Positions 1-64,000 of a stretch of DNA of 64,000 nucleotides are shown piece by piece. Numbering within the stretch: the stretch's first letter is position 1; each line of letters begins with the position of its first letter. The DNA comes from an uncultured Rickettsiales bacterium (GTDB taxonomy: Bacteria > Pseudomonadota > Alphaproteobacteria > Rickettsiales > JALZUV01): contig CAZZJS010000001.1 in the NCBI GenBank assembly GCA_964654855.1, positions 17,772-81,771 on the forward strand. The letters are read 5' to 3'. The notes beneath the pieces are model-generated. The model did no database searches, was not told the origin of the DNA, and saw only the letters and a program-made list of their open reading frames with translations. The position numbers and the translations under genes were made by a program.

Positions 1-4
1 TGGG

Positions 5-478
5 CTAGGAGCAGTTGGCGCACACACCAGAAACTTCGATTGCTTCCTGACTTAGAGTAAAGCGATGTTTTCCGGCTAGCTGGTTGATAGCTGTAGCCAT
101 ATTGTTATCACAGCTTTCTTCAACGAAACCACATTCACTACAGACAAGAAGTTGACAAAGATGTTGTTCTAATGGGTGAGTGCAGCCAATGTAAGAATTT
201 TGATGATGTAACTTATGTACTAACCGGTTTTGCTGTAAAAATTCTAGCGCGCGGTAGACGGTTGGTGGTTTTGCTGAAAAATTACTGCCTTTGAGTGCTT
301 CTAGGATATCGTAAGCTTTAGCAGGTAAATGGGTTTTCCATACTAGCTCTAGTACTTTGCGACGAATCTCTGTAAATCGTAAGTTTTTATCAGCACAAAG
401 TAGCTCAGCCTTTTGGAGCGCGGTGTTTGTGCAGTGATTATGGTTAGTACAGGCTTGCATGATGTTATAAAATAACAT
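5..478 (-). CDS. zur: Zinc uptake regulator Zur (Fur family)
   Basis: The 157-aa ORF aligns by eye over its full length with enterobacterial Zur. It has the winged-helix motif KPPTVYRALEFL and Cys pairs CSECG and CANC near the C-terminus. It is divergent from a metal-type ABC operon, with a Zur-box palindrome between them. An alternative ATG at 460 (MQACT...) would put the whole palindrome upstream of the CDS. Confidence 0.85.
   Translation of the reverse strand: MLFYNIMQACTNHNHCTNTALQKAELLCADKNLRFTEIRRKVLELVWKTHLPAKAYDILEALKGSNFSAKPPTVYRALEFLQQNRLVHKLHHQNSYIGCTHPLEQHLCQLLVCSECGFVEESCDNNMATAINQLAGKHRFTLSQEAIEVSGVCANCS
462..478. promoter_or_regulatory. Candidate Zur box in the zur / ABC-operon divergent control region
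   Basis: Perfect 7-3-7 inverted repeat ATGTTAT-AAA-ATAACAT, matching the GTTAT/ATAAC core of proteobacterial Zur operators. It lies between the divergent zur gene and the ABC ATPase start (513) and abuts a CATAAT -10-like hexamer at 476-481. Confidence 0.6.
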
Positions 479-512
479 AATTTCTACTGCAAGCGCAATG
501 AGGAATTAGCAT

Positions 513-1154
513 ATGCTTGAAGTCGATAGTATCAGCTATACAATCGCAGGAAAGGCTATTCTGGGTTCAGTGTCTTTTTCTCTGAAGGAGGGTGAAACAG
601 CTCTAATATTAGGGGCCTCTGGTACTGGTAAAACGACTATGCTTGCCATTATTGCTGGGCTGCTAAAACCTAGCTCTGGTGAAGTGCATTATGCAAAGCA
701 GTCATTACATGAGTTGAGTGATGTCGAGCTTGATAAGTTTCGTGGCCAAAATTTAGGTATCATTTTTCAGAACCACCACCTCATCAAACCGCTTACGGTT
801 TTGCAAAATTTAAAACTAGGTTTGAGTTTTAATGATAAAAAAGTTGAAGAGAAAAAAATCCTGGAAACGCTTGAAAGGCTTAATCTTTCGTCCAAAGCTC
901 ATCAGAAGGCGGCAACCTTGAGTATGGGGGAAGCACAGCGCTTGGCTGTTGCGCGAGCCATCATCGGTCAACCAAAATGGGTTCTATGTGACGAACCAAC
1001 CTCTGCGCTAGATGATGCCAACGCGAAGGTAACGTTAGACTTACTACAAAGTGAAGCAAAAGCCTGTGATGCTGGGCTTATCATTGTGACCCATGATATC
1101 CGTGTAGAATCTCATTTTTCTGCCAAGAAGATTATCGAACTGGAGGCCGCATAA
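513..1154 (+). CDS. ABC transporter ATP-binding protein (MacB/LolD-like)
   Basis: Walker A GASGTGKTT, signature LSMGEAQR and Walker B VLCDEPTSALD. GAGGAA lies upstream of the ATG. The stop overlaps the next start (TAATG at 1152-1156). Confidence 0.9.
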   Translation: MLEVDSISYTIAGKAILGSVSFSLKEGETALILGASGTGKTTMLAIIAGLLKPSSGEVHYAKQSLHELSDVELDKFRGQNLGIIFQNHHLIKPLTVLQNLKLGLSFNDKKVEEKKILETLERLNLSSKAHQKAATLSMGEAQRLAVARAIIGQPKWVLCDEPTSALDDANAKVTLDLLQSEAKACDAGLIIVTHDIRVESHFSAKKIIELEAA

Positions 1155-2446
1155 TGAAGCTATCCTCGCTCGCATTAGCTTATTTGAAAGATAAGCCCTC
1201 TAGTAGTTTTTTACATATCCTGCTGATGGGACTAGGCATGATGTTGATAACGGCATTATTGCTTATTGGACATCAGTTGGAGCAAAGGCTTTATCGTGAC
1301 TCAGCGGGTATTGATTTGGTCGTCGGAGCGAAGGGTAGTCCTCTGCAGCTCATTCTTTCCAGTGTGCAGCATGTCGATATTCCCACAGGAAATATTTCGC
1401 TTGAGCAAGCACGTAAGATTCAACAACATAAACATATTAAGCGAGCAATCCCAATCGCTCTGGGGGATAGCTATAGAGGCTATCGCATTGTTGGGACTGA
1501 GCCACCTTATTTAGATCACTACAATGCAGAGCTGGCAGAAGGTAATCTGTGGGAAACGAGTATGCAGGCTGTTTTAGGCAGTCAAGTTGCTGTAAAGCTA
1601 GGCTTAAAAATAGGTGATACATTCTCTGGTAGTCACGGATTGATAGAAGGTGGTCATGCCCATGATGCACATCCATACCATGTTGTTGGTATCATCAATA
1701 AGACTGGTACGGTGTTAGATAGATTGATTGTTACTTCGCTGGAGAGCGTGTGGGATTTGCATAGAGAGGAAACGCGTAAGCCTAACAAGAAAAAGGACTC
1801 GCATGACCATGAGCATCATCACAACCATCATAGTCACGATGACCACCAAGATGTCCATGATGAGCGTAGGCATAACGAACGTGCTCACGCAGAAAAAAAA
1901 CGAGAAGTAACGGCCCTGATCGTATCCTATCGCAATCGTTCTGCCGTAATGAGTTTTCCTCGTTTTGTGAATCAGCAAACATCGATGCAAGCGGCTAGCC
2001 CCGCTTTTGAAATGGCCCGGTTGGTTGAGCTTGTGGGCTTTGGTAGTGATACATTGCTGCTATTTGGTGTGTTGTTAGTTGTCGTTTCTCTCATCAGCGT
2101 TTTTATCGCTTTGTTGAACTCTATCCGTGAACGGCGTTATGACTTGGCGGTCTTTCGTACCCTAGGTGCTTCTCACAACACACTCTTCAAATTGGTGTTA
2201 ATTGAAGGTTTGTTCATTGCTTTAATTGGTAGTTTGGTCGGACTCATCACCGGCCATATAATTGTTGAGATTATCGGTATAGCAACTGCCAAAGGTCAAG
2301 AGATGGGGTTAACTGGCTTGCTCTTTTTACCTTCCTTATTATGGCTATGGCTAGGTGTAATAATTGTTTCGGTATTCGCCTGTTTTATCCCCGCATGGCA
2401 TGCTAGTAAGGCAGAAATTTATACGCTCTTACGTGAATTGAGCTAA
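1154..2446 (+). CDS. ABC transporter permease, FtsX/MacB type, with His-rich periplasmic insert
   Basis: It has one N-terminal TM segment, a large extracytoplasmic domain and three C-terminal TM segments, which is the FtsX-like topology. It is translationally coupled to the ATPase. The insert HREETRKPNKKKDSHDHEHHHNHHSHDDHQDVHDERRHNERAH lies in the extracytoplasmic domain. Confidence 0.85.
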   Translation: MKLSSLALAYLKDKPSSSFLHILLMGLGMMLITALLLIGHQLEQRLYRDSAGIDLVVGAKGSPLQLILSSVQHVDIPTGNISLEQARKIQQHKHIKRAIPIALGDSYRGYRIVGTEPPYLDHYNAELAEGNLWETSMQAVLGSQVAVKLGLKIGDTFSGSHGLIEGGHAHDAHPYHVVGIINKTGTVLDRLIVTSLESVWDLHREETRKPNKKKDSHDHEHHHNHHSHDDHQDVHDERRHNERAHAEKKREVTALIVSYRNRSAVMSFPRFVNQQTSMQAASPAFEMARLVELVGFGSDTLLLFGVLLVVVSLISVFIALLNSIRERRYDLAVFRTLGASHNTLFKLVLIEGLFIALIGSLVGLITGHIIVEIIGIATAKGQEMGLTGLLFLPSLLWLWLGVIIVSVFACFIPAWHASKAEIYTLLRELS

Positions 2447-2451
2447 ATACG

Positions 2452-2937
2452 ATGTCGAAAAAAATACCCTGGAAAGAGGAATTAACTACTTTTTTAATTA
2501 TTCTGCCATTCATCTTCGGTAGTGTATATATTTACAAGCGCTACATTAATCCACCACTGGAAGTGACGTACGAGAACGCATTACCTTGGAGCGTACTAGA
2601 GGAATCTTTCTCAGCTCTTAATGGTAGAGAGTTTCTTTATGGTGATATACTTTCTCAGTTAAAGGAAATGGAGCAAAAAACGGTAGCCATTTATGGGTAT
2701 ATGTATCCTATCAAAATGGCTGAGAAGCATGACCATTTTTTACTGAGTAAGCAACCGCATGTATGTCAGTTTCACTTGCCCGCTCATTCTGGCAATATGG
2801 TGGAAATTATAATGCAAGATGAAGGTATACCGTATCGTCGCCAACCAGTCCTATTGACTGGTGTGTTCTCCATCCCGAACGATAAAGAATTAGGGATTAC
2901 TTTTCGCTTGAAAGAAGTAGAATTTATTGATGACTAA
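2452..2937 (+). CDS. DUF3299-like membrane-anchored periplasmic protein
   Basis: N-terminal TM anchor. The motif VAIYGYMYPIKMAEKHDHFLLSKQPHVCQFHLPAH matches the DUF3299 pattern (G-Y/F-M-x-P ... F-L-L ... C-x-H). Confidence 0.6.
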   Translation: MSKKIPWKEELTTFLIILPFIFGSVYIYKRYINPPLEVTYENALPWSVLEESFSALNGREFLYGDILSQLKEMEQKTVAIYGYMYPIKMAEKHDHFLLSKQPHVCQFHLPAHSGNMVEIIMQDEGIPYRRQPVLLTGVFSIPNDKELGITFRLKEVEFIDD

Positions 2938-3469
2938 ATATCTGCTCACATTAGCCATTATCATTGCTGCTGGTTATGCTTACTTTAATGCTTCCCCAGT
3001 AGGGAGCTTTTCTCAAGAACCGATGCCTGAGGCGCTACTGGAAGATATTGGGGAAATGCAAGAAGAGTGGAAACCATTAAAAGTTTCCGGCGATGCTATC
3101 CCATGGGAATTGTTTGCCACGACGAAAGAGGATGAATCCTGCGTGGTGGGAGATGAAGGTTATGATATTTGCCTTGTAAAGCCAGAGTATAGCGATGCGG
3201 TTAAAAAGCTGAACGGCATAGAAGTTACTTTGATGGGGTATATGTTTCCATTAGAGCAATCTGAGAGTCAGAAGAATTTTCTTGTGGGGCCTTACCCTCT
3301 TAGTTGTCCATTCCACTACCATGTTGGTCCTACGCAAATGGTAGAGGTATTTGCAGATGAACATATAGAGTTTAGTTACGAGCCTATAACCCTCAAGGGC
3401 GTTTTAGAGTTAAAGTTTAATGAGGAAACTGGAGTATTTTATTATTTGAGGCGTGGCAGTAAAGTTTAG
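2927..3469 (+). CDS. DUF3299-like membrane-anchored periplasmic protein (paralogue)
   Basis: Same architecture as the preceding gene (VTLMGYMFPLEQSESQKNFLVGPYPLSCPFHYHVGP). It overlaps the preceding gene by 11 nt. Confidence 0.6.
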   Translation: MMTKYLLTLAIIIAAGYAYFNASPVGSFSQEPMPEALLEDIGEMQEEWKPLKVSGDAIPWELFATTKEDESCVVGDEGYDICLVKPEYSDAVKKLNGIEVTLMGYMFPLEQSESQKNFLVGPYPLSCPFHYHVGPTQMVEVFADEHIEFSYEPITLKGVLELKFNEETGVFYYLRRGSKV

Positions 3470-3703
3470 TTGCGGGCATTTCTATGTATTTTGGCTTTTA
3501 TCAGGGAATTCAAATCAGAGAACTTTGCTTGTAGTACTCACAGCACCGCCACTGTTTCCTTAGTTTCCAACACCTTTAGAGAACCTATCGCCACAGGCGC
3601 CTTGTGTGCGGCGCTGAGCGATGATGTTATGATAGATATTGAATATCCTGAAAAAAGCTTCCTACTTCATCAAAACGTAACATGAAAATGTTAGTGTGAG
3701 AGC

Positions 3704-6250
3704 GTGGAAGAGCCAGAAAAACCAAAGAAAACCATATTAAAGCGCTTGCGGGACTCATCAAGCAAGGCGATTGCGATGATTCAAATTCCTCTGCAGTTAG
3801 GAATTCTTTCACCTAAAACTGCCTCTACAGCTTCTTCGACAGCCGACTTATTTCCGGAAGGAATTACGCAAGTCGATGATAGGCCGACCCGTGCTGATAG
3901 CACCGACATAAAGGAAGAATTCACTTCCGCTGCTCTGTCTGAGAAATCAAAAAAGATAAACAAAAAGATGCTTAAAGAAGGTCTCTCACTCGAAAAGTCC
4001 TCTCCTGGTGGCTATGTTTATATTGATTATAACCTCAACGACCTTGCTTTGCAGAAGAAACTAACAGGTGAAGCGCAAACCCACGATATTGATAGCCTTA
4101 TTGCTGGGCAGGAAAAGGTGTTTAACTTAAGTGAAATGGCCGCCAATGGTGAGAGTGTTACGTTAAGCAGAAAAGACGTAAGAGCCTTAAACAAGGCAGG
4201 TATTGGCTTAAATTACACATGGTATGCTGACGATCCGCATCAAGCGGACCAGGATATTATCGTCGATAATTTGAAAGGCTTTATCGCGGTTGATGGCAAG
4301 AAAGTTTTAACATGGCGTGCTAGCGGGCGTAGTGGTCCTAAAATATATGGTATGCCAACTGTCGAAGGCGAATTACGCACTGATTACCATGTTCCGCTAA
4401 GCCGTCATGCGGTAAAAGCGGATGGAATTAATAATATGGATTTCCGCAATGCCGAAGGTTTAACGGAATATTTGCGCGGGCATCATGCCATCCCTCCAGC
4501 AGGGCAACGTGTATGGGATCTTGAAAATTTCCCGAAACCGGCCAATGATTTGCGTGATATTTCCAACTTCACTCGCCAGCAAGAGTCTCGCAAATTGCTA
4601 TTGAACATGATGCGCTTTCAGCCTGAACTACCTGATGGGCATGAATATAATTTAGATAATAATTTACGCCTAATAAAGATTAGTAAGCTAGAAAGTAATC
4701 CCCCTCTACAAATTGGACCAGACCCTCATATTTATTCTTTCTACAAGAGTGAGGGTGAGAAGAGTTATCTTAAACGCCGTAAAACCGTAGATGGCCTAGA
4801 CACATTAACTTACAAAACAGGAAGTCATGGTGGAATGGCCCAGTTTAAGGTCAATAAACCTATGAAAACTGCCATTGCGGGTACTCCTTTTGTCAATAAA
4901 GAAACAGGTGAATGGACTGGGTATAAAGTGAATGGAAAAGCCATTAATAGCGCCGAAGATTTCTTAAACTCTCCTCTAGCACAAAATTATGCGCTGTTTT
5001 ATACGCAAGAAAAATATAGCAGAATAAAGCGCACAAGGGGCTCGGAGAGGGATCCGGCAGGCATTGCAGGTGTAAGTCATCTGCTTGGCTCACCCGTTGC
5101 AAGAGAAGGAGATTATTATTCAAAAAAAGACGGCAATGGAACAAAGGGAATTAAATATTACGATGCACTAAAAGGTTATCCATACCAATCATTCCCTAAG
5201 AGCCTTCGCTTGAAAAAGGATTCACTGCTTGATAATGGCATTAATCCCGAACTCGTCAAAATCACAGCTGAAGGTCAAGCTAAACTTGATGAAGAATACC
5301 GCCTAGCTTACGAGAAGACACATCCTGTTAAAACACCCCAGAATGAAAAAAATACGAATGATGTTAGTGAAGAAGGTGCAAATCAAACTGCCGCCGAAGC
5401 TGAGGAAATGCTAAATACTCCTATTCCTGAAAGTAACAATAACCCTCCCGTAGCGCCACCGGTGCCAGCCACGCCTGCTATCGTAAAGCGTCGAGCGCGT
5501 AATAAAACGGAAGAAGTAGCAGAACCACCTTACAGTGAAGAAGATTACTATGCAGGTGGAGGGAATCCATCCGATAAAGTTCTGGAAGAGCTTCCTCTTC
5601 CCAATATTGAAGTTATTGAACCTTCCATCGTTGAAGAGCCGCAGCCATTTGAACCTACTGAGCAAGAGATTCTAGAACCAGAAGAAGTTTTGGAAGAAGT
5701 AATTCCCGTAGAACTTGTCAATGAAGTTAAGAAGGAACCGATAGCGCTTCCTGAGACTATCGCCGCGAACATTACTGTCGATGTAATAGCTACTCCTACA
5801 GAAGATACTGCTGAGCCTTCCATTGCTAATGCTGATAAGCCTAATAGTTCCGTTAGTGATGAGAAGAAAGCTTCAGAACTTCCAAATAAGTCAAAAAATG
5901 AAGAGGTGGTGCGACCGAAAGAATCAAAATCTAATAAAAGTAGCACGAAGGCAAAAAAACATAAAAAGGCCGATGCTGAGCGTGCCGTTCAAGAGAGCAA
6001 GATGAGCTTTTCCTCTTCTGCCGTTGCACTGGGAAGTTTGCTTTCCATTCCGGTTGCGGTGAAATCATTCTTTCTTGGTCAGAAAGACCCTGAAACACAA
6101 AAGCGCGAGAAACCATCAATGCTAAAATTGCTTGCTGGAGCGACTTTGGTTGGCTTAGCAGGGGTAGCCTTTCACCAATCAGGAGCCACGAGTTGGATTG
6201 CGAATGAATTAAAACGGCGTTCTGGTGGTTCTCAAGGGTTAGACCGCTAA
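3704..6250 (+). CDS. Hypothetical 848-aa protein with acidic Pro/Glu-rich and Lys-rich regions and a C-terminal hydrophobic hairpin
   Basis: Long uninterrupted ORF. The start given in the track is GTG at 3704; the first ATG is at 3776. I recognise no catalytic motif. Two hydrophobic segments lie near the C-terminus (AVALGSLLSIPVAVKSFFLG and LLAGATLVGLAGVAF). Confidence 0.7.
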   Translation: MEEPEKPKKTILKRLRDSSSKAIAMIQIPLQLGILSPKTASTASSTADLFPEGITQVDDRPTRADSTDIKEEFTSAALSEKSKKINKKMLKEGLSLEKSSPGGYVYIDYNLNDLALQKKLTGEAQTHDIDSLIAGQEKVFNLSEMAANGESVTLSRKDVRALNKAGIGLNYTWYADDPHQADQDIIVDNLKGFIAVDGKKVLTWRASGRSGPKIYGMPTVEGELRTDYHVPLSRHAVKADGINNMDFRNAEGLTEYLRGHHAIPPAGQRVWDLENFPKPANDLRDISNFTRQQESRKLLLNMMRFQPELPDGHEYNLDNNLRLIKISKLESNPPLQIGPDPHIYSFYKSEGEKSYLKRRKTVDGLDTLTYKTGSHGGMAQFKVNKPMKTAIAGTPFVNKETGEWTGYKVNGKAINSAEDFLNSPLAQNYALFYTQEKYSRIKRTRGSERDPAGIAGVSHLLGSPVAREGDYYSKKDGNGTKGIKYYDALKGYPYQSFPKSLRLKKDSLLDNGINPELVKITAEGQAKLDEEYRLAYEKTHPVKTPQNEKNTNDVSEEGANQTAAEAEEMLNTPIPESNNNPPVAPPVPATPAIVKRRARNKTEEVAEPPYSEEDYYAGGGNPSDKVLEELPLPNIEVIEPSIVEEPQPFEPTEQEILEPEEVLEEVIPVELVNEVKKEPIALPETIAANITVDVIATPTEDTAEPSIANADKPNSSVSDEKKASELPNKSKNEEVVRPKESKSNKSSTKAKKHKKADAERAVQESKMSFSSSAVALGSLLSIPVAVKSFFLGQKDPETQKREKPSMLKLLAGATLVGLAGVAFHQSGATSWIANELKRRSGGSQGLDR

Positions 6251-6325
6251 TTTAAAATAGTTGAACGAAATTGTCACAAAAGATTAACATTGGTTCGGGA
6301 AGCTCATGCTATGGTTAAAGTTCTG

Positions 6326-6387
6326 TGTCGCTCGTTTTGTGCAGGGTATACGTGCCCAAAACCGGCGACATGCCAATAGTTTTTTTT
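6326..6387 (+). terminator. Candidate terminator or structured RNA downstream of 3704-6250
   Basis: Long imperfect hairpin: TGTCGC..GTTTTG pairs with CAAAAC..GCGACA, with about 15 paired positions and loop GGGTATAC. A T8 run follows at 6380-6387, but it starts 10 nt after the stem. Confidence 0.35.
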
Positions 6388-6574
6388 GATATTTATACCA
6401 TATTATCGGTATTGATCTAAACCCTTCGCTCTTGAATGAGATCAGGGTCATTTCAAATCGAAAACATTGTAAAAACGAAAGTTTTTAGATTGTAGTCGTA
6501 TGGTTAAAGATAAAGCCTCTTTTGAGGCGATGTATTGAATTTTATTTACTTCATCTTTTAAACCTTCAATAAAT

Positions 6575-7711
6575 ATGAAAAGGTTAGTTTTTATCGCGCT
6601 TACAGCGCTTTTGGCTTTAGGTTTTCTTTCTTCGTGTAACTCTGACAAAGGAATAGGTACTTATTCCACACGAGTTTCATCAAAAGTTATGCCAACCGGC
6701 ACTTCGACTTTTGCGGGTCATCAGTTTTTAACCAACAATAAGGGAGAAATCCTTAAGGTTGAGACAATGACAGAGGAAGAATGGTTACAAAGCATCATTG
6801 ATGCTGAAGTAGCTAAAAAATTGCAAAAGGATTGCCCACCAAAGGCAGTTCCATGCATTACCTCAAAGCAAGATTCAATCAATCAGGAACAGTTTGTTGA
6901 AGTCGAAAGACTTAACGATAGCCTGAGACTGGAAAATGCTTATTTTCGTGGAGCTCATGAGAGAACCAACTTGCTTATTGAGCAAGGATGGGGACCTCAG
7001 CAAAATTGCAACGACTGTTGTGAAGATGAACCCGTAGTTATTATTAATAATAATTGCTGTTCACCTTGTCCACAACAACCTTGTGAACCATGTAAGGAAG
7101 AAGTGAGGAAACAAGATCCTTGCGAAGAACCATCCAACCAAAATCAAGAAAGAAGAGGCAACTCTGAAAAACTTGAAGGAGGAGGAAGTTCTGACGATTG
7201 CGAGGAAGGTAGCAATCAGCCAAAAGAACAATTGGTTGATGAAAGCCAAAATGGTGAGAAAGAAGAGTTGAAACCTACACTTCGCCGAATAAAGCCGGAA
7301 AGTGTAAGATTTGGTGCTAGATCGAACGGAACGTCTTTTACGTTGAATTATCCAAATGGAGGAATTCAATATGATAATATCCGTCGATCAGAGTCTGATT
7401 ATCACCGTTTCGTTGCTTACAAGGCTTCAGGTAGTTCAGATATGCGTTGGCATAAAGGGCTTGCATTTAGCACCAGAAACAACCTCTCTGTTGGCCCATA
7501 CTTTGGGAGCAAACAGAGATTGAATGACTGGTTTGATTTGAATGTTGGTTTAAATCCAATGTTCAGAGCCGCAGGTGTGGGCTCTAACTTCCAATTCAAC
7601 GGTAACTTGGGGGTGGACTTCAAGTTATTCGACGACGCTACCTTTGGTGCTGATGTCGGAGTATTGGACGGTGTGGGCTACTATGGAGGCAGTTTGAATG
7701 TTAAATTATAA
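6575..7711 (+). CDS. Lipoprotein with a Cys/Pro-rich central cluster
   Basis: Signal peptide with lipobox (LGFLSS-C21). There are ten Cys between residues 145 and 209 (CNDCCEDE...NNNCCSPCPQQPCEPC...DPC...DDC). The C-terminal third is Gly/aromatic-rich and looks beta-rich. Confidence 0.75.
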   Translation: MKRLVFIALTALLALGFLSSCNSDKGIGTYSTRVSSKVMPTGTSTFAGHQFLTNNKGEILKVETMTEEEWLQSIIDAEVAKKLQKDCPPKAVPCITSKQDSINQEQFVEVERLNDSLRLENAYFRGAHERTNLLIEQGWGPQQNCNDCCEDEPVVIINNNCCSPCPQQPCEPCKEEVRKQDPCEEPSNQNQERRGNSEKLEGGGSSDDCEEGSNQPKEQLVDESQNGEKEELKPTLRRIKPESVRFGARSNGTSFTLNYPNGGIQYDNIRRSESDYHRFVAYKASGSSDMRWHKGLAFSTRNNLSVGPYFGSKQRLNDWFDLNVGLNPMFRAAGVGSNFQFNGNLGVDFKLFDDATFGADVGVLDGVGYYGGSLNVKL

Positions 7712-7750
7712 CATTCAGTCTTCATGGCGTTTCTTACTGCTTTTCATTGT

Positions 7751-7787
7751 AAAAAAGGTTCTTCTCTGTTGAGAGGGGCCTTTTTTT
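7751..7787. terminator. Bidirectional rho-independent terminator
   Basis: AAAAAA, then stem AGGTTCTTCTC, loop TGTT, stem GAGAGGGGCCT (11 bp including 3 G-U pairs), then TTTTTTT. It sits between the convergent genes 6575-7711 (+) and 7819-8487 (-). Confidence 0.7.
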
Positions 7788-7818
7788 ATTCTTATTTTCT
7801 TACTGCTTAATAGATTGT

Positions 7819-8487
7819 TTAGTTGATTGCTTTATAAGCTATTTCAGAGTGATGGTCTTGAATATGTAGTTGAGTAATGCTTTGTGTTGCGCTGTAGGAG
7901 CGTGTCATCATAGGTGCGGACTCTGGTGTGGGTTCTTGAGTGTGGTGGAAGTTGGGTAAGCTTTCTCCCGTGCCGCCCGCTTTTATATATTCATCGAATA
8001 AGGTGGTGCGTTGCTGGATGACTTCCTTCTGGTTCCAAGAAGAGGAGGTGAGGAAAAAGGCTCTATTATCTACCTCAGCATGAAAATCACTTGGCTTATA
8101 GTCGTGTCCATTCCAAACCCAAAGGCAATGTTCGGATGGGGAGCCTACCACCAACCGGAAGCTCGCATAATCGACTGCATTTATTGTTTCAGCACTGGCC
8201 ATAGGGTTCGCTTGAGCGAGTAGTTCGGTTAGAATAAGTCCTCGGCTTTTGCGCGGCGGCGGCATATTTTTATCATCGAAATAGCCGTTAAGCAAACAAC
8301 CCCAATAGCCTTTATCGTTAAAGGCTATCCATGTGCCGCCACTGGGCGGATCAAGTGGGCCATGAACCTTGTTATTTGCTTCAAGTAGTTGTGGAGGCTT
8401 CGCCTTAGCGCGCTCATGACGTTCATCACGATTCATATAGATATGATAGCCACCGGCTGGCGGCCGAAAGAGCGATAACGTACACAT
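7819..8487 (-). CDS. NRDE family protein (TANGO2-like)
   Basis: N-terminus MCTLSLF...YMNRDERHER carries the family-defining Cys2 and NRDE motif. Confidence 0.8.
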   Translation of the reverse strand: MCTLSLFRPPAGGYHIYMNRDERHERAKAKPPQLLEANNKVHGPLDPPSGGTWIAFNDKGYWGCLLNGYFDDKNMPPPRKSRGLILTELLAQANPMASAETINAVDYASFRLVVGSPSEHCLWVWNGHDYKPSDFHAEVDNRAFFLTSSSWNQKEVIQQRTTLFDEYIKAGGTGESLPNFHHTQEPTPESAPMMTRSYSATQSITQLHIQDHHSEIAYKAIN

Positions 8488-9030
8488 TTAGGCTGTTTTC
8501 TGCCGATAATCCTGTGTTGCTGCTGCTATTCCAAAATTAGAATCCAATGAGATACCCATTTGCTCTGCTAGCATTTTGATAATCGCCATATGGTGCACAG
8601 CATGTTCCATTACATAATGGAGTTCACGATAAAATGTTGTAGGAAACTCAACCATCGGCTGTCCTGCCGTGAGGACGCTCTGCATAATAAGCGGTTTATC
8701 TTCTGACGTGTATGTCTGAATATTTATCGCTATTTCTTCTAATACTCTTATAGATCCTTCGGAAGAGGTTTCGAGTTCTAGGTTCCGCTTGCGCTTATCA
8801 TAGCAAAGTTGCTCCACACTGTCCGCTTTCATGGTTCGAATAAGCTCTTGATAGAACTCAATTACATGACGAAAATGCATGCCAATGGTTCCTTTGTCTT
8901 CACCTTTTGGACGAGTCGTTAAACGTAAATCGTCTAATTGATAAAGGGCATCAGTCAACTGACTGATCACGGCGAGATTCGCCGTGATCAGCTTATGAGA
9001 AAGTAAACTTTGATTCATTATAGAAAACAA
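8488..9030 (-). CDS. DinB-like putative metal-dependent enzyme
   Basis: About 175 aa and predicted helical. His-containing motifs HFRHVIEFY and MEHAVHHMAI are spaced as in the DinB/YfiT family. The start codon is uncertain (alternative MNQS at 9018). Confidence 0.6.
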   Translation of the reverse strand: MFSIMNQSLLSHKLITANLAVISQLTDALYQLDDLRLTTRPKGEDKGTIGMHFRHVIEFYQELIRTMKADSVEQLCYDKRKRNLELETSSEGSIRVLEEIAINIQTYTSEDKPLIMQSVLTAGQPMVEFPTTFYRELHYVMEHAVHHMAIIKMLAEQMGISLDSNFGIAAATQDYRQKTA

Positions 9031-9041
9031 TGTTAGTTTTT

Positions 9042-9497
9042 TTAGCTTCCGTCAAGTTCGGCGCGATATTTTTTGTCCGCTGAGGGAATTAATTCTGCAC
9101 GGCGTGGCTCCCACTTATTGGCAATATCTTGATTATAGTTAAGATATAGTTTGCCATTCGTGATATTCCAAACTTTCGGATCACCTTTTACAAAATTATC
9201 GTGTGCAACCGCCCAAGCGCAATAACCGCCATATTGAGGGGCATATTTCTCAGGGTTTGCTTTAAATTTATTTAAGTTCGCTTGTGAAGAAAAGAGCCAA
9301 TCAGCACCTTTCCACTTTGTTTTAAATTCTTTGCTACCTTTGACAGGGCCGCCGTTACTAAAGTATGAGACGGTATCATACCCACCCACAGCCTTATTAC
9401 TAAAAGTACCTGTATAGATGGGTGATGCAGCGAAAGCCTGACCCGCAAAAGTTAAAAAGCCCAAAAGGCTCAATAGAAATGTAAATTGTTTAAGCAT
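9042..9497 (-). CDS. YHS domain-containing secreted protein
   Basis: Signal peptide ...FAGQAFA. YHS-type motifs GGYDTVSYF and YGGYCAWAVA are present. It resembles the family in which the Cys of the GGYC motif is selenocysteine in some members; here it is Cys. Confidence 0.75.
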   Translation of the reverse strand: MLKQFTFLLSLLGFLTFAGQAFAASPIYTGTFSNKAVGGYDTVSYFSNGGPVKGSKEFKTKWKGADWLFSSQANLNKFKANPEKYAPQYGGYCAWAVAHDNFVKGDPKVWNITNGKLYLNYNQDIANKWEPRRAELIPSADKKYRAELDGS

Positions 9498-9713
9498 TAG
9501 ATAGTCTCCTTGGTTAAATTGCTTACTCGGTACTTCGCAGGCAATATCAATATTATTACGCTTTATTTGGAATTTTTATCAGAAAACTCATCTATAAACA
9601 TAAGCAAACAGTTGTCTACCGCTAATCAGATCCTTCATTACTATTTTGTAATGTAATATTCTTTTAAGACCCTCGAAGAATGAATTGCTAAAACAATGAT
9701 CGAGGGTATCAAA

Positions 9714-9908
9714 ATGAACGTAACACGAGTCAATTCTATTAATTCTTATTATAACTTTTTAAACAACAGAGCGGTTCCAGCTAGAGGAGAGTCTCAGCAT
9801 TACCGAGCTTCAACAAATAGTCACCGCTTTGACACAGACATTATTACATTGTCTGCAGAAGCAATTGATTTTTTACAATCCGAGCGTACGACTATTACTA
9901 GTCTTTAG
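9714..9908 (+). CDS. Small hypothetical protein (64 aa), doubtful
   Basis: GAGGG lies 7 nt upstream of the ATG at 9714. The C-terminal DIITLSAEAIDFL resembles the FlgM core motif, but the ORF ends right after it. The 3' end overlaps the convergent NRPS stop by 11 nt. Confidence 0.3.
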   Translation: MNVTRVNSINSYYNFLNNRAVPARGESQHYRASTNSHRFDTDIITLSAEAIDFLQSERTTITSL

Positions 9909-12900
9909 AGGCAATCAGCTGGGTTAAGTAAGAAATATAATGTCGGCTGAGTTCTTCTATTGTTTCCGTATTGAAGCGACTATTACTGTAAGTAAAGTGC
10001 AGCTTTAGGCACTTATTGACAATCGCTGCTTCGATATAGAGTCCATAACATAGAGGATTACTCGGCGCTGATGAAACTATCCCAGCTGGTTCGCCTTGAG
10101 GAGTAATAGATAAGCCTTCAGGTAATAATGCGTCAATTTGACTCACATAGTTAAAGAAGAGTTGCGGTGTTGGGTGCTGGGTAATAGCTGAGTCTCTCGC
10201 AGTATAACGCAATAAATTGTAAGCTTCATTTCGTGCAGGAATTTGTTCGAGCTGCTGTTTGATAGCATCAACATCACCCACTTCCAGATAGGCTGGGTAG
10301 ACTGTATTCACCCATCCCACAGTACGCGATAGATTAATGCCATCAGATCCATTACGTCCATGCCCACAGAGGTTGACCAGCATTTCTGATTTGCCTGTCC
10401 ATTCTCGAATAGTCTGACTTAGGGCAGTGAGCAAAGTATCTTGAATTTGCCACCCTTTCTCTGCAGGTAAATCTTTCAGCAGCGCGCCAGTGAGAGATTC
10501 GTCCAGTGTGGTTTTATGTGTATGAGCAGAAGCTTCATCAGCTGTATCATCCACTCTATCGTAAGGTAGCTCCGGTACGGGGTGCATTTTTGCGCTACCC
10601 CAATAGGCCAGCTCTTGCGTGAAATCATCTGTTTCAATTTGCTGCCGTTGCGCTTCGGTCAATTGTTGTATTGAGGTGGTTTTAGCCGCTAATTCCATTT
10701 CTATACCCAACCGAGCGCCTTCATAGCTTTTGAGGAAGTCTTCAAAAATAAGGCGCGAAGAGACCATATCCAGCAGCAAGTGATGCGCGATAATGGCGAG
10801 TTTTCCGCTTTCCTCTCCGGTTTTAAAATGGATAATTCGCAATAATGGCGCAGTCGATAAATCGAGAGATGCTTGCTGTTTATTGATGGTCTCTACCATC
10901 TGAGGTTCTTGCTGCTCGGATGCTAGCGCCGCAATATCGTAAGTGAAGAAATAGGTCACTTGCGGTAGGGTCGAAAGGCATTCTTGCTGCCATTCTCCAT
11001 TCGCATTTTGCGTCAATCGTACCCGCAAATTATCGTGATGCATCAAGACGGTATCAAATGCGGATTTAAGCTGTTCAGGATTGGCGTTATGATCAATATC
11101 AAACCAGAAAAAACGATTCCAGTGATGAGGCTCAACCATACCATCTGCAAAGAATTTTGTTTGGCGTGGTAAGAGTGGATAAGTGCCCTCAATCGCTTCT
11201 TGCGTTGCTTCATTCGCTGCTGCAAAAGGTTGGTCTTGCGCCACGGTTGCTAATTCTGCAATGGTGCGGTGGGTGAAGAGGCTATTGGTTTCTACATAAA
11301 TCCCTTGCTCTTCGGCTGCACATACAAGCTGAATCGCCATGAGCGAGTCGCCGCCCAATTCAAAGAAGCTATCATCCACGCCAATTTTATCTGCTGGCAG
11401 GGTTAGAATCTCTGACCATAATGCGACCAGCTTTGTTTCTGTATCATTACTTGCCGCGCGATAGGCCTTGCGTTTTTGCTGTTTTTGTTCCGGTTTTGGT
11501 AGGGCGTTCCGGTTGATTTTCGCACTGGCGAGTCGTGGGATTTCATCCGCCTCCACATAAAAAGCGGGAGCCATATAAGATGGTAAATTCGCGCAGATAT
11601 GTTTGCGTAACGTTTCTAGCTCGAAGCCTTCTTCAACAACATAATAAGCGGCGAGACGTTTATGTTCGCTACCAATATCAATCACGGCGGTATCTTTAAC
11701 ACCCGCTACTTGTGCCATAACGGCTTCAATCTCTGCCAACTCAATACGGAAGCCGCGAATCTTCACCTGACTATCGATACGCTCTAGATATTCAATTTCG
11801 CCTTGCGAATTAAAACGCGCCAGATCACCGGTTTTATAAAGCCGTGCATTCGTATCTTGCGTGAATGGATCGGCAATAAAACGTTCTGCCGTTAAGTCTG
11901 GCAGATTGACATAACCTTGTGCGACACCAATGCCGCCAATATGCAATTCGCCCGCCACACCCATGGGCATAGGGCGCAATGTTTCATCTAAAATGTAAAG
12001 CGATGTTGCACCTAATGGCCGGCCAATCGGAATAATGGAAGAAGTCGTACTATTCTCACACTTTGTGAAGGCGGAATAAATCGTGCCTTCCGTTGGGCCA
12101 TATACATTATAGAGCGTGCCAGAACATTGCTGATAATAGCGCGTAACCAGGCTTGGCGGCAAGGCTTCCCCTGCTGCAAGCATGTGTTTTAAGCTGCTTA
12201 GCTTACGGTCTTTCAAAACTGCCAGCAAGCTGGTGAGCAGTGAAGGAACCATACAGCTAGTCGTAATCTGATGGGTTTCAATCAGGTCAATCAGATAAGA
12301 CGGATCTTTATAAGATTCGCTATCGGTTAGCACCAAACTTGCCCCAGCACTTAATGGCCAGAAAATCTCCGCAACGGAGACATCAAAGGTAGTATCGGTA
12401 TTTTGCAATATTTTATCAGCTTTAGAGAGAGGGATTTCTTGCTGTAGCCACTTTAGGCGCGGCACTACATTTTCATGCGTTAGGCGTACACCTTTAGGGT
12501 TTCCGGTAGAGCCAGACGTGTAAATAAGATAAGAATCTGCATCTTGCGTTACGGAGGGTAAGTTCTTTGTAGATTGCGATTGCCAACGTTGCTCCTCTAT
12601 CAATAAAGTGGCCACCTCTTCGGCGGGGAGCTTCTCCTTCAAGTTCGTTTGCGTGATGACATGATCACATCCAGAATCTTGCAAAATATAGGCGATGCGC
12701 TTAGCCGGATAATCAGGCGAAAGTGGAACATAAGCCGCGCCGGCTTTCATAATAGCCAGCAAGCTAGTGATAAGATTTGCCCCGCGCTCTAATAGTATGG
12801 CGACTTTATCGCCTTTTTTAACGTCCTCTGCTTGAAGTTGACGCGCCAACTGATTGGCTTGCTCATTGAGTGTTTGATAGGAAAATTGTTTACCGTCTTC

Positions 12901-14379
12901 AATTAGAGCGATGGCATTTGGCTGTTTCGCAGCGGCTTGTTCAAATAAGTCGGTGATTGATGATTTAGCATTGATGTCTAACGCTTTATCAGCTTGCCCC
13001 CATTGGTTTAATAACTTCTTTTCTTGCGTAAGAGACAGCAATAAAAACTCATTTATGCCTCTCTCAGGGTTTTCGATGATTTGTTCAAAAAGACTCTGCA
13101 TTTGCTCGATAAGCTGACTGATAAATTCAGGCTCAAACAAGGCTTGGCGATATTCAAACCATAGGCCAATACAGCCATCTTCCAGATTCTCGTAAGAAAG
13201 AGAGAGGTCATCATTTACATCATTATAGGTCACTTCTAATGGTTCCGACTCAATGCCCTCGATACGCAAATTCACCAGACGTGAGATCGTTTGCGCCATT
13301 GAAAGATTAAACACACGCCCATCAAATTCAGAATTTTCACGGCGAATGCCTCGGACAATCTCTAGCGCGGGAAATTCTTGATGCTGCTTATCGGCCTTGC
13401 GCGAGGCGGAGATACGGTCCACCAGCGCATTGAAAGTAGGGTTGCCCGAACTATCAATGCGTAATGGCACGATATTGACGAAGAAGCCAAAAAGGTGCTT
13501 ATAGCCAGGCGGGCGGATATTGACGGGATAGCCAATGGTCAGATCATCTTGCCCATAGAGCCTGTTTACCATGGTGGCGAGTGCAGCACTTAACACATTA
13601 AAGAAGGTCGTGCGCTGGCTGCGTGCATAGCGTTTAAGTTTGCCAGAGAGTTCTTCCTCTAAATTGAAATAAACACGCTTTCCGCTCTTACTCTCGCTTT
13701 GGGGTGCAATGCCGTGATTGAAATTAACCGTATGCTGCGCTCCTTTGAGACGCTCTTGCCAATAGGTCGCCGCCTCGGGAGTTTCTTTGGGGGGGTGTTC
13801 GGTGAAATATTCATCCCAGCTTTTCTGCGTAGCACCATAGGCTTCTACCAAACCATCGAATCCTTTTTCATAAGCAATCGAAGCTGCCTCTAAAAATAGA
13901 ACCGCAGAAGCGCCATCGGAAATCATATGTGGTACCATACCAATGAAATAATGTACTTCAGGTGCCGTTTTAATAAGCCCCGCATGCACGATAGGAAATT
14001 GCTTTAAGTCAACGGGAGTGGCCACTTTGCGTGCGAGGAAATCAATCGCCTGTTGGTGCTGCTGCGGCGTTTCGTCTGATTGTCCAGGAATCGAAATATC
14101 TTCAAATTCCATCGCGAAAACAGCTTCGGGCTTTTCGCATTGAAAAGGTACGCCTTTTTCTTCCGCGAAATAAATACGCAATGAGCTGAAGAAATTCACC
14201 GCATCATAAAGGGCTTTTTCAAAACGCTCTTTATCAAGTGGCCCCGTCAAACGAAGATTCACGCATGTATTGTAAGAAGTGTTTTTAGGGTGCAGCTTCC
14301 ACTCCACCCACAAGCCTTCTTGCTGCTTGGTGAGCGGATAGCGCTTTTCTTCTAATACGGTATTTTTAAGCGCTGTCAT
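9898..14379 (-). CDS. Non-ribosomal peptide synthetase, single module C-A-T-C
   Basis: N-terminal condensation domain (PHMISDG variant of HHxxxDG). Adenylation cores are LKAGAAYVPL, YTSGSTGNPKG, FDVSV, NVYGPTE, GELHIGG, YKTGD, GRIDSQVKIRGFRIE and the A10 Lys in SAKINR. The thiolation motif is FFELGGDSL. The C-terminal second condensation domain has HHLLLDM. There is no TE domain. Confidence 0.95.
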   Translation of the reverse strand: MTALKNTVLEEKRYPLTKQQEGLWVEWKLHPKNTSYNTCVNLRLTGPLDKERFEKALYDAVNFFSSLRIYFAEEKGVPFQCEKPEAVFAMEFEDISIPGQSDETPQQHQQAIDFLARKVATPVDLKQFPIVHAGLIKTAPEVHYFIGMVPHMISDGASAVLFLEAASIAYEKGFDGLVEAYGATQKSWDEYFTEHPPKETPEAATYWQERLKGAQHTVNFNHGIAPQSESKSGKRVYFNLEEELSGKLKRYARSQRTTFFNVLSAALATMVNRLYGQDDLTIGYPVNIRPPGYKHLFGFFVNIVPLRIDSSGNPTFNALVDRISASRKADKQHQEFPALEIVRGIRRENSEFDGRVFNLSMAQTISRLVNLRIEGIESEPLEVTYNDVNDDLSLSYENLEDGCIGLWFEYRQALFEPEFISQLIEQMQSLFEQIIENPERGINEFLLLSLTQEKKLLNQWGQADKALDINAKSSITDLFEQAAAKQPNAIALIEDGKQFSYQTLNEQANQLARQLQAEDVKKGDKVAILLERGANLITSLLAIMKAGAAYVPLSPDYPAKRIAYILQDSGCDHVITQTNLKEKLPAEEVATLLIEEQRWQSQSTKNLPSVTQDADSYLIYTSGSTGNPKGVRLTHENVVPRLKWLQQEIPLSKADKILQNTDTTFDVSVAEIFWPLSAGASLVLTDSESYKDPSYLIDLIETHQITTSCMVPSLLTSLLAVLKDRKLSSLKHMLAAGEALPPSLVTRYYQQCSGTLYNVYGPTEGTIYSAFTKCENSTTSSIIPIGRPLGATSLYILDETLRPMPMGVAGELHIGGIGVAQGYVNLPDLTAERFIADPFTQDTNARLYKTGDLARFNSQGEIEYLERIDSQVKIRGFRIELAEIEAVMAQVAGVKDTAVIDIGSEHKRLAAYYVVEEGFELETLRKHICANLPSYMAPAFYVEADEIPRLASAKINRNALPKPEQKQQKRKAYRAASNDTETKLVALWSEILTLPADKIGVDDSFFELGGDSLMAIQLVCAAEEQGIYVETNSLFTHRTIAELATVAQDQPFAAANEATQEAIEGTYPLLPRQTKFFADGMVEPHHWNRFFWFDIDHNANPEQLKSAFDTVLMHHDNLRVRLTQNANGEWQQECLSTLPQVTYFFTYDIAALASEQQEPQMVETINKQQASLDLSTAPLLRIIHFKTGEESGKLAIIAHHLLLDMVSSRLIFEDFLKSYEGARLGIEMELAAKTTSIQQLTEAQRQQIETDDFTQELAYWGSAKMHPVPELPYDRVDDTADEASAHTHKTTLDESLTGALLKDLPAEKGWQIQDTLLTALSQTIREWTGKSEMLVNLCGHGRNGSDGINLSRTVGWVNTVYPAYLEVGDVDAIKQQLEQIPARNEAYNLLRYTARDSAITQHPTPQLFFNYVSQIDALLPEGLSITPQGEPAGIVSSAPSNPLCYGLYIEAAIVNKCLKLHFTYSNSRFNTETIEELSRHYISYLTQLIASKD

Positions 14380-14439
14380 GCTCTGATTTCTTTCATGGCT
14401 TTGTGTGTTCTTAGAGTATTATAGTGTGCTGCTTATATC

Positions 14440-15078
14440 TTAAAAACAATCCATCTGATAGATCGCTTCTGCTCTCTTACCCGTTTGATCGCTATCAGTA
14501 AAGAGCATGAGGGCGCGTAAAGGGTAGGGTGGTCTCTCGCCAAATAGTTTGATGAGATCATTTTGCACGTTGCGTGATTCAGTCTGCCATTGCTGCAAAG
14601 GACTTTGTTTATTTTGCAGTAAGATGCGTTTTTGCGTGCCGTGACGATTTTTTGGAGTGTTAAGCACCGCCCCTATCGGATCATTTTGCGCTGCCCATAC
14701 ATAGGATAACATATGAAAATCATTTTTGAAAAAGTCAGAACCTTCATGCTCGCTATAAATTAAATGCACAGAAGCGGCGAAATCTTCATGTTCTTTGCTT
14801 TCAATATCCACTTTAGGGTGCGCCTTTAGAACCTTCCAGCGCCAGTTTAATATGCCGTCATTGAGGCATTTTTGAGGGGTCATTTTCACAAGGCCGCTTG
14901 CAGTTGCTTCACCTGTAATAGCATGAACTCTTTTTTCATCACCTTCTGATTTTAATAGGTATTGAGTGGGCTCGCTTGTGAAGGTAATGACGTCACCCAA
15001 TGGGTGCTTGGTTTGTTCGGGGCCAAAAAACGCACTCAACATGATGAATGAAGCAATTAAGAGAGAGTGTCGCCACAT
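14440..15078 (-). CDS. DUF3047-like secreted protein
   Basis: Signal-like N-terminus MWRHSLLIASFIMLSAFF. The motif LNWRWKVL...EDFAASVHLIY fits the DUF3047 pattern. The start chosen at 15078 lies 1 nt after the arsC stop. Confidence 0.5.
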   Translation of the reverse strand: MWRHSLLIASFIMLSAFFGPEQTKHPLGDVITFTSEPTQYLLKSEGDEKRVHAITGEATASGLVKMTPQKCLNDGILNWRWKVLKAHPKVDIESKEHEDFAASVHLIYSEHEGSDFFKNDFHMLSYVWAAQNDPIGAVLNTPKNRHGTQKRILLQNKQSPLQQWQTESRNVQNDLIKLFGERPPYPLRALMLFTDSDQTGKRAEAIYQMDCF

Positions 15079-15079
15079 A

Positions 15080-15550
15080 TTACAAACTTCCAATCTTCGT
15101 GAGTGCGGCTAAATGTAATCTCTCTGCTTCATCCAAATCCAGAAAGGCTAAGATTCTTTTTTCTAAAATCTTGAAAACACGTAGAAACTCCGCGTGCTTT
15201 TCTTCCTCTGTCCCTTCAAAATAGGCGGGATCTTCGACATCCCAGTGAGTTTTGAGAGCAGAGTTTAGAAAAACAGGGCAGTTTTCATTTGCGGCGGAGC
15301 CACATACCGTCACCACTAAATCAACAGGCTGGGTAATGTTATCCCACGACTTGCTGTGAAAGCCTTGCGTTGAAATTGAATTCGCTTCTAGTGTTTTTAA
15401 AGCTAATGGGTGCACCTTACCAGTCGGTTGGCTACCCGCACTAAAGGCTTTTAATGTCTTAGCGCCATGATGATTCAGCAATGCTTCTGCCATAATGCTA
15501 CGGCATGAATTACCGGTGCATAAAACAAGAATAGAGAGCGGTTGATTCAT
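15080..15550 (-). CDS. arsC: Arsenate reductase, LMW-PTP/thioredoxin-coupled type
   Basis: P-loop CTGNSCRS plus the downstream Cys pair CGSAANENCP reproduce the Cys10/Cys82/Cys89 triad of pI258-type ArsC. A DP motif is also present. Confidence 0.85.
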   Translation of the reverse strand: MNQPLSILVLCTGNSCRSIMAEALLNHHGAKTLKAFSAGSQPTGKVHPLALKTLEANSISTQGFHSKSWDNITQPVDLVVTVCGSAANENCPVFLNSALKTHWDVEDPAYFEGTEEEKHAEFLRVFKILEKRILAFLDLDEAERLHLAALTKIGSL

Positions 15551-15552
15551 TA

Positions 15553-16281
15553 TTACTTAGAATTGAGCTTCCAATTATATTTCAAATAGCCATCTACTTC
15601 AGCATCAGCAGGGACATTTGCATTATATTGACGTAAGAAAGCGACAAGCTCTTTCTCATTACCGAAATCTTCATCGAACCAGTCAAAGATTTTAGACAGT
15701 TTGATATCCTTACCTGTTAGCACCATGCCTTTAGTGGTGTCTTTCAGCAAGAGTTCGGTTTGCTCTTTTAACTGCGATTCCAGCTTATCGGCGCTGTAAG
15801 CTTCGGCACGCAAGTCAGGGCACGAAAGAGACGCACAGTTAATCGCCATATGGATGCGTGGTTCATTCATTTTACGCAAAATTTTATGTTCAATTGCATC
15901 AAGCGTGTATTCTTTGCCATGGAGCGCCCATTTAAACTTTTTCCAGGGATTTTTTAAAACACTCCCAAGATTGCGGATACTATCGGTTTCTTTCTCACGC
16001 GTGATAAGATCAATCGTAAGGAAATTATAAGCATTCATCCAATAGACAAGTTTCTCGCTGCGAGAGGCTGGCACTTTTAAAGTTTGCAGTGCGCTCAGTG
16101 CTTTATTGTGGCGAGCATCATTGCCCCATGCTTGGTAATTTACCAAATTGGCGTTGATACTTTGCTTCTTTCCGGTACTGACATAGTCTTTCAATAAACC
16201 ATCATAAAGCGTTGCAAAATTCTCCGCGGCGTTAGCTGGCAGAGAGAATAGAAGAAAAATAATAAATAAAAATTGTTTCAT
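15553..16281 (-). CDS. DUF547 domain protein (secreted)
   Basis: Signal peptide. Characteristic DUF547 motifs YWMNAYNFLTI and HMAINCASLSCPDL are present. Confidence 0.75.
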   Translation of the reverse strand: MKQFLFIIFLLFSLPANAAENFATLYDGLLKDYVSTGKKQSINANLVNYQAWGNDARHNKALSALQTLKVPASRSEKLVYWMNAYNFLTIDLITREKETDSIRNLGSVLKNPWKKFKWALHGKEYTLDAIEHKILRKMNEPRIHMAINCASLSCPDLRAEAYSADKLESQLKEQTELLLKDTTKGMVLTGKDIKLSKIFDWFDEDFGNEKELVAFLRQYNANVPADAEVDGYLKYNWKLNSK

Positions 16282-16359
16282 GCTCTATCATTCGTTGGTA
16301 ACGAGAAGAACATTACAAGTTTTTGTAATATTTTGAAAGTGGAGAACGAAGCAGCTGGT

Positions 16360-17052
16360 ATGAAACAAAATATTCTTAAAATTGGGTTGGTGCTCGTTGC
16401 GTTAGCAGCGATTATTGGCTTTTTCGCATTTGATTTGCATCAGCATTTTACATTGGAAAATATTAAAGCACAGCGTGAGGGGTGGGGAGCTTTTTACCAA
16501 GAGCATACGTTACTAACCCTCGCTATTTTTGGAGCGATATATGTGACGGTTACGGCTCTATCGTTACCTGCAGCGAGTATTTTAACATTGCTCGCAGGGG
16601 CGTTATTCGGCTTTATCACAGGTTTGATTATGGTGAGCTTTGCAAGCTCGATTGGCGCTACACTTGCTTTTTTAATGGCACGGTTCGTTCTGCGTGATTC
16701 TATCCAGAGTAAATACGGAAAGTATCTCACCAAAATTAATGACGGATTTGAAAAAGAAGGTGCGTTCTATCTATTCGCTTTACGTTTAGTGCCCGCGATG
16801 CCGTTTTTCGTGGTGAATATTTTGATGGGGCTATTGCCAATTAAAACCTTCACTTTTTATTGGGTAAGCCAAATAGGCATGCTCGCAGGTACGGCGGTTT
16901 ATGTTTATGCAGGTACCGAGTTAGGGAAAATTGAAAGCTTGGCCGATATTGCCTCTCCCACTCTAATTGCTGCTTTTATCGCATTGGGAGTTTTCCCTAT
17001 CATCGCAAAGAAACTCCTCGGATTATTACGAAAAGGAAAAACAGATGCCTAA
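16360..17052 (+). CDS. TVP38/TMEM64 (DedA-related) family membrane protein
   Basis: Polytopic membrane protein with the family motif region FGAIYVTVTALSLPAASILTLLAGALFG. The ATG at 16360 is chosen over the longer ORF. The 3' end overlaps the next gene by 8 nt. Confidence 0.85.
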   Translation: MKQNILKIGLVLVALAAIIGFFAFDLHQHFTLENIKAQREGWGAFYQEHTLLTLAIFGAIYVTVTALSLPAASILTLLAGALFGFITGLIMVSFASSIGATLAFLMARFVLRDSIQSKYGKYLTKINDGFEKEGAFYLFALRLVPAMPFFVVNILMGLLPIKTFTFYWVSQIGMLAGTAVYVYAGTELGKIESLADIASPTLIAAFIALGVFPIIAKKLLGLLRKGKTDA

Positions 17053-18472
17053 ATATGATTATAATTTAATTGCCATTGGTGCCGGTGCTGGTGGATTAGT
17101 TTCCACTTATATTGGCGCAGCGGTGAAAGCCAAAGTTGCCCTGATTGAACGCCATAAAATGGGCGGTGATTGCCTCAATACGGGCTGTGTGCCAAGTAAG
17201 GCTTTGCTGCGTTCAGCTAAGATGATGTCTTATGCCAAGCGTGCTGAAGAGTTTGGCTTTAAAAGCACAAAGATCGAGTTTGATTTTGCGGATGTTATGG
17301 CGCGTGTGCAAGATGTCGTTAAAGCGATTGAGCCGCATGATTCGGTTGAGCGTTACGAAGGCCTCGGCGTGAATTGTTATACGGGTGAAGCCAAAATTCT
17401 CGACCCGCATACGGTGGAGGTAAATGGTGAGAAACTTACCGCGCGCGCGATTATTGTTTCTACAGGCGCGCGTCCACTCGTGCCGCCTATTCCGGGTTTA
17501 GCCGATATTGATTATCTCACGAGTGATAATTTATGGAACTTGAAGAAACTTCCTAAGCGCTTGACTGTATTAGGCGGTGGGCCTATCGGCTCCGAAATGG
17601 CGCAAGCTTTTGCACGTTTAGGATCGCGGGTGACAATTGTTGAAATGGCACCGCAAATTTTGATTCGAGAAGATGAAGAGGTGATTGATCTGGCCGTTGA
17701 GCAATTTGAAGCGGATGGCATTACTATTTTGACAGGCCATAAGGCCAAAGCCTTTGAAAAAGGTAAAGTCATTTGTGAGCATGAAGGCAAAGATGTTGAA
17801 GTCGAGTTTGACGAAGTGATTGTAGCGCTTGGTCGTCGCGCCAATGTCAAAGGTTTCGGGCTAGAAGAACTGGGCGTGAAGCTGAGTGATCGCGGTACAA
17901 TTGAAGCGAACCCTTATTTGCAAACCAACATCCCAAGCATTTATGTGTGCGGCGATGTGACAGGCCCTTATCAATTCACCCATACGGCAGCGCATCAAGC
18001 ATGGTATGCTAGCGTAAATGCCTTATTCTCTCCATTTAAGAAGTTCAAAGTTGATTACTCGGTCATCCCTTGGGCGACTTTTACTGACCCTGAAGTGGCG
18101 CGTGTTGGTTTAAATGAGAAAGATGCTAAAGCGCAGAACATTCCTTATGAGGTGACAAAATATGGCATTGATGATTTAGACCGTGCCATTGCCGATAGTA
18201 GCGCTCATGGTTTCGTCAAAGTGTTGACCGTTCCGGGTAAAGATAAGATTCTCGGTGCGACCATCGTTGGGCATCATGCGGGTGATATTATCGCCGAATA
18301 TGTGATGGCGATGAAACATGGGCTTGGCATGAATAAGATTCTCGGTACGATTCATATTTATCCGACCCTTGCCGAAGCCAATAAGTTCGCCGCGGGCGAA
18401 TGGAAAAAAGCTAATGCACCAGAATGGTTGTTAGGATGGGTTGAAAAATTCCATGCATGGCGCCGTAAATAG
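17045..18472 (+). CDS. FAD-dependent pyridine nucleotide-disulfide oxidoreductase (mercuric reductase / lipoamide dehydrogenase-like)
   Basis: GxGxxG motif IAIGAGAGG, redox-active disulfide GGDCLNTGCVPSK, a second NAD(P) fold VLGGGPIGSE, and a C-terminal His...Glu dimer-interface motif HIYPTLAE. Confidence 0.9.
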   Translation: MPKYDYNLIAIGAGAGGLVSTYIGAAVKAKVALIERHKMGGDCLNTGCVPSKALLRSAKMMSYAKRAEEFGFKSTKIEFDFADVMARVQDVVKAIEPHDSVERYEGLGVNCYTGEAKILDPHTVEVNGEKLTARAIIVSTGARPLVPPIPGLADIDYLTSDNLWNLKKLPKRLTVLGGGPIGSEMAQAFARLGSRVTIVEMAPQILIREDEEVIDLAVEQFEADGITILTGHKAKAFEKGKVICEHEGKDVEVEFDEVIVALGRRANVKGFGLEELGVKLSDRGTIEANPYLQTNIPSIYVCGDVTGPYQFTHTAAHQAWYASVNALFSPFKKFKVDYSVIPWATFTDPEVARVGLNEKDAKAQNIPYEVTKYGIDDLDRAIADSSAHGFVKVLTVPGKDKILGATIVGHHAGDIIAEYVMAMKHGLGMNKILGTIHIYPTLAEANKFAAGEWKKANAPEWLLGWVEKFHAWRRK

Positions 18473-18496
18473 AAAAGATCAAACAAAAGGAATATC

Positions 18497-19528
18497 ATGA
18501 CCATTACCCAAAGCGTGAAAGATTATTACGGCGAAGTGCTGAAAACGAAGGAAGATTTACTCACCAGCGCGTGTTGCCCTATTGATGCGATGCCCGCACA
18601 TTTGCGCCCGCTCATGGCTAATATTCATGAAGAAGTGCAAGCAAAATTTTATGGTTGTGGCTCGCCTATCCCGCATGCCTTGGAGGGGCTGACGGTGCTT
18701 GATCTTGGCTGCGGCACAGGGCGCGATGTTTACACCCTTTCGCAATGCGTCGGCGAATCGGGCAAAGTCATCGGCATTGATATGACGGAAAACCAGCTGG
18801 AAGTCGCACGTCGCACCCTAGGCTGGCATATGGATAAATTTGGCTATAAAAAGCCCAATGTCGAGTTCCATCAGGGCTATATCGAACAACTTAGCATGAT
18901 TGAAGATAGCTCGATTGATGTGGTGACTTCCAATTGCGTCATTAATCTTTCGCCCGATAAACCTGCCGTGTTTAAAGAAATTTTCCGCATCTTAAAACCG
19001 GGTGGAGAGCTGTACTTCTCGGATGTCTTTACTGGTCGCCGCGTGCCAGAGGATTTAACCCATGATCCCGTTCTATTTGGCGAATGCCTAAGCGGGGCGC
19101 TCTATGTTGAAGATTTCCGCCGCATGTTGCGTGAAGTCGGTTGTGTCGATTATCGTGTTGTCAGCAGCGGGCCAATTGAATTGCACGATCCAGAAGTGGT
19201 GCGTAAAGCGGGGATGATTGATTTTTACTCCCTTACCATCCGCAGTTTCAAATGCGATTTTGAAGATATTTGCGAAGATTACGGCCAAGTGGCTTATTAC
19301 CAAGGAACCATAGAAAATGCGCCGCATGCCTTCATGCTAGACGATCATCATCTGTTCAAAACAGGCCAACCCGTACCCGTTTGCGGCAATACCGCGCAGA
19401 TGTTGAGCGAGACGCATTACGGTAAACATTTCCGTGTCGAGGGAGATCGTTCCACTCATTACGGTGCGTTTGATTGCTCGCCTGCATTAGCCGGAACCGA
19501 AGCTGCAACTAGCGGAGCTTGCTGCTAA
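18497..19528 (+). CDS. arsM: Arsenite S-adenosylmethionine methyltransferase
   Basis: SAM motif VLDLGCGTGRDV. Conserved ArsM cysteines occur in their typical contexts (TSACCP, FYGCGSP, SNCVINLS, FGECLSGA). The tail is Cys-rich (SGACC). Confidence 0.85.
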   Translation: MTITQSVKDYYGEVLKTKEDLLTSACCPIDAMPAHLRPLMANIHEEVQAKFYGCGSPIPHALEGLTVLDLGCGTGRDVYTLSQCVGESGKVIGIDMTENQLEVARRTLGWHMDKFGYKKPNVEFHQGYIEQLSMIEDSSIDVVTSNCVINLSPDKPAVFKEIFRILKPGGELYFSDVFTGRRVPEDLTHDPVLFGECLSGALYVEDFRRMLREVGCVDYRVVSSGPIELHDPEVVRKAGMIDFYSLTIRSFKCDFEDICEDYGQVAYYQGTIENAPHAFMLDDHHLFKTGQPVPVCGNTAQMLSETHYGKHFRVEGDRSTHYGAFDCSPALAGTEAATSGACC

Positions 19529-19561
19529 TGTTCGTTAGGGTTCTACACAATTAGGTGACTG

Positions 19562-20350
19562 ATGTTGGAGAATGAATCCGCTCTACGCCTAACTGTTTTT
19601 CTGATCGTGCTCATATTAATATGTGCATGGGAGTGGAAATATCCGAAACGTCACTTAGTATTGGCGCGCACTAAGCGCTGGCCGCGCAATTTGGCTATGG
19701 TCGGGATGGTAACGCTGCTGTTGCGCGTGCTGATTCCCTTCACCGGCGTGATGGCCGCACTGTTTGCTCAACAGCATCAAATAGGATTATTCCACTGGTT
19801 AAAATTGCCTGAGTTTCTGGAGATTCTTCTATCAATTATTTTGCTAGATTTTCTGATTTACGCACAACATTTTGCGTTACACTATATTCCGTTCTTCTGG
19901 CGTTTTCATAAGGTGCATCATACGGATCAAGACGTGGATGTAACGACTGCCCTTCGTTTTCATCCGATTGAGATTATCTTTTCGCTCTTTATCAAGGCGG
20001 CAGCGGTGATTGCTTTAGGGGTACCGCTTATCGCCGTGATTTTGTTTGAAATGATTCTCAGTAGTATGGCAATGTTTAATCATGGCAATATCGCTTTGCC
20101 GCATAAATGGGATAAATGGCTACGCAAAGTAATTGTCACACCCGATATGCATCGCGTACATCATTCCATCTATAGCCGCGAAACCAATAGCAATTTCGGT
20201 TTCAACCTCGCTCTATGGGATAGATTATTTAGAACCTATCAAGCGCAACCTAAAGACGGGCATTTAAAAATGTTCATTGGTTTGAATGAATATCGTCATC
20301 AAGATGGCATTAGTTTTCTGGGCTTGCTATCTATGCCATTCAAGAAATAA
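19562..20350 (+). CDS. Fatty acid hydroxylase / sterol desaturase family membrane di-iron enzyme
   Basis: Three His boxes (HFALH, HKVHH, HRVHH) in a polytopic membrane protein. Confidence 0.85.
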   Translation: MLENESALRLTVFLIVLILICAWEWKYPKRHLVLARTKRWPRNLAMVGMVTLLLRVLIPFTGVMAALFAQQHQIGLFHWLKLPEFLEILLSIILLDFLIYAQHFALHYIPFFWRFHKVHHTDQDVDVTTALRFHPIEIIFSLFIKAAAVIALGVPLIAVILFEMILSSMAMFNHGNIALPHKWDKWLRKVIVTPDMHRVHHSIYSRETNSNFGFNLALWDRLFRTYQAQPKDGHLKMFIGLNEYRHQDGISFLGLLSMPFKK

Positions 20351-20363
20351 GGAGAGTATCACC

Positions 20364-21209
20364 ATGTTAGCCATTATCGGAGGCACGGGCCTTTACCAAA
20401 TTGAAGGATTGCAGGTGCAAGATGAAGTGGTGGTTGAAACGCCATTTGGCGAGCCATCAGCGCCGATTTTCAAAGCCACTTATGGTGAGCATGAGCTGCT
20501 GTTTTTACCCCGCCATGGACAGAATCATCAGTTTTTGCCACATGAGGTGAATTACCGCGCGAATATCTTTGCGCTCAAAGAACTGGGCGCAAAACAATTG
20601 CTCGGCTTTTCGGCGGTAGGTAGTTTGCGTGAAGAAATTCATCCGGGTGATTTTGCCATTCCCTCGCAATATTTCGACTTTGTTAAAGGCAATCGCGAAC
20701 GAACTTTCTTTGGAAATGGTATTGCGGCGCATGTTTCTACGGCAGAACCGGTTTGCGCGAATCTGACTGCATGGGTGGCTGCTAAAGCCGCGCAGATGCA
20801 GCTAAAAATTCATACTGACAAAACCTATGCAGGGGTGGATGGTCCAAGACTTGGCACTAAAGCGGAGAGTCATTTTCTACGCGACGCAGGGTGCGATTTA
20901 GTGGGTATGACCAATGTGCCAGAAGCTTTCCTCGCGCGTGAGGCACAGCTTTGCTATGCGACTATCGGCATCGCAACCGATTATGATTGCTGGATGGATG
21001 ATCCTGCTCAGCATGTAAGTGTGGCTGATGTTATTGCCCGCTATGGCGGAAGCCTCGCCAAAGCGAAGGAGCTTTTACTGGCGTTGTTAGAAACTCCGTT
21101 GCCTGCCATTGATGCGGATTATCGCGAGAGTCTCAAAACATCGCTCCTGACTCCGCTTGGGGCTATCCCCGCTGATAAGCGCGAATGGTTGTCGGTATTG
21201 CAAGCTTAA
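20364..21209 (+). CDS. mtnP: S-methyl-5'-thioadenosine phosphorylase family (purine nucleoside phosphorylase fold)
   Basis: MLAIIGGTGLY..., FLPRHGQNHQFLPHEVNYRANIFALKELG and VGMTNVPE match MTAP. AGGAGA RBS lies upstream at 20350-20355. The physiological substrate here may differ (see findings). Confidence 0.8.
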   Translation: MLAIIGGTGLYQIEGLQVQDEVVVETPFGEPSAPIFKATYGEHELLFLPRHGQNHQFLPHEVNYRANIFALKELGAKQLLGFSAVGSLREEIHPGDFAIPSQYFDFVKGNRERTFFGNGIAAHVSTAEPVCANLTAWVAAKAAQMQLKIHTDKTYAGVDGPRLGTKAESHFLRDAGCDLVGMTNVPEAFLAREAQLCYATIGIATDYDCWMDDPAQHVSVADVIARYGGSLAKAKELLLALLETPLPAIDADYRESLKTSLLTPLGAIPADKREWLSVLQA

Positions 21210-21796
21210 TGGCTTCTATTTCCGTCATCATTCCTCTCGCGCCAGGTGAGCCAAGGCCAGAGGTGTTGCTCGCTTGTTTGCCGCAAGAGGCTGAAATTAT
21301 CCTCTCGCAAGAAGGGGGGCGAGCGTCAAGCCTCAATCAAGGCGCGGCCAAAGCGAGTGGGGAGTATCTATGGTTCCTTCATGCGGATTCAGAGTTGACC
21401 GATGATGGCTGGCATAAGCTGCAGATTGCCATCAAACAAGTGCCGAACGCATTGCATTATTTTGATTTAGCCTTTGCGGGTGGTTCATTTTTTATGCGAT
21501 TAAATGCATGGGGTGCTAATTTTCGTTCGCGTATTTTGGGATGCCCCTTTGGCGATCAAGGCTTTTGCCTTAACCGTTCTGTCTTTGAAGAGCTAGGCGG
21601 ATATCCTAAAGATGTCGCTTATGGCGAAGATCATCTCTTTGTGTGGAAAGCGCGTAAAGCGGGGGTGCAGTTGAACCCTATTGGCGCAACATTAACCACC
21701 AGCCCGCGCAAATATGAAAAATACGGTTGGCTGAGAGTCACGATTCTGCATCAATATTTATGGCTTAAACAAGTGGTCGCGGCGCAATGGAAATAG
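21209..21796 (+). CDS. GT-A fold glycosyltransferase of the 'rSAM/selenodomain-associated transferase 2' type
   Basis: N-terminus SVIIPLAPGE and FLHADSEL (DxD-like), about 195 aa. The start overlaps the MTAP stop (TAATG). It shares gene context with the radical SAM/Cys-rich protein. Confidence 0.7.
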   Translation: MASISVIIPLAPGEPRPEVLLACLPQEAEIILSQEGGRASSLNQGAAKASGEYLWFLHADSELTDDGWHKLQIAIKQVPNALHYFDLAFAGGSFFMRLNAWGANFRSRILGCPFGDQGFCLNRSVFEELGGYPKDVAYGEDHLFVWKARKAGVQLNPIGATLTTSPRKYEKYGWLRVTILHQYLWLKQVVAAQWK

Positions 21797-22449
21797 GCCT
21801 CGGAATATTTGCGAAAACGGCCAGTTTATCGCTCGTTAAAACACGGTTGGCCGCAACGATTGGTGAAGCGAAAGCGCATGAGTTTTATGTGCTCAGCTTG
21901 AAAGCGATTGAACAAATGGCGCAGTCGCTACCTGCCTCTATCCACCCTCATTGGGCGATAGCAGAAGAAGAAGGCTTGTCCGCCGAGCAATGGCAAAATC
22001 TATCTGCATTTTGGACAGGAGAAGGTGATTTAGGCCAGCGTTTGCATCAAGTTTATTTGCGTTTGCAGCAGCAATATGGTGCCGCCATGCTGATTGGCAC
22101 CGATAGTCCGCAGCTGACTCCTACATTATTGGTTGAGGCGCAAAAGCGGCTAGCGGAAAGCCCGCAATCTATTGTTATCTCGCCTTGCGATGATGGCGGC
22201 TTTACCCTCTTCGCCGCAGCCACTGAGATTCCCGCGACTATTTGGCAATCGGTCGAATATAGTCAATCCACCACCTTACAGCAGCTCGCCAATGCATTGG
22301 AAAGTAAGGGAAAGAGTATTTCCTATCTTCCCTCGCAGCAGGATGTCGATGTCGCAGCGGATTTAGAAAAATTACAGCGCCACCTTGCAGAACAGGATGG
22401 AATCCCTTCTGCACAACAGGCGCTATTAGCGTGGTTGAAGAAGCTTTAA
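21787..22449 (+). CDS. DUF2064 / 'rSAM/selenodomain-associated transferase 1' type protein
   Basis: The N-terminal GIFAKTASLSLVKTRLA matches the FAK-x-P-x-x-G-x-VKTRL signature of DUF2064. It overlaps the previous gene by 10 nt. Confidence 0.7.
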   Translation: MEIGLGIFAKTASLSLVKTRLAATIGEAKAHEFYVLSLKAIEQMAQSLPASIHPHWAIAEEEGLSAEQWQNLSAFWTGEGDLGQRLHQVYLRLQQQYGAAMLIGTDSPQLTPTLLVEAQKRLAESPQSIVISPCDDGGFTLFAAATEIPATIWQSVEYSQSTTLQQLANALESKGKSISYLPSQQDVDVAADLEKLQRHLAEQDGIPSAQQALLAWLKKL

Positions 22450-23378
22450 GCCGAACAACTTCCGCCGCCAAGTACGCAGAATTTGGCGCAATGCGGGTGG
22501 TTGAGATAAACTGAATCACTTGCCTCTTTTAAGGTGTTTCCCATCTCAAATTCATCCTCATAGGGCAAGAGAGTACAGGCCAGAACCGTTGGCTTATCGG
22601 CTCCTTTGCGTTTTACGACCATGCGTGAATTTGCGCACATCATATTGTCAGGATGGACGTTTAGAATATCCCAGCAATCGGTCGTAATTTCGGGTACTTC
22701 GGCCTTTTCATCCATTTCGGGAAATAGCATCAGTTCTTTCGGGCTGTTTGCATCGACTTTAACGCCTAGCTCTTTAAATAATGCTGCAAACCCAGCGCGC
22801 AATTCGGCTTCATCTTCGCCCCAGCGGGTGCGCCCTGCAATATCAATCGGGAAGCCTTGGGATGCCAGCCATTGTAGGCCTTTGACCATTGGCTGCCATG
22901 TGCCTAGGCCGCGTTCTTCCTCATGCATGGCTTGCGTGAAATGATCGACAGAAATACGCAGCACCATCTGCTCGCCGTAACGTGCTAGTAAACCCAACAG
23001 CGCCTCTTGCTTATGCTGCATAGGTTTCATCGCATTGGTCAGTACTAGCAATTTAAACCCGCGCTCTAAAATAAGCTCCATCATGGGTAGAATATAGGGG
23101 TTCATAAAGGGCTCGCCGCCCGTAATAGCAATTTCGCGCGTGCCGAGATTATCGCGTTGAATCTCATCCAGATACTCTCGCGTTTCTGCTAATGTCAGAT
23201 AGACTAGCCGATCATTCTTGGGGCTGGATTCAATATAGCAATTTTCGCATTCAATATTGCAAAGCGTGCCCGTATTGAGCCACAAGGTCTCCAGTTTTGG
23301 CAAATCCACCCAAGCGCGCTGCTCGCCTTTGGCGGTCACTTTCGGATTCAAAAATTTTTCTAAATTGGGTTGGCTCAT
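22446..23378 (-). CDS. arsS: Radical SAM / Cys-rich domain protein (arsenosugar biosynthesis ArsS type)
   Basis: CNIECENCY radical-SAM cluster motif near the N-terminus. The C-terminal Cys-rich tail is HCAKFCVLGGGSCSA. The gene is clustered with arsM. Confidence 0.8.
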   Translation of the reverse strand: MSQPNLEKFLNPKVTAKGEQRAWVDLPKLETLWLNTGTLCNIECENCYIESSPKNDRLVYLTLAETREYLDEIQRDNLGTREIAITGGEPFMNPYILPMMELILERGFKLLVLTNAMKPMQHKQEALLGLLARYGEQMVLRISVDHFTQAMHEEERGLGTWQPMVKGLQWLASQGFPIDIAGRTRWGEDEAELRAGFAALFKELGVKVDANSPKELMLFPEMDEKAEVPEITTDCWDILNVHPDNMMCANSRMVVKRKGADKPTVLACTLLPYEDEFEMGNTLKEASDSVYLNHPHCAKFCVLGGGSCSA

Positions 23379-23397
23379 TTTCGCGTTCCTTTATTGC

Positions 23398-24792
23398 TTA
23401 AAACTTCGTGACAAGTTGGCTGAAACCATAAAGCGTTCGGCTTTTCTCAGGCCCGTTAGGAACATTATCGAGAAAATTACCATGAAATAAAGCAGAACCA
23501 CCAATATCCCACCGAACCCTTTTAGGTACGATCCAATGGCGCACTCTAGCATCAATCGTATGGCCAATGAAACGCCCAGAATTGCCCGTCACATCTCGCA
23601 AATTGGCAGCATCTAGCTCATCTGTATCACTATCCAAATAGGCGACCTGATAAGTGATAAAGCCATCGGTACGCTTATTCGGCTGAAACTCAAAGTCGAT
23701 GCCAGGAAGGATGAGGTTGTTTCTGACCAAAGGCCCGTGAATAGAGGTGAAACCAACATCGCCACGTCTTGCACCAAAGAGGCGATCATAGGAGCCGAAA
23801 CGATTATCATTGGGGTTATCATCACCCGTCGCATAATCAAATTCAAAGGCTAAACGAGGCGTCCACGGGGCATCAAATTGATATCCAATTTCTGCATGAA
23901 GTGTTTGCGCCCTTACGTTAATGTCATTGGTATCTGTGGAGGCTGTTGTGGCGCGTCTTTCACCAAATTGATAGCCATATTCGACTTCATAATCCCATTC
24001 GGTGGTTTTAGGCTTTTTGAGTGTACGAAAGCCGAGCGTATAGAGCTCGCGATTGGCGGTATTACGATCATTCGTATCTCTTTCATGCAGGCCATAGGTA
24101 AATAGTTCTAGCTTCGTATCGGGAATGAGGTTCTTTTCATCCGTATAAACCACTCCCCAAAAACCTCGCGAATCATCTCTCTTGTCGAAAGCTTGTCGAT
24201 TATCGGATAAATTTTCGAAATTGCGAGGCTGCGCTCTGACAGGAACGACAAAGAAACTTTCAAATTGATTTCCACTATCAAAATGAGTGCGTAAATGCGC
24301 ACCATCATAGCTATTGATCGTGTTGCGATAGCCATTTCGTTCAATAAAGCGTTCACTGCCGATATCAACTGTTTGGCGGCCTAGTTTTAGCTTTGTGTTT
24401 GTATGTTCGCCAAAAGTTTTACCCAAATGGAAATCGAGATTGGCATTGATAAATTCAAAGCTATTCACAAAGCTGGTTGAAAGAGGTGTTCCTGCATCAT
24501 CCAAATAGCCGCGAGAATCTTGGAGCTCTAAATTCACATCAAACGGTTGAAGTTTGGCTTTTGCGCGAATCAGCGTGCGAATGGCAAGCAACTGGTCGCT
24601 TCCGTTACGCCCAGCACGAAACTGGCCGTCCAATGATTCATAGCGCACCCGGTTTTCACCCTCAAGATGCAGCCAATCGGGAGGGTCCAACGCACTATCG
24701 AGCGTCGGGAGTTTAAATTTTTCATCCGCAGCTTGAGCCTGCATGGCTAGCAGGCTCAGCGCGGTTATCATAAAAACGAAAAATTTATGCGG
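23398..24792 (-). CDS. Outer-membrane beta-barrel, alginate-export (AlgE)-like porin
   Basis: Signal peptide ...LLAMQAQA and N-terminal GENRVRYE motif. The sequence shows an alternating beta-strand pattern and ends in a C-terminal Phe (QLVTKF). The start is uncertain (24792 or 24771). Confidence 0.55.
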   Translation of the reverse strand, partial: PHKFFVFMITALSLLAMQAQAADEKFKLPTLDSALDPPDWLHLEGENRVRYESLDGQFRAGRNGSDQLLAIRTLIRAKAKLQPFDVNLELQDSRGYLDDAGTPLSTSFVNSFEFINANLDFHLGKTFGEHTNTKLKLGRQTVDIGSERFIERNGYRNTINSYDGAHLRTHFDSGNQFESFFVVPVRAQPRNFENLSDNRQAFDKRDDSRGFWGVVYTDEKNLIPDTKLELFTYGLHERDTNDRNTANRELYTLGFRTLKKPKTTEWDYEVEYGYQFGERRATTASTDTNDINVRAQTLHAEIGYQFDAPWTPRLAFEFDYATGDDNPNDNRFGSYDRLFGARRGDVGFTSIHGPLVRNNLILPGIDFEFQPNKRTDGFITYQVAYLDSDTDELDAANLRDVTGNSGRFIGHTIDARVRHWIVPKRVRWDIGGSALFHGNFLDNVPNGPEKSRTLYGFSQLVTKF

Positions 24793-25351
24793 CATTCGCA
24801 GAATCAGCACTCCAACGGTTAGGTAAGAACGCCTCATCTAAAGGCGTTTGTACGATGTGATTAGTGTAGTTTGACATGGTTTTCAATGCCGTTGCTAACA
24901 CAATTTCCAATACATGCTGCTGCGTATAACCCGCACCAAAGAAAGCCTGCATTTGCTCTGCACTTGGTGTACCGCGCGTCTCATTTACGATTTTTGCGAA
25001 TTCACGCAATGCTTCGAATTTTGCATTTGGTAGTGCTGTTTGGTTACGCAAAGCATCCACCACTTCCGCCTCTACGCCTTTCATTTGCGAAATCGTCGTA
25101 TGCGCTGCCATACAATAAGTGCAGCCATTTTGAATATTATTGGTCATTAATACAATCTGGCGCTCAGTCTCGGTAAAGCTGGTTTTATCAACAAAACCAG
25201 AGAGGGCTAAATAACCTTCTAATAAAGCCGGAGCTTCTGCCATTTTGGCGAAAATATTGGGCACAAACCCCATAGAGCCTTGAACATTCTCTAATGTTGC
25301 TTTTGCCTCTTGTGGTGCTGTCTCTACTGTGTGCGTGGTGAATGATGTCAT
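24785..25351 (-). CDS. Carboxymuconolactone decarboxylase / AhpD-like family protein
   Basis: AhpD-core CxxC motif in NGCTYCMAAHT, about 188 aa. Confidence 0.85.
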   Translation of the reverse strand: MTSFTTHTVETAPQEAKATLENVQGSMGFVPNIFAKMAEAPALLEGYLALSGFVDKTSFTETERQIVLMTNNIQNGCTYCMAAHTTISQMKGVEAEVVDALRNQTALPNAKFEALREFAKIVNETRGTPSAEQMQAFFGAGYTQQHVLEIVLATALKTMSNYTNHIVQTPLDEAFLPNRWSADSANAA

Positions 25352-25512
25352 GATATAATCCTTTTTAATGGTGATAAGCAGGTACTACTTCGTTGGAAAA
25401 CGAAAAAGATTACATTTTTTCAGAAAATATTATTTTTTTATTGGGAGAGCTGATTGGAAAGCTTAAGCTGTTATTAAATGGGATTCTAAAAGTGCTAATT
25501 GCAACGAGCTTG

Positions 25513-27537
25513 TTATTTTAAAACAGATAAAATGCTGGAACGATGATCAGTCCAAAGGGGTGAGTCAGGCGCTGCTTTGAGAGACGTAAAATTCATTTTA
25601 GTAAATTGTTCATCCCAGTGCGAATTAGGCTTTGCCATAAAGATCCACTCTGCGGTGCCATCATAAGAGAATTCAGGGTTATATTCAAAGCGCTTATGGT
25701 AAACGGCCATATTATATTCTTTTGCTAAACGAGCGAGTATGGGGCGCAAATCTGTATGGCGCGCGATAATATTAAATGCGAGTAGACCGTTTTGAGGGTT
25801 TAGCTTGCTAAGATAAATGCCGAGTGCCTCTTTGGTGAGTAAGTGCATAGGGATGGCACTTGAATTAAAAGCATCCAGCACAATTAAATTATATTTCTCA
25901 TTAGATTGCTTCCTGATTTCCAAACGACCATCTCCAAGAATGAGGTTTGGTTTGCCAGGGCAATCACGCAAATAGGTGAAATAGTCAGAGTTTTGTGCAA
26001 TCTCTGCGACGAGCGGATCAATCTCGTAAAAATCGATAATTTGATTTTCTGAAGCCATGCAGGTAAGCATTCCCGTGCCTAAACCAATGACTGCAAAAGG
26101 TTGTTCAAAGAAGCCAGAAGGTGTGTTTTCCATCAAGTTTCGGAGGTTGTGGTTGAGGTATAATTCGTGCCCAGGGAAAGTTGGTTGGTATCCTTGCTTA
26201 GTGCTGCCAATTTCGAGAATGCGCACAAAGAAGGGGGAGGCCTTTTCAGCGACTTTTTTAACACCAAAGAAGTTTCTCGCTTGATATTGCGCTTGGTAAT
26301 CATCGCTTTCTGTCCAAGTGATGATCAGTGCTAAAACAATGCATGAGGTGCTGCCAGCAAAGGCTGCTTTGCGTAGGGTGCTAAATTGGTGATGGTTCTT
26401 GAACCAATAGGTAAATGGAACGCTGAGCGAGAGTATTAGAATGATCGGGTATTCATAAATATCGTTGAATAAATAAGGCGCAATATTGGCGAATAAAGCT
26501 CCCAGAGCACCGCCTAGTGCAAGCCAAAAGTAATAGGAAGTAAGAGCCTCTGGTGCAGGTTTCTCTTTTGCTATTTGGCCATGACAACTAAGTGAAATGA
26601 TGAAGAGACATAGTAGGTGCAGTGCCACTTGCTCCATATAATAATTCTTGGCATAAAAATGCGAAAGAAATGCATAGACGTACCCTGCGAGTAAAAAGAC
26701 GAGAGCACAGATAGGTAAATGAAGGTGTTGTGCGAGGCTGATCCAGCGAGCTGCATTATTCGAAAAGGCGATAATAAAACTCAACAAATACAGTGCTAAT
26801 GGCAAAACCCATAAGAGCGGAATGGTCGCGATATCTGTCGTGATGAAGAGTGTTGTGCTTAAAAAGAGAGCGGATGGAATAAATCCCAAAAACAGGATGC
26901 GGAGGATAGACGAAGAGTTGAGAGCAAAGCTTGTATGTAAGCTCTCTGTTTGCGTTCTGATATGACGTAACTTTAAAGTGGTAAGGGTTAGTAATAGTAT
27001 CAATCCATAGAATAAATAACTCCAAGAAAGCATCTGTTCTTTTAGGGGGAAGAGCCATTCAATAAGAAGAGGATAGCTGAGCAACCCTGCTAAACTTCCA
27101 GCATTGCTAATCGAAAATAGAAAGTAGGGCGAGGTGCCGTTTGCTTGATAGTACCAGCGTTGCAAAAGTGTGGCGTTAGAAGCAAGTAGAAAATAGGGCA
27201 GGCCAACAGTGAATAAAAGGGTAACTACTATCCAATATTCTGGAATTGATTGAGGTAATTGCCCACTATATTGCAGCGATAATGGCAGCGTGAAGATAAG
27301 GGCAAGAAACAATAAGCCTAAATGAAGTTGGCTTTGCCGTTTTGCGGTTAAATAGAGGCTGCTAACGGATGCATAAGCATAGCCTGCCAATAAGAGTATT
27401 TGGAAAAATAATATAGAGGTAACCCATATAGCGGGTGCGCCGCCTACTTGTGGCAGTAAAGATTTCACCAATACCGGCTGAATAATAAAAAGCAGAAACG
27501 AGCCTAAAAATATGGCGAGTGAGAAGAGAGGTGCCAT
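25513..27537 (-). CDS. Fused polytopic membrane (MFS-like) / spermidine synthase-like protein
   Basis: About 400 aa of TM helices are followed by a class-I methyltransferase/aminopropyltransferase-like domain (VIGLGTGMLT, LIVLDAFNSSAIPMHLLTKEA). Confidence 0.75.
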   Translation of the reverse strand: MAPLFSLAIFLGSFLLFIIQPVLVKSLLPQVGGAPAIWVTSILFFQILLLAGYAYASVSSLYLTAKRQSQLHLGLLFLALIFTLPLSLQYSGQLPQSIPEYWIVVTLLFTVGLPYFLLASNATLLQRWYYQANGTSPYFLFSISNAGSLAGLLSYPLLIEWLFPLKEQMLSWSYLFYGLILLLTLTTLKLRHIRTQTESLHTSFALNSSSILRILFLGFIPSALFLSTTLFITTDIATIPLLWVLPLALYLLSFIIAFSNNAARWISLAQHLHLPICALVFLLAGYVYAFLSHFYAKNYYMEQVALHLLCLFIISLSCHGQIAKEKPAPEALTSYYFWLALGGALGALFANIAPYLFNDIYEYPIILILSLSVPFTYWFKNHHQFSTLRKAAFAGSTSCIVLALIITWTESDDYQAQYQARNFFGVKKVAEKASPFFVRILEIGSTKQGYQPTFPGHELYLNHNLRNLMENTPSGFFEQPFAVIGLGTGMLTCMASENQIIDFYEIDPLVAEIAQNSDYFTYLRDCPGKPNLILGDGRLEIRKQSNEKYNLIVLDAFNSSAIPMHLLTKEALGIYLSKLNPQNGLLAFNIIARHTDLRPILARLAKEYNMAVYHKRFEYNPEFSYDGTAEWIFMAKPNSHWDEQFTKMNFTSLKAAPDSPLWTDHRSSILSVLK

Positions 27538-27553
27538 GAAAAATCAAGCGACT

Positions 27554-27829
27554 TTACGGGCAAAAAGGAGGAGGATTCGGAGGGACGCAATTATCGGATA
27601 GAAAACCCATACTTAACGCTTGTTTAGAGGAGAGTACGACCATGGCAGCTCCTCCAGCAGCGGAGTATTTCGTTAGAGCTTTAATGGCTTCACGACGATC
27701 AATCTCATCATCATCGTCAATACCATGCTCTGCCTCAAAATCTGTAGACTCAACCTCGTCATGAAGTGTTTCTTCTATCGGCTCTTCTGCCGATTCAGAA
27801 TCTGAGATGTTATCGTTCATATTGGTCAT
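27554..27829 (-). CDS. Small acidic protein with internal Tat-like RR motif and Cys/Pro-rich C-terminus
   Basis: 91-aa ORF with GAGGA 10 nt upstream of the ATG. It ends 16 nt upstream of the next gene in the same orientation. The sequence reads ...DRREAIKALTKYSAAGGAAMVVLSSKQALS-MGFLSDNCVPPNPPPFCP. Confidence 0.5.
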   Translation of the reverse strand: MTNMNDNISDSESAEEPIEETLHDEVESTDFEAEHGIDDDDEIDRREAIKALTKYSAAGGAAMVVLSSKQALSMGFLSDNCVPPNPPPFCP

Positions 27830-27911
27830 GTGGATGGAATCCTCAAAATAGCCTTACCTTGATACTAGTTTAGCAGCTTCGGGGGTAATGCGTCAAATTG
27901 CAAAAAAGAGA

Positions 27912-30650
27912 CTATAAGGGTTGAGAAAACTTAAGATATTGATTGGGGGTAATAGATTCTATCGTTTGCGGCATTGCTTCGCCACACCAATGAAGATCCA
28001 GTGTAATATCATGCGGTTCTTCAGCGCCTAATCCAAAGAAAAGTCGAGGGTCATTCTGTGCGTTTAACCCATTTGAAGCAAGCCTGTAGCGAGTTTGTAT
28101 TTTTGGCGCCCCATTCACTCGATAAGATAGGGTTGCCTTGGTACCTATAGCATCACGGTTGCATGTTTTTCCATCACCTTTCAAATCCAAGCTCAACCAG
28201 TAAGAATCGCTAACAGATTCATTTTGGTAGAATGATGGGGGGGCGGTCATGCGAGTAACGATCGTATCTAAATCACCATCATTATCAAAATCAGCGAGAG
28301 CTACGGCTTTCGTATTATCTAGCTTCTCCCAGCCGGTGGAATCCGCAACATCCTCAAATTGCGCCTGCCCATTATTCAGCCAGACGCGCTTACGTTCTTG
28401 CGGATAAAGGCACTCGCCGCGCATATCCGGCCAATTATTTGCATAGCCATGCGTATCAGCGGGGGTGAACTCTATCTGAAACATTTTATACACATAATCT
28501 TCACATGCTTTGCTAGGGCTTTGGTCATAGGATTGGTCAATCCAGCCATTCATTTGTAGCAGATCCAAGGTGCCGTCGCGGTTAACATCACCTACCGCAG
28601 CGCCCCAGCCGAAACGATCATGGTTGAAAAGGTTGGAAGCAAAGGCTTGATCAACAAAATTTGCAGCATCGGGGGTAAGGTTTCCTTGGTTCATCCAGAG
28701 CATAGAGCCTTCAGGCACTTCTTTTTTATGCATGTTAGAAACGTAGATATCTTCAAACCCATCGGCATTAAAGTCAGCAAAGGAGGCATTCATTCCACGA
28801 TAAGTATCGTTGCCCAGTTGATGTTTTTTCCATCCGCTAACTTCTGAAAACCGTTCGCCTTTAATATTTAAGAGTAACTTATCAGGGCCGGCTGTATTGG
28901 CAAAATAAAGATCCATCCAGCCATCATTGTTCACATCACCTGCGCCAATATCCAAGGTCCAGCGGGTTTCATCTTCGATACCCCACGGTGCATTATTTTG
29001 TATTTCGTAGCGATCACCTTGGTTAATGAAAATACGATTTTCGCCGCCATTGCGGGCATCAAATGGATTGCGGCGCATAATATTAAGTGGGCGGTTATCT
29101 TCTGCATTTTCAGCTTTGGGAAGGTTAAATAAATTAAGCGGGGTAGGTTCCTCATAACTTGCATGATGGCGAGCGAGTGTGCCGCCCATAATGATATCCA
29201 ACTTACCATCGCGGTTGATATCAAGCACGTTTGCCGTCGCGCTATTCATATAATGATCTAGCCCTTTGGCTTTGGTGATATCAATAAAATCGAGCTGGCC
29301 AGTTTCTGATAGAGTATTTTGTAACAGCAATGGTGTGCCGCCATAACGGGTGAGAAGGAGGTCTTGGTCGCCATCATTATCTTCATCAAACCAGAGTACA
29401 TCCATCGCGACTCCTTCTGACTTTGCGTGATTTCGTAATCTATTGAGTGTACGAATTGGGTGTTTCGTAAATTTGAAATTCCCTTGATTTAAATAAAGTT
29501 GAGTACGATCCTCAGCGCGTTTAAGCGGTAAAGTAAGGAAGATATCAGGTAAACCATCTTGGTTCACGTCACTCACCGCTACTGCATCTCCCATGGAGAA
29601 AAACCATTTTGCGACATGCTGAATCCGTTGATCTGCTTGTTCTAATGTATCGCCTTTTTGAGCGCTAATGCCAGCCGATTGAGCCGTTATTTCTTTCAAA
29701 TGAAAATCAGATTTAGGAAGGAAGGTGTTTGATGAGCTATTGGCAAGTAACTGGTAAAAAGCGATGCTCAATAATGTTATTAACCCAATAGTAAGTGCAG
29801 GTTTTGTTTTGGTTGAAAGGCGTTCGGGAATGGTTTTCAAATCCATCTTCTGCTGCAACCAAATCCAGCGCAGAGCGAAATAAGTAATGCCTGCGTAAAA
29901 GAGGGTGAAGGTGAGTTGCGCCAAATGGAACAGAAAGTCGAAACCGACAATGGCGGCGGCCATACCGACTTGCCCTTTCCAATGTGATGGAGAAGTTTTT
30001 GGGTCAGTCAGCATGAAGTAGGTGAACAGATAAAAGGCAGGATTGCGCAATACGCCATCAATCAGCGCGAGCGGCGGGATGGCGGTATCTAGCACAAAAG
30101 TGCGTAAGTAAAGCTGTATGCCGTAAAAGATCAAGAAGCTGCAGGTGAGCACTAAGCGTGAAACATTGAAGAGGAATACGCTTAAAGCGGTGATGGTGAA
30201 AAAAAATGCCATGACCGCTTGTCCACCCCATTGTGCAGCAGAGGCCGGGCTAATTAATCCATCGGTGATGAGTAAGCATGCAACCAGTCCAAACATACCG
30301 GGGTTGAAGATATGTTTGTCATTCGCGGTGATAAGATATTTAGAGCAAATAGCGATAAAAATGGGAATAGCACCGAGCAAAATAGTATGTGCAAAGTTGG
30401 TTAGAATTGAAAGACCAAGGCAGGTAATAACGGCACTCATCGGAAAGAGAATGCCTTGCCCCGGTCGTAAGATGCGATGCAAGATCATATCAGTGCTGAT
30501 GCCCACCAATAGGATGAAAAAAACCTGTTCAGGTGTTTTGTTAATGCCCAGTAGGCTGATGCCGATAATAAGGAAAATAGCGAGCAACCCAGCGACACGA
30601 ATACGCGGATCGTTCCAGCCATGATAATTATTCCAAGTGAGGTTAGCCAT
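27912..30650 (-). CDS. Fusion protein: RnfD/NqrB-like polytopic membrane domain + FG-GAP/VCBS beta-propeller + ASPIC/UnbV domain (CRTAC1 family)
   Basis: The N-terminal ~330 aa contain KHIFNPGMFG and MLTDPKTSP, which are RnfD/NqrB hallmarks. Seven D-x-N/D-x-D-G-x-x-D repeats follow (DVNQDGLPD, DEDNDGDQD, DINRDGKLD, DVNNDGWMD, DFNADGFED, DVNRDGTLD, DFDNDGDLD). The C-terminal NRDAIGTKATL...DPRLFFGLG is the ASPIC/UnbV motif. The ATG at 30650 is 1 nt after the lnt stop. Confidence 0.85.
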   Translation of the reverse strand: MANLTWNNYHGWNDPRIRVAGLLAIFLIIGISLLGINKTPEQVFFILLVGISTDMILHRILRPGQGILFPMSAVITCLGLSILTNFAHTILLGAIPIFIAICSKYLITANDKHIFNPGMFGLVACLLITDGLISPASAAQWGGQAVMAFFFTITALSVFLFNVSRLVLTCSFLIFYGIQLYLRTFVLDTAIPPLALIDGVLRNPAFYLFTYFMLTDPKTSPSHWKGQVGMAAAIVGFDFLFHLAQLTFTLFYAGITYFALRWIWLQQKMDLKTIPERLSTKTKPALTIGLITLLSIAFYQLLANSSSNTFLPKSDFHLKEITAQSAGISAQKGDTLEQADQRIQHVAKWFFSMGDAVAVSDVNQDGLPDIFLTLPLKRAEDRTQLYLNQGNFKFTKHPIRTLNRLRNHAKSEGVAMDVLWFDEDNDGDQDLLLTRYGGTPLLLQNTLSETGQLDFIDITKAKGLDHYMNSATANVLDINRDGKLDIIMGGTLARHHASYEEPTPLNLFNLPKAENAEDNRPLNIMRRNPFDARNGGENRIFINQGDRYEIQNNAPWGIEDETRWTLDIGAGDVNNDGWMDLYFANTAGPDKLLLNIKGERFSEVSGWKKHQLGNDTYRGMNASFADFNADGFEDIYVSNMHKKEVPEGSMLWMNQGNLTPDAANFVDQAFASNLFNHDRFGWGAAVGDVNRDGTLDLLQMNGWIDQSYDQSPSKACEDYVYKMFQIEFTPADTHGYANNWPDMRGECLYPQERKRVWLNNGQAQFEDVADSTGWEKLDNTKAVALADFDNDGDLDTIVTRMTAPPSFYQNESVSDSYWLSLDLKGDGKTCNRDAIGTKATLSYRVNGAPKIQTRYRLASNGLNAQNDPRLFFGLGAEEPHDITLDLHWCGEAMPQTIESITPNQYLKFSQPL

Positions 30651-30651
30651 G

Positions 30652-32223
30652 CTAGAAATGCTCGTTTTTGTGCAAAATAAAAGCAAACCCTAACAGTAAG
30701 AGCGCAAAGCTGAAGAAGCTAAAGAGTCCGTAGCGGCTATAGAAGGTTTGTTCATTTTGCACGATAGGAATGGCGATATCTTGAAAGCCCTTTTCATGCA
30801 GTCCGATAGAGGTGAGTAATGTGCCATAGCGATCATAAGCAGCGCTGATACCGCTATTTGCAGCACGAATGATGGGCACGCCTTGCTCCACGCCGCGCAT
30901 ACGCGCCATATGTAAATGCTGATAAGGGCCAGCACTTTTGGCAAACCAACCATCATTGGTAATATTGACGAGTAGGTCGATAGGTTGATCAAAAAACGCA
31001 TGACGGCTGAAAATTGCCTCATAACAAATGAGCGAACCAATGTTTAACGAACTATCATCTAATGTAAGGAGCTTCTTTCCTTCGGCAGGCGTAAAATCTA
31101 ACTTTCCGGGGATCACTTTGCGAATGGGCAGAATGCTGCGAAAGGGTACATATTCGCCAAAAGGAACCAAATGGTGTTTATCGTAATATTGAACCTGCGC
31201 TTGGGAGGTAATAGCGGCAAGGCTATTCCATGCCTTATAGTTATCGCGGCTAGAGCCTTCGCCACGAATGGCACCTGTTAGGAGGGTTGTGTTAGGAGAT
31301 AGAAAGCTTGCCAACTTTGCAATCCACTCACTGTCTTTATCTAAATAGTAAGGGAAACTGGATTCTGGCCAGATGACAAGATTTAGTGGTTGCTCACTCG
31401 GCATTTGTGTCATGCTTGTGTAGTCGGTGAATGCCTGTTTTTTGTTCCAATTGCGTTCTTTGGCGACATTACCCTGAACCAATCTGGCTTGCAGATGTTT
31501 TGAATTTTGAGGGAGATCAGAAATGCGCAGGTGGCTCCAACCGCAAATCGCTAGAAGAAGGCAGATGCTGACGCCCACTAAAGCATAACGATACTTCGTT
31601 TGATAGGCTAAGAGAGCGGGTAGGGTGGCGAATAAAACGGTGAGTAAGTTTAGCCCGTAAATGCCAATAAGCGATGCAGGTTGCAGGAATATCTGATTGA
31701 TGGAAAGGCTGTAGCCGATGGCATTCCAAGGAAAGCCTGTGAAAAGATAACTACGTGCGACTTCCCATAAGGCAAAAAGAATCGCAAATAAAAGGATGCG
31801 TGAGCTGATTGCAGAGAAGCGGAATCGTTGCTTAATCAGATGGTAGGTTAGGCTAACTAAACCCCAATAGATGGATAAAATGGAAGAGAGGCCGAGCGTA
31901 GCAAAAGGGATCATCCAAGCGAATCGGGTGGAATCAACGAGGAGAGATAAAGCGATCCAATAAGTGCTGGAAAGGAAAAACCCTAGCCCGAAAAACCAAC
32001 CTGTAAGGAATGCTACCTTCTTCTGTTTCGTATGGTCAGCTAAGATGAATAAAATACCAAAGACTGGGATAAGCAATAGGGTGAAGAAAAAAGGGGCGAG
32101 CGTAAGCATAGCGCCGACACCTATCAATAATAAAAGCAAATAGCGCTTCCAGCTAGATAGGTTAGCGAGCCATTTCAACTTTTGGTTAAGCGGCATCTTC
32201 TCCGTAGCTACCATAATAGCCAT
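30652..32223 (-). CDS. lnt: Apolipoprotein N-acyltransferase
   Basis: Multi-TM N-terminal half plus a CN-hydrolase domain with the Glu/Lys/Cys triad contexts WPESSFPY, YDKHHLVPFGEYVP and SLICYEAIF. The start is uncertain (32223 or 32196); both overlap the wzc 3' end. Confidence 0.85.
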   Translation of the reverse strand: MAIMVATEKMPLNQKLKWLANLSSWKRYLLLLLIGVGAMLTLAPFFFTLLLIPVFGILFILADHTKQKKVAFLTGWFFGLGFFLSSTYWIALSLLVDSTRFAWMIPFATLGLSSILSIYWGLVSLTYHLIKQRFRFSAISSRILLFAILFALWEVARSYLFTGFPWNAIGYSLSINQIFLQPASLIGIYGLNLLTVLFATLPALLAYQTKYRYALVGVSICLLLAICGWSHLRISDLPQNSKHLQARLVQGNVAKERNWNKKQAFTDYTSMTQMPSEQPLNLVIWPESSFPYYLDKDSEWIAKLASFLSPNTTLLTGAIRGEGSSRDNYKAWNSLAAITSQAQVQYYDKHHLVPFGEYVPFRSILPIRKVIPGKLDFTPAEGKKLLTLDDSSLNIGSLICYEAIFSRHAFFDQPIDLLVNITNDGWFAKSAGPYQHLHMARMRGVEQGVPIIRAANSGISAAYDRYGTLLTSIGLHEKGFQDIAIPIVQNEQTFYSRYGLFSFFSFALLLLGFAFILHKNEHF

Positions 32224-34435
32224 AATAACCGTAAAGATTGAGCGCTTCCAGATCGACTTGAGTTAATAAAGAGCCTGCGATTTTATCGGCCACTTCGGGC
32301 GATCGTGTGAGCGCATTATTGATCATATTTTGGTTTGTTTTGCCCCAGTGAGCGAGGAAAATGAAACTATCAATCGAGTCAGCCATCGCGCGTGCATCTG
32401 CAATATTCATAATAGCAGGTAGATCGATGAGAATGATGTCAAAATTAGGCCGAAGCTTAGCGATTAATTCGCCCATTTGGCCAGAACCGATAAGGTTTAG
32501 GTTCGTTGTCGGAGTTTTGCTACCTTTAGCTGGAATAAAAGAAAGGTTTGGCGTGCCGGTTTTATGGCAAATATTATCGATTGCGCTCTCACACTCTTTT
32601 GGACTCAAGCCTTCCATTTCGTAAGCTAGTTCGTAAAAGCCTGTTTCAGCCTTTGGGTAGAGCAATTGAGTTAAGCTTGGGCGACGAAAATCGCAATCAA
32701 TCAATGCCACTTTTGCTCCCGTTTTCGCAAGATGCTTTGCGAGGAAACAAGAGGTGGTTGATTTACCTTCTCCAGGGTTTGCAGAAACAAGCGAAACAGA
32801 TTTGTGTGTTTCATTGGGTGCGCTGAACTTAATGGCCAATTGTGTTGTCCGCATGACTTCAGAGAGAGAGCTAGTCTGCTGGCCTAGCATTTCAGTTATT
32901 TTCTCAAATACGTCTTCCTGAAAGCCTTTCGTAGTCTTTTTATCGCGTGATTTTTTTTTCTTATTGGCTTGTTCTGTTAAGAAATCGACTTGAGTAATCA
33001 TTCCAAGGCAGGTGCGATTTGTTGCTTCTTCAAGCTCCTCTGCTTTACGAATATAGCTATCAAGGCGTTCGCGTAAAAAGACAAGCCCCACACCCAGTAA
33101 AGCACCAAAGACTGAAGATAAAATGAGAATAAGTGGTTTATTTGGCCAACTCGCATCCATAGGCAAGGTCGCATAACTAATTACTCGTCCTTGTATAAAA
33201 GGTGCAGATTGTCGTTGAACTTGCTCGTTCAAGTTATTGAGAAGATTTGTATAGAGATCTTGTAAAGAATTGGCTCCACGCTGTAACTCGCGCAGTTCAA
33301 TTTGATCATGTTGGTCGGTGAAGGAGTTGTCGCTGACAGCTGACAACTCCTCTTGCAATTTCTTCTGTTTTGAAAGTGCAATTTTATACTCATTCTCAAA
33401 CCCTTGAACGATGCGCGTATGTTCTTCTCTCATCAAGTTTTGAATGTCATTGATTTGTTGCTCAAGTGTCGTATAGGCTTGGTGCTTTGTGCCTTGGCCA
33501 CGCCTAATTTTTGCAGATCGTTGTGTTAGATCAATATATTGATTTCGCAAATTATTGAGCACTTTATTCTCAGTAGAGTTGCTGATGATTTTTTCAGAGC
33601 TACCTTCATCTAGAAGACTTTTTAAGTTCTCGTAACGTGCTTTAGCTTGTGCTGTATCAGTGCGAGCAATGATTAAGTTCGTATTTAATTCAGAAAGTTG
33701 TTGTTCATTAATGCTCTCTCGGCGAGGGCTATTAACAATATTTTTAGTTGATTTATACTCGTGAACTTTTTGTTCAGCGACGTTGAGGTCCTCACGTAAT
33801 TTTTCAACTCCCTCAGAAAGCCACTGATTGATCCGTTGTGAAGCCTCATACTGCGTTACAAGCTCTTGCTCTAAATAAACGTCAGCAATAATGTTGGCGA
33901 GGTCTTTCGCTTTTTTTCTGCTATCTGCAGTATAGCTAATATCTAGCACATAGGTGCGCTTGACACGTTTAACATCTAATCCATCTCTAAATTTCTGGAA
34001 GGCCTCTTTTCGGATTGTTTCTTTTTCAAGCTGTTTTGCTTGCTCCGCATTGCCGAATAAAGCTCCTCTAAAGGAGTGTAGAAGTTCATTACGGGGTTGT
34101 TCAAGATTTTGGTATATACTCGCTTTCTCAGCTACTTTTTCGAGCATTCTGCTGGAATGCATAACTTCGATTTGGCTATCAAGGATCAAATTTTCACGAA
34201 AATTCATCATCTGCAGTAAGCGATTAGGCATGACTGCTGATTGGCGCGGATCGATGAGGAGCGAGGTGGTAGCCGTATAAAGTGGCACTGAAACGGTAAT
34301 GTAGAGGAAACCCAGCATAAAGCAGGTAACGCTGCATAAGACGATCAGTTTGCGATGGCGCTGTAAGGCAGCGACGAACTCTCTAATATAGAGCATAGCA
34401 TCGAACTGCTGCTGCGTATCCAGATTATTCTGCAT
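32186..34435 (-). CDS. wzc: Polysaccharide co-polymerase / BY-family tyrosine autokinase (Wzc/GumC-like), copy 1
   Basis: Wzz-type N-terminus with a TM segment, then a long coiled-coil periplasmic region and a second TM segment. The kinase has Walker A SANPGEGKST, CDFRRPSL and Walker B-like IILIDLP. The tail is Tyr-rich (YGYYGYYGSYG). Confidence 0.9.
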   Translation of the reverse strand: MQNNLDTQQQFDAMLYIREFVAALQRHRKLIVLCSVTCFMLGFLYITVSVPLYTATTSLLIDPRQSAVMPNRLLQMMNFRENLILDSQIEVMHSSRMLEKVAEKASIYQNLEQPRNELLHSFRGALFGNAEQAKQLEKETIRKEAFQKFRDGLDVKRVKRTYVLDISYTADSRKKAKDLANIIADVYLEQELVTQYEASQRINQWLSEGVEKLREDLNVAEQKVHEYKSTKNIVNSPRRESINEQQLSELNTNLIIARTDTAQAKARYENLKSLLDEGSSEKIISNSTENKVLNNLRNQYIDLTQRSAKIRRGQGTKHQAYTTLEQQINDIQNLMREEHTRIVQGFENEYKIALSKQKKLQEELSAVSDNSFTDQHDQIELRELQRGANSLQDLYTNLLNNLNEQVQRQSAPFIQGRVISYATLPMDASWPNKPLILILSSVFGALLGVGLVFLRERLDSYIRKAEELEEATNRTCLGMITQVDFLTEQANKKKKSRDKKTTKGFQEDVFEKITEMLGQQTSSLSEVMRTTQLAIKFSAPNETHKSVSLVSANPGEGKSTTSCFLAKHLAKTGAKVALIDCDFRRPSLTQLLYPKAETGFYELAYEMEGLSPKECESAIDNICHKTGTPNLSFIPAKGSKTPTTNLNLIGSGQMGELIAKLRPNFDIILIDLPAIMNIADARAMADSIDSFIFLAHWGKTNQNMINNALTRSPEVADKIAGSLLTQVDLEALNLYGYYGYYGSYGEDAA

Positions 34436-34565
34436 GAGTGGAATAGACCGCCTTATACTCTTTATTCACCTCTATCGACAATAGATGAAACTCTTAGCGA
34501 TGGAAAGGAAGCAATACAATGAAAAAGAATGGCGGGGATAAGAGTTCTGGTGCGTGGCAGAATGA

Positions 34566-35690
34566 TTACCTAAAACGCTGAATCCGGTCTTTATGAAAGG
34601 TAAAAAAATGTTGCCACCCTCTTAGGGTCGTTATTTTTTTTAGGTAATGCTTTCGTTTTTGTGGGTTGGTAAAGAACTGAATGAGGTATCTTTTAAGCCA
34701 AATAAAGCTATCAAAGTATTTTTGTTGAGTGGGGCGACCAAAATTATGTAACGCTTTTTTTGCCCATGTGTTTTTTTCAATGGCGCTTGTCTCTACAAAA
34801 AGGCTTTCTGTTAGAGTATCCAAGCTATCTAAAAGGTCATTCAAATGATGTTTTTCGAATATCTCAGCCGTTTTATTGCGAGTTTTTTGGTCTAATTTTT
34901 TATTAAAATAAAAATGATCGACGCAATGACGCAGGTTTAACAGCTTGCGTCCATAATATTGAGATTCAAGTTGGCAATGAATTAAATGATGCGTGAAGCG
35001 GTCTTGAGGAGAGGGAATAAAAATACCTTCAAAGTGAGCGGAAATTGCATTTCTAAATATATGTGCTGCAGGTAATATTGCATCAGAGTTTTGATCGCCA
35101 ATGCGTTTATGGAGTTCAATACGGAAGGGTAGTTCCCCGCCTTCAATTCCAGGGATATGGTGGTGCTGTTCGAATAATATTTGATCTTTCGTATTGAGGG
35201 ATCCTCCTCTGGCAAGTAGTAGCTCGATTGCACTGTCAATTTGGTTCTCAGGAATCAATATATCTAAATCGCTAAGGAGGCGGTGCGAAGGATCATCATA
35301 ATAAGGAGTTATCATTTCGGCAGCACCTTTGAGGGCAACCGCATTAATACTTTTTTCTTTAAATAATAATCCAAGCGTTTCTAGCTCGTGTTTCGCAGTT
35401 TGGTTGCGTTTTTTATTCTCAGAATGAATAAGTGAAAAATAAAGAAATAAATCCTCTGGAATAAATTCCTGTAACTCAGGGTATTTAGTAAAAGCGGAGC
35501 GGATTAAAGTATGGACTTGGTTGTCGTTTGCTATTTTTGCGAGATGCTGAGGGTCGCTATTTTTAAGGTCATCTTTTAAGTAAGGCGAAAATGTGCCGCC
35601 TATTGCTGCGGATGTAAGGCCAATAACTGCGCGATGAGCGGGCGAGTTGCAAAAAGAATCTAGCAGGCTTATGTGGTGAGTTTTAGGCAT
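34566..35690 (-). CDS. Nucleotidyltransferase family protein (uncharacterised NTP_transf_5 type)
   Basis: ALKGAAEMITPYYDDPSHRLLSDLDILIPE matches the LKG...R.x.DxDxLV signature of this family. It overlaps the upstream kinase gene by 22 nt. Confidence 0.7.
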   Translation of the reverse strand: MPKTHHISLLDSFCNSPAHRAVIGLTSAAIGGTFSPYLKDDLKNSDPQHLAKIANDNQVHTLIRSAFTKYPELQEFIPEDLFLYFSLIHSENKKRNQTAKHELETLGLLFKEKSINAVALKGAAEMITPYYDDPSHRLLSDLDILIPENQIDSAIELLLARGGSLNTKDQILFEQHHHIPGIEGGELPFRIELHKRIGDQNSDAILPAAHIFRNAISAHFEGIFIPSPQDRFTHHLIHCQLESQYYGRKLLNLRHCVDHFYFNKKLDQKTRNKTAEIFEKHHLNDLLDSLDTLTESLFVETSAIEKNTWAKKALHNFGRPTQQKYFDSFIWLKRYLIQFFTNPQKRKHYLKKITTLRGWQHFFTFHKDRIQRFR

Positions 35691-36775
35691 GTTTGAACTG
35701 AATAATCGGATGAAGAATAAGATAGGTTATAAGCTGGTACATGGTTCAGCAATGTTGCTATGGGGATAATAGACGGAGATTTATGATAAGTTCTGCCGCC
35801 AGCTTCAATCAATTGCTGTAAGGCTGTTTCTGGTGAAATTAGGGTTATTTCATTTCTATGCCTCTCTCCAAAATGTGGAAAAATAATCGCAGAAACGGCT
35901 GATGTTTGGCCTAATGGCACGGCATTTCTAATTTGATTATAGGTTACTCCATATCGAGGTGCAGTTGAATTTGGTTCTTCAAACCCTAGCTCCTTTGCTT
36001 CTCTTAGATTTAAAGAACCTGCTTTTAATCCAATCGGGGTTGGGAAAGAAAATACAGCTTTGCCATTGCGATGCAAAGGTAAGACATCGTCAGCCATAAA
36101 GTTAAAGCCTGCAGCAACAAGCCCCGCCGTAAGGGTTGATTTTCCGTAACCGCTTTTCTGGGTAATAAGAAGTGTTTTATTATCTTGATTGGTCGCGCAG
36201 CTCGCATGCAAAATAGCGCCGACGTTTTCCGGATTACATAAATGAGCGGCGGCCTCTCTAAATACTAAGTTACGTGCTAAGTCTATATTACAGCTCCCCC
36301 ATAAGGGTTGTTGATTCAGAAAAACTCCAAATTCATTTGCGATCGAAATAATCTCAATTACAGCAGAAGTCGAGTTGCTTATCTCATCAGAATATGCGGT
36401 AAAAACTTCCTGTATCTGTCGAAATAAATGTTCATCATCGCATCGAATATGCAGGCTGTTATGTTCTGATTTTAGCTGTAGTTGTTGGTACGGTTTGCTG
36501 ATAGGGCGGTAAGTGACGGTTGTGGGGAAGGCTGGTTTTTGGGTATCCAGCAATCCAGCTTCGTGCCATGCTTGTAATATGTCTGCATGGGCAGAGCTCG
36601 AGCGGCCTTCACGCAAATCATGATATAAATCATAGCCATCCTGATTGGATAAAATAATGGCATCCGAAAGAGGGGAGTGAAGAATATAACTGTCTCCCAA
36701 CGGCGTGCATTCCAGTGTGGAAATGCTGCTAGGTTCTAATTTCTGATGAAGGCTCAGGCTCATTAATAGAGTCAT
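35669..36775 (-). CDS. HprK-related kinase (HPr kinase C-terminal-like P-loop) with N-terminal PqqD/RRE-like region
   Basis: P-loop and flanks LITQKSGYGKSTLTAGLVAAGFNFMADDV resemble the HprK catalytic core. The first ~80 aa (YILHSPLSDAIILSNQDGYDLYHDLREGRSS..ILQAWHEAGLL) look PqqD-like by eye. Confidence 0.65.
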   Translation of the reverse strand: MTLLMSLSLHQKLEPSSISTLECTPLGDSYILHSPLSDAIILSNQDGYDLYHDLREGRSSSAHADILQAWHEAGLLDTQKPAFPTTVTYRPISKPYQQLQLKSEHNSLHIRCDDEHLFRQIQEVFTAYSDEISNSTSAVIEIISIANEFGVFLNQQPLWGSCNIDLARNLVFREAAAHLCNPENVGAILHASCATNQDNKTLLITQKSGYGKSTLTAGLVAAGFNFMADDVLPLHRNGKAVFSFPTPIGLKAGSLNLREAKELGFEEPNSTAPRYGVTYNQIRNAVPLGQTSAVSAIIFPHFGERHRNEITLISPETALQQLIEAGGRTYHKSPSIIPIATLLNHVPAYNLSYSSSDYSVQTCLKLTT

Positions 36776-37189
36776 ATCATACTCGCAAAAGACATGAAAC
36801 CATTTGCAATGACTCTTGCAAGAGGCTGTTTTTTAATGCCAGTAGAGAAGTTTACGTTCTTTTCTTATCAGAGGAGAATCCTGAAGGTGTATTTTCTAAT
36901 AGGGGTAATCACCCTTAAGTTGTCTAAACTTCTGTTAGTAAACTTGGCTATTTATTAAGAAAGTGTTTCAATATTAATACAGTTTTTGACAAAAGTAGCG
37001 CTAGTGCGGGTTAAAAATTCCATCTTCAGGCTATTTCTGTATTATGTAATTCAATGTGTTGGTAAGCTAAGTAATAGTTTTGGTACGCTTCTTGAAGATG
37101 CAGTTTCGAAAGAAGTGGAAAAGTGGGATATTAGAATTGCTATGGTTGTAAGTAAGTTGTCAAATATTGTAAGCGGCCGAGGTTTTGCT

Positions 37190-38377
37190 ATGGGGCGCAC
37201 AGCGCTGCATTTGTTGGCGGCAGGTTTTTTGTTAAATGGTTGTATGGCAGTTCCTGCCGATGGTCCATCAGCAGGTGCAGTTGCTTCTGCAGCAGGTGAA
37301 CGTATTCAAGGTAGCGTGAACGGAGAAGGCGACGGTAATTTACCGTTCGTTTTTGTTGACGCAAATGATGAGAATATTGGTATTGTTTCTGAAGCGGATG
37401 CTTATGGTCATTTCAAAGGTGAGTTTACAGATCGTCGCGATGCGGCAGATATCCGTATTGGTTTAGGTGATACGATTCGAGTGACAATATTTGAGGCTGG
37501 CTCAGGTGGTTTGTTTGTACCTGCGAGTGGTTCATTGAGCTCAGGAAACTTTGTATCCATGCCTGATCAGGAAGTGGATCGTACGGGTAGTATTACGGTT
37601 CCTTATGCAGCAAAAGGAAAAGACGGTGGTGTCATTAAAGTTTATAACCGCCGCCCAATTGAAGTGCAGGCAGATATTGAGCGCCGATTAGCTGATCGTG
37701 CGATTGAGCCGCAAGCGGTCGTGACGATTATTAACCGTACGTCAAATCTTTACTCTGTTATTGGTGATGTGAATGCTCCGGGTCGTTTCAACGTTCCGCA
37801 AGGTGGTATTCGTATACTTGATGCAATTGGTATGGCAGGCGGCTTGAACGGCACTGATTACGAAACATTAGTTACCTTGCAGCGCGATGGTAAGTCATCT
37901 ACTGCGCGTATTGTGTCTTTGTTAGATCAACCGCAGAATAATGTGTTTGTTCGCCCTAGTGATATTCTCTCGCTTAAGAAAGAAGAGCTTTATTATAATG
38001 TGTTAGGTGCGGTTACAGAAAGTGGTCGTATCTCATTGAACGAAGAAAAAGTGACACTGGCTGATGCGATATCGCGAGCAGGTGGATTAGATATTGAGCG
38101 TTCAGAGGCAAAATCGGTTCTGATCTATCGTGACGAAAGTAAGAGTACTTTGAGAGATATTGGTGCGAAAGTTGAAGGGCCTGAACTCTCAAGTCGTGAT
38201 AAAGTTCCAACCGTGTATCGTGTAAACTTACGTGATCCGAATGGTATCTTTGTCGCTCAGAAATTACAGCTGCGTCACAATGATATGGTTTATGTTGATA
38301 ACCATCCGATTGTAGGAACCAGCCGTATTCTTTCTATTATACGTGATCTTCTGGTGGTGCGCGTGATAGATGGCTAA
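37190..38377 (+). CDS. wza: Outer-membrane polysaccharide export lipoprotein (Wza/OPX family)
   Basis: Lipoprotein signal MGRTALHLLAAGFLLNG-C, Poly_export motif IGLGDTIRVTIFE and two SLBB-like repeats (GDVNAPGRF...ILDAIGMAGGL and GAVTESGRI...LADAISRAGGL). Alternative starts are at 37142 and 36986. Confidence 0.85.
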   Translation: MGRTALHLLAAGFLLNGCMAVPADGPSAGAVASAAGERIQGSVNGEGDGNLPFVFVDANDENIGIVSEADAYGHFKGEFTDRRDAADIRIGLGDTIRVTIFEAGSGGLFVPASGSLSSGNFVSMPDQEVDRTGSITVPYAAKGKDGGVIKVYNRRPIEVQADIERRLADRAIEPQAVVTIINRTSNLYSVIGDVNAPGRFNVPQGGIRILDAIGMAGGLNGTDYETLVTLQRDGKSSTARIVSLLDQPQNNVFVRPSDILSLKKEELYYNVLGAVTESGRISLNEEKVTLADAISRAGGLDIERSEAKSVLIYRDESKSTLRDIGAKVEGPELSSRDKVPTVYRVNLRDPNGIFVAQKLQLRHNDMVYVDNHPIVGTSRILSIIRDLLVVRVIDG

Positions 38378-38410
38378 GGGGTTTTCCTCTAGCCTTCGCG
38401 CGGAGCATAG

Positions 38411-39724
38411 ATGCCGCTATTGTCAAAACTTTCCCGATTGGATTACTGCGCGTTAGGGCTAGCGTTTCTATTATCTTTTGGCTGTGCCGCACGAGGGCTA
38501 GTTTATGATAGCTTTTTGGTAATAGCTCTTTGCTTTTTCGTACCGCTTATGTGGATGAGTTTTAACTCTGTTTACAAAGTTCATGCCCTTATGATGAAGG
38601 CAACAATCACGGGTGTTATTATTTTTGCGTTATGGGTATTAGGGCAGTCTTTTTTAGTTGATTCATTTAACCAAGCAGCGTGGTTGAGTTCTATCTGCAA
38701 TGTTATTTTAGTGGCTCTTGTCGCAGTGATAGCGCTTCAAGTCGGCGCTAGCTCATCGGCATCGCATTTGTTTATTTCAGGCGTGTTATTCTTCAATATT
38801 CTTCTGGTGAGCCTTACCTTCCTTGCTTATCGCTCAGGCTTATCGTTACACCCAGACTATTATTCACATGGGTTGGTGAACCCTAATAATGCTGCAAGCT
38901 ATCTAGGCGTGATGTTGATTGTTGCAATCTCGCAGTTTAGCCGAGTGACACGTCATTTCATGAAACGCAGCCGCAAAGGGTTCTTTCAACGGTTAGAGAG
39001 TTTGAAGCTGAGCAGCGCCCTACAAATCTTGCTGATATGTTTTGGTTGTTTCTTGTTTTTAGCCGGATTGTTTCTTACCGGTTCGCGAGGGGGAGTGGCG
39101 CTTTCCTTACTAGTAGTTATGGGCTTAATCATACTATTTTTTATGAAACGCGAACAAAAAGGTTTTTTGACTTTTATCATTTTCGGAGGGGTAGGCTTTT
39201 TAGTATTAGCCACCATGGTGAGTCAATTTAGTGCAGAATTAATCGAAGATTTGTCAAAACAAGGATTAGACGGAGATGTTCGGCCGGAGCTATTTGCGGC
39301 TATTATTCCAATGATTGCCGATCAACCTTTCTTTGGTCATGGATTGGGAAGTTTTTACAGTCATTTTCAATCTTATCGCTCAGCTGAAATGCCTGTGGAA
39401 GGGCTATATGATAAGGCACATAGCCACTATCTAGAGCTTGCTGCGGAAATGGGGCTATTTATTTTAGCTGTGGTACTTTTGGGCGCTTTCATTCTATTGC
39501 GGCAGTTTATTATAGGATTGAAACAACATAAGAGGCATCACGAAATTCCAGCGATGGGATTGGCAGTATTGGTGCTGATGGGCTTGCATTCTACCTTTGA
39601 TTTTCCATTACAAATACCGGGAATTTTAGTGTTAACTCTCGCGATATTGTTGGTGAGTGCAGTACAATCAGACAAGGCTTATCTGATGAGTCGCGCTAAC
39701 AAGGTTAAACCTTTAAAGAAGTGA
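38411..39724 (+). CDS. O-antigen ligase / Wzy_C family membrane protein
   Basis: About 11 TM segments with a periplasmic loop motif GHGLGSF...AHSHYLELAAEMGLF typical of Wzy_C/O-antigen ligase-like proteins. Confidence 0.75.
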   Translation: MPLLSKLSRLDYCALGLAFLLSFGCAARGLVYDSFLVIALCFFVPLMWMSFNSVYKVHALMMKATITGVIIFALWVLGQSFLVDSFNQAAWLSSICNVILVALVAVIALQVGASSSASHLFISGVLFFNILLVSLTFLAYRSGLSLHPDYYSHGLVNPNNAASYLGVMLIVAISQFSRVTRHFMKRSRKGFFQRLESLKLSSALQILLICFGCFLFLAGLFLTGSRGGVALSLLVVMGLIILFFMKREQKGFLTFIIFGGVGFLVLATMVSQFSAELIEDLSKQGLDGDVRPELFAAIIPMIADQPFFGHGLGSFYSHFQSYRSAEMPVEGLYDKAHSHYLELAAEMGLFILAVVLLGAFILLRQFIIGLKQHKRHHEIPAMGLAVLVLMGLHSTFDFPLQIPGILVLTLAILLVSAVQSDKAYLMSRANKVKPLKK

Positions 39725-40828
39725 CTTAATTTTCTCAATATAGGCATTAATTACAATATTCTGGTCGAACTCTGCTTCGGCTTTTTTGCGGCTGGCTTTG
39801 CCCATCTCCGCACGTTTCTCATCAGAAAGTTCAATAAAATGAATCATTTGTTTGGCGAGATCCTTTGAGTCTTTTAGTTTGCAGAGGAAACCGTTTTTAC
39901 CATCGTCAATTGTGTGTTTGCAGCCAGGTACATTAGTGGCAATAAGCGGAGTGCCCATTGCGAGCCCTTCAAGCAATGTGCGCGACATACCCTCGCGATA
40001 CGAAGGTAGTACAACCACATCATTGGCTGCAATCACATCACGTATTTCATCGGTTTCACCAAGATAATTCATCGTTCCTTCAGCCACCCATCGCTGAATC
40101 TCATCCGACGAAATAGCGGTTCGGTTTGCAATACCATGCGGGCCAACTAGATTGAAAGTAGCGTTAGGGTATTGCTGTTTAACAATACGGGCGGCTTCCA
40201 CATATTCGCCAATGCCTTTATCGCGCAGCATGCGGGAAATGAGCACAAAATGAATGCCGTTTTTAGAGGTTTTAGGGCGAGGTTGGTAATGGTTTAAATC
40301 AATTCCAGAACCAGGGATTATTCGTGTCTTAACTTCGTCGACTAGGTTTTCTCTAATAAAAAGTGCACGGTCTTCCCCATTCTGAAAAAATACACAGGAA
40401 GAAAAGCGGAATGCCTGCCGGTAGAGCATTTTGGCAATTAACGTTACCCAGTTACGTTTGATAAAAACGGTGCCGAGGCCTGAGACATTATTGATAATTG
40501 GAATCTTCAGTAACGCGCAGGCAAAGCTACCATAAACATTAGGCTTAATTGTATAGCCAAGCATGATGTCAGGCTTCAGCTTTTTCAATAAACGAATATA
40601 GCGGCAGAATAAGATGAAATCCTGAATTGGAGAAGAGCCAGCGTTACTCATGCTGATAGGGTGGTGGCTGGTTACCAGTGCTGCGAGACGTTCGCTATAG
40701 GCGTCATTGGGCGCCGCAGTAATGACCTCGTAGCCGTTTTGCTGTAATGCTTCAATCAGAGAGCGACGGAAATTATAAATATTCCAAGAAGCATTGATCG
40801 ATATTAAAATACGCTGCTTATCACTCAT
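39713..40828 (-). CDS. Glycosyltransferase family 4 (GT-B)
   Basis: C-terminal EX7E region LPSYREGMSRTLLEGLAMGTPLIATNVPG. The N-terminal Rossmann motif is ILISINASWNIYNFR. Confidence 0.85.
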   Translation of the reverse strand: MSDKQRILISINASWNIYNFRRSLIEALQQNGYEVITAAPNDAYSERLAALVTSHHPISMSNAGSSPIQDFILFCRYIRLLKKLKPDIMLGYTIKPNVYGSFACALLKIPIINNVSGLGTVFIKRNWVTLIAKMLYRQAFRFSSCVFFQNGEDRALFIRENLVDEVKTRIIPGSGIDLNHYQPRPKTSKNGIHFVLISRMLRDKGIGEYVEAARIVKQQYPNATFNLVGPHGIANRTAISSDEIQRWVAEGTMNYLGETDEIRDVIAANDVVVLPSYREGMSRTLLEGLAMGTPLIATNVPGCKHTIDDGKNGFLCKLKDSKDLAKQMIHFIELSDEKRAEMGKASRKKAEAEFDQNIVINAYIEKIKSLL

Positions 40829-40835
40829 GTGTACC

Positions 40836-41885
40836 TTACTTAAATATCACATTTTGATAAGGTAAGTAGGCGCTAGCATTATTAGCCAGAGAGAGCCAAC
40901 CTGCTAAAAGCAGAACGTGCAAAATCACAATGCCTAAGATAGCAATTTGCATATTACGTTTGCCCAAAATATACGTAAAAGCGGGATAAACCATCATCGG
41001 AACAAAATAGAGATAAATGGTTAAGCGGCTGGCGGCTGTAGAGGAGAAGAAATTTAACACAATAACGCCTAGTGTTGCATAAAGCCCGAAACTTAAAAGT
41101 TGTGGTTTCGAAATGTAAGGAGCGATGCGGCGGCGAAATATGAATGCTAGGAATGCGGGGATAGCAATCATAGCAATATGGAATATAGAACCTAGTGACG
41201 CGGCACCTTGGGGGTCGCTAATATAGCTTTGCTCATAGCGGCTGATATTCTCTGAAAAGATAGCCAGTTTGCTTCCAAGAAAGATAGTGATGGCTAAAAT
41301 AATACCGCCAAAGAAAAGCCTGTAAAAGAGGTGGAGTCGTAATTGAGCAATAATGAAAAGTGAGTTAACCAATGCGCTTGTATGAAAAAAAGCAGCTCCT
41401 AAAATATAAGCTCCGCGGCGTTTTAGGCTTATTTGATTCCAGTTTGCCAGCAAAATGAGAATTACCCCAGCGGCCATAATTTGGCGAATACCAGACATAC
41501 CCACTACAAAGATGAAATAAGGGCTAGCTGCTAAAAGCGATATCCAAGGGTTACAGGTGTGTTTAGAAAAACTATAAACCCCGCACATCATGATAATTGC
41601 CGCTACAATGTTGGTGAAATAAACACCCGTCCCGAATAATTCAGAAAACCAGAACAAAGTGTACGAAAAAGGTTCTGTCAGGAAGGCTATTTCACCGAGA
41701 CTAAGCTCACTTGCCATGGCGTGAAGTTGGATATATTGCCCCCAATCAGGACCCACTTCATAGCGCAAGCCAACAAACAAAACATAAATCACAAACACCA
41801 AAATCCACGAAGGATAGGAGATTCGCCGTGGGTTAAGGAATGCGAAGAATGATGGCAGCAAAATCAATATAATATAAGCCGCCAT
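40836..41885 (-). CDS. EpsG-family (Wzy-like) polysaccharide polymerase candidate
   Basis: About 10 TM segments with the N-terminal motif VGLRYEVGPDWGQY typical of the EpsG family. Confidence 0.65.
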   Translation of the reverse strand: MAAYIILILLPSFFAFLNPRRISYPSWILVFVIYVLFVGLRYEVGPDWGQYIQLHAMASELSLGEIAFLTEPFSYTLFWFSELFGTGVYFTNIVAAIIMMCGVYSFSKHTCNPWISLLAASPYFIFVVGMSGIRQIMAAGVILILLANWNQISLKRRGAYILGAAFFHTSALVNSLFIIAQLRLHLFYRLFFGGIILAITIFLGSKLAIFSENISRYEQSYISDPQGAASLGSIFHIAMIAIPAFLAFIFRRRIAPYISKPQLLSFGLYATLGVIVLNFFSSTAASRLTIYLYFVPMMVYPAFTYILGKRNMQIAILGIVILHVLLLAGWLSLANNASAYLPYQNVIFK

Positions 41886-42004
41886 AGGACTCCCTTTTTT
41901 TAATAGAAGATTCTAAAATTTATACAGTTTTTATGAGAAGTTCCAAGTGAAGAAAAATGAAAAACCAATAGTCATTCGTCTCTGATTCTGTGATACTTCA
42001 GCCC

Positions 42005-43852
42005 ATGTGCGGCATTGCTGGAATAAGGTCAAATAAACACGCGAATTTGGAAAAAGTCGCTGAACATATGGCACAACAGCTAATGCACCGTGGGCCAGAT
42101 GATCAGGGTGTATGGTCGGATCAGGACGCTGGTATCGCGTTGGCGCATCGCCGCTTATCAATTATCGATTTATCGCAGGCGGGGCATCAGCCGATGGAGT
42201 CGGCTTCGGGGCGTTATATGCTCAGCTATAATGGCGAGATTTATAATTTTCAGGCATTGCGTGAGCAGTTGAATGTTTTGTGGAAAGGAACATCCGACAC
42301 AGAAGTATTGTTAGCTGCGATTGAAGCTTGGGGAGTTAAGAAGGCACTGCAACAGGCGCAGGGTATGTTCGCCTTGGCCTTATGGGATAAGCAGGAGCGT
42401 ACCCTAACTTTAGCGCGTGATCGTATCGGGGAAAAACCGCTTTATTATGGTTGGTGGGAAGGTGATTTGCTATTTGCCTCCGAGCTGAAAGCGCTCAAAG
42501 CGGTGGATGGGTTCGCGCCGAGAATTAACCGTACTGCGCTGCTGCATTATGCGCGTTATAGCTACATTGCAGCGCCAGAATCGATTTATGAAGCCATTCA
42601 TAAACTGGAGCCAGGGCATTATGTGACGATTGCTCATGATGCGCAGAGTAGCGCACAACCGAAAGCTTATTGGTCGCTCAAAGAGCAAATGCAAAAAGCA
42701 ATGACGAATCGCTCCAGTGCTTCTGAAAAAGCGTTAATTGATGCGTTAGAGCAAACATTGAGTGAGGCCGTTGGCCGTCAGTTAATTTCTGATGTGCCGT
42801 TAGGTTCCTTCTTATCGGGGGGGATTGATTCGACAGCCATCACGCTGATGATGCAGCGCCAGTCGAGCACTCCAGTGAAAACGTTTAGCATTGGTTTTCA
42901 AGAAGGTGGGTTTGACGAGGCACCCTATGCAAAGAAGATCGCCGAGCATTTAAAAACGGAGCATACGGAGCTTTACGTTACACCAGACCAAGCGCGAGAG
43001 GTGATTCCGAATTTGCCACAGCTTTATGATGAGCCCTTTGCTGATTTCTCGCAAATACCCACTTATCTGGTTGCGCAAATGGCCAAGCAGCATGTGACAG
43101 TAGCGCTTTCAGGTGATGGCGGTGATGAGGTGTTTGGTGGCTATAATCGTCATATCCACGCGCCAAGTTTATGGAAAAAAATACAGCTGCTGCCATATCC
43201 GTTACGCAAAGCTGCCGCTCAATTGCTGAAGGGGGTGCCGCTACACTCTTCAGGGCATCGTCAAAAATTGATTCAGGCGATGAAAGCAAGGAGTGAAGCG
43301 GAGTTTTATCAATCACTCTGTTCGATTTGGCATGAGCCGGAATCTTTGGTGATTGGCGCGCAGGAGTCACTATTAAACTCGTCGGTTGATATGCCTTTTG
43401 CCCAATGGATGATGCAACAAGATATGCTTACCTATCTACCGGGAGATATCCTCACCAAAGTAGATAGGGCAGCGATGGGTGTGAGTTTGGAAACGCGTAT
43501 TCCATTTTTGGATGTGGAGCTGATGGAATTTGCTTGGGCTTTACCGCTAGAAATGAAAATTCGTGATGGTGAAGGTAAATGGCTGCTGCGCCAGTTGCTT
43601 TATCGCCATATTCCGCAAGAATTGATTGATCGTCCGAAAGCAGGTTTCGCCCTGCCATTAGGCCAATGGTTACGTGGGCCATTACGCGAATGGGCGGAGC
43701 ATCTGTTAAGCGAAACAAAGCTGCGTCAGCAAGGTTATTTCAGGCCGGAGCCTGTTTTGGCTGCATGGAAAGAGCTGCTAAAAGGTAATGATTTTATGGA
43801 AGCTCGATTGTGGAATGTGCTGATGTTTCAAAGTTGGCTAGAGCATCAATAG
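42005..43852 (+). CDS. asnB: Asparagine synthase (glutamine-hydrolysing) family amidotransferase
   Basis: Starts with MCGIAG (Ntn Cys nucleophile). The glutaminase domain includes HRGPDD and the PP-loop is SGGIDS. About 615 aa. Confidence 0.9.
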   Translation: MCGIAGIRSNKHANLEKVAEHMAQQLMHRGPDDQGVWSDQDAGIALAHRRLSIIDLSQAGHQPMESASGRYMLSYNGEIYNFQALREQLNVLWKGTSDTEVLLAAIEAWGVKKALQQAQGMFALALWDKQERTLTLARDRIGEKPLYYGWWEGDLLFASELKALKAVDGFAPRINRTALLHYARYSYIAAPESIYEAIHKLEPGHYVTIAHDAQSSAQPKAYWSLKEQMQKAMTNRSSASEKALIDALEQTLSEAVGRQLISDVPLGSFLSGGIDSTAITLMMQRQSSTPVKTFSIGFQEGGFDEAPYAKKIAEHLKTEHTELYVTPDQAREVIPNLPQLYDEPFADFSQIPTYLVAQMAKQHVTVALSGDGGDEVFGGYNRHIHAPSLWKKIQLLPYPLRKAAAQLLKGVPLHSSGHRQKLIQAMKARSEAEFYQSLCSIWHEPESLVIGAQESLLNSSVDMPFAQWMMQQDMLTYLPGDILTKVDRAAMGVSLETRIPFLDVELMEFAWALPLEMKIRDGEGKWLLRQLLYRHIPQELIDRPKAGFALPLGQWLRGPLREWAEHLLSETKLRQQGYFRPEPVLAAWKELLKGNDFMEARLWNVLMFQSWLEHQ

Positions 43853-43870
43853 TCGTTAAGGTATTCCTAT

Positions 43871-45700
43871 ATGGTTGAAATGAATAGCTGGCGCAAAGCA
43901 TGGGCGCTTTTAGATGAACGGGAAAAGCGCCTTGCATTTTGGACTTTGTTAATCGTCATTCTAGGGGCGTTATCCTCTGCTTTTATGATTAGCTCGGTCA
44001 TTCCTTTTTTAACGGTCTTAGCAGAGCCTGAGCGAATTCAGACACAGCCTCAATTAGCTTGGGCGTATGAATATTTTAGCTTCACTTCTTCATACCATTT
44101 TTTAGCCTGTTTGGCGGTTGCCTCTTTTGCAGCTATCGTGATAGCCAGTGTGGTGCAGATCATCAAAACCTATGCGGTATTTCGGTTCTCGCTCATGCGA
44201 ATGCATACGATTAGCTACCGTTTAATGCATAAATATTTAGCACAACCTTATGAGTTTTTTCTAAGTCGCCATTCTGGTGAGTTAGGGACGCGTATTTTGG
44301 CCGAAAGTCGTGAAGTGGTTTTCCAGTTTTTGCGTCCAGCGGCAGAGTTGGTGGCTGCGGTTACAACAGTGCTGGCGATCGTGATTTTATTATTATGTAT
44401 TGAGCCGATTCTGGCTCTTTCTGCCTTTATCGTATTTGGTTCTCTTTATGGCGTTACGTATGCGATTATTCGTAGTTATTTAAAACGTTTGGGGAAGGGG
44501 CGCTTATCCAGTAACAGTGAGCGATATCGTGTGGCTACGGAAGCTTTGGGAGGCGTCAAGGTAATCAAGCTTTTAGGTAGAGAAGGGTCGTATTTGAACC
44601 GATATGGTAAAGCTTCACGCAAGATGGCGAAAATTGAGGTTCTGGTGCATACACTTTCGACGATACCGCAATTTGTTTTACAAGCGATTGCCCTTGGTGG
44701 AATTTTGCTCCTCTGTGTGGTGATGGTAGAGCCTGCTGTCGATGGCGAGCGGGCTTCTCTGGATGGCATTTTGCCTTTGTTGGGGGTGCTTGCTTTTGCG
44801 GGGCAGCGCCTTATGCCGGAGCTTTCGATCATTTACCGTTCATTGGCTAAGGTTCAAGCCGGGCGTGCAGCGGTTGATGTCGTTTATAATGATCTTTATA
44901 CGACGCAAGAAGAGCAATCTTTAGATGAAGGTGAAAAGCCGATTGGTTTAAAAGAGTCGATTCAGCTGAAACAATTATCATACCACTATCCAAATGCAGA
45001 GAATGCAGGTTTGTTTGATGTAGAGCTGAATATAAAGGCAGGAGAACGTATAGGGGTTGTGGGTACGACGGGTGCTGGAAAAACGACCCTTGCAGATATT
45101 ATCCTTGGATTGCTAGAGCCACATTCAGGTGAGATAAAGGTGGATGGCAAGCCGCTTACCAATGAAAATATTCGCGATTGGCAGCGTAATGTAGGTTATG
45201 TGCCGCAAGATGTTTTCTTAACGGATTCCTCTATTGAAGAGAATATAGCTCTTGGGCTTGAGAGTGATAAGATTGATCGATCAAAAGTTAAGAATTCAGC
45301 AAAAATTGCTAAGTTAGATGGCTTCATTCGTGAAGAGCTATCGCAAGGTTATGAAACGCTTGTAGGGGAGCGAGGTGTTCGTTTGTCGGGTGGGCAAATT
45401 CAGCGTATAGGTATCGCACGTGCGCTCTATCATAATGCAGATTTAATTGTATTTGATGAAGCAACCAGTGCGCTGGATAATGTGACCGAACATGATGTGA
45501 TGAGTGCGATTGGTTCGCTGCCTGGTGATAAAACAGTTCTCCTCATTGCGCATCGCTTGAGTACGGTCAAAAGCTGTGATCGTATTATCGTGCTCGATAA
45601 AGGGCGTGTTGTTGGATGCGATACGTGGGATGTGCTGATCAAAAAGAATAAAATTTTCAAGAAACTTGCTATGACTGATTCATCGGAGAGTGGAGTATAG
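43871..45700 (+). CDS. ABC exporter, fused TMD-NBD (MsbA/PglK-like)
   Basis: Six-TM N-terminal half. Walker A GTTGAGKTT, signature LSGGQIQR and Walker B LIVFDEATSALD. Confidence 0.9.
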   Translation: MVEMNSWRKAWALLDEREKRLAFWTLLIVILGALSSAFMISSVIPFLTVLAEPERIQTQPQLAWAYEYFSFTSSYHFLACLAVASFAAIVIASVVQIIKTYAVFRFSLMRMHTISYRLMHKYLAQPYEFFLSRHSGELGTRILAESREVVFQFLRPAAELVAAVTTVLAIVILLLCIEPILALSAFIVFGSLYGVTYAIIRSYLKRLGKGRLSSNSERYRVATEALGGVKVIKLLGREGSYLNRYGKASRKMAKIEVLVHTLSTIPQFVLQAIALGGILLLCVVMVEPAVDGERASLDGILPLLGVLAFAGQRLMPELSIIYRSLAKVQAGRAAVDVVYNDLYTTQEEQSLDEGEKPIGLKESIQLKQLSYHYPNAENAGLFDVELNIKAGERIGVVGTTGAGKTTLADIILGLLEPHSGEIKVDGKPLTNENIRDWQRNVGYVPQDVFLTDSSIEENIALGLESDKIDRSKVKNSAKIAKLDGFIREELSQGYETLVGERGVRLSGGQIQRIGIARALYHNADLIVFDEATSALDNVTEHDVMSAIGSLPGDKTVLLIAHRLSTVKSCDRIIVLDKGRVVGCDTWDVLIKKNKIFKKLAMTDSSESGV

Positions 45701-45703
45701 CGA

Positions 45704-46708
45704 ATGGAGCTTTATTTGCATGCGGGGTTAAATAAAACCGGTTCGTCCTATTTGCAGGAAATGTTCTATGCAAATTCAGATTCTCTTGGCGCTGAATCGA
45801 TATCTTATTTGGGAGGCGAGCGCCCAGGTGGAAATGCTGCCGAGCTGAGTTATGCTATTCGGCGTAATGATCGTGCTGGAGCAATGAAGCTAATGCGACA
45901 GCACTTTAATCATGCTTCTCAAGCGGGTTGTAAAAAGATACTCCTTTCGACGGAAATCTTTTTTCACGATTTTGCAGTAAAGGAGCGTTTTGAGTTATTG
46001 TGCTCTATTATTCGTGAAGTGGGTGTTAAAAATATTCATATTTTATTATTTTTTCGTGAACCGGTATCTCACGCTATTTCTACCTATTGCCATCGTAATG
46101 GTTTGCAAGAGGTTGGAGAGTTTGAGGAATGGTTGGAACAAAAATATACTTACCCAAACGAACTATCTTCGTTTTTACAAGCATATGAGAGTTCTACGGA
46201 TATTAAATGGTCTCTAAAAGCCTATACAAATAGTGCTCTAAAAGCTGATACATGTGATTGGTTGGAAATTGCGGATATGGAAGAGCCGTTGAAAGATGAA
46301 GTGAATGTTTCAGTGACAGCAACCGAAGCAGTCATATTGGAAAAATTATATCAATTAAACCCTGAGCGATCGAAGGAACTTCGTGCTTCTTTTAAAGCGA
46401 TTCCACGTGCGCAAAAGGCGTCGGATAAGGTTTTACGTTCGCAATGGCAACATGTTGCGGCGAGTAATCTAGTAAAATATCAATCTGAGTTTGAGCGCCT
46501 GAGTGAGCTTGTGGGCGAACCATTAGGTGTGAAAGAACCTAGTGAAGCGAAATTAGATAATCCAGAAACGATAGACATGGTTTTCTCTTCCTCTCAGATG
46601 CAAGAGGTTATCGAGCTTTGTGGTTCTAAAACACCGAAATTTTCACCTATAGGGTTTCTGAAGTCTTTCCGTCGTAAATTGCTTAGGATTCGTCGCTTTG
46701 GGTTGTGA
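45704..46708 (+). CDS. Sulfotransferase-like protein (tentative)
   Basis: N-terminal LHAGLNKTGSSYLQ resembles the 5'-PSB loop (PKTGTT-like) and FFREPVSHAISTY resembles the 3'-PB motif of PAPS-dependent sulfotransferases. Confidence 0.45.
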   Translation: MELYLHAGLNKTGSSYLQEMFYANSDSLGAESISYLGGERPGGNAAELSYAIRRNDRAGAMKLMRQHFNHASQAGCKKILLSTEIFFHDFAVKERFELLCSIIREVGVKNIHILLFFREPVSHAISTYCHRNGLQEVGEFEEWLEQKYTYPNELSSFLQAYESSTDIKWSLKAYTNSALKADTCDWLEIADMEEPLKDEVNVSVTATEAVILEKLYQLNPERSKELRASFKAIPRAQKASDKVLRSQWQHVAASNLVKYQSEFERLSELVGEPLGVKEPSEAKLDNPETIDMVFSSSQMQEVIELCGSKTPKFSPIGFLKSFRRKLLRIRRFGL

Positions 46709-46753
46709 AAGGATAAAAAGTATGGTGTGTTTAATCGCTGAATAGAAAGAAAA

Positions 46754-47788
46754 ATGAGTATGTTTGCTGAGAAGCTAAAAGATCCAAACCAGCCGCTCAT
46801 TATTGCGGAAATTGCGCAGAATCATGATGGTTCGCTCGGCATGTGCTATGCTTATGTTGATGTGCTGGCGGATGCAGGTGTGCAGGCAGTGAAATTTCAA
46901 ACACATATTGCTTCTGAAGAGTCGACGGTGGATGAACCGTTCCGAATCAAATTTTCTCACCAAGATGAGCGTCGCTACGATTATTGGAAACGTATGGAAT
47001 TTACAGAGGAGCAATGGGTAGGTTTAAAAGCCCATGCCGATGCAAAAGGCGTTGAATTTATCAGCACGCCCTTTTCCGTTGCCGCGGTGGAGTTACTAGA
47101 TCGCGTTGGTGTTCCCGTATGGAAAGTCGGTTCGGGTGATACGCTCTCGCGTGAGTTGCTGGATAAAATGATTGCGACGAGAAAGCCAATTATTGTCAGC
47201 ACAGGTATGAGCGCTTGGACGGAAATTGATGCGGTGGTGGAGATTCTCAAATCAGCAGGAGCAGATTATACTATCATGCAATGTACCAGTATGTATCCAA
47301 CACCGTTGGAATCTACGGGTTTAAATATTTTGGATGAAATGAAGCAGCGTTATGGCTGCCGTATCGGCTTGTCGGATCATTCAGGTTCGCTTAGCCCTGC
47401 GATGACGGCTGTGGCGCGTGGACATAATCTGATCGAGCTGCATGTGACGTTTGATAAGCGTATGTTCGGGCCGGATATCAGCTCTTCTATTACGGTGGAG
47501 CAGGTGGCGCAGTTAGCTCAATTTGCTAATGAAGTGGCGAAGATGGATGCTAACCCGGTCGATAAAGATACGATGGCCGATAAGCTGAAAGAGCAAAAAG
47601 CGCTCTTTGCAAAAAGCGTCGCGCTGAAAAAGGACTTGCTGGCTGGGCATGTGTTAAGTTTAGAGGATATCACTTCCAAAAAGCCGGCAACGGGCATTCC
47701 GTGGACGAGTAAAGATCAAGTTATTGGGCGTGCATTAGCACAGAATGTGCCTGCAAATAGATTGCTGCGAGATGAGGATTTAAAATAA
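46754..47788 (+). CDS. neuB: N-acetylneuraminate (sialic acid) synthase
   Basis: IIAEIAQNHDGSL N-terminal motif, TIM-barrel NeuB core and a C-terminal SAF-like domain. Confidence 0.9.
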   Translation: MSMFAEKLKDPNQPLIIAEIAQNHDGSLGMCYAYVDVLADAGVQAVKFQTHIASEESTVDEPFRIKFSHQDERRYDYWKRMEFTEEQWVGLKAHADAKGVEFISTPFSVAAVELLDRVGVPVWKVGSGDTLSRELLDKMIATRKPIIVSTGMSAWTEIDAVVEILKSAGADYTIMQCTSMYPTPLESTGLNILDEMKQRYGCRIGLSDHSGSLSPAMTAVARGHNLIELHVTFDKRMFGPDISSSITVEQVAQLAQFANEVAKMDANPVDKDTMADKLKEQKALFAKSVALKKDLLAGHVLSLEDITSKKPATGIPWTSKDQVIGRALAQNVPANRLLRDEDLK

Positions 47789-48957
47789 TGGGTAAACGTA
47801 AAATCTGTGTCGTAGTGCATAGTCGCGCCAATTATGGGCGTATTAAGTCGGCCATGCAGGCAATTAAAGATCATCCGGATTTGATTCTTGAATTAGTGGT
47901 TGGGTCTTCTGCTTTGCTTGATAGGTATGGTGCGGTTATTAATGTCATCCGCGAAGATGGTTTTAAAGAAGATGCCGTACTTCATTCTACCTTAGAAGGA
48001 GATGCTCCTGCTATCATGGCAAAATCGACTGGCCTTTCGATTGTTGAACTTGCGACACATTTTGAAAATCTAAAACCGGATATGGTGCTAACCGTCGCCG
48101 ATAGATATGAAACATTATCGACTGCCGTTGCGGCCAGTTACATGAATATCCCTGTTGTCCACACACAGGGTGGTGAAGTGACAGGCTCCATTGATGAGGG
48201 CGTACGTCATGCTATCACCAAGCTTTCGCATGTACATTTTCCGGCGACGGAACGCGCGAAAGATTATGTAATTCGTATGGGTGAAGATCCTGCGAAAGTG
48301 TTCTTTACTGGTTGCCCCGCGATTGATTTGGTGGCAGATTTAGACCTCACCTTGCCGTCTGATCTTTTTATCCGCTATGGCGGTGTGGGGAGCGGTTTAG
48401 AAGTCGATAAAGATTATATCGTAGTGTTACAACATCCCGTGACGACGGAGTTTGGTTCGGGATTAGAGCAAATTAAAGCAACGCTAAGCGCCGTTCACAC
48501 CTTGGCGAAAGAAGGAATGCAAGTGGCATGGCTCTGGCCGAATGTCGATGCAGGATCGGATGATATTTCAAAAGGGATTCGTTCTTTCCGCGAGCATAAT
48601 GAAACACCTAATATGCATTTCTTCCTGAATTTTGAGCCAGAAGATTATGCACGTTTAATTGCAAATACGAAATGTATCGTGGGTAATTCCTCCTCTGGTT
48701 TGCGTGAAGGCGCCTTCTTGGGTGTGCCTTGTGTGAATGTAGGAACGCGTCAATCAGGCCGCGAAAAGGCTGCGAATGTAACGGATGTAGATTACAATGC
48801 TGCGGAGATTTTAGAGGCTGCGCGCAAGCAAATTGCTCATGGAAAATATGAACGTGATACGCTGGTAGGCGATGGTACGGCAGGTAAACAAATGGCCGAT
48901 GTTTTGGCAAAAGTGCCATTGGATATTCAAAAGAAAATTCATTATATCAACGATTAG
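47788..48957 (+). CDS. neuC: UDP-N-acetylglucosamine 2-epimerase (hydrolysing)
   Basis: RKICVVVHSRANYGRIKS and HTQGGEVTGSIDEGVRHAITKLSHVHF match NeuC-type epimerases. The start overlaps the neuB stop. Confidence 0.9.
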   Translation: MGKRKICVVVHSRANYGRIKSAMQAIKDHPDLILELVVGSSALLDRYGAVINVIREDGFKEDAVLHSTLEGDAPAIMAKSTGLSIVELATHFENLKPDMVLTVADRYETLSTAVAASYMNIPVVHTQGGEVTGSIDEGVRHAITKLSHVHFPATERAKDYVIRMGEDPAKVFFTGCPAIDLVADLDLTLPSDLFIRYGGVGSGLEVDKDYIVVLQHPVTTEFGSGLEQIKATLSAVHTLAKEGMQVAWLWPNVDAGSDDISKGIRSFREHNETPNMHFFLNFEPEDYARLIANTKCIVGNSSSGLREGAFLGVPCVNVGTRQSGREKAANVTDVDYNAAEILEAARKQIAHGKYERDTLVGDGTAGKQMADVLAKVPLDIQKKIHYIND

Positions 48958-48967
48958 AGTTACCCTT

Positions 48968-49660
48968 ATGCCAACTGCTTTCGCTTCTTTTTGCATTATC
49001 CCTGTTCGCGGTGGTAGTAAGGGAATCCCGCGTAAGAATCTTGCTGAATTTAACGGCATGTCGCTGCTGGAATGGACGATTGAACAAGCGAAAGAAGTCT
49101 ATAAAAACGAGCAAATACTCGTTTCAACCGAAGATGCCGAGATGGCAATGGTTGCAAAGGCAACGGGCGTTACATTGATTGATCGCCCCATTGAGTTGGC
49201 ACAAGATGAGACGACAACGAATGCTGTGGTGGATCATTTACTTGCCGAGATTGATGAAGATGGAAGCAAGTTTAACCATTTTACGATTCTGCAAGTGACG
49301 TCGCCGCTGCGTAATGCAGAGGATATTCAAAAAGCTGAAAATTTGATGCAAACTGCTGAATATGAGTCGCTGGTCAGCGCCTATTTAGAGACTGAATCGC
49401 ATCCTGCAAAAATGTATCAAATGCAAAATGGAAAGGCAGTTTCAGTCGCGCCAAAAATGGAATATATGCGCCGGCAGGATTTGCCGAAAGTATATCGTCG
49501 CAATGGAGCTATATTTTCCTGCACGCGCAGTTTTTATGATCGTACCGGCAAGTTATGGGGAGGAGGTATGGGTATTGTCGAAATGCCCAAAACCCGCTCA
49601 GTCGATGTCGATACACCGGAAGACCTAGCCCGTGCAAATCAGTTTTTCTCTGCGAGGTAA
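48968..49660 (+). CDS. neuA: Acylneuraminate cytidylyltransferase (CMP-sialic acid synthetase)
   Basis: IIPVRGGSKGIPRKN motif. About 230 aa with no esterase extension. The ATG at 48968 is chosen over the longer ORF, which overlaps neuC. Confidence 0.9.
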   Translation: MPTAFASFCIIPVRGGSKGIPRKNLAEFNGMSLLEWTIEQAKEVYKNEQILVSTEDAEMAMVAKATGVTLIDRPIELAQDETTTNAVVDHLLAEIDEDGSKFNHFTILQVTSPLRNAEDIQKAENLMQTAEYESLVSAYLETESHPAKMYQMQNGKAVSVAPKMEYMRRQDLPKVYRRNGAIFSCTRSFYDRTGKLWGGGMGIVEMPKTRSVDVDTPEDLARANQFFSAR

Positions 49661-49663
49661 GTC

Positions 49664-50599
49664 ATGTCGAATGCTGTTATTGCCATTGTTTCGTCACCTT
49701 TGCAGTTAGCGGTATTTAATGCTTCCAGTGTTGATAAGGCTCAGGCTACTATCATCGGAAATCGTGGAGTTGACGGCGATATTAGCTATGAGCAGTCGGT
49801 GTTAAATGATGGCAATTTTATTGCTAAATTGAGCGAATTGATTGGCAGTCAAGAGGTTGAGGTGTTTATCCCTAATTCACTCAACCTTGTTTATTTTTTC
49901 GCAATATCAGATAAGCGCATAAAGCGAATTTCATTTGTAGATGAAGGACGTTTGACGAAACGATTTTTGGCAAATGGGCATAAAAAGCCTATAGCAAAGC
50001 ATCATCGAATATTCTCCGCACTCATGCGTATGGTTGGAATTTTTCCGAAGCCGCTACGCCCGCTATGTTATAAGTTTATTACCTATGTAATGCGTAAATA
50101 TGTAGTGCAATTTTATGAAAGAGATACGCTGGCTTACCCTTACCGGACAATCGAACGAACGCAGAAATCTGGGGTGTTATTAAGTCATGTGCCACTTGCT
50201 GTTATGCAAAGTTGGGTGGAATTTGTTGATTTAACTGAGAAACTAGATTTTCCGCAAAATTGTATGAATCAAGCGTGTCTTTTCTTGCATCCGCGTTATG
50301 CCGAAGATCCTGCATTAATTGGTCAATTACAAAGAGAGTTAGGCGGAGAAAAACAGAAGCTATTGGTTAGGCCGCATCCAAATTTCACACGTGCGCCAGA
50401 GCTATTAGAGGAAGTGATTGCTCGCATTAAACATGCTGGAATTGAGTGCGAGATTGTAGGCGTCTCTGGTGTGCATGAGGTGGCAATTGAACTCTATGCA
50501 CGCGGAGTGCGTACTTTCTTCTGTGGCGAAACTTCCATTACCGATACAGTCGAGGCCTATCCCGGCTATTTTGAAGGGTTGAAGATTGTTAAAATCTAG
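49664..50599 (+). CDS. Candidate sialyltransferase (tentative)
   Basis: It lies immediately downstream of neuBCA. It contains a D/E-D/E-G motif (FVDEGR) and an HP motif (LVRPHPNF) in the order described for bacterial sialyltransferase families. The N-terminal VIAIVSSPLQLAVF resembles GT52-like proteins. Confidence 0.45.
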   Translation: MSNAVIAIVSSPLQLAVFNASSVDKAQATIIGNRGVDGDISYEQSVLNDGNFIAKLSELIGSQEVEVFIPNSLNLVYFFAISDKRIKRISFVDEGRLTKRFLANGHKKPIAKHHRIFSALMRMVGIFPKPLRPLCYKFITYVMRKYVVQFYERDTLAYPYRTIERTQKSGVLLSHVPLAVMQSWVEFVDLTEKLDFPQNCMNQACLFLHPRYAEDPALIGQLQRELGGEKQKLLVRPHPNFTRAPELLEEVIARIKHAGIECEIVGVSGVHEVAIELYARGVRTFFCGETSITDTVEAYPGYFEGLKIVKI

Positions 50600-50647
50600 T
50601 TTTACGCTACTCTTATTTCTAGAATCTAATAGATGGGGATAGGATAG

Positions 50648-51487
50648 ATGGACGTTAAAGAAGCATTTCAAAAATCTCCCTATCAGGTCAAAAAACATAC
50701 TAGCTATTTTGCGACCTACGAGCGCCTTTTTACACCTTATAAAGATAAGCCCATTACTTTTGTTGAAGTAGGGGTTTTAAATGGTGGTTCTTTATTTATG
50801 TGGCGGGCTTTTTGGGGAGATAATGTCCGTATTATCGGTGTTGATATGAACCCCGGTGCTAAACGTTGGGAAGATGAAGGTTTTGAAATTCATATTGGTG
50901 ATCAAAGTGACCCTAACTTTTGGAATGATTTTTTCGCACAGGTGGGTGAGGTCGATATTTTATTGGATGATGGTGGTCACACATTCGAACAACAAATTGT
51001 GACTTATGAAAGTGCTTTGCCACATATTAAAGATGATGGGCTGTTGGTTGTAGAGGATACTCATACTTCTTATATGCCAGATTTTGGCGGCCCATCACGT
51101 CGCTCGTTTGTTTCTTTCGCAAAAAATGTGGTCGATGGTATTCATTATCGTAGCGGTAATGTTGCGAAGAAGAATTTTGAAGAACAGGTGGTGGCTGTTA
51201 GCTTCTTTGAGTCGATTGTCGCTTTTATCGTCAATCGTTCCCTTGCGGAGGAGAAGGCATCGCCTGCGGTTAATGGAGGTGAGAGTTCTGGCGCGATGGA
51301 TTATCGCCATGCTGAGAGCTTTACAGGCAGTACGCTTAACAAGCTGACCCATAAATATGTGCATCTGAAACACTTACCTATCGTAGGTAAGATACTTGCG
51401 AAAACATGGAGTAAGCTACAAATTCTTTTACTTTGGCTTATATCTAAGCGAAAAACGCTAACAATGGGGAAGCACTTTAAATATTGA
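50648..51487 (+). CDS. CmcI/cephalosporin-hydroxylase-family SAM-dependent methyltransferase
   Basis: FVEVGVLNGGSLFMW and ILLDDGGHTFEQQI match the CmcI-type methyltransferase fold. Confidence 0.7.
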   Translation: MDVKEAFQKSPYQVKKHTSYFATYERLFTPYKDKPITFVEVGVLNGGSLFMWRAFWGDNVRIIGVDMNPGAKRWEDEGFEIHIGDQSDPNFWNDFFAQVGEVDILLDDGGHTFEQQIVTYESALPHIKDDGLLVVEDTHTSYMPDFGGPSRRSFVSFAKNVVDGIHYRSGNVAKKNFEEQVVAVSFFESIVAFIVNRSLAEEKASPAVNGGESSGAMDYRHAESFTGSTLNKLTHKYVHLKHLPIVGKILAKTWSKLQILLLWLISKRKTLTMGKHFKY

Positions 51488-51497
51488 ATATTGTGCA

Positions 51498-52460
51498 ATG
51501 AAGGTAGAAAATTCACAGTTCACGATTTCTGTTGTTATTCCCCTTTATAATAAAGCGGAAGCTGTGGCTCGCACCCTGAAATCAGTGTTGAACCAATCGC
51601 GCTTGCCAGATGAATTAATTATCGTTGATGATGGATCTTCTGACAGATCACCAGAGGTGGCGAAGGAGCTTTTAGAAAAGGCCGAAACGCAAATTAAATT
51701 CACAATCATTTCTCAAAAAAATGCAGGAGTATCAGTTGCTCGCAATCGAGGTGCAAATGCATCTAAAATGGATTATATTTCTTTTCTCGATGCAGATGAT
51801 GAGTGGTTGCCTGATTATGTGTTGGAGGTGGAGAAGCTTGCCCGTACATATCCAGATGCCGGTGTGTTGAGTATTCGTAGTTCTAAGGTAAATGCAGATG
51901 GTGTCATCGTGCCGGAACCGAGCCCATTGCCCGACCCATTCTTTGCTATGGTTGATAATATGTTGGATGTTTATCGCCGTGGTTACGGGGTGATGCATAC
52001 TTCCGCTGTGACGGTAAAACGCGATATTTGGGAGCGTTCAGAGGGTTTCCCGCCCGGGGCACGTAAAAGTCAAGATATGCATCTATGGTTGCAGCTTTGC
52101 CTGACGGAATCTTTCGCGCATAGTAGCCAGCCACTTAGCATTTGGCATGATGATTTTAGCGGTGTGTCACGCCGTAAGGGAGTAGTTCCTTCTCACTTTA
52201 ATTATTTTTTGGGAACAGAAGAAGGGCGAGCGCAGTTGCGTGATACTTCGCTAGTAAAGTTTTTAGGCTCGAATATGCTCATACATATTGGTGGACATCG
52301 TCTTACGGAAGATGCGGTGGTGGTCAAACAGTTACGAAAACTCTCCTCTGCTTTACCGCTGCAGTATCGTGTCAAATCAATGGTGATATCGATAGTACCG
52401 ATTTGGTGCCTAAATTTGCTCGTATGGATTCGCCAGCGTTCACGGGGGTTGAAACGATGA
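51498..52460 (+). CDS. Glycosyltransferase family 2
   Basis: ISVVIPLYNKAEAV, LIIVDDGSSD and FLDADDEW are GT-A DxD motifs. Confidence 0.85.
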   Translation: MKVENSQFTISVVIPLYNKAEAVARTLKSVLNQSRLPDELIIVDDGSSDRSPEVAKELLEKAETQIKFTIISQKNAGVSVARNRGANASKMDYISFLDADDEWLPDYVLEVEKLARTYPDAGVLSIRSSKVNADGVIVPEPSPLPDPFFAMVDNMLDVYRRGYGVMHTSAVTVKRDIWERSEGFPPGARKSQDMHLWLQLCLTESFAHSSQPLSIWHDDFSGVSRRKGVVPSHFNYFLGTEEGRAQLRDTSLVKFLGSNMLIHIGGHRLTEDAVVVKQLRKLSSALPLQYRVKSMVISIVPIWCLNLLVWIRQRSRGLKR

Positions 52461-53248
52461 CGGAAATCAAGCCAACCTGTGTGATTGCCTTTTTTGGCAT
52501 TGATCGTCGGTTGGATATTACAGCACCTTCGATCATTGAAAATATCATTCGTCCTGCACAAGAGCATTTTCAAGTGAAACTTATGGCGCATCTATGGTCG
52601 GTCACTTCCATTGATAATGACCGGTCAGGCGAGAAGGGTAAGCTTGCTGCCCCACGTCTCTCTCTATTGCCGGAAGGTGAGTATAAAATTGAGCCGCCTA
52701 TCGAAAGAGCTGGTCATCCAGATTTTCAAACTTTGTGTGAGTTTGGAGATTTTTGGGGGGATGGGTTTAAAAGTCTCTTCAATCTTTATTCGCAGTTAGT
52801 ATCGCTTACTCGAGTGACGAATATGGCGTTAGAAGAAAAACCAGATTATGTAATTTTTGTGCGTCCAGACTTGCTTTATCACGACTCGTTTGAACCATCG
52901 TTAAAGGTAGTGAAAGAGAGTGAAGCTACTAGCATAATAGGGCTGCCTAATTGGCAGCCACATGGCGGTTTTAATGATCGTTTTGCTATTTGTAAGGGGC
53001 GTTCAGCGACTGAAGCTTATGGTAAACGATTAGCCTGCGTGTTAGAGTTCTGTAATGTATCTTCTGCACCACTTCATTCGGAAAAACTTCTGAAATATGC
53101 TGTGACACAGAGTAATATTAAGGTTAAGAAAATTTCTGCACGTGCATCGCGTATCCGTATTGATGGGCGTAGCCAAGTGGAAGATTTTTCATTTTATGGT
53201 TGGAAACTATACTTGCGTGCATGGCTCGGAAAGCTGAAATTAAAATAA
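52457..53248 (+). CDS. Hypothetical protein (no recognisable motif)
   Basis: The ORF is translationally coupled on both sides (ATGA at 52457-52460, TAATG at 53246-53250). I do not recognise the family. Confidence 0.6.
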   Translation: MTEIKPTCVIAFFGIDRRLDITAPSIIENIIRPAQEHFQVKLMAHLWSVTSIDNDRSGEKGKLAAPRLSLLPEGEYKIEPPIERAGHPDFQTLCEFGDFWGDGFKSLFNLYSQLVSLTRVTNMALEEKPDYVIFVRPDLLYHDSFEPSLKVVKESEATSIIGLPNWQPHGGFNDRFAICKGRSATEAYGKRLACVLEFCNVSSAPLHSEKLLKYAVTQSNIKVKKISARASRIRIDGRSQVEDFSFYGWKLYLRAWLGKLKLK

Positions 53249-53985
53249 TGAATATTAGCCAAAATCAGATAGAAGAGGCGTTAAAAGAAGGGTTGCAGCC
53301 GGGTGATGATGTATTGATTCATGCCTCTTTAAGCACGCTTGGGCATTTTGAAGAGGGGGTGGAGGCGCTGATTGAATCTATCTGTAATGCGGTGACCAAG
53401 GCTGGCACTGTTATCATGATGGCCGATACTCGCTCTTTTGCCAAAACGGGAACCTTCTCGCTCGATCAACCGAGTGAAACAGGTTTGCTCACAGAGCGCT
53501 TTCGTTTGATGGAAGGGGTGCGACGTTCTTGCGTGCCGATGGCTTCTTTTTGTGCGTGGGGTGCGCGGGTGGAAGAATATACGCAAACCTATCACAGCCA
53601 TTTGGATGAGTCAGCGACCATCACTCGATTGTTAGAAAATGACGGTAAAATAATGCTGATGGGCATTGGATATGAGAAATGCACGCTCTATCATCTGGCA
53701 GAAGAGCGTCATGACTTGCCGTATAATTTCTATAAGAATTTTGAAGGGGTGCTGAAAACTGAAGGGCAAGAAGATAAACCGATCTCACAGCGCTATTATG
53801 TGCGTAAAGATATGAGTGTGAAAAAGAATCCATCAATTGCGGGGGAAGTGCTTGAGAAGCGCAATCAAGCGAAAGTTATTCCATTAGGTAATGAGTATTT
53901 GCGTGTTTTTCGTGCGCGTGATTTTGATAAATGCTGTATGGATGCGTTAGAAAAAGACTCAAAAGCCTTTCTAGAAAAAGCGTAA
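53248..53985 (+). CDS. AAC(3)-family (Antibiotic_NAT fold) N-acetyltransferase, probably sugar-directed
   Basis: The GDDVLIHASLSTLG motif is typical of aminoglycoside N3-acetyltransferase-fold enzymes. The gene is embedded in a polysaccharide operon. Confidence 0.7.
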   Translation: MNISQNQIEEALKEGLQPGDDVLIHASLSTLGHFEEGVEALIESICNAVTKAGTVIMMADTRSFAKTGTFSLDQPSETGLLTERFRLMEGVRRSCVPMASFCAWGARVEEYTQTYHSHLDESATITRLLENDGKIMLMGIGYEKCTLYHLAEERHDLPYNFYKNFEGVLKTEGQEDKPISQRYYVRKDMSVKKNPSIAGEVLEKRNQAKVIPLGNEYLRVFRARDFDKCCMDALEKDSKAFLEKA

Positions 53986-54000
53986 TAAGGAACCGTAATC

Positions 54001-54744
54001 ATGATGAATGTTGAAGACGTAAAAGCAAAAATTGGTGATATCCCTTATATGACCATCGAGCAGGCGCAGCGTATGAATGACTTTATTATAAAGCATGATT
54101 TACGTTCTGTTATTGAGTTAGGTTTTTTTCATGGTGCCTCTACCTGCTATATCGCCAATGCTGTTTCGCAATTAGAGGGAGGCTCTGTTGTTGCAATTGA
54201 TAAAGAGCGGGCAAAAACACTTGATCCAAATGTTGAAGGCTTATTAGAAAACATTGGTGTGCGTGAATATGTGAAAGTTCATTATGAGCCAACGTCTTAC
54301 CTCTGGCGCTTGATGAAGATGTTGGAAGAAGATCCAAGACCTCGTTTTGATCTATGTTATTTAGACGGCGCGCATAACTGGTTTGTTGATGGTTTTGCCT
54401 TTTTCCTCATTGATAAATTGATGAAACCTGGTGGTTGGATCATTATGGATGACCTCGAATTTCGTTATGACCATAGTCAGGGTTTGCGAGGCACTGATAC
54501 GCTCAAAAATATGCCTAAAGATGAACGCGAATGTCCTCAGTTACGTAAGGTTTATGAGTTGTTGATTAAAACTCAACCTGGTTATGGTAACTTTCGTGAA
54601 GAAGATAACTGGGCGTTTGCGCAAAAAATTTCTGAAGGCGGTGCAGGTCCAGCGCAGGTTACGACTGAGGTTATCGTGCAAGAAAAGCATATTGGCCTTG
54701 GGGCTGCTTTGATTAAGTTAGGTCGCCGTTTAGGTATGCGTTAA
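54001..54744 (+). CDS. Class I SAM-dependent methyltransferase (Methyltransf_24 / O-MT-like)
   Basis: [12 protein letters not shown] and [11 protein letters not shown] are SAM-binding and acidic-loop motifs. Confidence 0.65.
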
Positions 54745-55751
54745 ATTTTATAATAATCGCGATACCAGTCGATAAATTCGCGCACACCTTCCTGCACGGT
54801 GATGGAAGGCTTATAACCTGTATGTTTTACCAATTCTGATACGTCGGATAGATTATCGGCAATATCGCCGGGCTGTAACGGCAGTAACTCACGTTCTGCT
54901 TTCATGCCTAATACTTCCTCAATCGTTTCGACATATTCGATCAATTTGACGGAACGGTTATTGCCAATATTTAAAAGGCGGAAGGGGGCGAAGCTGGTTG
55001 CGACATCTGGATTTTTACTATCCCAATCGGGGTTAGGTTTGGCGATATCGTCGCTGCTGCGCAGAATGCCCTCTACAATATCGGTAATATAAGTGAAGTC
55101 GCGTGTGTGATTGCCATGATTGAACAGCTGGATAGGCTTACCTTCCAAAATATTCTTCGTGAAAATAAACAGCGCCATATCGGGGCGACCCCACGTTCCA
55201 TAAGCGGTGAAGAAGCGTAAACCCGTGGTCGGGATCTTGAACAAGTTGCTATATGCATGCGCCATCAGTTCATTTGCACGCTTAGTTGCGGCGTAAAATT
55301 GCAATGGATGGGCGGTAGTTTGATGCTCCGAAAAAGGGATGTCACTATTGGCACCATAGACACCAGAAGTAGAGGCGTAGGTAAGATGTGGCACTTGCTG
55401 ATAGCGGCAAGCTTCTAACATATTGGTGAAGGCAATGAGGTTGGATTCTACATAATCTTCCGGATGTTCCATACTATGGCGCACACCTGCTTGTGCTGCC
55501 AAATGGATAACCCGGTCAAACTTATGTTCGCTAAAGCATGTATCAATTGCGTTTTTATTTGCGAGATTTTCGCGATAGAAATGATAGTCGCCGCCTAGAT
55601 TATTGAGAATTTCAAGGCGAGCCGCTTTAAGCTTTGGGTCGTAATAGTCATTCACACTATCAAAGCCGACCACACTATGGCCACGTTCAAGCAAAGTCTT
55701 AGCAGTATGAAAGCCGATAAAACCTGCATTGCCTGTAACGAGGTATTTCAC
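54741..55751 (-). CDS. NAD-dependent nucleotide-sugar (UDP-uronate) 4-epimerase
   Basis: [11 protein letters not shown] Rossmann motif and catalytic S...YxxxK ([13 protein letters not shown]). About 336 aa, like the UDP-glucuronate/GalNAcA 4-epimerase group. Confidence 0.85.
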
Positions 55752-57025
55752 TAGAGGCGTTCCTCGCTTTTTGAGATACCAAACAGGCCCTTCACATCAT
55801 AAAGTACACCATCCGGCTTGCAGAAGTTGCGAATTTCATCGGCACCCATGGCGATAAATTGCTCATGCCCTACAGCCACGATCACCGCATCATAAGCGCC
55901 TGTTTGCGGTGAGTGAGTGAGGTTGATGTTATATTCATGCTGCGCATCTTCATCGCTTACCCAAGGATCATGCACATCAACCATTGCATGGTATGATTCC
56001 AGCTCGCGGATGACATCAATCACGCGAGAATTTCGCAAATCTGGGCAGTTTTCTTTAAAGGTAAGTCCCATAACTAAAATCTTGCTAGTCGCAACATTTA
56101 GTTTCGCCTTTAGCATAAGGCGGATGACGCGTTCGGCCAAATACTTGCCCATCGTATCATTGATACGGCGGCCTGCGAGAATCACCTCTGGGTGGTAACC
56201 AATCTGCTGGGCGCGATAGGTGAGGTAGTAAGGGTCAACTCCAATGCAGTGCCCGCCAACTAAGCCGGGTTTGAAAGGAAGGAAGTTCCATTTCGTGCTG
56301 GCAGCAGTCAATACTTCTTGTGTGTCAATGCCGAGCTTGTGGAAGATAATGGAAAGCTCATTCATAAAGGCGATGTTGAGATCACGCTGTGCATTCTCAA
56401 TCACTTTGGCTGCTTCTGCCACTTCGATGGATGAAGCTTTATGTGTGCCTGCTGTGATGATAGAGGCATAGGTTGCGTCAACTGCATCTGCCACTTCTGG
56501 TGTGGAACCACTGGTGACTTTCACAATATCGGTAATACCGCGATTTTTATCGCCGGGGTTAATGCGTTCAGGGCTATAGCCGGTGAAGAAATCTACATTA
56601 TGTTTGAGACCAGATTCACGCTCTAAAATTTCGACACCGTAATTTTGTACGCAGCCGGGGAACACGGTCGATTCATAAACCACAATCGCGCCTTTGGGCA
56701 TCACTTCCCCGACTAGCTCAGACGCTTTTTTGAACGGATGGAGGTCAGGCTGTTTAGCGGCGTTAATAGGTGTGGGAACAGTGATGATAAAGAGCTTACA
56801 GTTCTTCAAATCATCTGCATTGCTGGTGAAGGAAAGCTGTGATGCGGCAGTAAACTCGTCTGCACTCACTTCTAAGTTTTTATCGTCACCTTGCTGCAAT
56901 GCTTCAATACGTTCTTTTGCAATATCAAAGCCTATTACAGAGCGCTTTTTGCCAAATGCGACAGCAAGCGGAAGCCCAACATAGCCAAGCCCAATGATAG
57001 CAATTTTATCGGTATCGAGAATCAT
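55751..57025 (-). CDS. UDP-sugar 6-dehydrogenase (TviB/WbpO/VipA-like)
   Basis: [21 protein letters not shown] motif and catalytic Cys in [11 protein letters not shown]. About 424 aa. Confidence 0.9.
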
Positions 57026-58491
57026 GAGGTGGTGCTTCGCTTTTCGAAAGATTGTGTAGAAGGTTGAATATTTTGTACCATGCTACGGCATTGTTCAACG
57101 ACATCAAGTTTTGGTTTGGTGCCTGCGAACATCACGATTAGGGTTTTAATGGCGATGCGTATATCTAGCCACAAAGACATGTTCTGAATATACCAGAGAT
57201 CGAGCACCAGCTTTTGTTCTGGTGTTAGGTGATCTCCGCCATGAATTTGTGCCCACCCACTGACTCCAGGGCGAACACTGAGGCGCACCTCGCCACCTTT
57301 AGGTTGATCTTCCGGTAAGAGAGGGCGGGGGCCAATGAATGACATTTTCCCGCTTAAAATATGGAAAAGTTGTGGTAATTCATCCAAGCGTAAATTTCGG
57401 ATCATTTTGCCAATAATGGAGCTGCGATTCTCATCATCTGCCTTATGATCTAGACGTTCTTGGTCTAGCCTGCGACCTGTTGGTTTCATCGTACGAAATT
57501 TATAGAGTCGGAAGTTTTTATCAAAACGCCCAGGGCGCTGCTGCCAGAAGAAAGCAGGTAATCCAACGTCCAAGATAACGAAGATAAAAGTGAAGAAAAT
57601 AAGAGGTGCCAATAGGATTAAGAAAATCAAAGCGCCGCTAATATCGAGTGCTCGTTTAAGAGGTAGGTAGCCATTATTAGCTGCATCTTCAAAACTTTGT
57701 GAGGCATTGACTTTAGGTTTAACATTATCCAATGCAAGAGGGGAAGTGGGCACAATGTCCTGACCAAAATGGACAAGTTTCACGTTATAGTCTTCTTGTA
57801 GATTAGCTAGAACTTGTTGATTGCCGCGGGTTAATTCATCAAATGGATAAGACAAAATAATCTGATTGATACGAATACCGTGCACAAGAAAACGCTCAAG
57901 CAGTTCGGGGATTTGTTTAATGTTGCCCAAAATAGTGTGTTTGTGGAAAGCGCGTCCATGAAGTTGTTCATCCTCATCAATCAAACCTTCAACGATGATT
58001 GCGCCGGGTAAAATACGTTCGGAAAATGAAAGGTAAAGCTCTGACACGTGATTGACTCCGATAATCAGGATGCTCTGTCCTTTACTGTCTGTTTGCTGTT
58101 TGATGGGTCCCCAAATACGACGTACAAGCAAGCGGCTACCGCACATGCTAAGGATACAAAAGGCCCAGTGAATAGGCGGAACCGAACGCGGTATAACATC
58201 TAGGCGATCAAGCAAAAATAGCAGGCTGTTACTGCATAGAACAATGAGCGTAATGCTTAAAATGACATTGCGTAAATCTTTTTGTGAGGTGAAACGCCAT
58301 ACACTGTTATGGGTATTAAAGAAAATAAGGATAGGGGCTGATGTTAGTAAAGTGCTTGTCACGACTTTGAGTAAGTCATAAGGCTGTTGCGGTTCTTCGA
58401 TAAACGAAATACCATTACGCAAGTAAAGCGCAGTGAGTAGCGCTGCGCAGATGCAAGCCATATCAAAAAAGAAATACAGATATTTTTTCAT
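57022..58491 (-). CDS. Polyprenyl-phosphate sugar-1-phosphate transferase (large WbaP-type PGT)
   Basis: Four N-terminal TM segments, a central Rossmann-like domain, and a C-terminal bacterial sugar transferase domain (KRALDISGALIFLILLAPL, YKFRTM, DELPQLFHILSGKMSFIGPRP). Confidence 0.9.
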   Translation of the reverse strand: MKKYLYFFFDMACICAALLTALYLRNGISFIEEPQQPYDLLKVVTSTLLTSAPILIFFNTHNSVWRFTSQKDLRNVILSITLIVLCSNSLLFLLDRLDVIPRSVPPIHWAFCILSMCGSRLLVRRIWGPIKQQTDSKGQSILIIGVNHVSELYLSFSERILPGAIIVEGLIDEDEQLHGRAFHKHTILGNIKQIPELLERFLVHGIRINQIILSYPFDELTRGNQQVLANLQEDYNVKLVHFGQDIVPTSPLALDNVKPKVNASQSFEDAANNGYLPLKRALDISGALIFLILLAPLIFFTFIFVILDVGLPAFFWQQRPGRFDKNFRLYKFRTMKPTGRRLDQERLDHKADDENRSSIIGKMIRNLRLDELPQLFHILSGKMSFIGPRPLLPEDQPKGGEVRLSVRPGVSGWAQIHGGDHLTPEQKLVLDLWYIQNMSLWLDIRIAIKTLIVMFAGTKPKLDVVEQCRSMVQNIQPSTQSFEKRSTTS

Positions 58492-58617
58492 TCTTATCCC
58501 TATATACGCATCATAAATGCTGATGAAGCAAGTGCAATAAATTCGCCTGTTTCAGTCCTCTATTTTGGTCTTTTAGGAGAAAATACTTCTGAAATGATCC
58601 TTTAAGGAGAGGTAGGG

Positions 58618-59271
58618 TTAAGGGGTGTCACTGTTTTGCGCCTGTTTCATTTGCTCCAATAAACTATCAAGTGAGTCAATGTTCAGCATTGTACGTATTT
58701 TGCGTCGGCGATTAGTAGAGGCCTTGGTCAGAACCTCTATATCTTGCAGAGCAATATCTTGCGCCTCTTCATCAAAGATAGGAAAGAAATGTATGGCAAA
58801 AAGTGTGCGTTTTTCTGCAAGCCAAGCTTCCCGTGGCGCCACAAGAGCAGCTTGTTTATAAGCCTGCAAAGCATCGCTATTAAACCCACCATGCTGGATG
58901 TGAGTAACTGCTTTAGTGAACCAGCCATTTCCGTCTTTTGGTTGGCATTGAAGGTGTTTTTCCAATGTTTCAAGAATGATGTTCAGTGTTGCATCTATTT
59001 CATCAAAATTATTATGAGCCGTATGATGCGCGTATTTCGCATTATAGAGTGAGGTAAGGTCTCTATAAAAATTGCCATGGCAGAAATTATAACTAGCCAT
59101 GCGTTGATAATCTTCAATGGCAGCTTCAACATCCGAAAGGGTAATATTTTTTTCGGGATGTTTAATATCTGAAATTAAAGTTTGGTATTTTAAGCGAACA
59201 TACTCAGAGGGTAAAATGGAAACGATCCAAAGCACTGCACATAACGTTAGAAAGCTAGCCAGAATATGCAT
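58618..59271 (-). CDS. Hypothetical membrane-anchored helical protein
   Basis: N-terminal TM segment ILASFLTLCAVLWIVSIL followed by a helical (TPR-like?) region. It lies between the PGT and wzc copy 2, 3 nt after the wzc stop. Confidence 0.55.
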   Translation of the reverse strand: MHILASFLTLCAVLWIVSILPSEYVRLKYQTLISDIKHPEKNITLSDVEAAIEDYQRMASYNFCHGNFYRDLTSLYNAKYAHHTAHNNFDEIDATLNIILETLEKHLQCQPKDGNGWFTKAVTHIQHGGFNSDALQAYKQAALVAPREAWLAEKRTLFAIHFFPIFDEEAQDIALQDIEVLTKASTNRRRKIRTMLNIDSLDSLLEQMKQAQNSDTP

Positions 59272-59274
59272 TCA

Positions 59275-61551
59275 TTATCTTTCGGAATAATCTTCGTAAG
59301 TATAGTAACCATATTGGCTGGCTCTATCGCTATCAACCAAAGTTAGAAGTGATCCTACCATTTTATCATGCACCTCTGGTGACCGCTCAAGCGCACGACT
59401 AATGATTTCCCTATCTGTTTTTCCCCAGCGTGTAAGGAAGATAAAGCTATCAACGACATTAGCGATAACACGAGCATCTACGATATGCCCAATAGGGGGT
59501 AAGTCAATAATCACCACATCGAACACTTTTTGTAAATGTCCCACAAGCGCATTCATTTGCCCTGAAGCAATAAGATTTAGGTTATTGATTGAAGTAGCGC
59601 GGCCCTTCGCCGGAATAAAAAAGAGTTTTTGTTTATCTACCTTATAGCAAACGGATGACAGATCGGAGAGCACTTCTTCGCGTGTTTCCGTTCCAAGTCG
59701 AGAAGCAAGTTCATAAAAACCGAGTTCCGCTTTAGGTGTAAACCATCGAGTAAGGCTTGGGCGGCGGAAATCACAGTCAATCAAGGCTACTTTTTTGCCA
59801 GCAAGCGCGAAATGTTTGGCAAGAATACAGGAAGTAACAGATTTACCCTCACCAGAATTAGCAGAGACAAAAGAAATAACCCTATCTCCTTGGTTATCAA
59901 CTCCATCAAATTGTGTGGATAGTTGAATATTACGCATCACTTCAGCGGTTACGCTTGTTTGTGAGTCAAGCGATCGGGTGATTTCTTTAAACGTATTCAG
60001 GTTGAAAGGGATAGAGTTGTCTGCTTTTTGGGTAGATAATAGAGATGGATCGTAGAGGAGTTTTTTATCATCTAACTCTCCACGAGGTAACATACCCAAA
60101 CATGTGCGTTTAGTGGCGCTTTCTAAATCTTCAGTTTTCCAAATAAAACGATCTAGTTGTTTTAAGATCAAGATCAGCGCAATTCCTAAGGTCGTACCGA
60201 AAATTAAACCTGCGAGTAAAATAAGATTCTTTTTCGGCCAGCTGGGAGAGCTGGGCTCCATAGCAGAGTTAATGATGCGTGCATGAACCTGCGGAATGGA
60301 TTGTTGTTCTGTTTGCTCGTTAAACGTATCAAGCATTTTTGTATAAAGGGTGCGTGTGGATTGAGCGCGTCGTTGTAGTTCACGCAGTTCAATTTGGCTG
60401 CGTTGATTGACAATAGAAGTGTTACGAACTTTGTTGAGCTCTGTTTCGAGCGCTTTTGTTTTAGATTGTGCAATCTTGTAAGCGCTATGATAGCCAGAGG
60501 ATAACCGCTTATATTCATCAATAATGATGGCTCTAATATCACCCATTTGCTGAGAGAGGTTACGATAAGCTTGGTGATTTTTGCCTTGTTTACGGCCAAT
60601 TTCAGTTGCCCGACGTGCAAGTGCAATATGCTCATTACGTAACTTCGTAATAATGCCGTTTTTGAGCGTATCGCTCGTTATGATATTCGTGTTTCCTGAT
60701 GCTAAAATATTATCGATTGATTCGTGCTGAGCCTTTGCATGAGCCGCTTCCGTACGTGCTTTACTAAGGTTAATATTAAGCTCGGAGAGTTGTTGATCGG
60801 AAATTGAAATATGGTTAAATTGCTGCAGAATATTGTTTTTCTCCTTATAGGCTTCGACGGCTTTTTCAGAGGTGGTTAGTTCTTCTCTTAGCTTATCTAG
60901 TCGAACCTTTAGCCAGTCATTCGTGCGCTGAGATACTTCATAGAAAGACTCAAGTTCATCTTCTAAATAAGTTTCTGCGATTAAGTTAGCTCTGTAAGCG
61001 GCTGTTTTAGGGCTTCCAGATTGATAGCTAATTTTGAGTACAAAGGCTTGATCAACACGCTCAACTTTAAGGCCACGGCGAAATGCATGGAAGCGTGCAT
61101 TTTTAACTAATTCGAGCTGTTCTTCAGTATTTGTATTGTTTTTTCGTCCAAAAATTTTGTTTTTGATAGAGCTAACAAAATCGTTTGCTTGAGGTGCAGA
61201 AAGATTTTCATATAAATTAGCGCGTTGAGCCGCTTTCTCTAATAACTTATTGGATTTAATTACTTCGATTTGGCTATCTAGGACAAGTTTTTCTTTAAAG
61301 CCCAGATAGTTGGTGACATCAGGTAGAGCGCTTTGGAGTCTTGGATCGATTAGAATAGAGGTTGAGGCTGTGTAGCGAGGCGCTGCGACGCCGATGTAAA
61401 TAACGCTGAGGGCTACACCACCGAGAACACAAAGAAAAAGCAACTTAGAATAGCGGTGTAAAATTGCGATTGTCTCTTGGAAAGAAATGAGATTGTCGAA
61501 CTCAAAACCTTGCTCATCATGGGTCGAAATTTGTGTTTGTACGTCTGACAT
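59275..61551 (-). CDS. wzc: Polysaccharide co-polymerase / BY-family tyrosine autokinase (Wzc/GumC-like), copy 2
   Basis: Same architecture as copy 1: Walker A SANSGEGKSV, CDFRRPSL, VVIIDLPP and a Tyr-rich tail (QYGYYTYEDY). By eye it is roughly 40-50 percent identical to copy 1. Confidence 0.9.
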   Translation of the reverse strand: MSDVQTQISTHDEQGFEFDNLISFQETIAILHRYSKLLFLCVLGGVALSVIYIGVAAPRYTASTSILIDPRLQSALPDVTNYLGFKEKLVLDSQIEVIKSNKLLEKAAQRANLYENLSAPQANDFVSSIKNKIFGRKNNTNTEEQLELVKNARFHAFRRGLKVERVDQAFVLKISYQSGSPKTAAYRANLIAETYLEDELESFYEVSQRTNDWLKVRLDKLREELTTSEKAVEAYKEKNNILQQFNHISISDQQLSELNINLSKARTEAAHAKAQHESIDNILASGNTNIITSDTLKNGIITKLRNEHIALARRATEIGRKQGKNHQAYRNLSQQMGDIRAIIIDEYKRLSSGYHSAYKIAQSKTKALETELNKVRNTSIVNQRSQIELRELQRRAQSTRTLYTKMLDTFNEQTEQQSIPQVHARIINSAMEPSSPSWPKKNLILLAGLIFGTTLGIALILILKQLDRFIWKTEDLESATKRTCLGMLPRGELDDKKLLYDPSLLSTQKADNSIPFNLNTFKEITRSLDSQTSVTAEVMRNIQLSTQFDGVDNQGDRVISFVSANSGEGKSVTSCILAKHFALAGKKVALIDCDFRRPSLTRWFTPKAELGFYELASRLGTETREEVLSDLSSVCYKVDKQKLFFIPAKGRATSINNLNLIASGQMNALVGHLQKVFDVVIIDLPPIGHIVDARVIANVVDSFIFLTRWGKTDREIISRALERSPEVHDKMVGSLLTLVDSDRASQYGYYTYEDYSER

Positions 61552-61643
61552 TTTTTAAATTTTAGCACACCTTACGATTGCAAGATTTTCCTTACCTTTC
61601 GCTTGTATGGATTATTGATGCCGCTGACAACTAATTAAATCTA

Positions 61644-62519
61644 TTACGTGGTTGGACTGGTGGAACCAGGGCCGCCTGTGCCGCCACCTGTGCCCGAACT
61701 GCCGCTATCAGGCGGCGGAGGTGGAGGCGGCGGAGGTGGAGGTGGAGGTGGAGGTGGAGGTGGAGGTGGAGGAGATGGTGGAGGCGTGTTTGTTCCTGAA
61801 CCTGGCTCACTCGTTTGTGGGGGCGTGACAGCAGTGGTTTGGATGCTATTCGTGCCGTCATCTTCTATCGCGAGCGCACTGACGCCTGTCCAAGGATCGG
61901 CAAATACTGTATCATTTTGCACATAATTAACGGAAGAAAGGTCTCGGCTAATGAACCTAATTTGACGATTAGAGCCTGCAACGCCGCCTTGACTTGCAAT
62001 AGGGTTAAAGCCGCCACCCGGTGCGTAAGAAATACCAATACGAACAGGTTTCAGAACCTTGCTTGAGAATGCGCTATTAACAGGGCCGATTGCGTTATAG
62101 GTGATTTGTGTGCTCAGGCTGCCCAGACGAGTTACGCTTTCGCTCACCTCTTTGATGATTTTAGCTAATGATCCGCGAACCGCTCTTGCGAGGCCAGCGC
62201 CAATCGCACCAGCTTGATCAAAGGTAGCGCGTTGTGATGCGCGCAGAATTTTATCGACCAATGATGAATCTGCTGAAACAGCTTGGGTGACGTATCTTGC
62301 CATTTGTGGGCCGCCACGAGGGAAGCTTTCAAGCAATGAATAAGGGGCTGTTTTAATAACGGCGATTTGTGCGCGCGAAAAGATTGGAGGTTTTTGCTTT
62401 AATACAGCCCTTTGATTTGCGTTTGCAATTTCTGCGGTTACTTTTTTTTCGTTCGCCAGTGCGGGTGCCGCGAAGAGAACGGCGCATAAAAAAGTTAAGA
62501 ATGTTGCTTTATAGCTCAT
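61644..62519 (-). CDS. Secreted protein with C-terminal polyproline tract
   Basis: Signal peptide MSYKATFLTFLCAVLFAAPALA. A ~250-aa domain without motifs I recognise is followed by TPPPS, 21 consecutive Pro, and a Gly/Ser/Thr-rich tail. Confidence 0.7.
   Translation of the reverse strand: MSYKATFLTFLCAVLFAAPALANEKKVTAEIANANQRAVLKQKPPIFSRAQIAVIKTAPYSLLESFPRGGPQMARYVTQAVSADSSLVDKILRASQRATFDQAGAIGAGLARAVRGSLAKIIKEVSESVTRLGSLSTQITYNAIGPVNSAFSSKVLKPVRIGISYAPGGGFNPIASQGGVAGSNRQIRFISRDLSSVNYVQNDTVFADPWTGVSALAIEDDGTNSIQTTAVTPPQTSEPGSGTNTPPPSPPPPPPPPPPPPPPPPPPPPPDSGSSGTGGGTGGPGSTSPTT
61710..61784. repeat. Simple sequence repeat (GGN)n / (CCN)n, mostly GGTGGA hexamer units
   Basis: ggcggcggaggtggaggcggcggaggtgga followed by (ggtgga) repeats on the + strand. 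It encodes the polyproline run on the - strand and creates spurious poly-Gly and His-Leu ORFs in other frames. Confidence 0.9.
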
Positions 62520-62550
62520 TGATATATAATGACTTTTGTAGACTAAAAAG

Positions 62551-63318
62551 TCAATCATTATGCCTGTTTATGGTAAAATTAATGCGTTGATTAGATTCTA
62601 GCTTAAGGCACCCTAATTGCTCCCCAAAGGTCTCAGATAAGTCAAGATTGGCGCGATTTCTACGAATATCCAATGTGTTAACAGGGGTATGACCGTGAAT
62701 AATATATTTTGAGTGGTAATCTTCGAAATCGGTAAAATCGTCACGAATCCATATCAGATCTTCTGATGATTGCTCCTCAAAAGGCAGGTAAGGGTTAATT
62801 CCTGCATGCACAAAGAAGTAATCGCCTACAGTGTAAGAAGGATAAAGCTTTTCTAGGAAATCTTGATGCTCCTTGGGGAAAACTTGCATAAAATCATAAT
62901 GTAACTGTTCTACGTTCTCAGAGGACAGGGTTTTAGGGATAGCGAGCCCATATGATGCAAGCGTTGTAAAACCTCCAAAGTTTGACCATTTGCGAATGGT
63001 TTCAGGAGTTCGGATGAATTCCAGCAGCGTAGCTTCATGGTTGCCCAATAGGCAGATGCGCTCATGGCCTTTTGGTGGAGTTTGAGTGAGAAGGTCGATG
63101 ACTTCACGGCTATGTATGCCGCGATCAATATAGTCACCTAGAAAGATTTGAATGATACGATCACCGGTAAAGTTTTTCGCATCTTGTTCAATAGCTTGTA
63201 ACGTTTTTTCGAGTAATTCAGTTTGCCCATGAATATCACCAACCGCGTAGATTCTTGTATCCGGAGGTATCTGAAAGTCAGGTGGGGGCGTGATTGATTT
63301 TCGAAAAAAAGAGAGCAT
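62551..63318 (-). CDS. PPP-family metallophosphoesterase (PrpA/PrpE / lambda phosphatase-like Ser/Thr(/Tyr) phosphatase)
   Basis: Motifs GDIHG, GDYIDRG, GNHE, FVHAG and GHTP occur in canonical order. The ATG at 63318 is chosen (1 nt after the upstream stop). Confidence 0.85.
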   Translation of the reverse strand: MLSFFRKSITPPPDFQIPPDTRIYAVGDIHGQTELLEKTLQAIEQDAKNFTGDRIIQIFLGDYIDRGIHSREVIDLLTQTPPKGHERICLLGNHEATLLEFIRTPETIRKWSNFGGFTTLASYGLAIPKTLSSENVEQLHYDFMQVFPKEHQDFLEKLYPSYTVGDYFFVHAGINPYLPFEEQSSEDLIWIRDDFTDFEDYHSKYIIHGHTPVNTLDIRRNRANLDLSETFGEQLGCLKLESNQRINFTINRHND

Positions 63319-63319
63319 G

Positions 63320-64000
63320 CTAATTATTTTGGAAAGTCGCGTTTTTGCTCCAAGCAGAAAGTTCGGAGTCATTTAAAATACGAATGCTGTTAATGAAGCG
63401 ATCCACTTGTTGGTAGTCTTTCTGTTTAAGATGGCAGTTGGGTAAGTAAACACGCATGAGATACGCTTGTGATTCTGAAATAATAAGGAAAAATTCATCA
63501 CTAATATCAATGGCTTCGTCGTTACAATTTGCGCCAGAGAGAGAGCTAGTATCACGAATATTAACGTCTAGAAGGTCCTCCATCACATCAAAATTAATAT
63601 TATAACTGATATAGGTGATATTGAGTTTTGTATCGATCGCGTTGATTTTCAATTTGACGCCTTCTTCAAAAACGGAGAAGAGGTTGTATTGTTCAAATAA
63701 GTTATTGATAAGAAAGAGAGAGGAAAACTCAGGATCATGCTGAGAGAGACGTTTGAGGTACCCTTGCATGTTTTGGGGATCAAAATGCCTTTGTAATGAA
63801 CCAGACTTTCCGATCAGTGCCGTTTTAAGCTCTTGCGCCTGCTCTGGATCAGGAGTGTTCTGTAGGATTTGTTTGAAATAAAGTGATTTGATTGTGTCAG
63901 AATCTAACGTATCGCCTAGAATAGATCGCTCAGCTTGTGTTTCTGCTGCTGCATTATCATCAGCCGTGTCTTCTTCTTTCTGTGAATAAGCATTCCATAA
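63320..64000 (-). CDS. Hypothetical protein, 5' end outside the window
   Basis: I translated the frame upstream of the ATG listed in the track (63769) and found no stop up to position 64000. The gene is therefore probably truncated by the window edge. No recognisable motif. Confidence 0.55.
   Translation of the reverse strand, partial: LWNAYSQKEEDTADDNAAAETQAERSILGDTLDSDTIKSLYFKQILQNTPDPEQAQELKTALIGKSGSLQRHFDPQNMQGYLKRLSQHDPEFSSLFLINNLFEQYNLFSVFEEGVKLKINAIDTKLNITYISYNINFDVMEDLLDVNIRDTSSLSGANCNDEAIDISDEFFLIISESQAYLMRVYLPNCHLKQKDYQQVDRFINSIRILNDSELSAWSKNATFQNN

Follow-up and report, generated by a model that had tools for sequence, protein, structure and literature searches.

A small peptide with a Tat-signal-like leader and its linkage to an HprK-like kinase and a nucleotidyltransferase in an uncultured Rickettsiales bacterium

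The peptide gene and the gene string around it

The window analyzed here is the whole 64,000-nucleotide stretch of DNA from an uncultured Rickettsiales bacterium (genome G000). On its minus strand, a short open reading frame of 91 codons, P0001, lies in a string of seven genes that begins with a kinase gene and ends with a gene for a fused membrane protein. The features of this string, in the order of transcription, are as follows.

35669-36775, minus strand: RRE-like/HprK-like putative peptide kinase, 368 aa, first gene of the string (TIGR04352, 57 bits; PF07475, weak)
34566-35690, minus strand: NTP_transf_5 nucleotidyltransferase (NTase), 374 aa (PF14907, 1e-27, 97.7 bits), overlapping the kinase gene by 22 nt
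32186-34435, minus strand: Wzc-type polysaccharide co-polymerase/tyrosine autokinase (TIGR01005, 1.1e-93)
30652-32223, minus strand: second, cluster-specific paralogue of apolipoprotein N-acyltransferase (Lnt) (TIGR00546, 311 bits)
27912-30650, minus strand: polytopic membrane domain with a CRTAC1-type FG-GAP propeller and an ASPIC/UnbV domain (Pfam)
27867-27896, minus strand: sigma-70-like promoter, TTGACG, 18 nt, TG-n-TAAACT (consensus scan, near chance level)
27840-27844, minus strand: Shine-Dalgarno sequence GAGGA, 10 nt 5' of the ATG
27554-27829, minus strand: putative precursor-peptide gene P0001, 91 aa, with the ATG at 27829-27827 and the stop codon at 27554-27556
27698-27829, minus strand: acidic N-extension, residues 1-44
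27611-27697, minus strand: RR...ALS leader or Tat-type signal, residues 45-73
27557-27610, minus strand: putative core MGFLSDNCVPPNPPPFCP, residues 74-91
25513-27537, minus strand: fused polytopic membrane/SpeE-like protein, 674 aa (NF037959, 46.7 bits, cut-off 40)

The translation of 27554-27829 on the minus strand is identical to the protein described in an earlier note on this DNA, and most of the architecture reported there was recovered. The N-terminal region is strongly acidic as described, with 19 Asp/Glu and no Lys/Arg, and comprises 44 residues before the arginine pair rather than the 45 counted previously. The RR-x-A-I-K motif is present as RR-E-A-I-K, an A-x-S-like site as A-L-S before M74, and the 18-residue tail indeed carries a C-x8-C arrangement together with six prolines. 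The GAGGA ribosome binding site, 10 nt before the ATG, was likewise found. The h-region, previously called mildly hydrophobic, has a best 19-residue Kyte-Doolittle mean of 1.15, compared with 1.6-2.4 for the transmembrane helices of the neighboring membrane protein.

Two orthologues of the peptide were identified, P0006 in the MAG of a Rickettsiales bacterium of the same genus (G002, locus L005) and P0007 on a metagenome contig (L008). Conservation of the frame at related loci had been proposed as a test of the gene, and the frame is kept in both. Insertions and deletions among the three orthologues are multiples of three, and synonymous sites are saturated (pS 0.65-0.88, Nei-Gojobori). The leader shows a pN of 0.01-0.10 over 33 aligned codons, from DEIDRR to ALS, compared with a pS of 0.65-0.86, and a dN/dS of about 0-0.07, indicating strong purifying selection on the 29-aa RR...ALS segment. 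In the core the pN is 0.24-0.36 (Nei-Gojobori), and in the acidic N-region it reaches about 0.5, yet 15-19 acidic and 0-1 basic residues are retained there. A spurious ORF or non-coding spacer might be suspected from the shortness of the frame and its acidic, low-complexity N-terminal half. This reading is contradicted by the retention of the frame in three genomes despite saturated synonymous sites, by the low dN/dS of the leader, and by a peptide family of at least 42 members (see below); it was refuted by the codon analysis, and the chance that it holds is next to nothing. The 91-aa ORF is a real gene.

The 82-nt spacer that precedes the peptide gene contains the sigma-70-like site. Despite saturation at synonymous sites, the TTGAC and CTGyTAAnnT elements of this site are kept in the corresponding spacers of all three loci, and the orthologues have AGGG or AGGGA at the position of the Shine-Dalgarno sequence. 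The scan that gave the promoter-like site found no terminator-like site. Since the promoter-like elements are conserved in all three upstream gaps, the sequences suggest that the peptide gene has a putative promoter of its own inside the gene string.

In the sister genome (L005) the order is kinase, NTase, Lnt, CRTAC1 fusion, peptide, and MFS/SpeE; the Wzc gene, which lies between the NTase and lnt genes in the window, is absent from that position. Among 41 relatives, peptide and kinase were each found only in the window genome and G002. The window genome contains two full-length Lnt genes, and among the 13 nearest genomes a second full-length Lnt was found only in the same two. The cluster Lnt (Lnt2) retains the E-K-C catalytic triad and forms a separate clade (support 100/100) apart from the housekeeping Lnt of the genus. 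G001 and G003, two genomes of the same genus, have one Lnt each; the other Lnt of the window genome (G000:C1:446808-447992) clusters with these and is therefore presumably the housekeeping enzyme.

The gene downstream of the peptide, described earlier as an MFS/SpeE fusion, was confirmed as such by NF037959. It starts 16 nt after the peptide stop codon and is the next gene after the peptide at each of the three orthologous loci. The encoded protein has about 10 hydrophobic segments; it gave no match in the PDB sequence search, and its AF2 model, built from 3 sequences, was unusable (pLDDT 43). An orthologue with more than 60% identity is present only in G000 and G002, and when the regions upstream of 30 MFS/SpeE homologues in the order were inspected, the peptide was again found only in these two, so the link to MFS/SpeE is lineage-specific. 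Since peptide, kinase, Lnt2, and MFS/SpeE-like protein occur in the same two genomes, the module is gained or lost as a unit. Base composition gave no island signal, with GC contents of 0.40-0.46 for the string and 0.40-0.48 for the window as a whole.

The upstream neighbor had been read as an RnfD::CRTAC1 fusion. Its CRTAC1-type part was borne out by Pfam (FG-GAP_3, 1.7e-35; UnbV_ASPIC, 7.5e-9), but RnfD was recovered neither by Pfam nor by the PDB sequence search: the polytopic N-domain of about 330 aa had no Pfam match at E<=0.1 and no PDB sequence match. The likeness of this domain to RnfD/NqrB is limited to two short motifs. The CRTAC1 fusion is present in two of the three orthologous loci.

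Two further observations concern the surroundings of these genes. Large HemolysinCabind (RTX-repeat) proteins adjoin the module in L005 (1-1104) and L008 (4058-6259), followed in L008 by a Tad pilus locus. At two other loci, L015 (G017:C7) and L016 (G053:C10), a 42%-identical MFS/SpeE-like paralogue is preceded, at a distance of 62 nt, by the genes of a bufferin maturase pair, namely an HvfC-like RRE protein and the MNIO protein BufB (310 bits, at the cut-off). Taken with the window, these contexts place the MFS/SpeE-like family twice beside systems of signal-peptide-bearing Cys peptides.

The 44-aa acidic N-extension and the fixed linkage to Lnt2 and the MFS/SpeE-like protein are confined to the three genomes. 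Lnt2, the CRTAC1-type propeller, and the MFS/SpeE-like protein probably act on the peptide or handle it in the envelope.

A peptide family linked to a kinase and a nucleotidyltransferase

A profile of the conserved half of the peptide was searched with HMMER against 1.84 billion representative proteins and gave 20 matches at E<=1e-3, nearly all of them 64-120 aa long. Further members were obtained by a word-indexed search, and six-frame scans of the loci added unannotated tandem paralogues, bringing the family to at least 42 non-redundant members. One cultured carrier is Thalassovita litoralis, with three tandem precursors. Pfam and NCBIfam scans of 20 members returned no covering model. Pattern scans of genome and metagenome contigs with the three-sequence alignment gave no confirmed relative. 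A literature search for Tat-leader peptides paired with such a kinase and NTase found no paper, and we could not find the family described in Pfam, NCBIfam, or the papers searched.

The arginine pair is present in 41 of the 42 members, and the segment from RR to the AxA/AxS site has a constant length of 29-30 residues across the family. The leader consensus of the 42 members is RRDALRAxGKYSAxxGxxGVVVLSAEDAVA; since members were collected by a leader-based profile, this conservation is partly built in, while cores, Cys parity, and gene contexts are free of that bias. Related genomes are non-independent samples throughout. Following the predicted cleavage site, the sequence is hypervariable. The cores usually contain an even number of cysteines (two in 29, four in 6, and six in 2 of the 42 members), and a C-x8-C arrangement is found in 20/42, such as CSRPNPPWWC, CTDYYPWWLC, and CYNPNPPKRC, with CVPPNPPPFC in the window. 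If cleavage occurs as predicted, 20 of 33 cores start with Gln. In 31/33 cores the first Cys has a Ser or Thr among the four residues preceding it or immediately following it, compared with about 49% expected by composition. Each locus contains one to three tandem paralogues that have a common leader and differ in their cores. The suggestion of the earlier note that the product is a leader-core or disulfide-cyclized peptide rather than a normal Tat substrate is thus strengthened by the conserved leader, the hypervariable core with its even Cys counts, and the tandem paralogues.

Several loci deserve separate mention. In the Rhodobacteraceae loci L054-L057, L069, and L070, three types of precursor stand side by side, each of them conserved between loci. 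In the first, a long tail rich in Gly and Asn follows the C-x8-C loop; the second has a Trp-rich CxxYYPWWLCWWLGY core, and the third a short CYNPNPPKRC core. Diverged tandem members were found in G380:C9 (L066/L067), G380:C23 (L062), and G329:C68 (L065), three of them on one contig. These diverged ORFs stop 1-10 residues past the AxA site and are essentially leader-only peptides; one of the G380/G329 family matches reads through an in-frame TGA.

The earlier note had proposed to look for relatives of the peptide beside CRTAC1 or MFS/SpeE homologues. These partners accompany the peptide only in the three close genomes, and family-wide the partners are instead an HprK-like kinase with a putative fused RRE and an NTP_transf_5 protein. 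At the distant loci, the one to three peptide genes are directly followed by an HprK-like protein of about 360 aa and an NTP_transf_5 protein of about 370 aa, and tblastn searches with the window kinase and NTase confirmed the homology of these partners. Both homologues lie beside the peptide in L005, in Thalassovita litoralis and relatives (L054-57), in a Pseudomonadota MAG (L058/59), in L060, L068, and L069, and in two genomes of the class sample (G329 and G380). In L070/71 a kinase gene truncated by the contig end lies beside the peptide, and in G461 only an NTase match was found, near a weak peptide-like match (E 3.8e-4). Counting L070/71 for the kinase only and G461 for the NTase only, the peptide is linked to kinase/NTase in 10/11 loci. 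No kinase or NTase gene was found within 8 kb of the peptide in L008. The L058/59 peptide locus is embedded in a Wzz/Wzy/glycosyltransferase locus. The enzymes of lasso peptide biosynthesis, an Asn-synthetase-like macrolactam cyclase and a B2 protease, occur neither in the string nor around the peptide genes of L054-L069.

The AF2 model of the kinase has a pLDDT of 89.7, and a Foldseek search with it retrieved PEP carboxykinases and HPr kinase/phosphatases, which have one common fold. No variation was seen among the kinase orthologues in the P-loop SGxGKST or in a DD pair. In the window model, the N-terminal stretch of about 90 residues consists of three strands and two helices. This N-domain matches PqqD (PF05402, model positions 2-67) in 4/6 orthologues at 15-21 bits, below the cut-off of 23.4. 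The window kinase gave no PqqD match, and neither did the L058 copy; the PqqD/RRE-like N-domain of the window kinase (36476-36775, minus strand) has a deletion of about 19 aa in a segment kept by all six orthologues. The best-scoring named kinase family is that of the NCBIfam HPr-rel-A system (TIGR04352), with which the association with a PqqD-type domain is shared, although in that system the partner is a PqqD-family protein and here the putative RRE is fused. The window kinase scores 57.2 bits and its orthologues 53-78 bits, far below the equivalog cut-off of 200 bits, and the window kinase therefore belongs to a different subfamily. ScmC, a SynChlorMet cassette protein (TIGR04249), is a distant HprK-like relative.

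Predicted export and alternative readings

The leader of the window peptide is RREAIKALTKYSAAGGAAMVVLSSKQALS. Its twin-arginine motif reads D-R-R-E-A-I-K, and the family consensus S-R-R-D-A-L-R fits five positions of the S/T-R-R-x-F-L-K type. A Tat-like h-region and c-region are recognizable in the weakly hydrophobic YSAAGGAAMVVLSS, followed by K69 and then A-L-S73, with a hydrophobic stretch of 14 residues between two lysines. The acidic residues that flank the pair (D-RR-E) are unusual for Tat. The Tat-signal model TIGR01409 matched the window peptide at 15.5 bits (E 0.016), under its cut-off of 16.7, and 2/20 family members matched at E<0.1. TatC is encoded in the window genome (G000:C6; TIGR00945, 207.6 bits, above cut-off). 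The Tat route would be sensible for a peptide modified before export, and Sec would be a possible alternative.

Several features point to a RiPP-like product: leader and core differ in conservation, precursors occur in tandem, Cys counts are usually even, the predicted cleavage site lies at a fixed distance from RR, and the peptide genes are linked to those of the enzymes. We consider it reasonably probable that the ORF gives rise to an exported mini-peptide of ribosomal origin by way of a single precursor, whose leader would serve both as a Tat-type signal and as the recognition handle of the kinase. Export, cleavage, phosphorylation, disulfide formation, and all of the chemistry are inferred by analogy with published relatives. 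The gene would be transcribed from its own conserved promoter, and the HprK-like kinase with its putative fused RRE would recognize the peptide by the conserved leader. In the cytoplasm, the kinase may then phosphorylate a Ser near the leader-core junction, with S78 in ...ALS|MGFLS*DNC as the candidate, and the NTP_transf_5 enzyme may extend the Ser phosphate. The modified precursor would be exported, probably by Tat, and signal peptidase I is predicted to cleave after A-L-S73. The released core MGFLSDNCVPPNPPPFCP, 18 residues long, would close a disulfide loop between C81 and C90 in the periplasm.

Signal-peptide-like architecture and even Cys counts require no modification, and the product could instead be a common type of small disulfide peptide that Sec or Tat delivers to the periplasm or the exterior, while the kinase and NTase act on a polysaccharide or a regulatory target. 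Four genes separate the peptide from the kinase and NTase in the window, over a distance of 6.7 kb, neither enzyme is close by in L008, and LppN showed no detectable activity in the published work on linear polyphosphorylated peptides (PMC13381572). However, the two enzymes adjoin the peptide in 10/11 loci across distant taxa, the leader is conserved far above generic signal peptides, the kinase orthologues carry a PqqD-like peptide-binding domain (sub-threshold matches), and tandem multi-precursor loci are typical of RiPP clusters; we regard the unmodified peptide as fairly unlikely. It is also unlikely that the product stays uncleaved as a small membrane protein, with the acidic tail in the cytoplasm, one helix in the membrane, and the Cys loop outside, and serves the MFS/SpeE-like protein translated next to it, or the Wzc polysaccharide machinery, as a subunit or regulator. 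The 16-nt gap to the MFS/SpeE gene and the invariance of this pairing in three genomes would fit such a role, as would the AAGGAA run of small residues, perfectly conserved among the three orthologues, and the near absence of a core after the AxA site in the distant members of G380 and G329. Against it stand the hydrophobic stretch of only 14 residues with a Kyte-Doolittle mean of 1.15, below the 1.6 usual for transmembrane helices, the constant distance of the AxA/AxS site from RR family-wide, and the lack of linkage of the family to MFS/SpeE proteins outside the three genomes.

The dedicated Lnt raises the possibility of a lipoprotein-type substrate similar to the DAG-RiPPs, a published precedent (PMC13056109), in which Lgt and LspA would act at the first Cys and N-acylation by this Lnt would follow. 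Among the 13 nearest genomes, a second, catalytically intact Lnt is found only in the peptide-bearing ones, and it lies upstream of the peptide in all three loci. The sequences before the first Cys argue against this route: the lipobox [LVI][ASTVI][GAS]C was not found in the three orthologues, which have LSDN-C, LSEE-C, and LSI-C and thus no G, A, or S at position -1. In addition, the forbidden zone contains acidic residues, and the spacing varies. The lipoprotein-type route was rejected for the missing lipobox before C81 and is very unlikely.

An extended form of the RiPP-like reading would make the family a novel RiPP class exported by Tat, with recognition leader and export signal combined in one sequence. 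In this lineage, the phospho-(glycosyl-)peptide would in addition be N-acylated on its new N-terminus by the dedicated Lnt, with neither a lipobox nor a diacylglyceryl-Cys, yielding a membrane-anchored lipopeptide that primes, anchors, or regulates the Wzc-dependent polysaccharide of this gene string. In its entirety, we hold this proposal to be improbable. The N-acylation of the new N-terminus by Lnt2 is speculative, and DAG-RiPPs (PMC13056109) would be its nearest precedent.

Relation to published systems and implications

The closest published system is known from Bacillota, where lppA-K-B-S-D-N clusters encode RiPPs named linear polyphosphorylated peptides (LPP; Popov et al., Nat Commun 2026, PMC13381572). 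In the LPP core, Ser3 is polyphosphorylated by LppK, and the LPP clusters are found in capsule/polysaccharide loci (PMC13381572). Common to LPP and the window family are an HprK-like kinase with an uncharacterized NTP transferase, one to three precursors that are conserved at the N-terminus and hypervariable at the C-terminus, the absence of a lasso cyclase, and the setting in polysaccharide loci. In LPP the leader is cut by an enzyme of the signal peptidase I type and the phospho-Ser lies just past the cut; in the window family Ser is enriched at the equivalent place. The two systems differ in that the window system is alphaproteobacterial and its putative RRE is fused to the kinase, while the RRE of LPP is discrete. 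The SipW-type signal peptidase I and the MsbA-like exporter of LPP are absent from all seven genes of the string. In addition, the window leader is Tat-signal-like (RRxALxAxGKYSA...AxA), lacking the LPP motif YxxPxVLxHQxIxFETxxS as well as the YxxP motif that known RRE ligands of lasso and LPP systems contain, and the cores of the window family carry paired Cys, unlike those of LPP.

Enzymes of the same families are known from phosphorylated lasso peptides. PadeK and PsmK phosphorylate lasso precursors, and PsmN adds hexoses to the phosphate (reviewed in PMC8498205). The paeninodin (PadeK) and pseudomycoidin (PsmK/PsmN) systems share with the window an HPr-kinase homologue and a nucleotidyltransferase, and the kinase acts on the linear precursor. 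In contrast to these systems, the gene string has no macrolactam cyclase or B2 protease, and its peptide ends in Cys-Pro instead of Ser.

Other likenesses concern the signal peptide. Bufferins (BufA) are RiPP precursors with a Sec signal peptide (PMC11626156), and the window peptide is predicted to resemble them in a signal-peptide leader cut by signal peptidase, a periplasmic Cys product, and disulfide formation after export. Unlike bufferins, it has a Tat-like signal, a kinase and NTase instead of MNIO and DUF2063 proteins, and a much smaller core. The DAG-RiPPs (PMC13056109) lead from RiPP precursors with signal peptides to envelope lipoprotein enzymes including Lnt, and the window has its dedicated Lnt paralogue; it differs from them in having no lipobox before the Cys and no MNIO enzyme. 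The formate dehydrogenase region TAT targets (TIGR02811) are also shorter than 100 aa, with a twin-arginine signal and a short conserved tail. Weak matches to this model were obtained in 4/20 family members (E ~0.02), and the window peptide differs from these proteins in tail motif and genomic context.

The gene string of the window is an unusually elaborated member of a peptide-kinase-NTase type of cassette. Pairs of an HprK-like kinase and an NTP_transf_5 protein with no lasso cyclase occur in several proteobacterial lineages, and our results point to small Tat-signal-like peptides as their substrate. Where classical RiPP pathways have a dedicated protease and transporter, signal peptidase I and the general export machinery are suggested to do the work here, and a Tat-type signal on so small a product may be explained by the need of a modified peptide for a route that tolerates bulky groups. 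The dedicated Lnt paralogue provides a lead to lipobox-independent peptide acylation. Finally, the placement in polysaccharide loci of both the LPP clusters of Bacillota and the alphaproteobacterial cassettes hints at a shared role at the cell surface.

Follow-up and report, generated by a model that had tools for sequence, protein, structure and literature searches.

The system that NCBIfam calls HPr-rel-A, which we take to be an HprK-related kinase/nucleotidyltransferase pair with a PqqD-family protein in proteobacteria, has a database definition consisting of TIGR04352 (HprK-related kinase A) and TIGR04353 (PqqD family peptide chaperone) with a PF14907 neighbour, and to our knowledge cassettes of an HprK-related kinase, PqqD, and PF14907 have no known substrate or product. 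Such cassettes are frequent: of 401 genomes sampled from the phylum, 72 contain one, and the cluster representatives that match at E < 1e-30 exceed 2,000. A second name, given to the HprK-like ScmC proteins (PF27840), presumably refers to the SynChlorMet cassette, which we take to contain radical SAM/SPASM enzymes. Distant homologues of the kinase described below bear the PF27840 label together with PqqD, whereas no radical SAM/SPASM gene adjoins the kinase/nucleotidyltransferase pair; the kinase itself has no precomputed PF27840 match.

Related chemistry has been described in the tailoring of the lasso peptides paeninodin and pseudomycoidin, in which the kinases PadeK and PsmK act on a C-terminal Ser and PsmN attaches hexoses to the resulting phosphate (PMC8498205; PMC6993621), and PsmN is inactivated by mutation of its D134/D136 pair (PMC6993621). 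Our literature search found no paper on a module of kinase, nucleotidyltransferase, and leader peptide such as the one considered here. The window, a 64,000-nucleotide stretch of DNA from an uncultured Rickettsiales bacterium, contains the following features, all on the minus strand:

35669..36775, minus: gene for a fused RRE-like/middle/HprK-like P-loop kinase, 368 aa (open reading frame, family profiles, AF2/Foldseek)
36548..36718, minus: shortened PqqD/RRE-like domain of the kinase, residues ~20-76, predicted three strands and two helices (alignment gap, AF2 secondary structure)
35678..36223, minus: HprK-like catalytic domain, residues ~185-366 (conserved residues, alignment to HprK/P structures)
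36134-36151, minus: P-loop G209-T214, within the catalytic domain
36086-36091, minus: catalytic D229-D230, within the catalytic domain
34566..35690, minus: PF14907 (NTP_transf_5) nucleotidyltransferase gene, 374 aa (97.7 bits)
35262-35270, minus: D141-x-D143 motif of the nucleotidyltransferase, conserved in kinase-adjacent homologues
25513..34435, minus: co-directional genes after the pair and around the peptide gene (family profile matches)
32186-34435, minus: wzc-like gene (family match)
30652-32223, minus: extra lnt paralogue (family match)
27912-30686, minus: membrane and FG-GAP/UnbV protein (family match)
27554..27829, minus: 91-aa candidate substrate ORF (leader-HMM match, conservation, ribosome-binding site)
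27626-27718, minus: leader match, residues 38-68 of the 91-aa ORF (leader HMM)
25513-27537, minus: membrane/spermidine-synthase-like protein (family match)

An earlier note made from the sequence of this locus had proposed an HprK-like kinase core paired with an NTP_transf_5 nucleotidyltransferase, and both identities were upheld. In the kinase, SGYGKSTL occupies residues 208-215 and ADDV residues 228-231; 11-15 homologues show no variation at H190, G209-T214, and D229-D230, which line up with H...GxxGxGKS...DD in HprK/P proteins of solved structure, such that the P-loop (GxxGxGKS/T), upstream His, and Asp-Asp of the HprK/P type are all in place. The full-length AF2 model (pLDDT 90.9) retrieved structures of the PEPCK/HprK fold in Foldseek (ATP-PEPCK, E 1.6e-8; HprK/P, E 3.4e-4), and from sequence and predicted structure the core is judged to be HprK/PEPCK-like. 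The proposed searches with HprK-related kinase models did return the kinase, each time under the cut-off: PF07475 scored 20.8 bits (cut-off 33.3), and TIGR04352 scored 57.2 bits (cut-off 200) over the C-terminal half only, at profile positions 97-276. The nucleotidyltransferase ORF, which overlaps the kinase ORF by 22 nt (36775-35669 / 35690-34566, minus strand), exceeded the PF14907 gathering threshold of 31.2 bits by a wide margin and is the single copy in the genome. Its K121-G122, R137, D141-x-D143, H194, H234, and H238 are conserved among 29 kinase-adjacent homologues (K121-G122, D141, and D143 in 28-29 of the 29), and its DxD corresponds to the D134/D136 pair of PsmN; the catalytic residues of both enzymes are intact. 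Kinase and nucleotidyltransferase genes also occur together elsewhere: of 46 kinase ORFs, from 45 distinct loci, 42 are accompanied by a nucleotidyltransferase gene, which in 35 cases is on the same strand and within 200 nt.

The N-terminus of the kinase, read in the note as a PqqD/RRE-like segment, agreed with that reading at the level of the family and not at the level of the single copy. A profile of 25 family N-termini (A4) matched the lasso RRE proteins TfuB1 (E 1.2e-7) and TbiB1 (E 2.1e-7) as well as PqqD (E 0.026), PF05402 matched 17 of the 25, and a profile of the fused-kinase family matched TbiB1 through its N-terminal part and HprK/P through its C-terminal part; the domain is thus assigned by profile comparison as a family-level homologue of PqqD/RRE domains. 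When residues 1-130 of this kinase were searched alone, neither the Pfam and NCBIfam PqqD models nor TIGR04353 (cut-off 35 bits) gave a match even at E 10, and PF05402 had no match in the whole genome. Relative to a 53%-identical congener, the kinase has lost ~19 residues (57 nt) in frame between R58 and S59 (near 36601/36602), the missing segment being helix alpha-2, and AF2, for the full-length protein and for the isolated domain, predicted three strands with only two helices rather than the three strands and three helices of a winged helix. In Foldseek, the isolated domain gave nothing significant against the PDB, with no match under E 0.6 and TbiB1 at rank 13. Leader binding by a domain shortened in this way may be weak or absent; P0006 and P0022, two further members of the family, lack the segment as well, and it therefore looks dispensable.

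The link to HPr-rel-A suggested in the note held in its broad form. The three activities are the same and occur in the same order (PqqD, kinase, nucleotidyltransferase), the kinases belong to one superfamily with identical catalytic residues, a PF14907 gene adjoins, and in canonical HPr-rel-A, too, a gene for a protein with a twin-arginine signal accompanies the cassette, just upstream of it in 8 of the 8 loci examined. Membership in the system as defined did not hold: TIGR04352 remained far below its cut-off, and the PqqD domain here is fused to the kinase, shortened, and unmatched by TIGR04353, which canonical loci pass (L064 and L066, 54-63 bits). Canonical kinases formed a separate clade with 100/100 support, and on the tree our kinase falls outside canonical HPr-rel-A, in a large sister clade composed of ~380-aa fusions. 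A jackhmmer search for standalone PqqD proteins in the compared loci found only two. The partners differ as well, since canonical partner proteins are ~200-275 aa long whereas those of fused kinases are peptides of 50-130 aa.

The resemblance to lasso tailoring lies in the HprK-like kinase, in the PF14907-type nucleotidyltransferase with its DxD, and in an RRE homologous to TfuB1 and TbiB1; the lasso tailoring enzymes are guided by such PqqD-like B1 proteins. In the present locus, however, the RRE-like domain is fused to the kinase instead of working with a leader peptidase, and the candidate precursor, with its twin-arginine-type leader, lacks the C-terminal Ser of lasso kinase substrates. 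A lasso-peptide cluster was ruled out because the 99%-complete genome has no match to PF13471, the B2 transglutaminase-like leader peptidase; the co-directional string likewise yielded no lasso cyclase.

Small ORFs with a conserved twin-arginine-type leader, a peptide family defined within the present analysis, are regular companions of fused kinases. At 18 of 22 loci from other genera, the fused kinase has one to three such ORFs at most 1.6 kb away, often abutting it; five of the 18 loci were recognised only afterwards by HMM. The mini-peptide gene that the note had placed at 27554-27829 is present, with a GAGGA ribosome-binding site 10 nt ahead of the ATG and 69-71% identity to counterparts in two other assemblies, and it joins this family. 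Its product opens with an acidic N-region and continues through a twin-arginine-type leader (R45-R46) into a short tail, SMGFLSDN-C81-VPPNPPPF-C90-P. The ORF is the single match to the leader family in this genome. Two leader HMMs, built solely from kinase-adjacent peptides of other genera, each ranked it first among 32,450 genome frames, the three-leader model at E 2.4e-5 (runner-up 0.11) and the broader 17-sequence model at E 0.067 and a modest 13 bits (runner-up 0.14). On this basis the 91-aa peptide, already named as a possible substrate in the note, is the probable target of the kinase/nucleotidyltransferase pair, even at a distance of 7.8 kb downstream of the kinase (5.6 kb in the congener), outside the ~1.6 kb typical of leader peptides in other genera and unlike the canonical partner gene just upstream. 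Pfam and NCBIfam searches of the peptide and its relatives gave no Tat-signal or other family match. A classical lipoprotein reading was not adopted, as the residues before C81 (L-S-D-N) form no lipobox, although a relative has L-S-I-C.

Two further patterns connect kinase and peptide. All kinases with RREA-type leaders, including the one at 35669-36775, clustered in the kinase tree, where the clade of our kinase and L049 had support of 99/98 and the wider RREA-leader group 80/87. Within the genus, kinase and peptide are both present in G000 and G002 and both absent from G001 (98% complete) and G003.

We hypothesize, at a probability of roughly 0.55, that the pair and the 91-aa peptide belong to a three-part module, widespread and experimentally uncharacterised, which is a fused-architecture sister of HPr-rel-A and has a mechanism modelled on the lasso enzymes. 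Its parts would be a small precursor with a conserved twin-arginine-type leader, a kinase whose RRE-type domain docks on that leader, and a PF14907 nucleotidyltransferase. The cognate precursor in the window would be the 91-aa ORF, relocated downstream within the same co-directional accessory string. By analogy, we infer that the RRE-like domain would bind the leader around D-R-R-E-A-I-K and the hydrophobic segment after it, that the HprK-like domain would transfer phosphate from ATP to a Ser or Thr hydroxyl on the peptide, that the nucleotidyltransferase would extend this phosphate with a hexose or nucleotidyl unit, two steps like those of PsmK and PsmN on pseudomycoidin, and that the decorated peptide would be exported last. 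The conserved leader-peptide partner makes the cassette directly testable in experiment. In the present copy the docking domain seems to tolerate being one helix short, and the gene for the peptide lies far from the enzymes; both points bear on genome-mining rules.

A more tentative extension, which we regard as doubtful, is that the twin-arginine-type signal serves twice, as a docking tag for the RRE-kinase and nucleotidyltransferase in the cytoplasm and then as an export signal, and that a dedicated lnt paralogue, together with neighbouring gene products, further processes the decorated Cys-x8-Cys-Pro mini-peptide into a product anchored at the surface and associated with exopolysaccharide. 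Were the leader to have both roles, RiPP-style leader recognition would be linked with Tat-type export, and phospho-linked decoration would join the known modifications of secreted bacterial peptides.

In the congener the order is kinase, nucleotidyltransferase, lnt, FG-GAP, peptide, and spermidine-synthase-like gene, without wzc, and this synteny suggests a possible functional tie of the co-directional neighbours to the pair. The operon envisaged in the note is a putative one: the genes form a co-directional string, and a promoter-like site precedes the peptide gene (the consensus scans for promoters and terminators, with fewer sites than in shuffled sequence, were uninformative). The peptide might instead be an exported or membrane mini-protein working with the extra lnt, FG-GAP, and spermidine-synthase-like proteins, its shared strand with the pair reflecting the packaging of an island and the substrate of the pair being something else or lost. 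Such an arrangement would suit the promoter-like site and separate ribosome-binding site, the fact that this lnt is a second copy beside a housekeeping one elsewhere in the genome (ybeY-corC-lnt context), the presence of TatC, which makes genuine Tat export possible, and a related metagenome contig (L018) that has lnt, peptide, and spermidine-synthase-like genes with no kinase within 10 kb. We nevertheless consider it unlikely, given that HMMs from other genera selected this ORF above every other frame of the genome, that kinase clade tracks leader type, that the two genes come and go together within the genus, and that L002, from the same sample as L018, bears a related kinase pair on a separate contig.

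The three-part module with the peptide as substrate also has to be weighed against a role in the surrounding exopolysaccharide machinery. The acceptor of the phosphate or nucleotidyl group would then be a sugar, a lipid carrier, or a Wzc/Wza-type protein, and not a small peptide. The setting is suggestive, as the pair sits between divergent wza/wzy and wzc, a 38%-identical relative has the same wza-wzy-GT-AsnB-ABC neighbours, and several other loci (L051, L052, L057, and L067) have a Wzc- or Wza-like gene no more than 10 kb away. The congener nonetheless keeps the pair without wzc, the cassettes of L049, L004, and L003 lie in unrelated contexts among, for example, methionine synthase, FimW, and P450 genes, the module does not require exopolysaccharide genes around it, and the partners that are conserved are the peptide-docking RRE-type domain and the adjoining leader ORF; we therefore regard this role as quite improbable. 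More improbable still is a module in decay, in which the RRE deletion uncoupled the kinase from the peptide and left the pair functionless or repurposed, since the ~19 lost residues, the missing PqqD signal of the lone domain, and its mean AF2 pLDDT of just 66 when modelled in isolation are offset by an intact reading frame, invariant catalytic residues, a full-length AF2 model that is confident across the RRE-like region (pLDDT 86-97), and the same shortening in P0006 and P0022.

The kinase and the nucleotidyltransferase (NTase) are encoded by minus-strand genes that overlap by 22 nt, at the positions that the earlier note had given for them and that ORF calls in the window bore out. The features discussed here are as follows.

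35669-36775, minus strand: kinase gene (368 aa)
34566-35690, minus strand: NTase gene (374 aa, PF14907/NTP_transf_5)
32186-34435 and 59275-61551: two wzc-like genes
30652-32223: full-length lnt, copy in the gene string
27867-27896, minus strand: promoter-like site (TTGACG, 18 nt, TAAACT, TG extension) in the 82-nt spacer upstream of the peptide gene
27554-27829, minus strand: 91-aa ORF, candidate substrate peptide
G000:C1:446808-447992 (same genome, outside the window): second full-length lnt, in the usual ybeY-corC-lnt context

An HPr kinase-like core had been proposed for the kinase, and the predicted structure agrees with it. The AlphaFold2 model, made from 11 homologues, had a mean pLDDT of 90.9, and a Foldseek search against the PDB returned ATP-dependent PEP carboxykinases first (E 1.6e-8) and HprK/P structures next (E 3.4e-4), as expected for such a P-loop fold. 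H190, the P-loop G209-x-G-K-S-T214, D229-D230, and K251 do not vary across the homologues and line up with the H...GxxGxGKS...DD segment in HprK/P proteins of known structure. Given the confident model, the HprK/PEPCK fold, and these residues, the kinase looks catalytically competent. HprK-related family models did match, but weakly, in the C-terminal half only, and below their cut-offs (TIGR04352, 57.2 bits versus 200; PF07475, 20.8 bits versus 33.3). The NTase is a clear member of PF14907, as had been claimed (97.7 bits, cut-off 31.2), and the sole one in the genome (1.92 Mb, 99% complete); K121-G122, R137, D141, D143, H194, H234, and H238 are conserved across 29 distinct homologues encoded beside such kinases.

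The suggestion that a PqqD/RRE-like segment is fused to the kinase held for the family but not for the window's copy taken alone, residues 1-130 of which gave no match to PqqD models at E values up to 10. Four homologues of the same length (P0008, P0009, P0010, and P0013) have N-termini above the Pfam PqqD threshold, and a profile built from the N-terminal domains of 25 family members, the window's sequence heading the alignment, matched the lasso RRE proteins TfuB1 (6jx3_B, E 1.2e-7) and TbiB1 (5v1u_A, 2.1e-7) as well as PqqD itself (3g2b, E 0.026); 17 of the 25 domains matched PF05402 individually. With a full-length family profile, the N-terminus matched TbiB1 and the C-terminus HprK/P. Relative to the 53%-identical kinase of a congener, the window's protein lacks about 19 residues, in-frame, between R58 and S59, a loss that takes out helix alpha-2 of the domain; both AlphaFold2 models have strands at 22-26, 29-33, and 40-43 and helices at 45-55 and 61-72. 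Foldseek found nothing significant for the isolated domain, with TbiB1 no higher than rank 13. Since family members P0006 and P0022 also lack the segment, it may be dispensable. The domain is probably a shortened RRE by descent, with leader binding putative.

Fused kinases of this kind (about 380 aa) are widespread: among 1.84 billion cluster representatives searched with a profile, 2,038 proteins matched at E<1e-30, the majority of the best 150 over the whole length of the fusion. Among 401 sampled genomes of the phylum, 72 encode a kinase matching at E<=1e-20; in eight (the window's own genome included) it is a full-length fusion, in the rest mostly the canonical form of about 300 aa, which NCBIfam calls HPr-rel-A and which has a separate PqqD protein; in a class-level sample the fusion occurred in 12 of 401. 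Of 46 kinase ORFs in 45 distinct loci, 42 were accompanied by an NTase, which for 35 of the 46 lay, by crude ORF calls, on the same strand and less than 200 nt away. The three-gene cassette behaves as a self-contained unit and is found amid unrelated genes encoding methionine synthase (L049), FimW (L004), and P450/SDR (L003); exopolysaccharide genes are often nearby but not obligatory.

In other genera, the fused kinase is adjoined by small ORFs that share a conserved leader: a 67-aa ORF 23 nt upstream in L004 (...SIQRREAMRKMGSYGAYVAPAMLALLYS...), an 81-aa ORF directly against the kinase start in L049, a 50-aa ORF in L069 (...DRDRREALRTVGKAAVYVAPAVIAMLSS...), three tandem copies in L068 (...SRREAMIRLAKYTAPAMLALLLS...), and one to three copies of the type RRxFL..CGKFA..TPPA..LLLS in L070-L075 and L078. 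Outside the window's genus, a leader ORF lay at most 1.6 kb from the kinase in 18 of 22 fused-kinase loci, in five of which (L050, L051, L057, L059, and L068) it was found only afterwards, by HMM; over 594 kb of locus DNA, all leader HMM matches below E 0.01 adjoin a kinase. In all eight canonical loci examined, confirmed by TIGR04353 matches above the cut-off, PqqD-kinase-NTase is immediately preceded by a gene for a protein of about 200-275 aa that bears a twin-arginine signal. Neither these proteins nor the small peptides matched any family in Pfam or NCBIfam. Tandem triplets of peptide genes with differing tails (L068 1206-2084; L071 10739-11647), together with two fused kinases in tandem (L074 8852-11411), make the leader peptides look like a diversifying precursor family. 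In the kinase-adjacent leader at L057 10946-11164 (minus strand; QRKRELIKKFGNYAVVAPIGMYVLMS), K-R stands where the others have the twin arginine, which argues that the motif may be read by something besides, or instead of, the Tat machinery. Several RREA-type peptides have only 1-9 residues beyond an AxA-like site (…SSTKAMAR, …SRNAAASPV; L069 2563-2715, L004 9676-9879); signal-peptidase cleavage would leave almost nothing of them, which would be odd for a true secreted protein.

An HMM of 17 kinase-adjacent peptides, the window's genus excluded, was run over the whole genome (32,450 stop-to-stop frames, each 30 aa or longer), and its top frame was the 91-aa ORF (E 0.067), 7.8 kb downstream of the pair, with an alignment from the acidic run via RR to ...VLSS; the runner-up was a partial match to a non-genic frame (E 0.14). 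With an HMM of only the three RREA-type leaders of L004, L049, and L069, the ORF scored E 2.4e-5 and the next frame 0.11. In the kinase tree, the window, the congener, and L002 (a metagenome contig) join L049 (99/98 support) and then L004, L059, L068, and L069 (80/87), a group that contains every RREA-type locus; the RRxFL-type loci fall outside it, as does the canonical clade (100/100). Within the genus, kinase and peptide are both present in G000 (the window's genome) and G002 and both absent from G001 (98% complete) and G003 (86%). The peptide gene is preceded by a GAGGA ribosome-binding site, and the ORF is kept in two other assemblies at 69-71% identity, with conservation strongest between the RR motif and a C-terminal C-x7-8-C-P.

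To our knowledge, lasso-peptide tailoring enzymes are the only relatives studied by experiment. HprK homologues of lasso clusters phosphorylate the precursor's C-terminal Ser (PMC8498205), and the phosphate then receives one or two hexoses, for which the PF14907 protein PsmN is required; PsmN is inactivated by mutation of D134/D136, the counterpart of the DxD pair of the NTase (PMC6993621). By analogy, docking on the leader would be followed by Ser/Thr phosphorylation, a phosphate-linked addition, and then export; TatC is encoded in the genome. Unlike the lasso kinase substrates, the window's peptide has no C-terminal Ser, its tail carrying Ser73 and Ser78. A lasso cluster was rejected because the genome, at 99% completeness, has no B2 peptidase. 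We found no paper on the cassette, nor on recognition of a twin-arginine leader by an RRE.

Three things set the window's locus apart: its RRE-like domain is shortened, the peptide gene lies far from the enzyme genes, and a dedicated lnt paralogue accompanies them. The kinase and NTase genes are followed by wzc, lnt, FG-GAP/UnbV, the peptide gene, and a gene for a membrane/spermidine synthase (SpdSyn)-like protein; since the congener's string (from a MAG labelled Rickettsiales bacterium) lacks wzc but otherwise keeps this order, the wzc at 32186-34435 appears to have been inserted between the NTase gene and lnt and to lie outside the module. The other lnt copy occupies the usual context, and the string's copy is thus predicted to be an additional paralogue that belongs with the FG-GAP, peptide, and SpdSyn genes. 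Consensus scans of the string were uninformative save for the promoter-like site, from which the peptide gene may be transcribed on its own. Of two metagenome contigs from one sample, L018 carries lnt-peptide-SpdSyn without a kinase less than 10 kb away, and L002 carries a related kinase pair beside wza/wzy. Congeners also encode a paralogue of the 674-aa membrane/spermidine synthase-like protein, at 42-43% identity (G002:C42:20783-22792; G001:C1:1011927-1013948), and one of these carriers has neither kinase nor peptide; only the 62%-identical orthologue accompanies the string.
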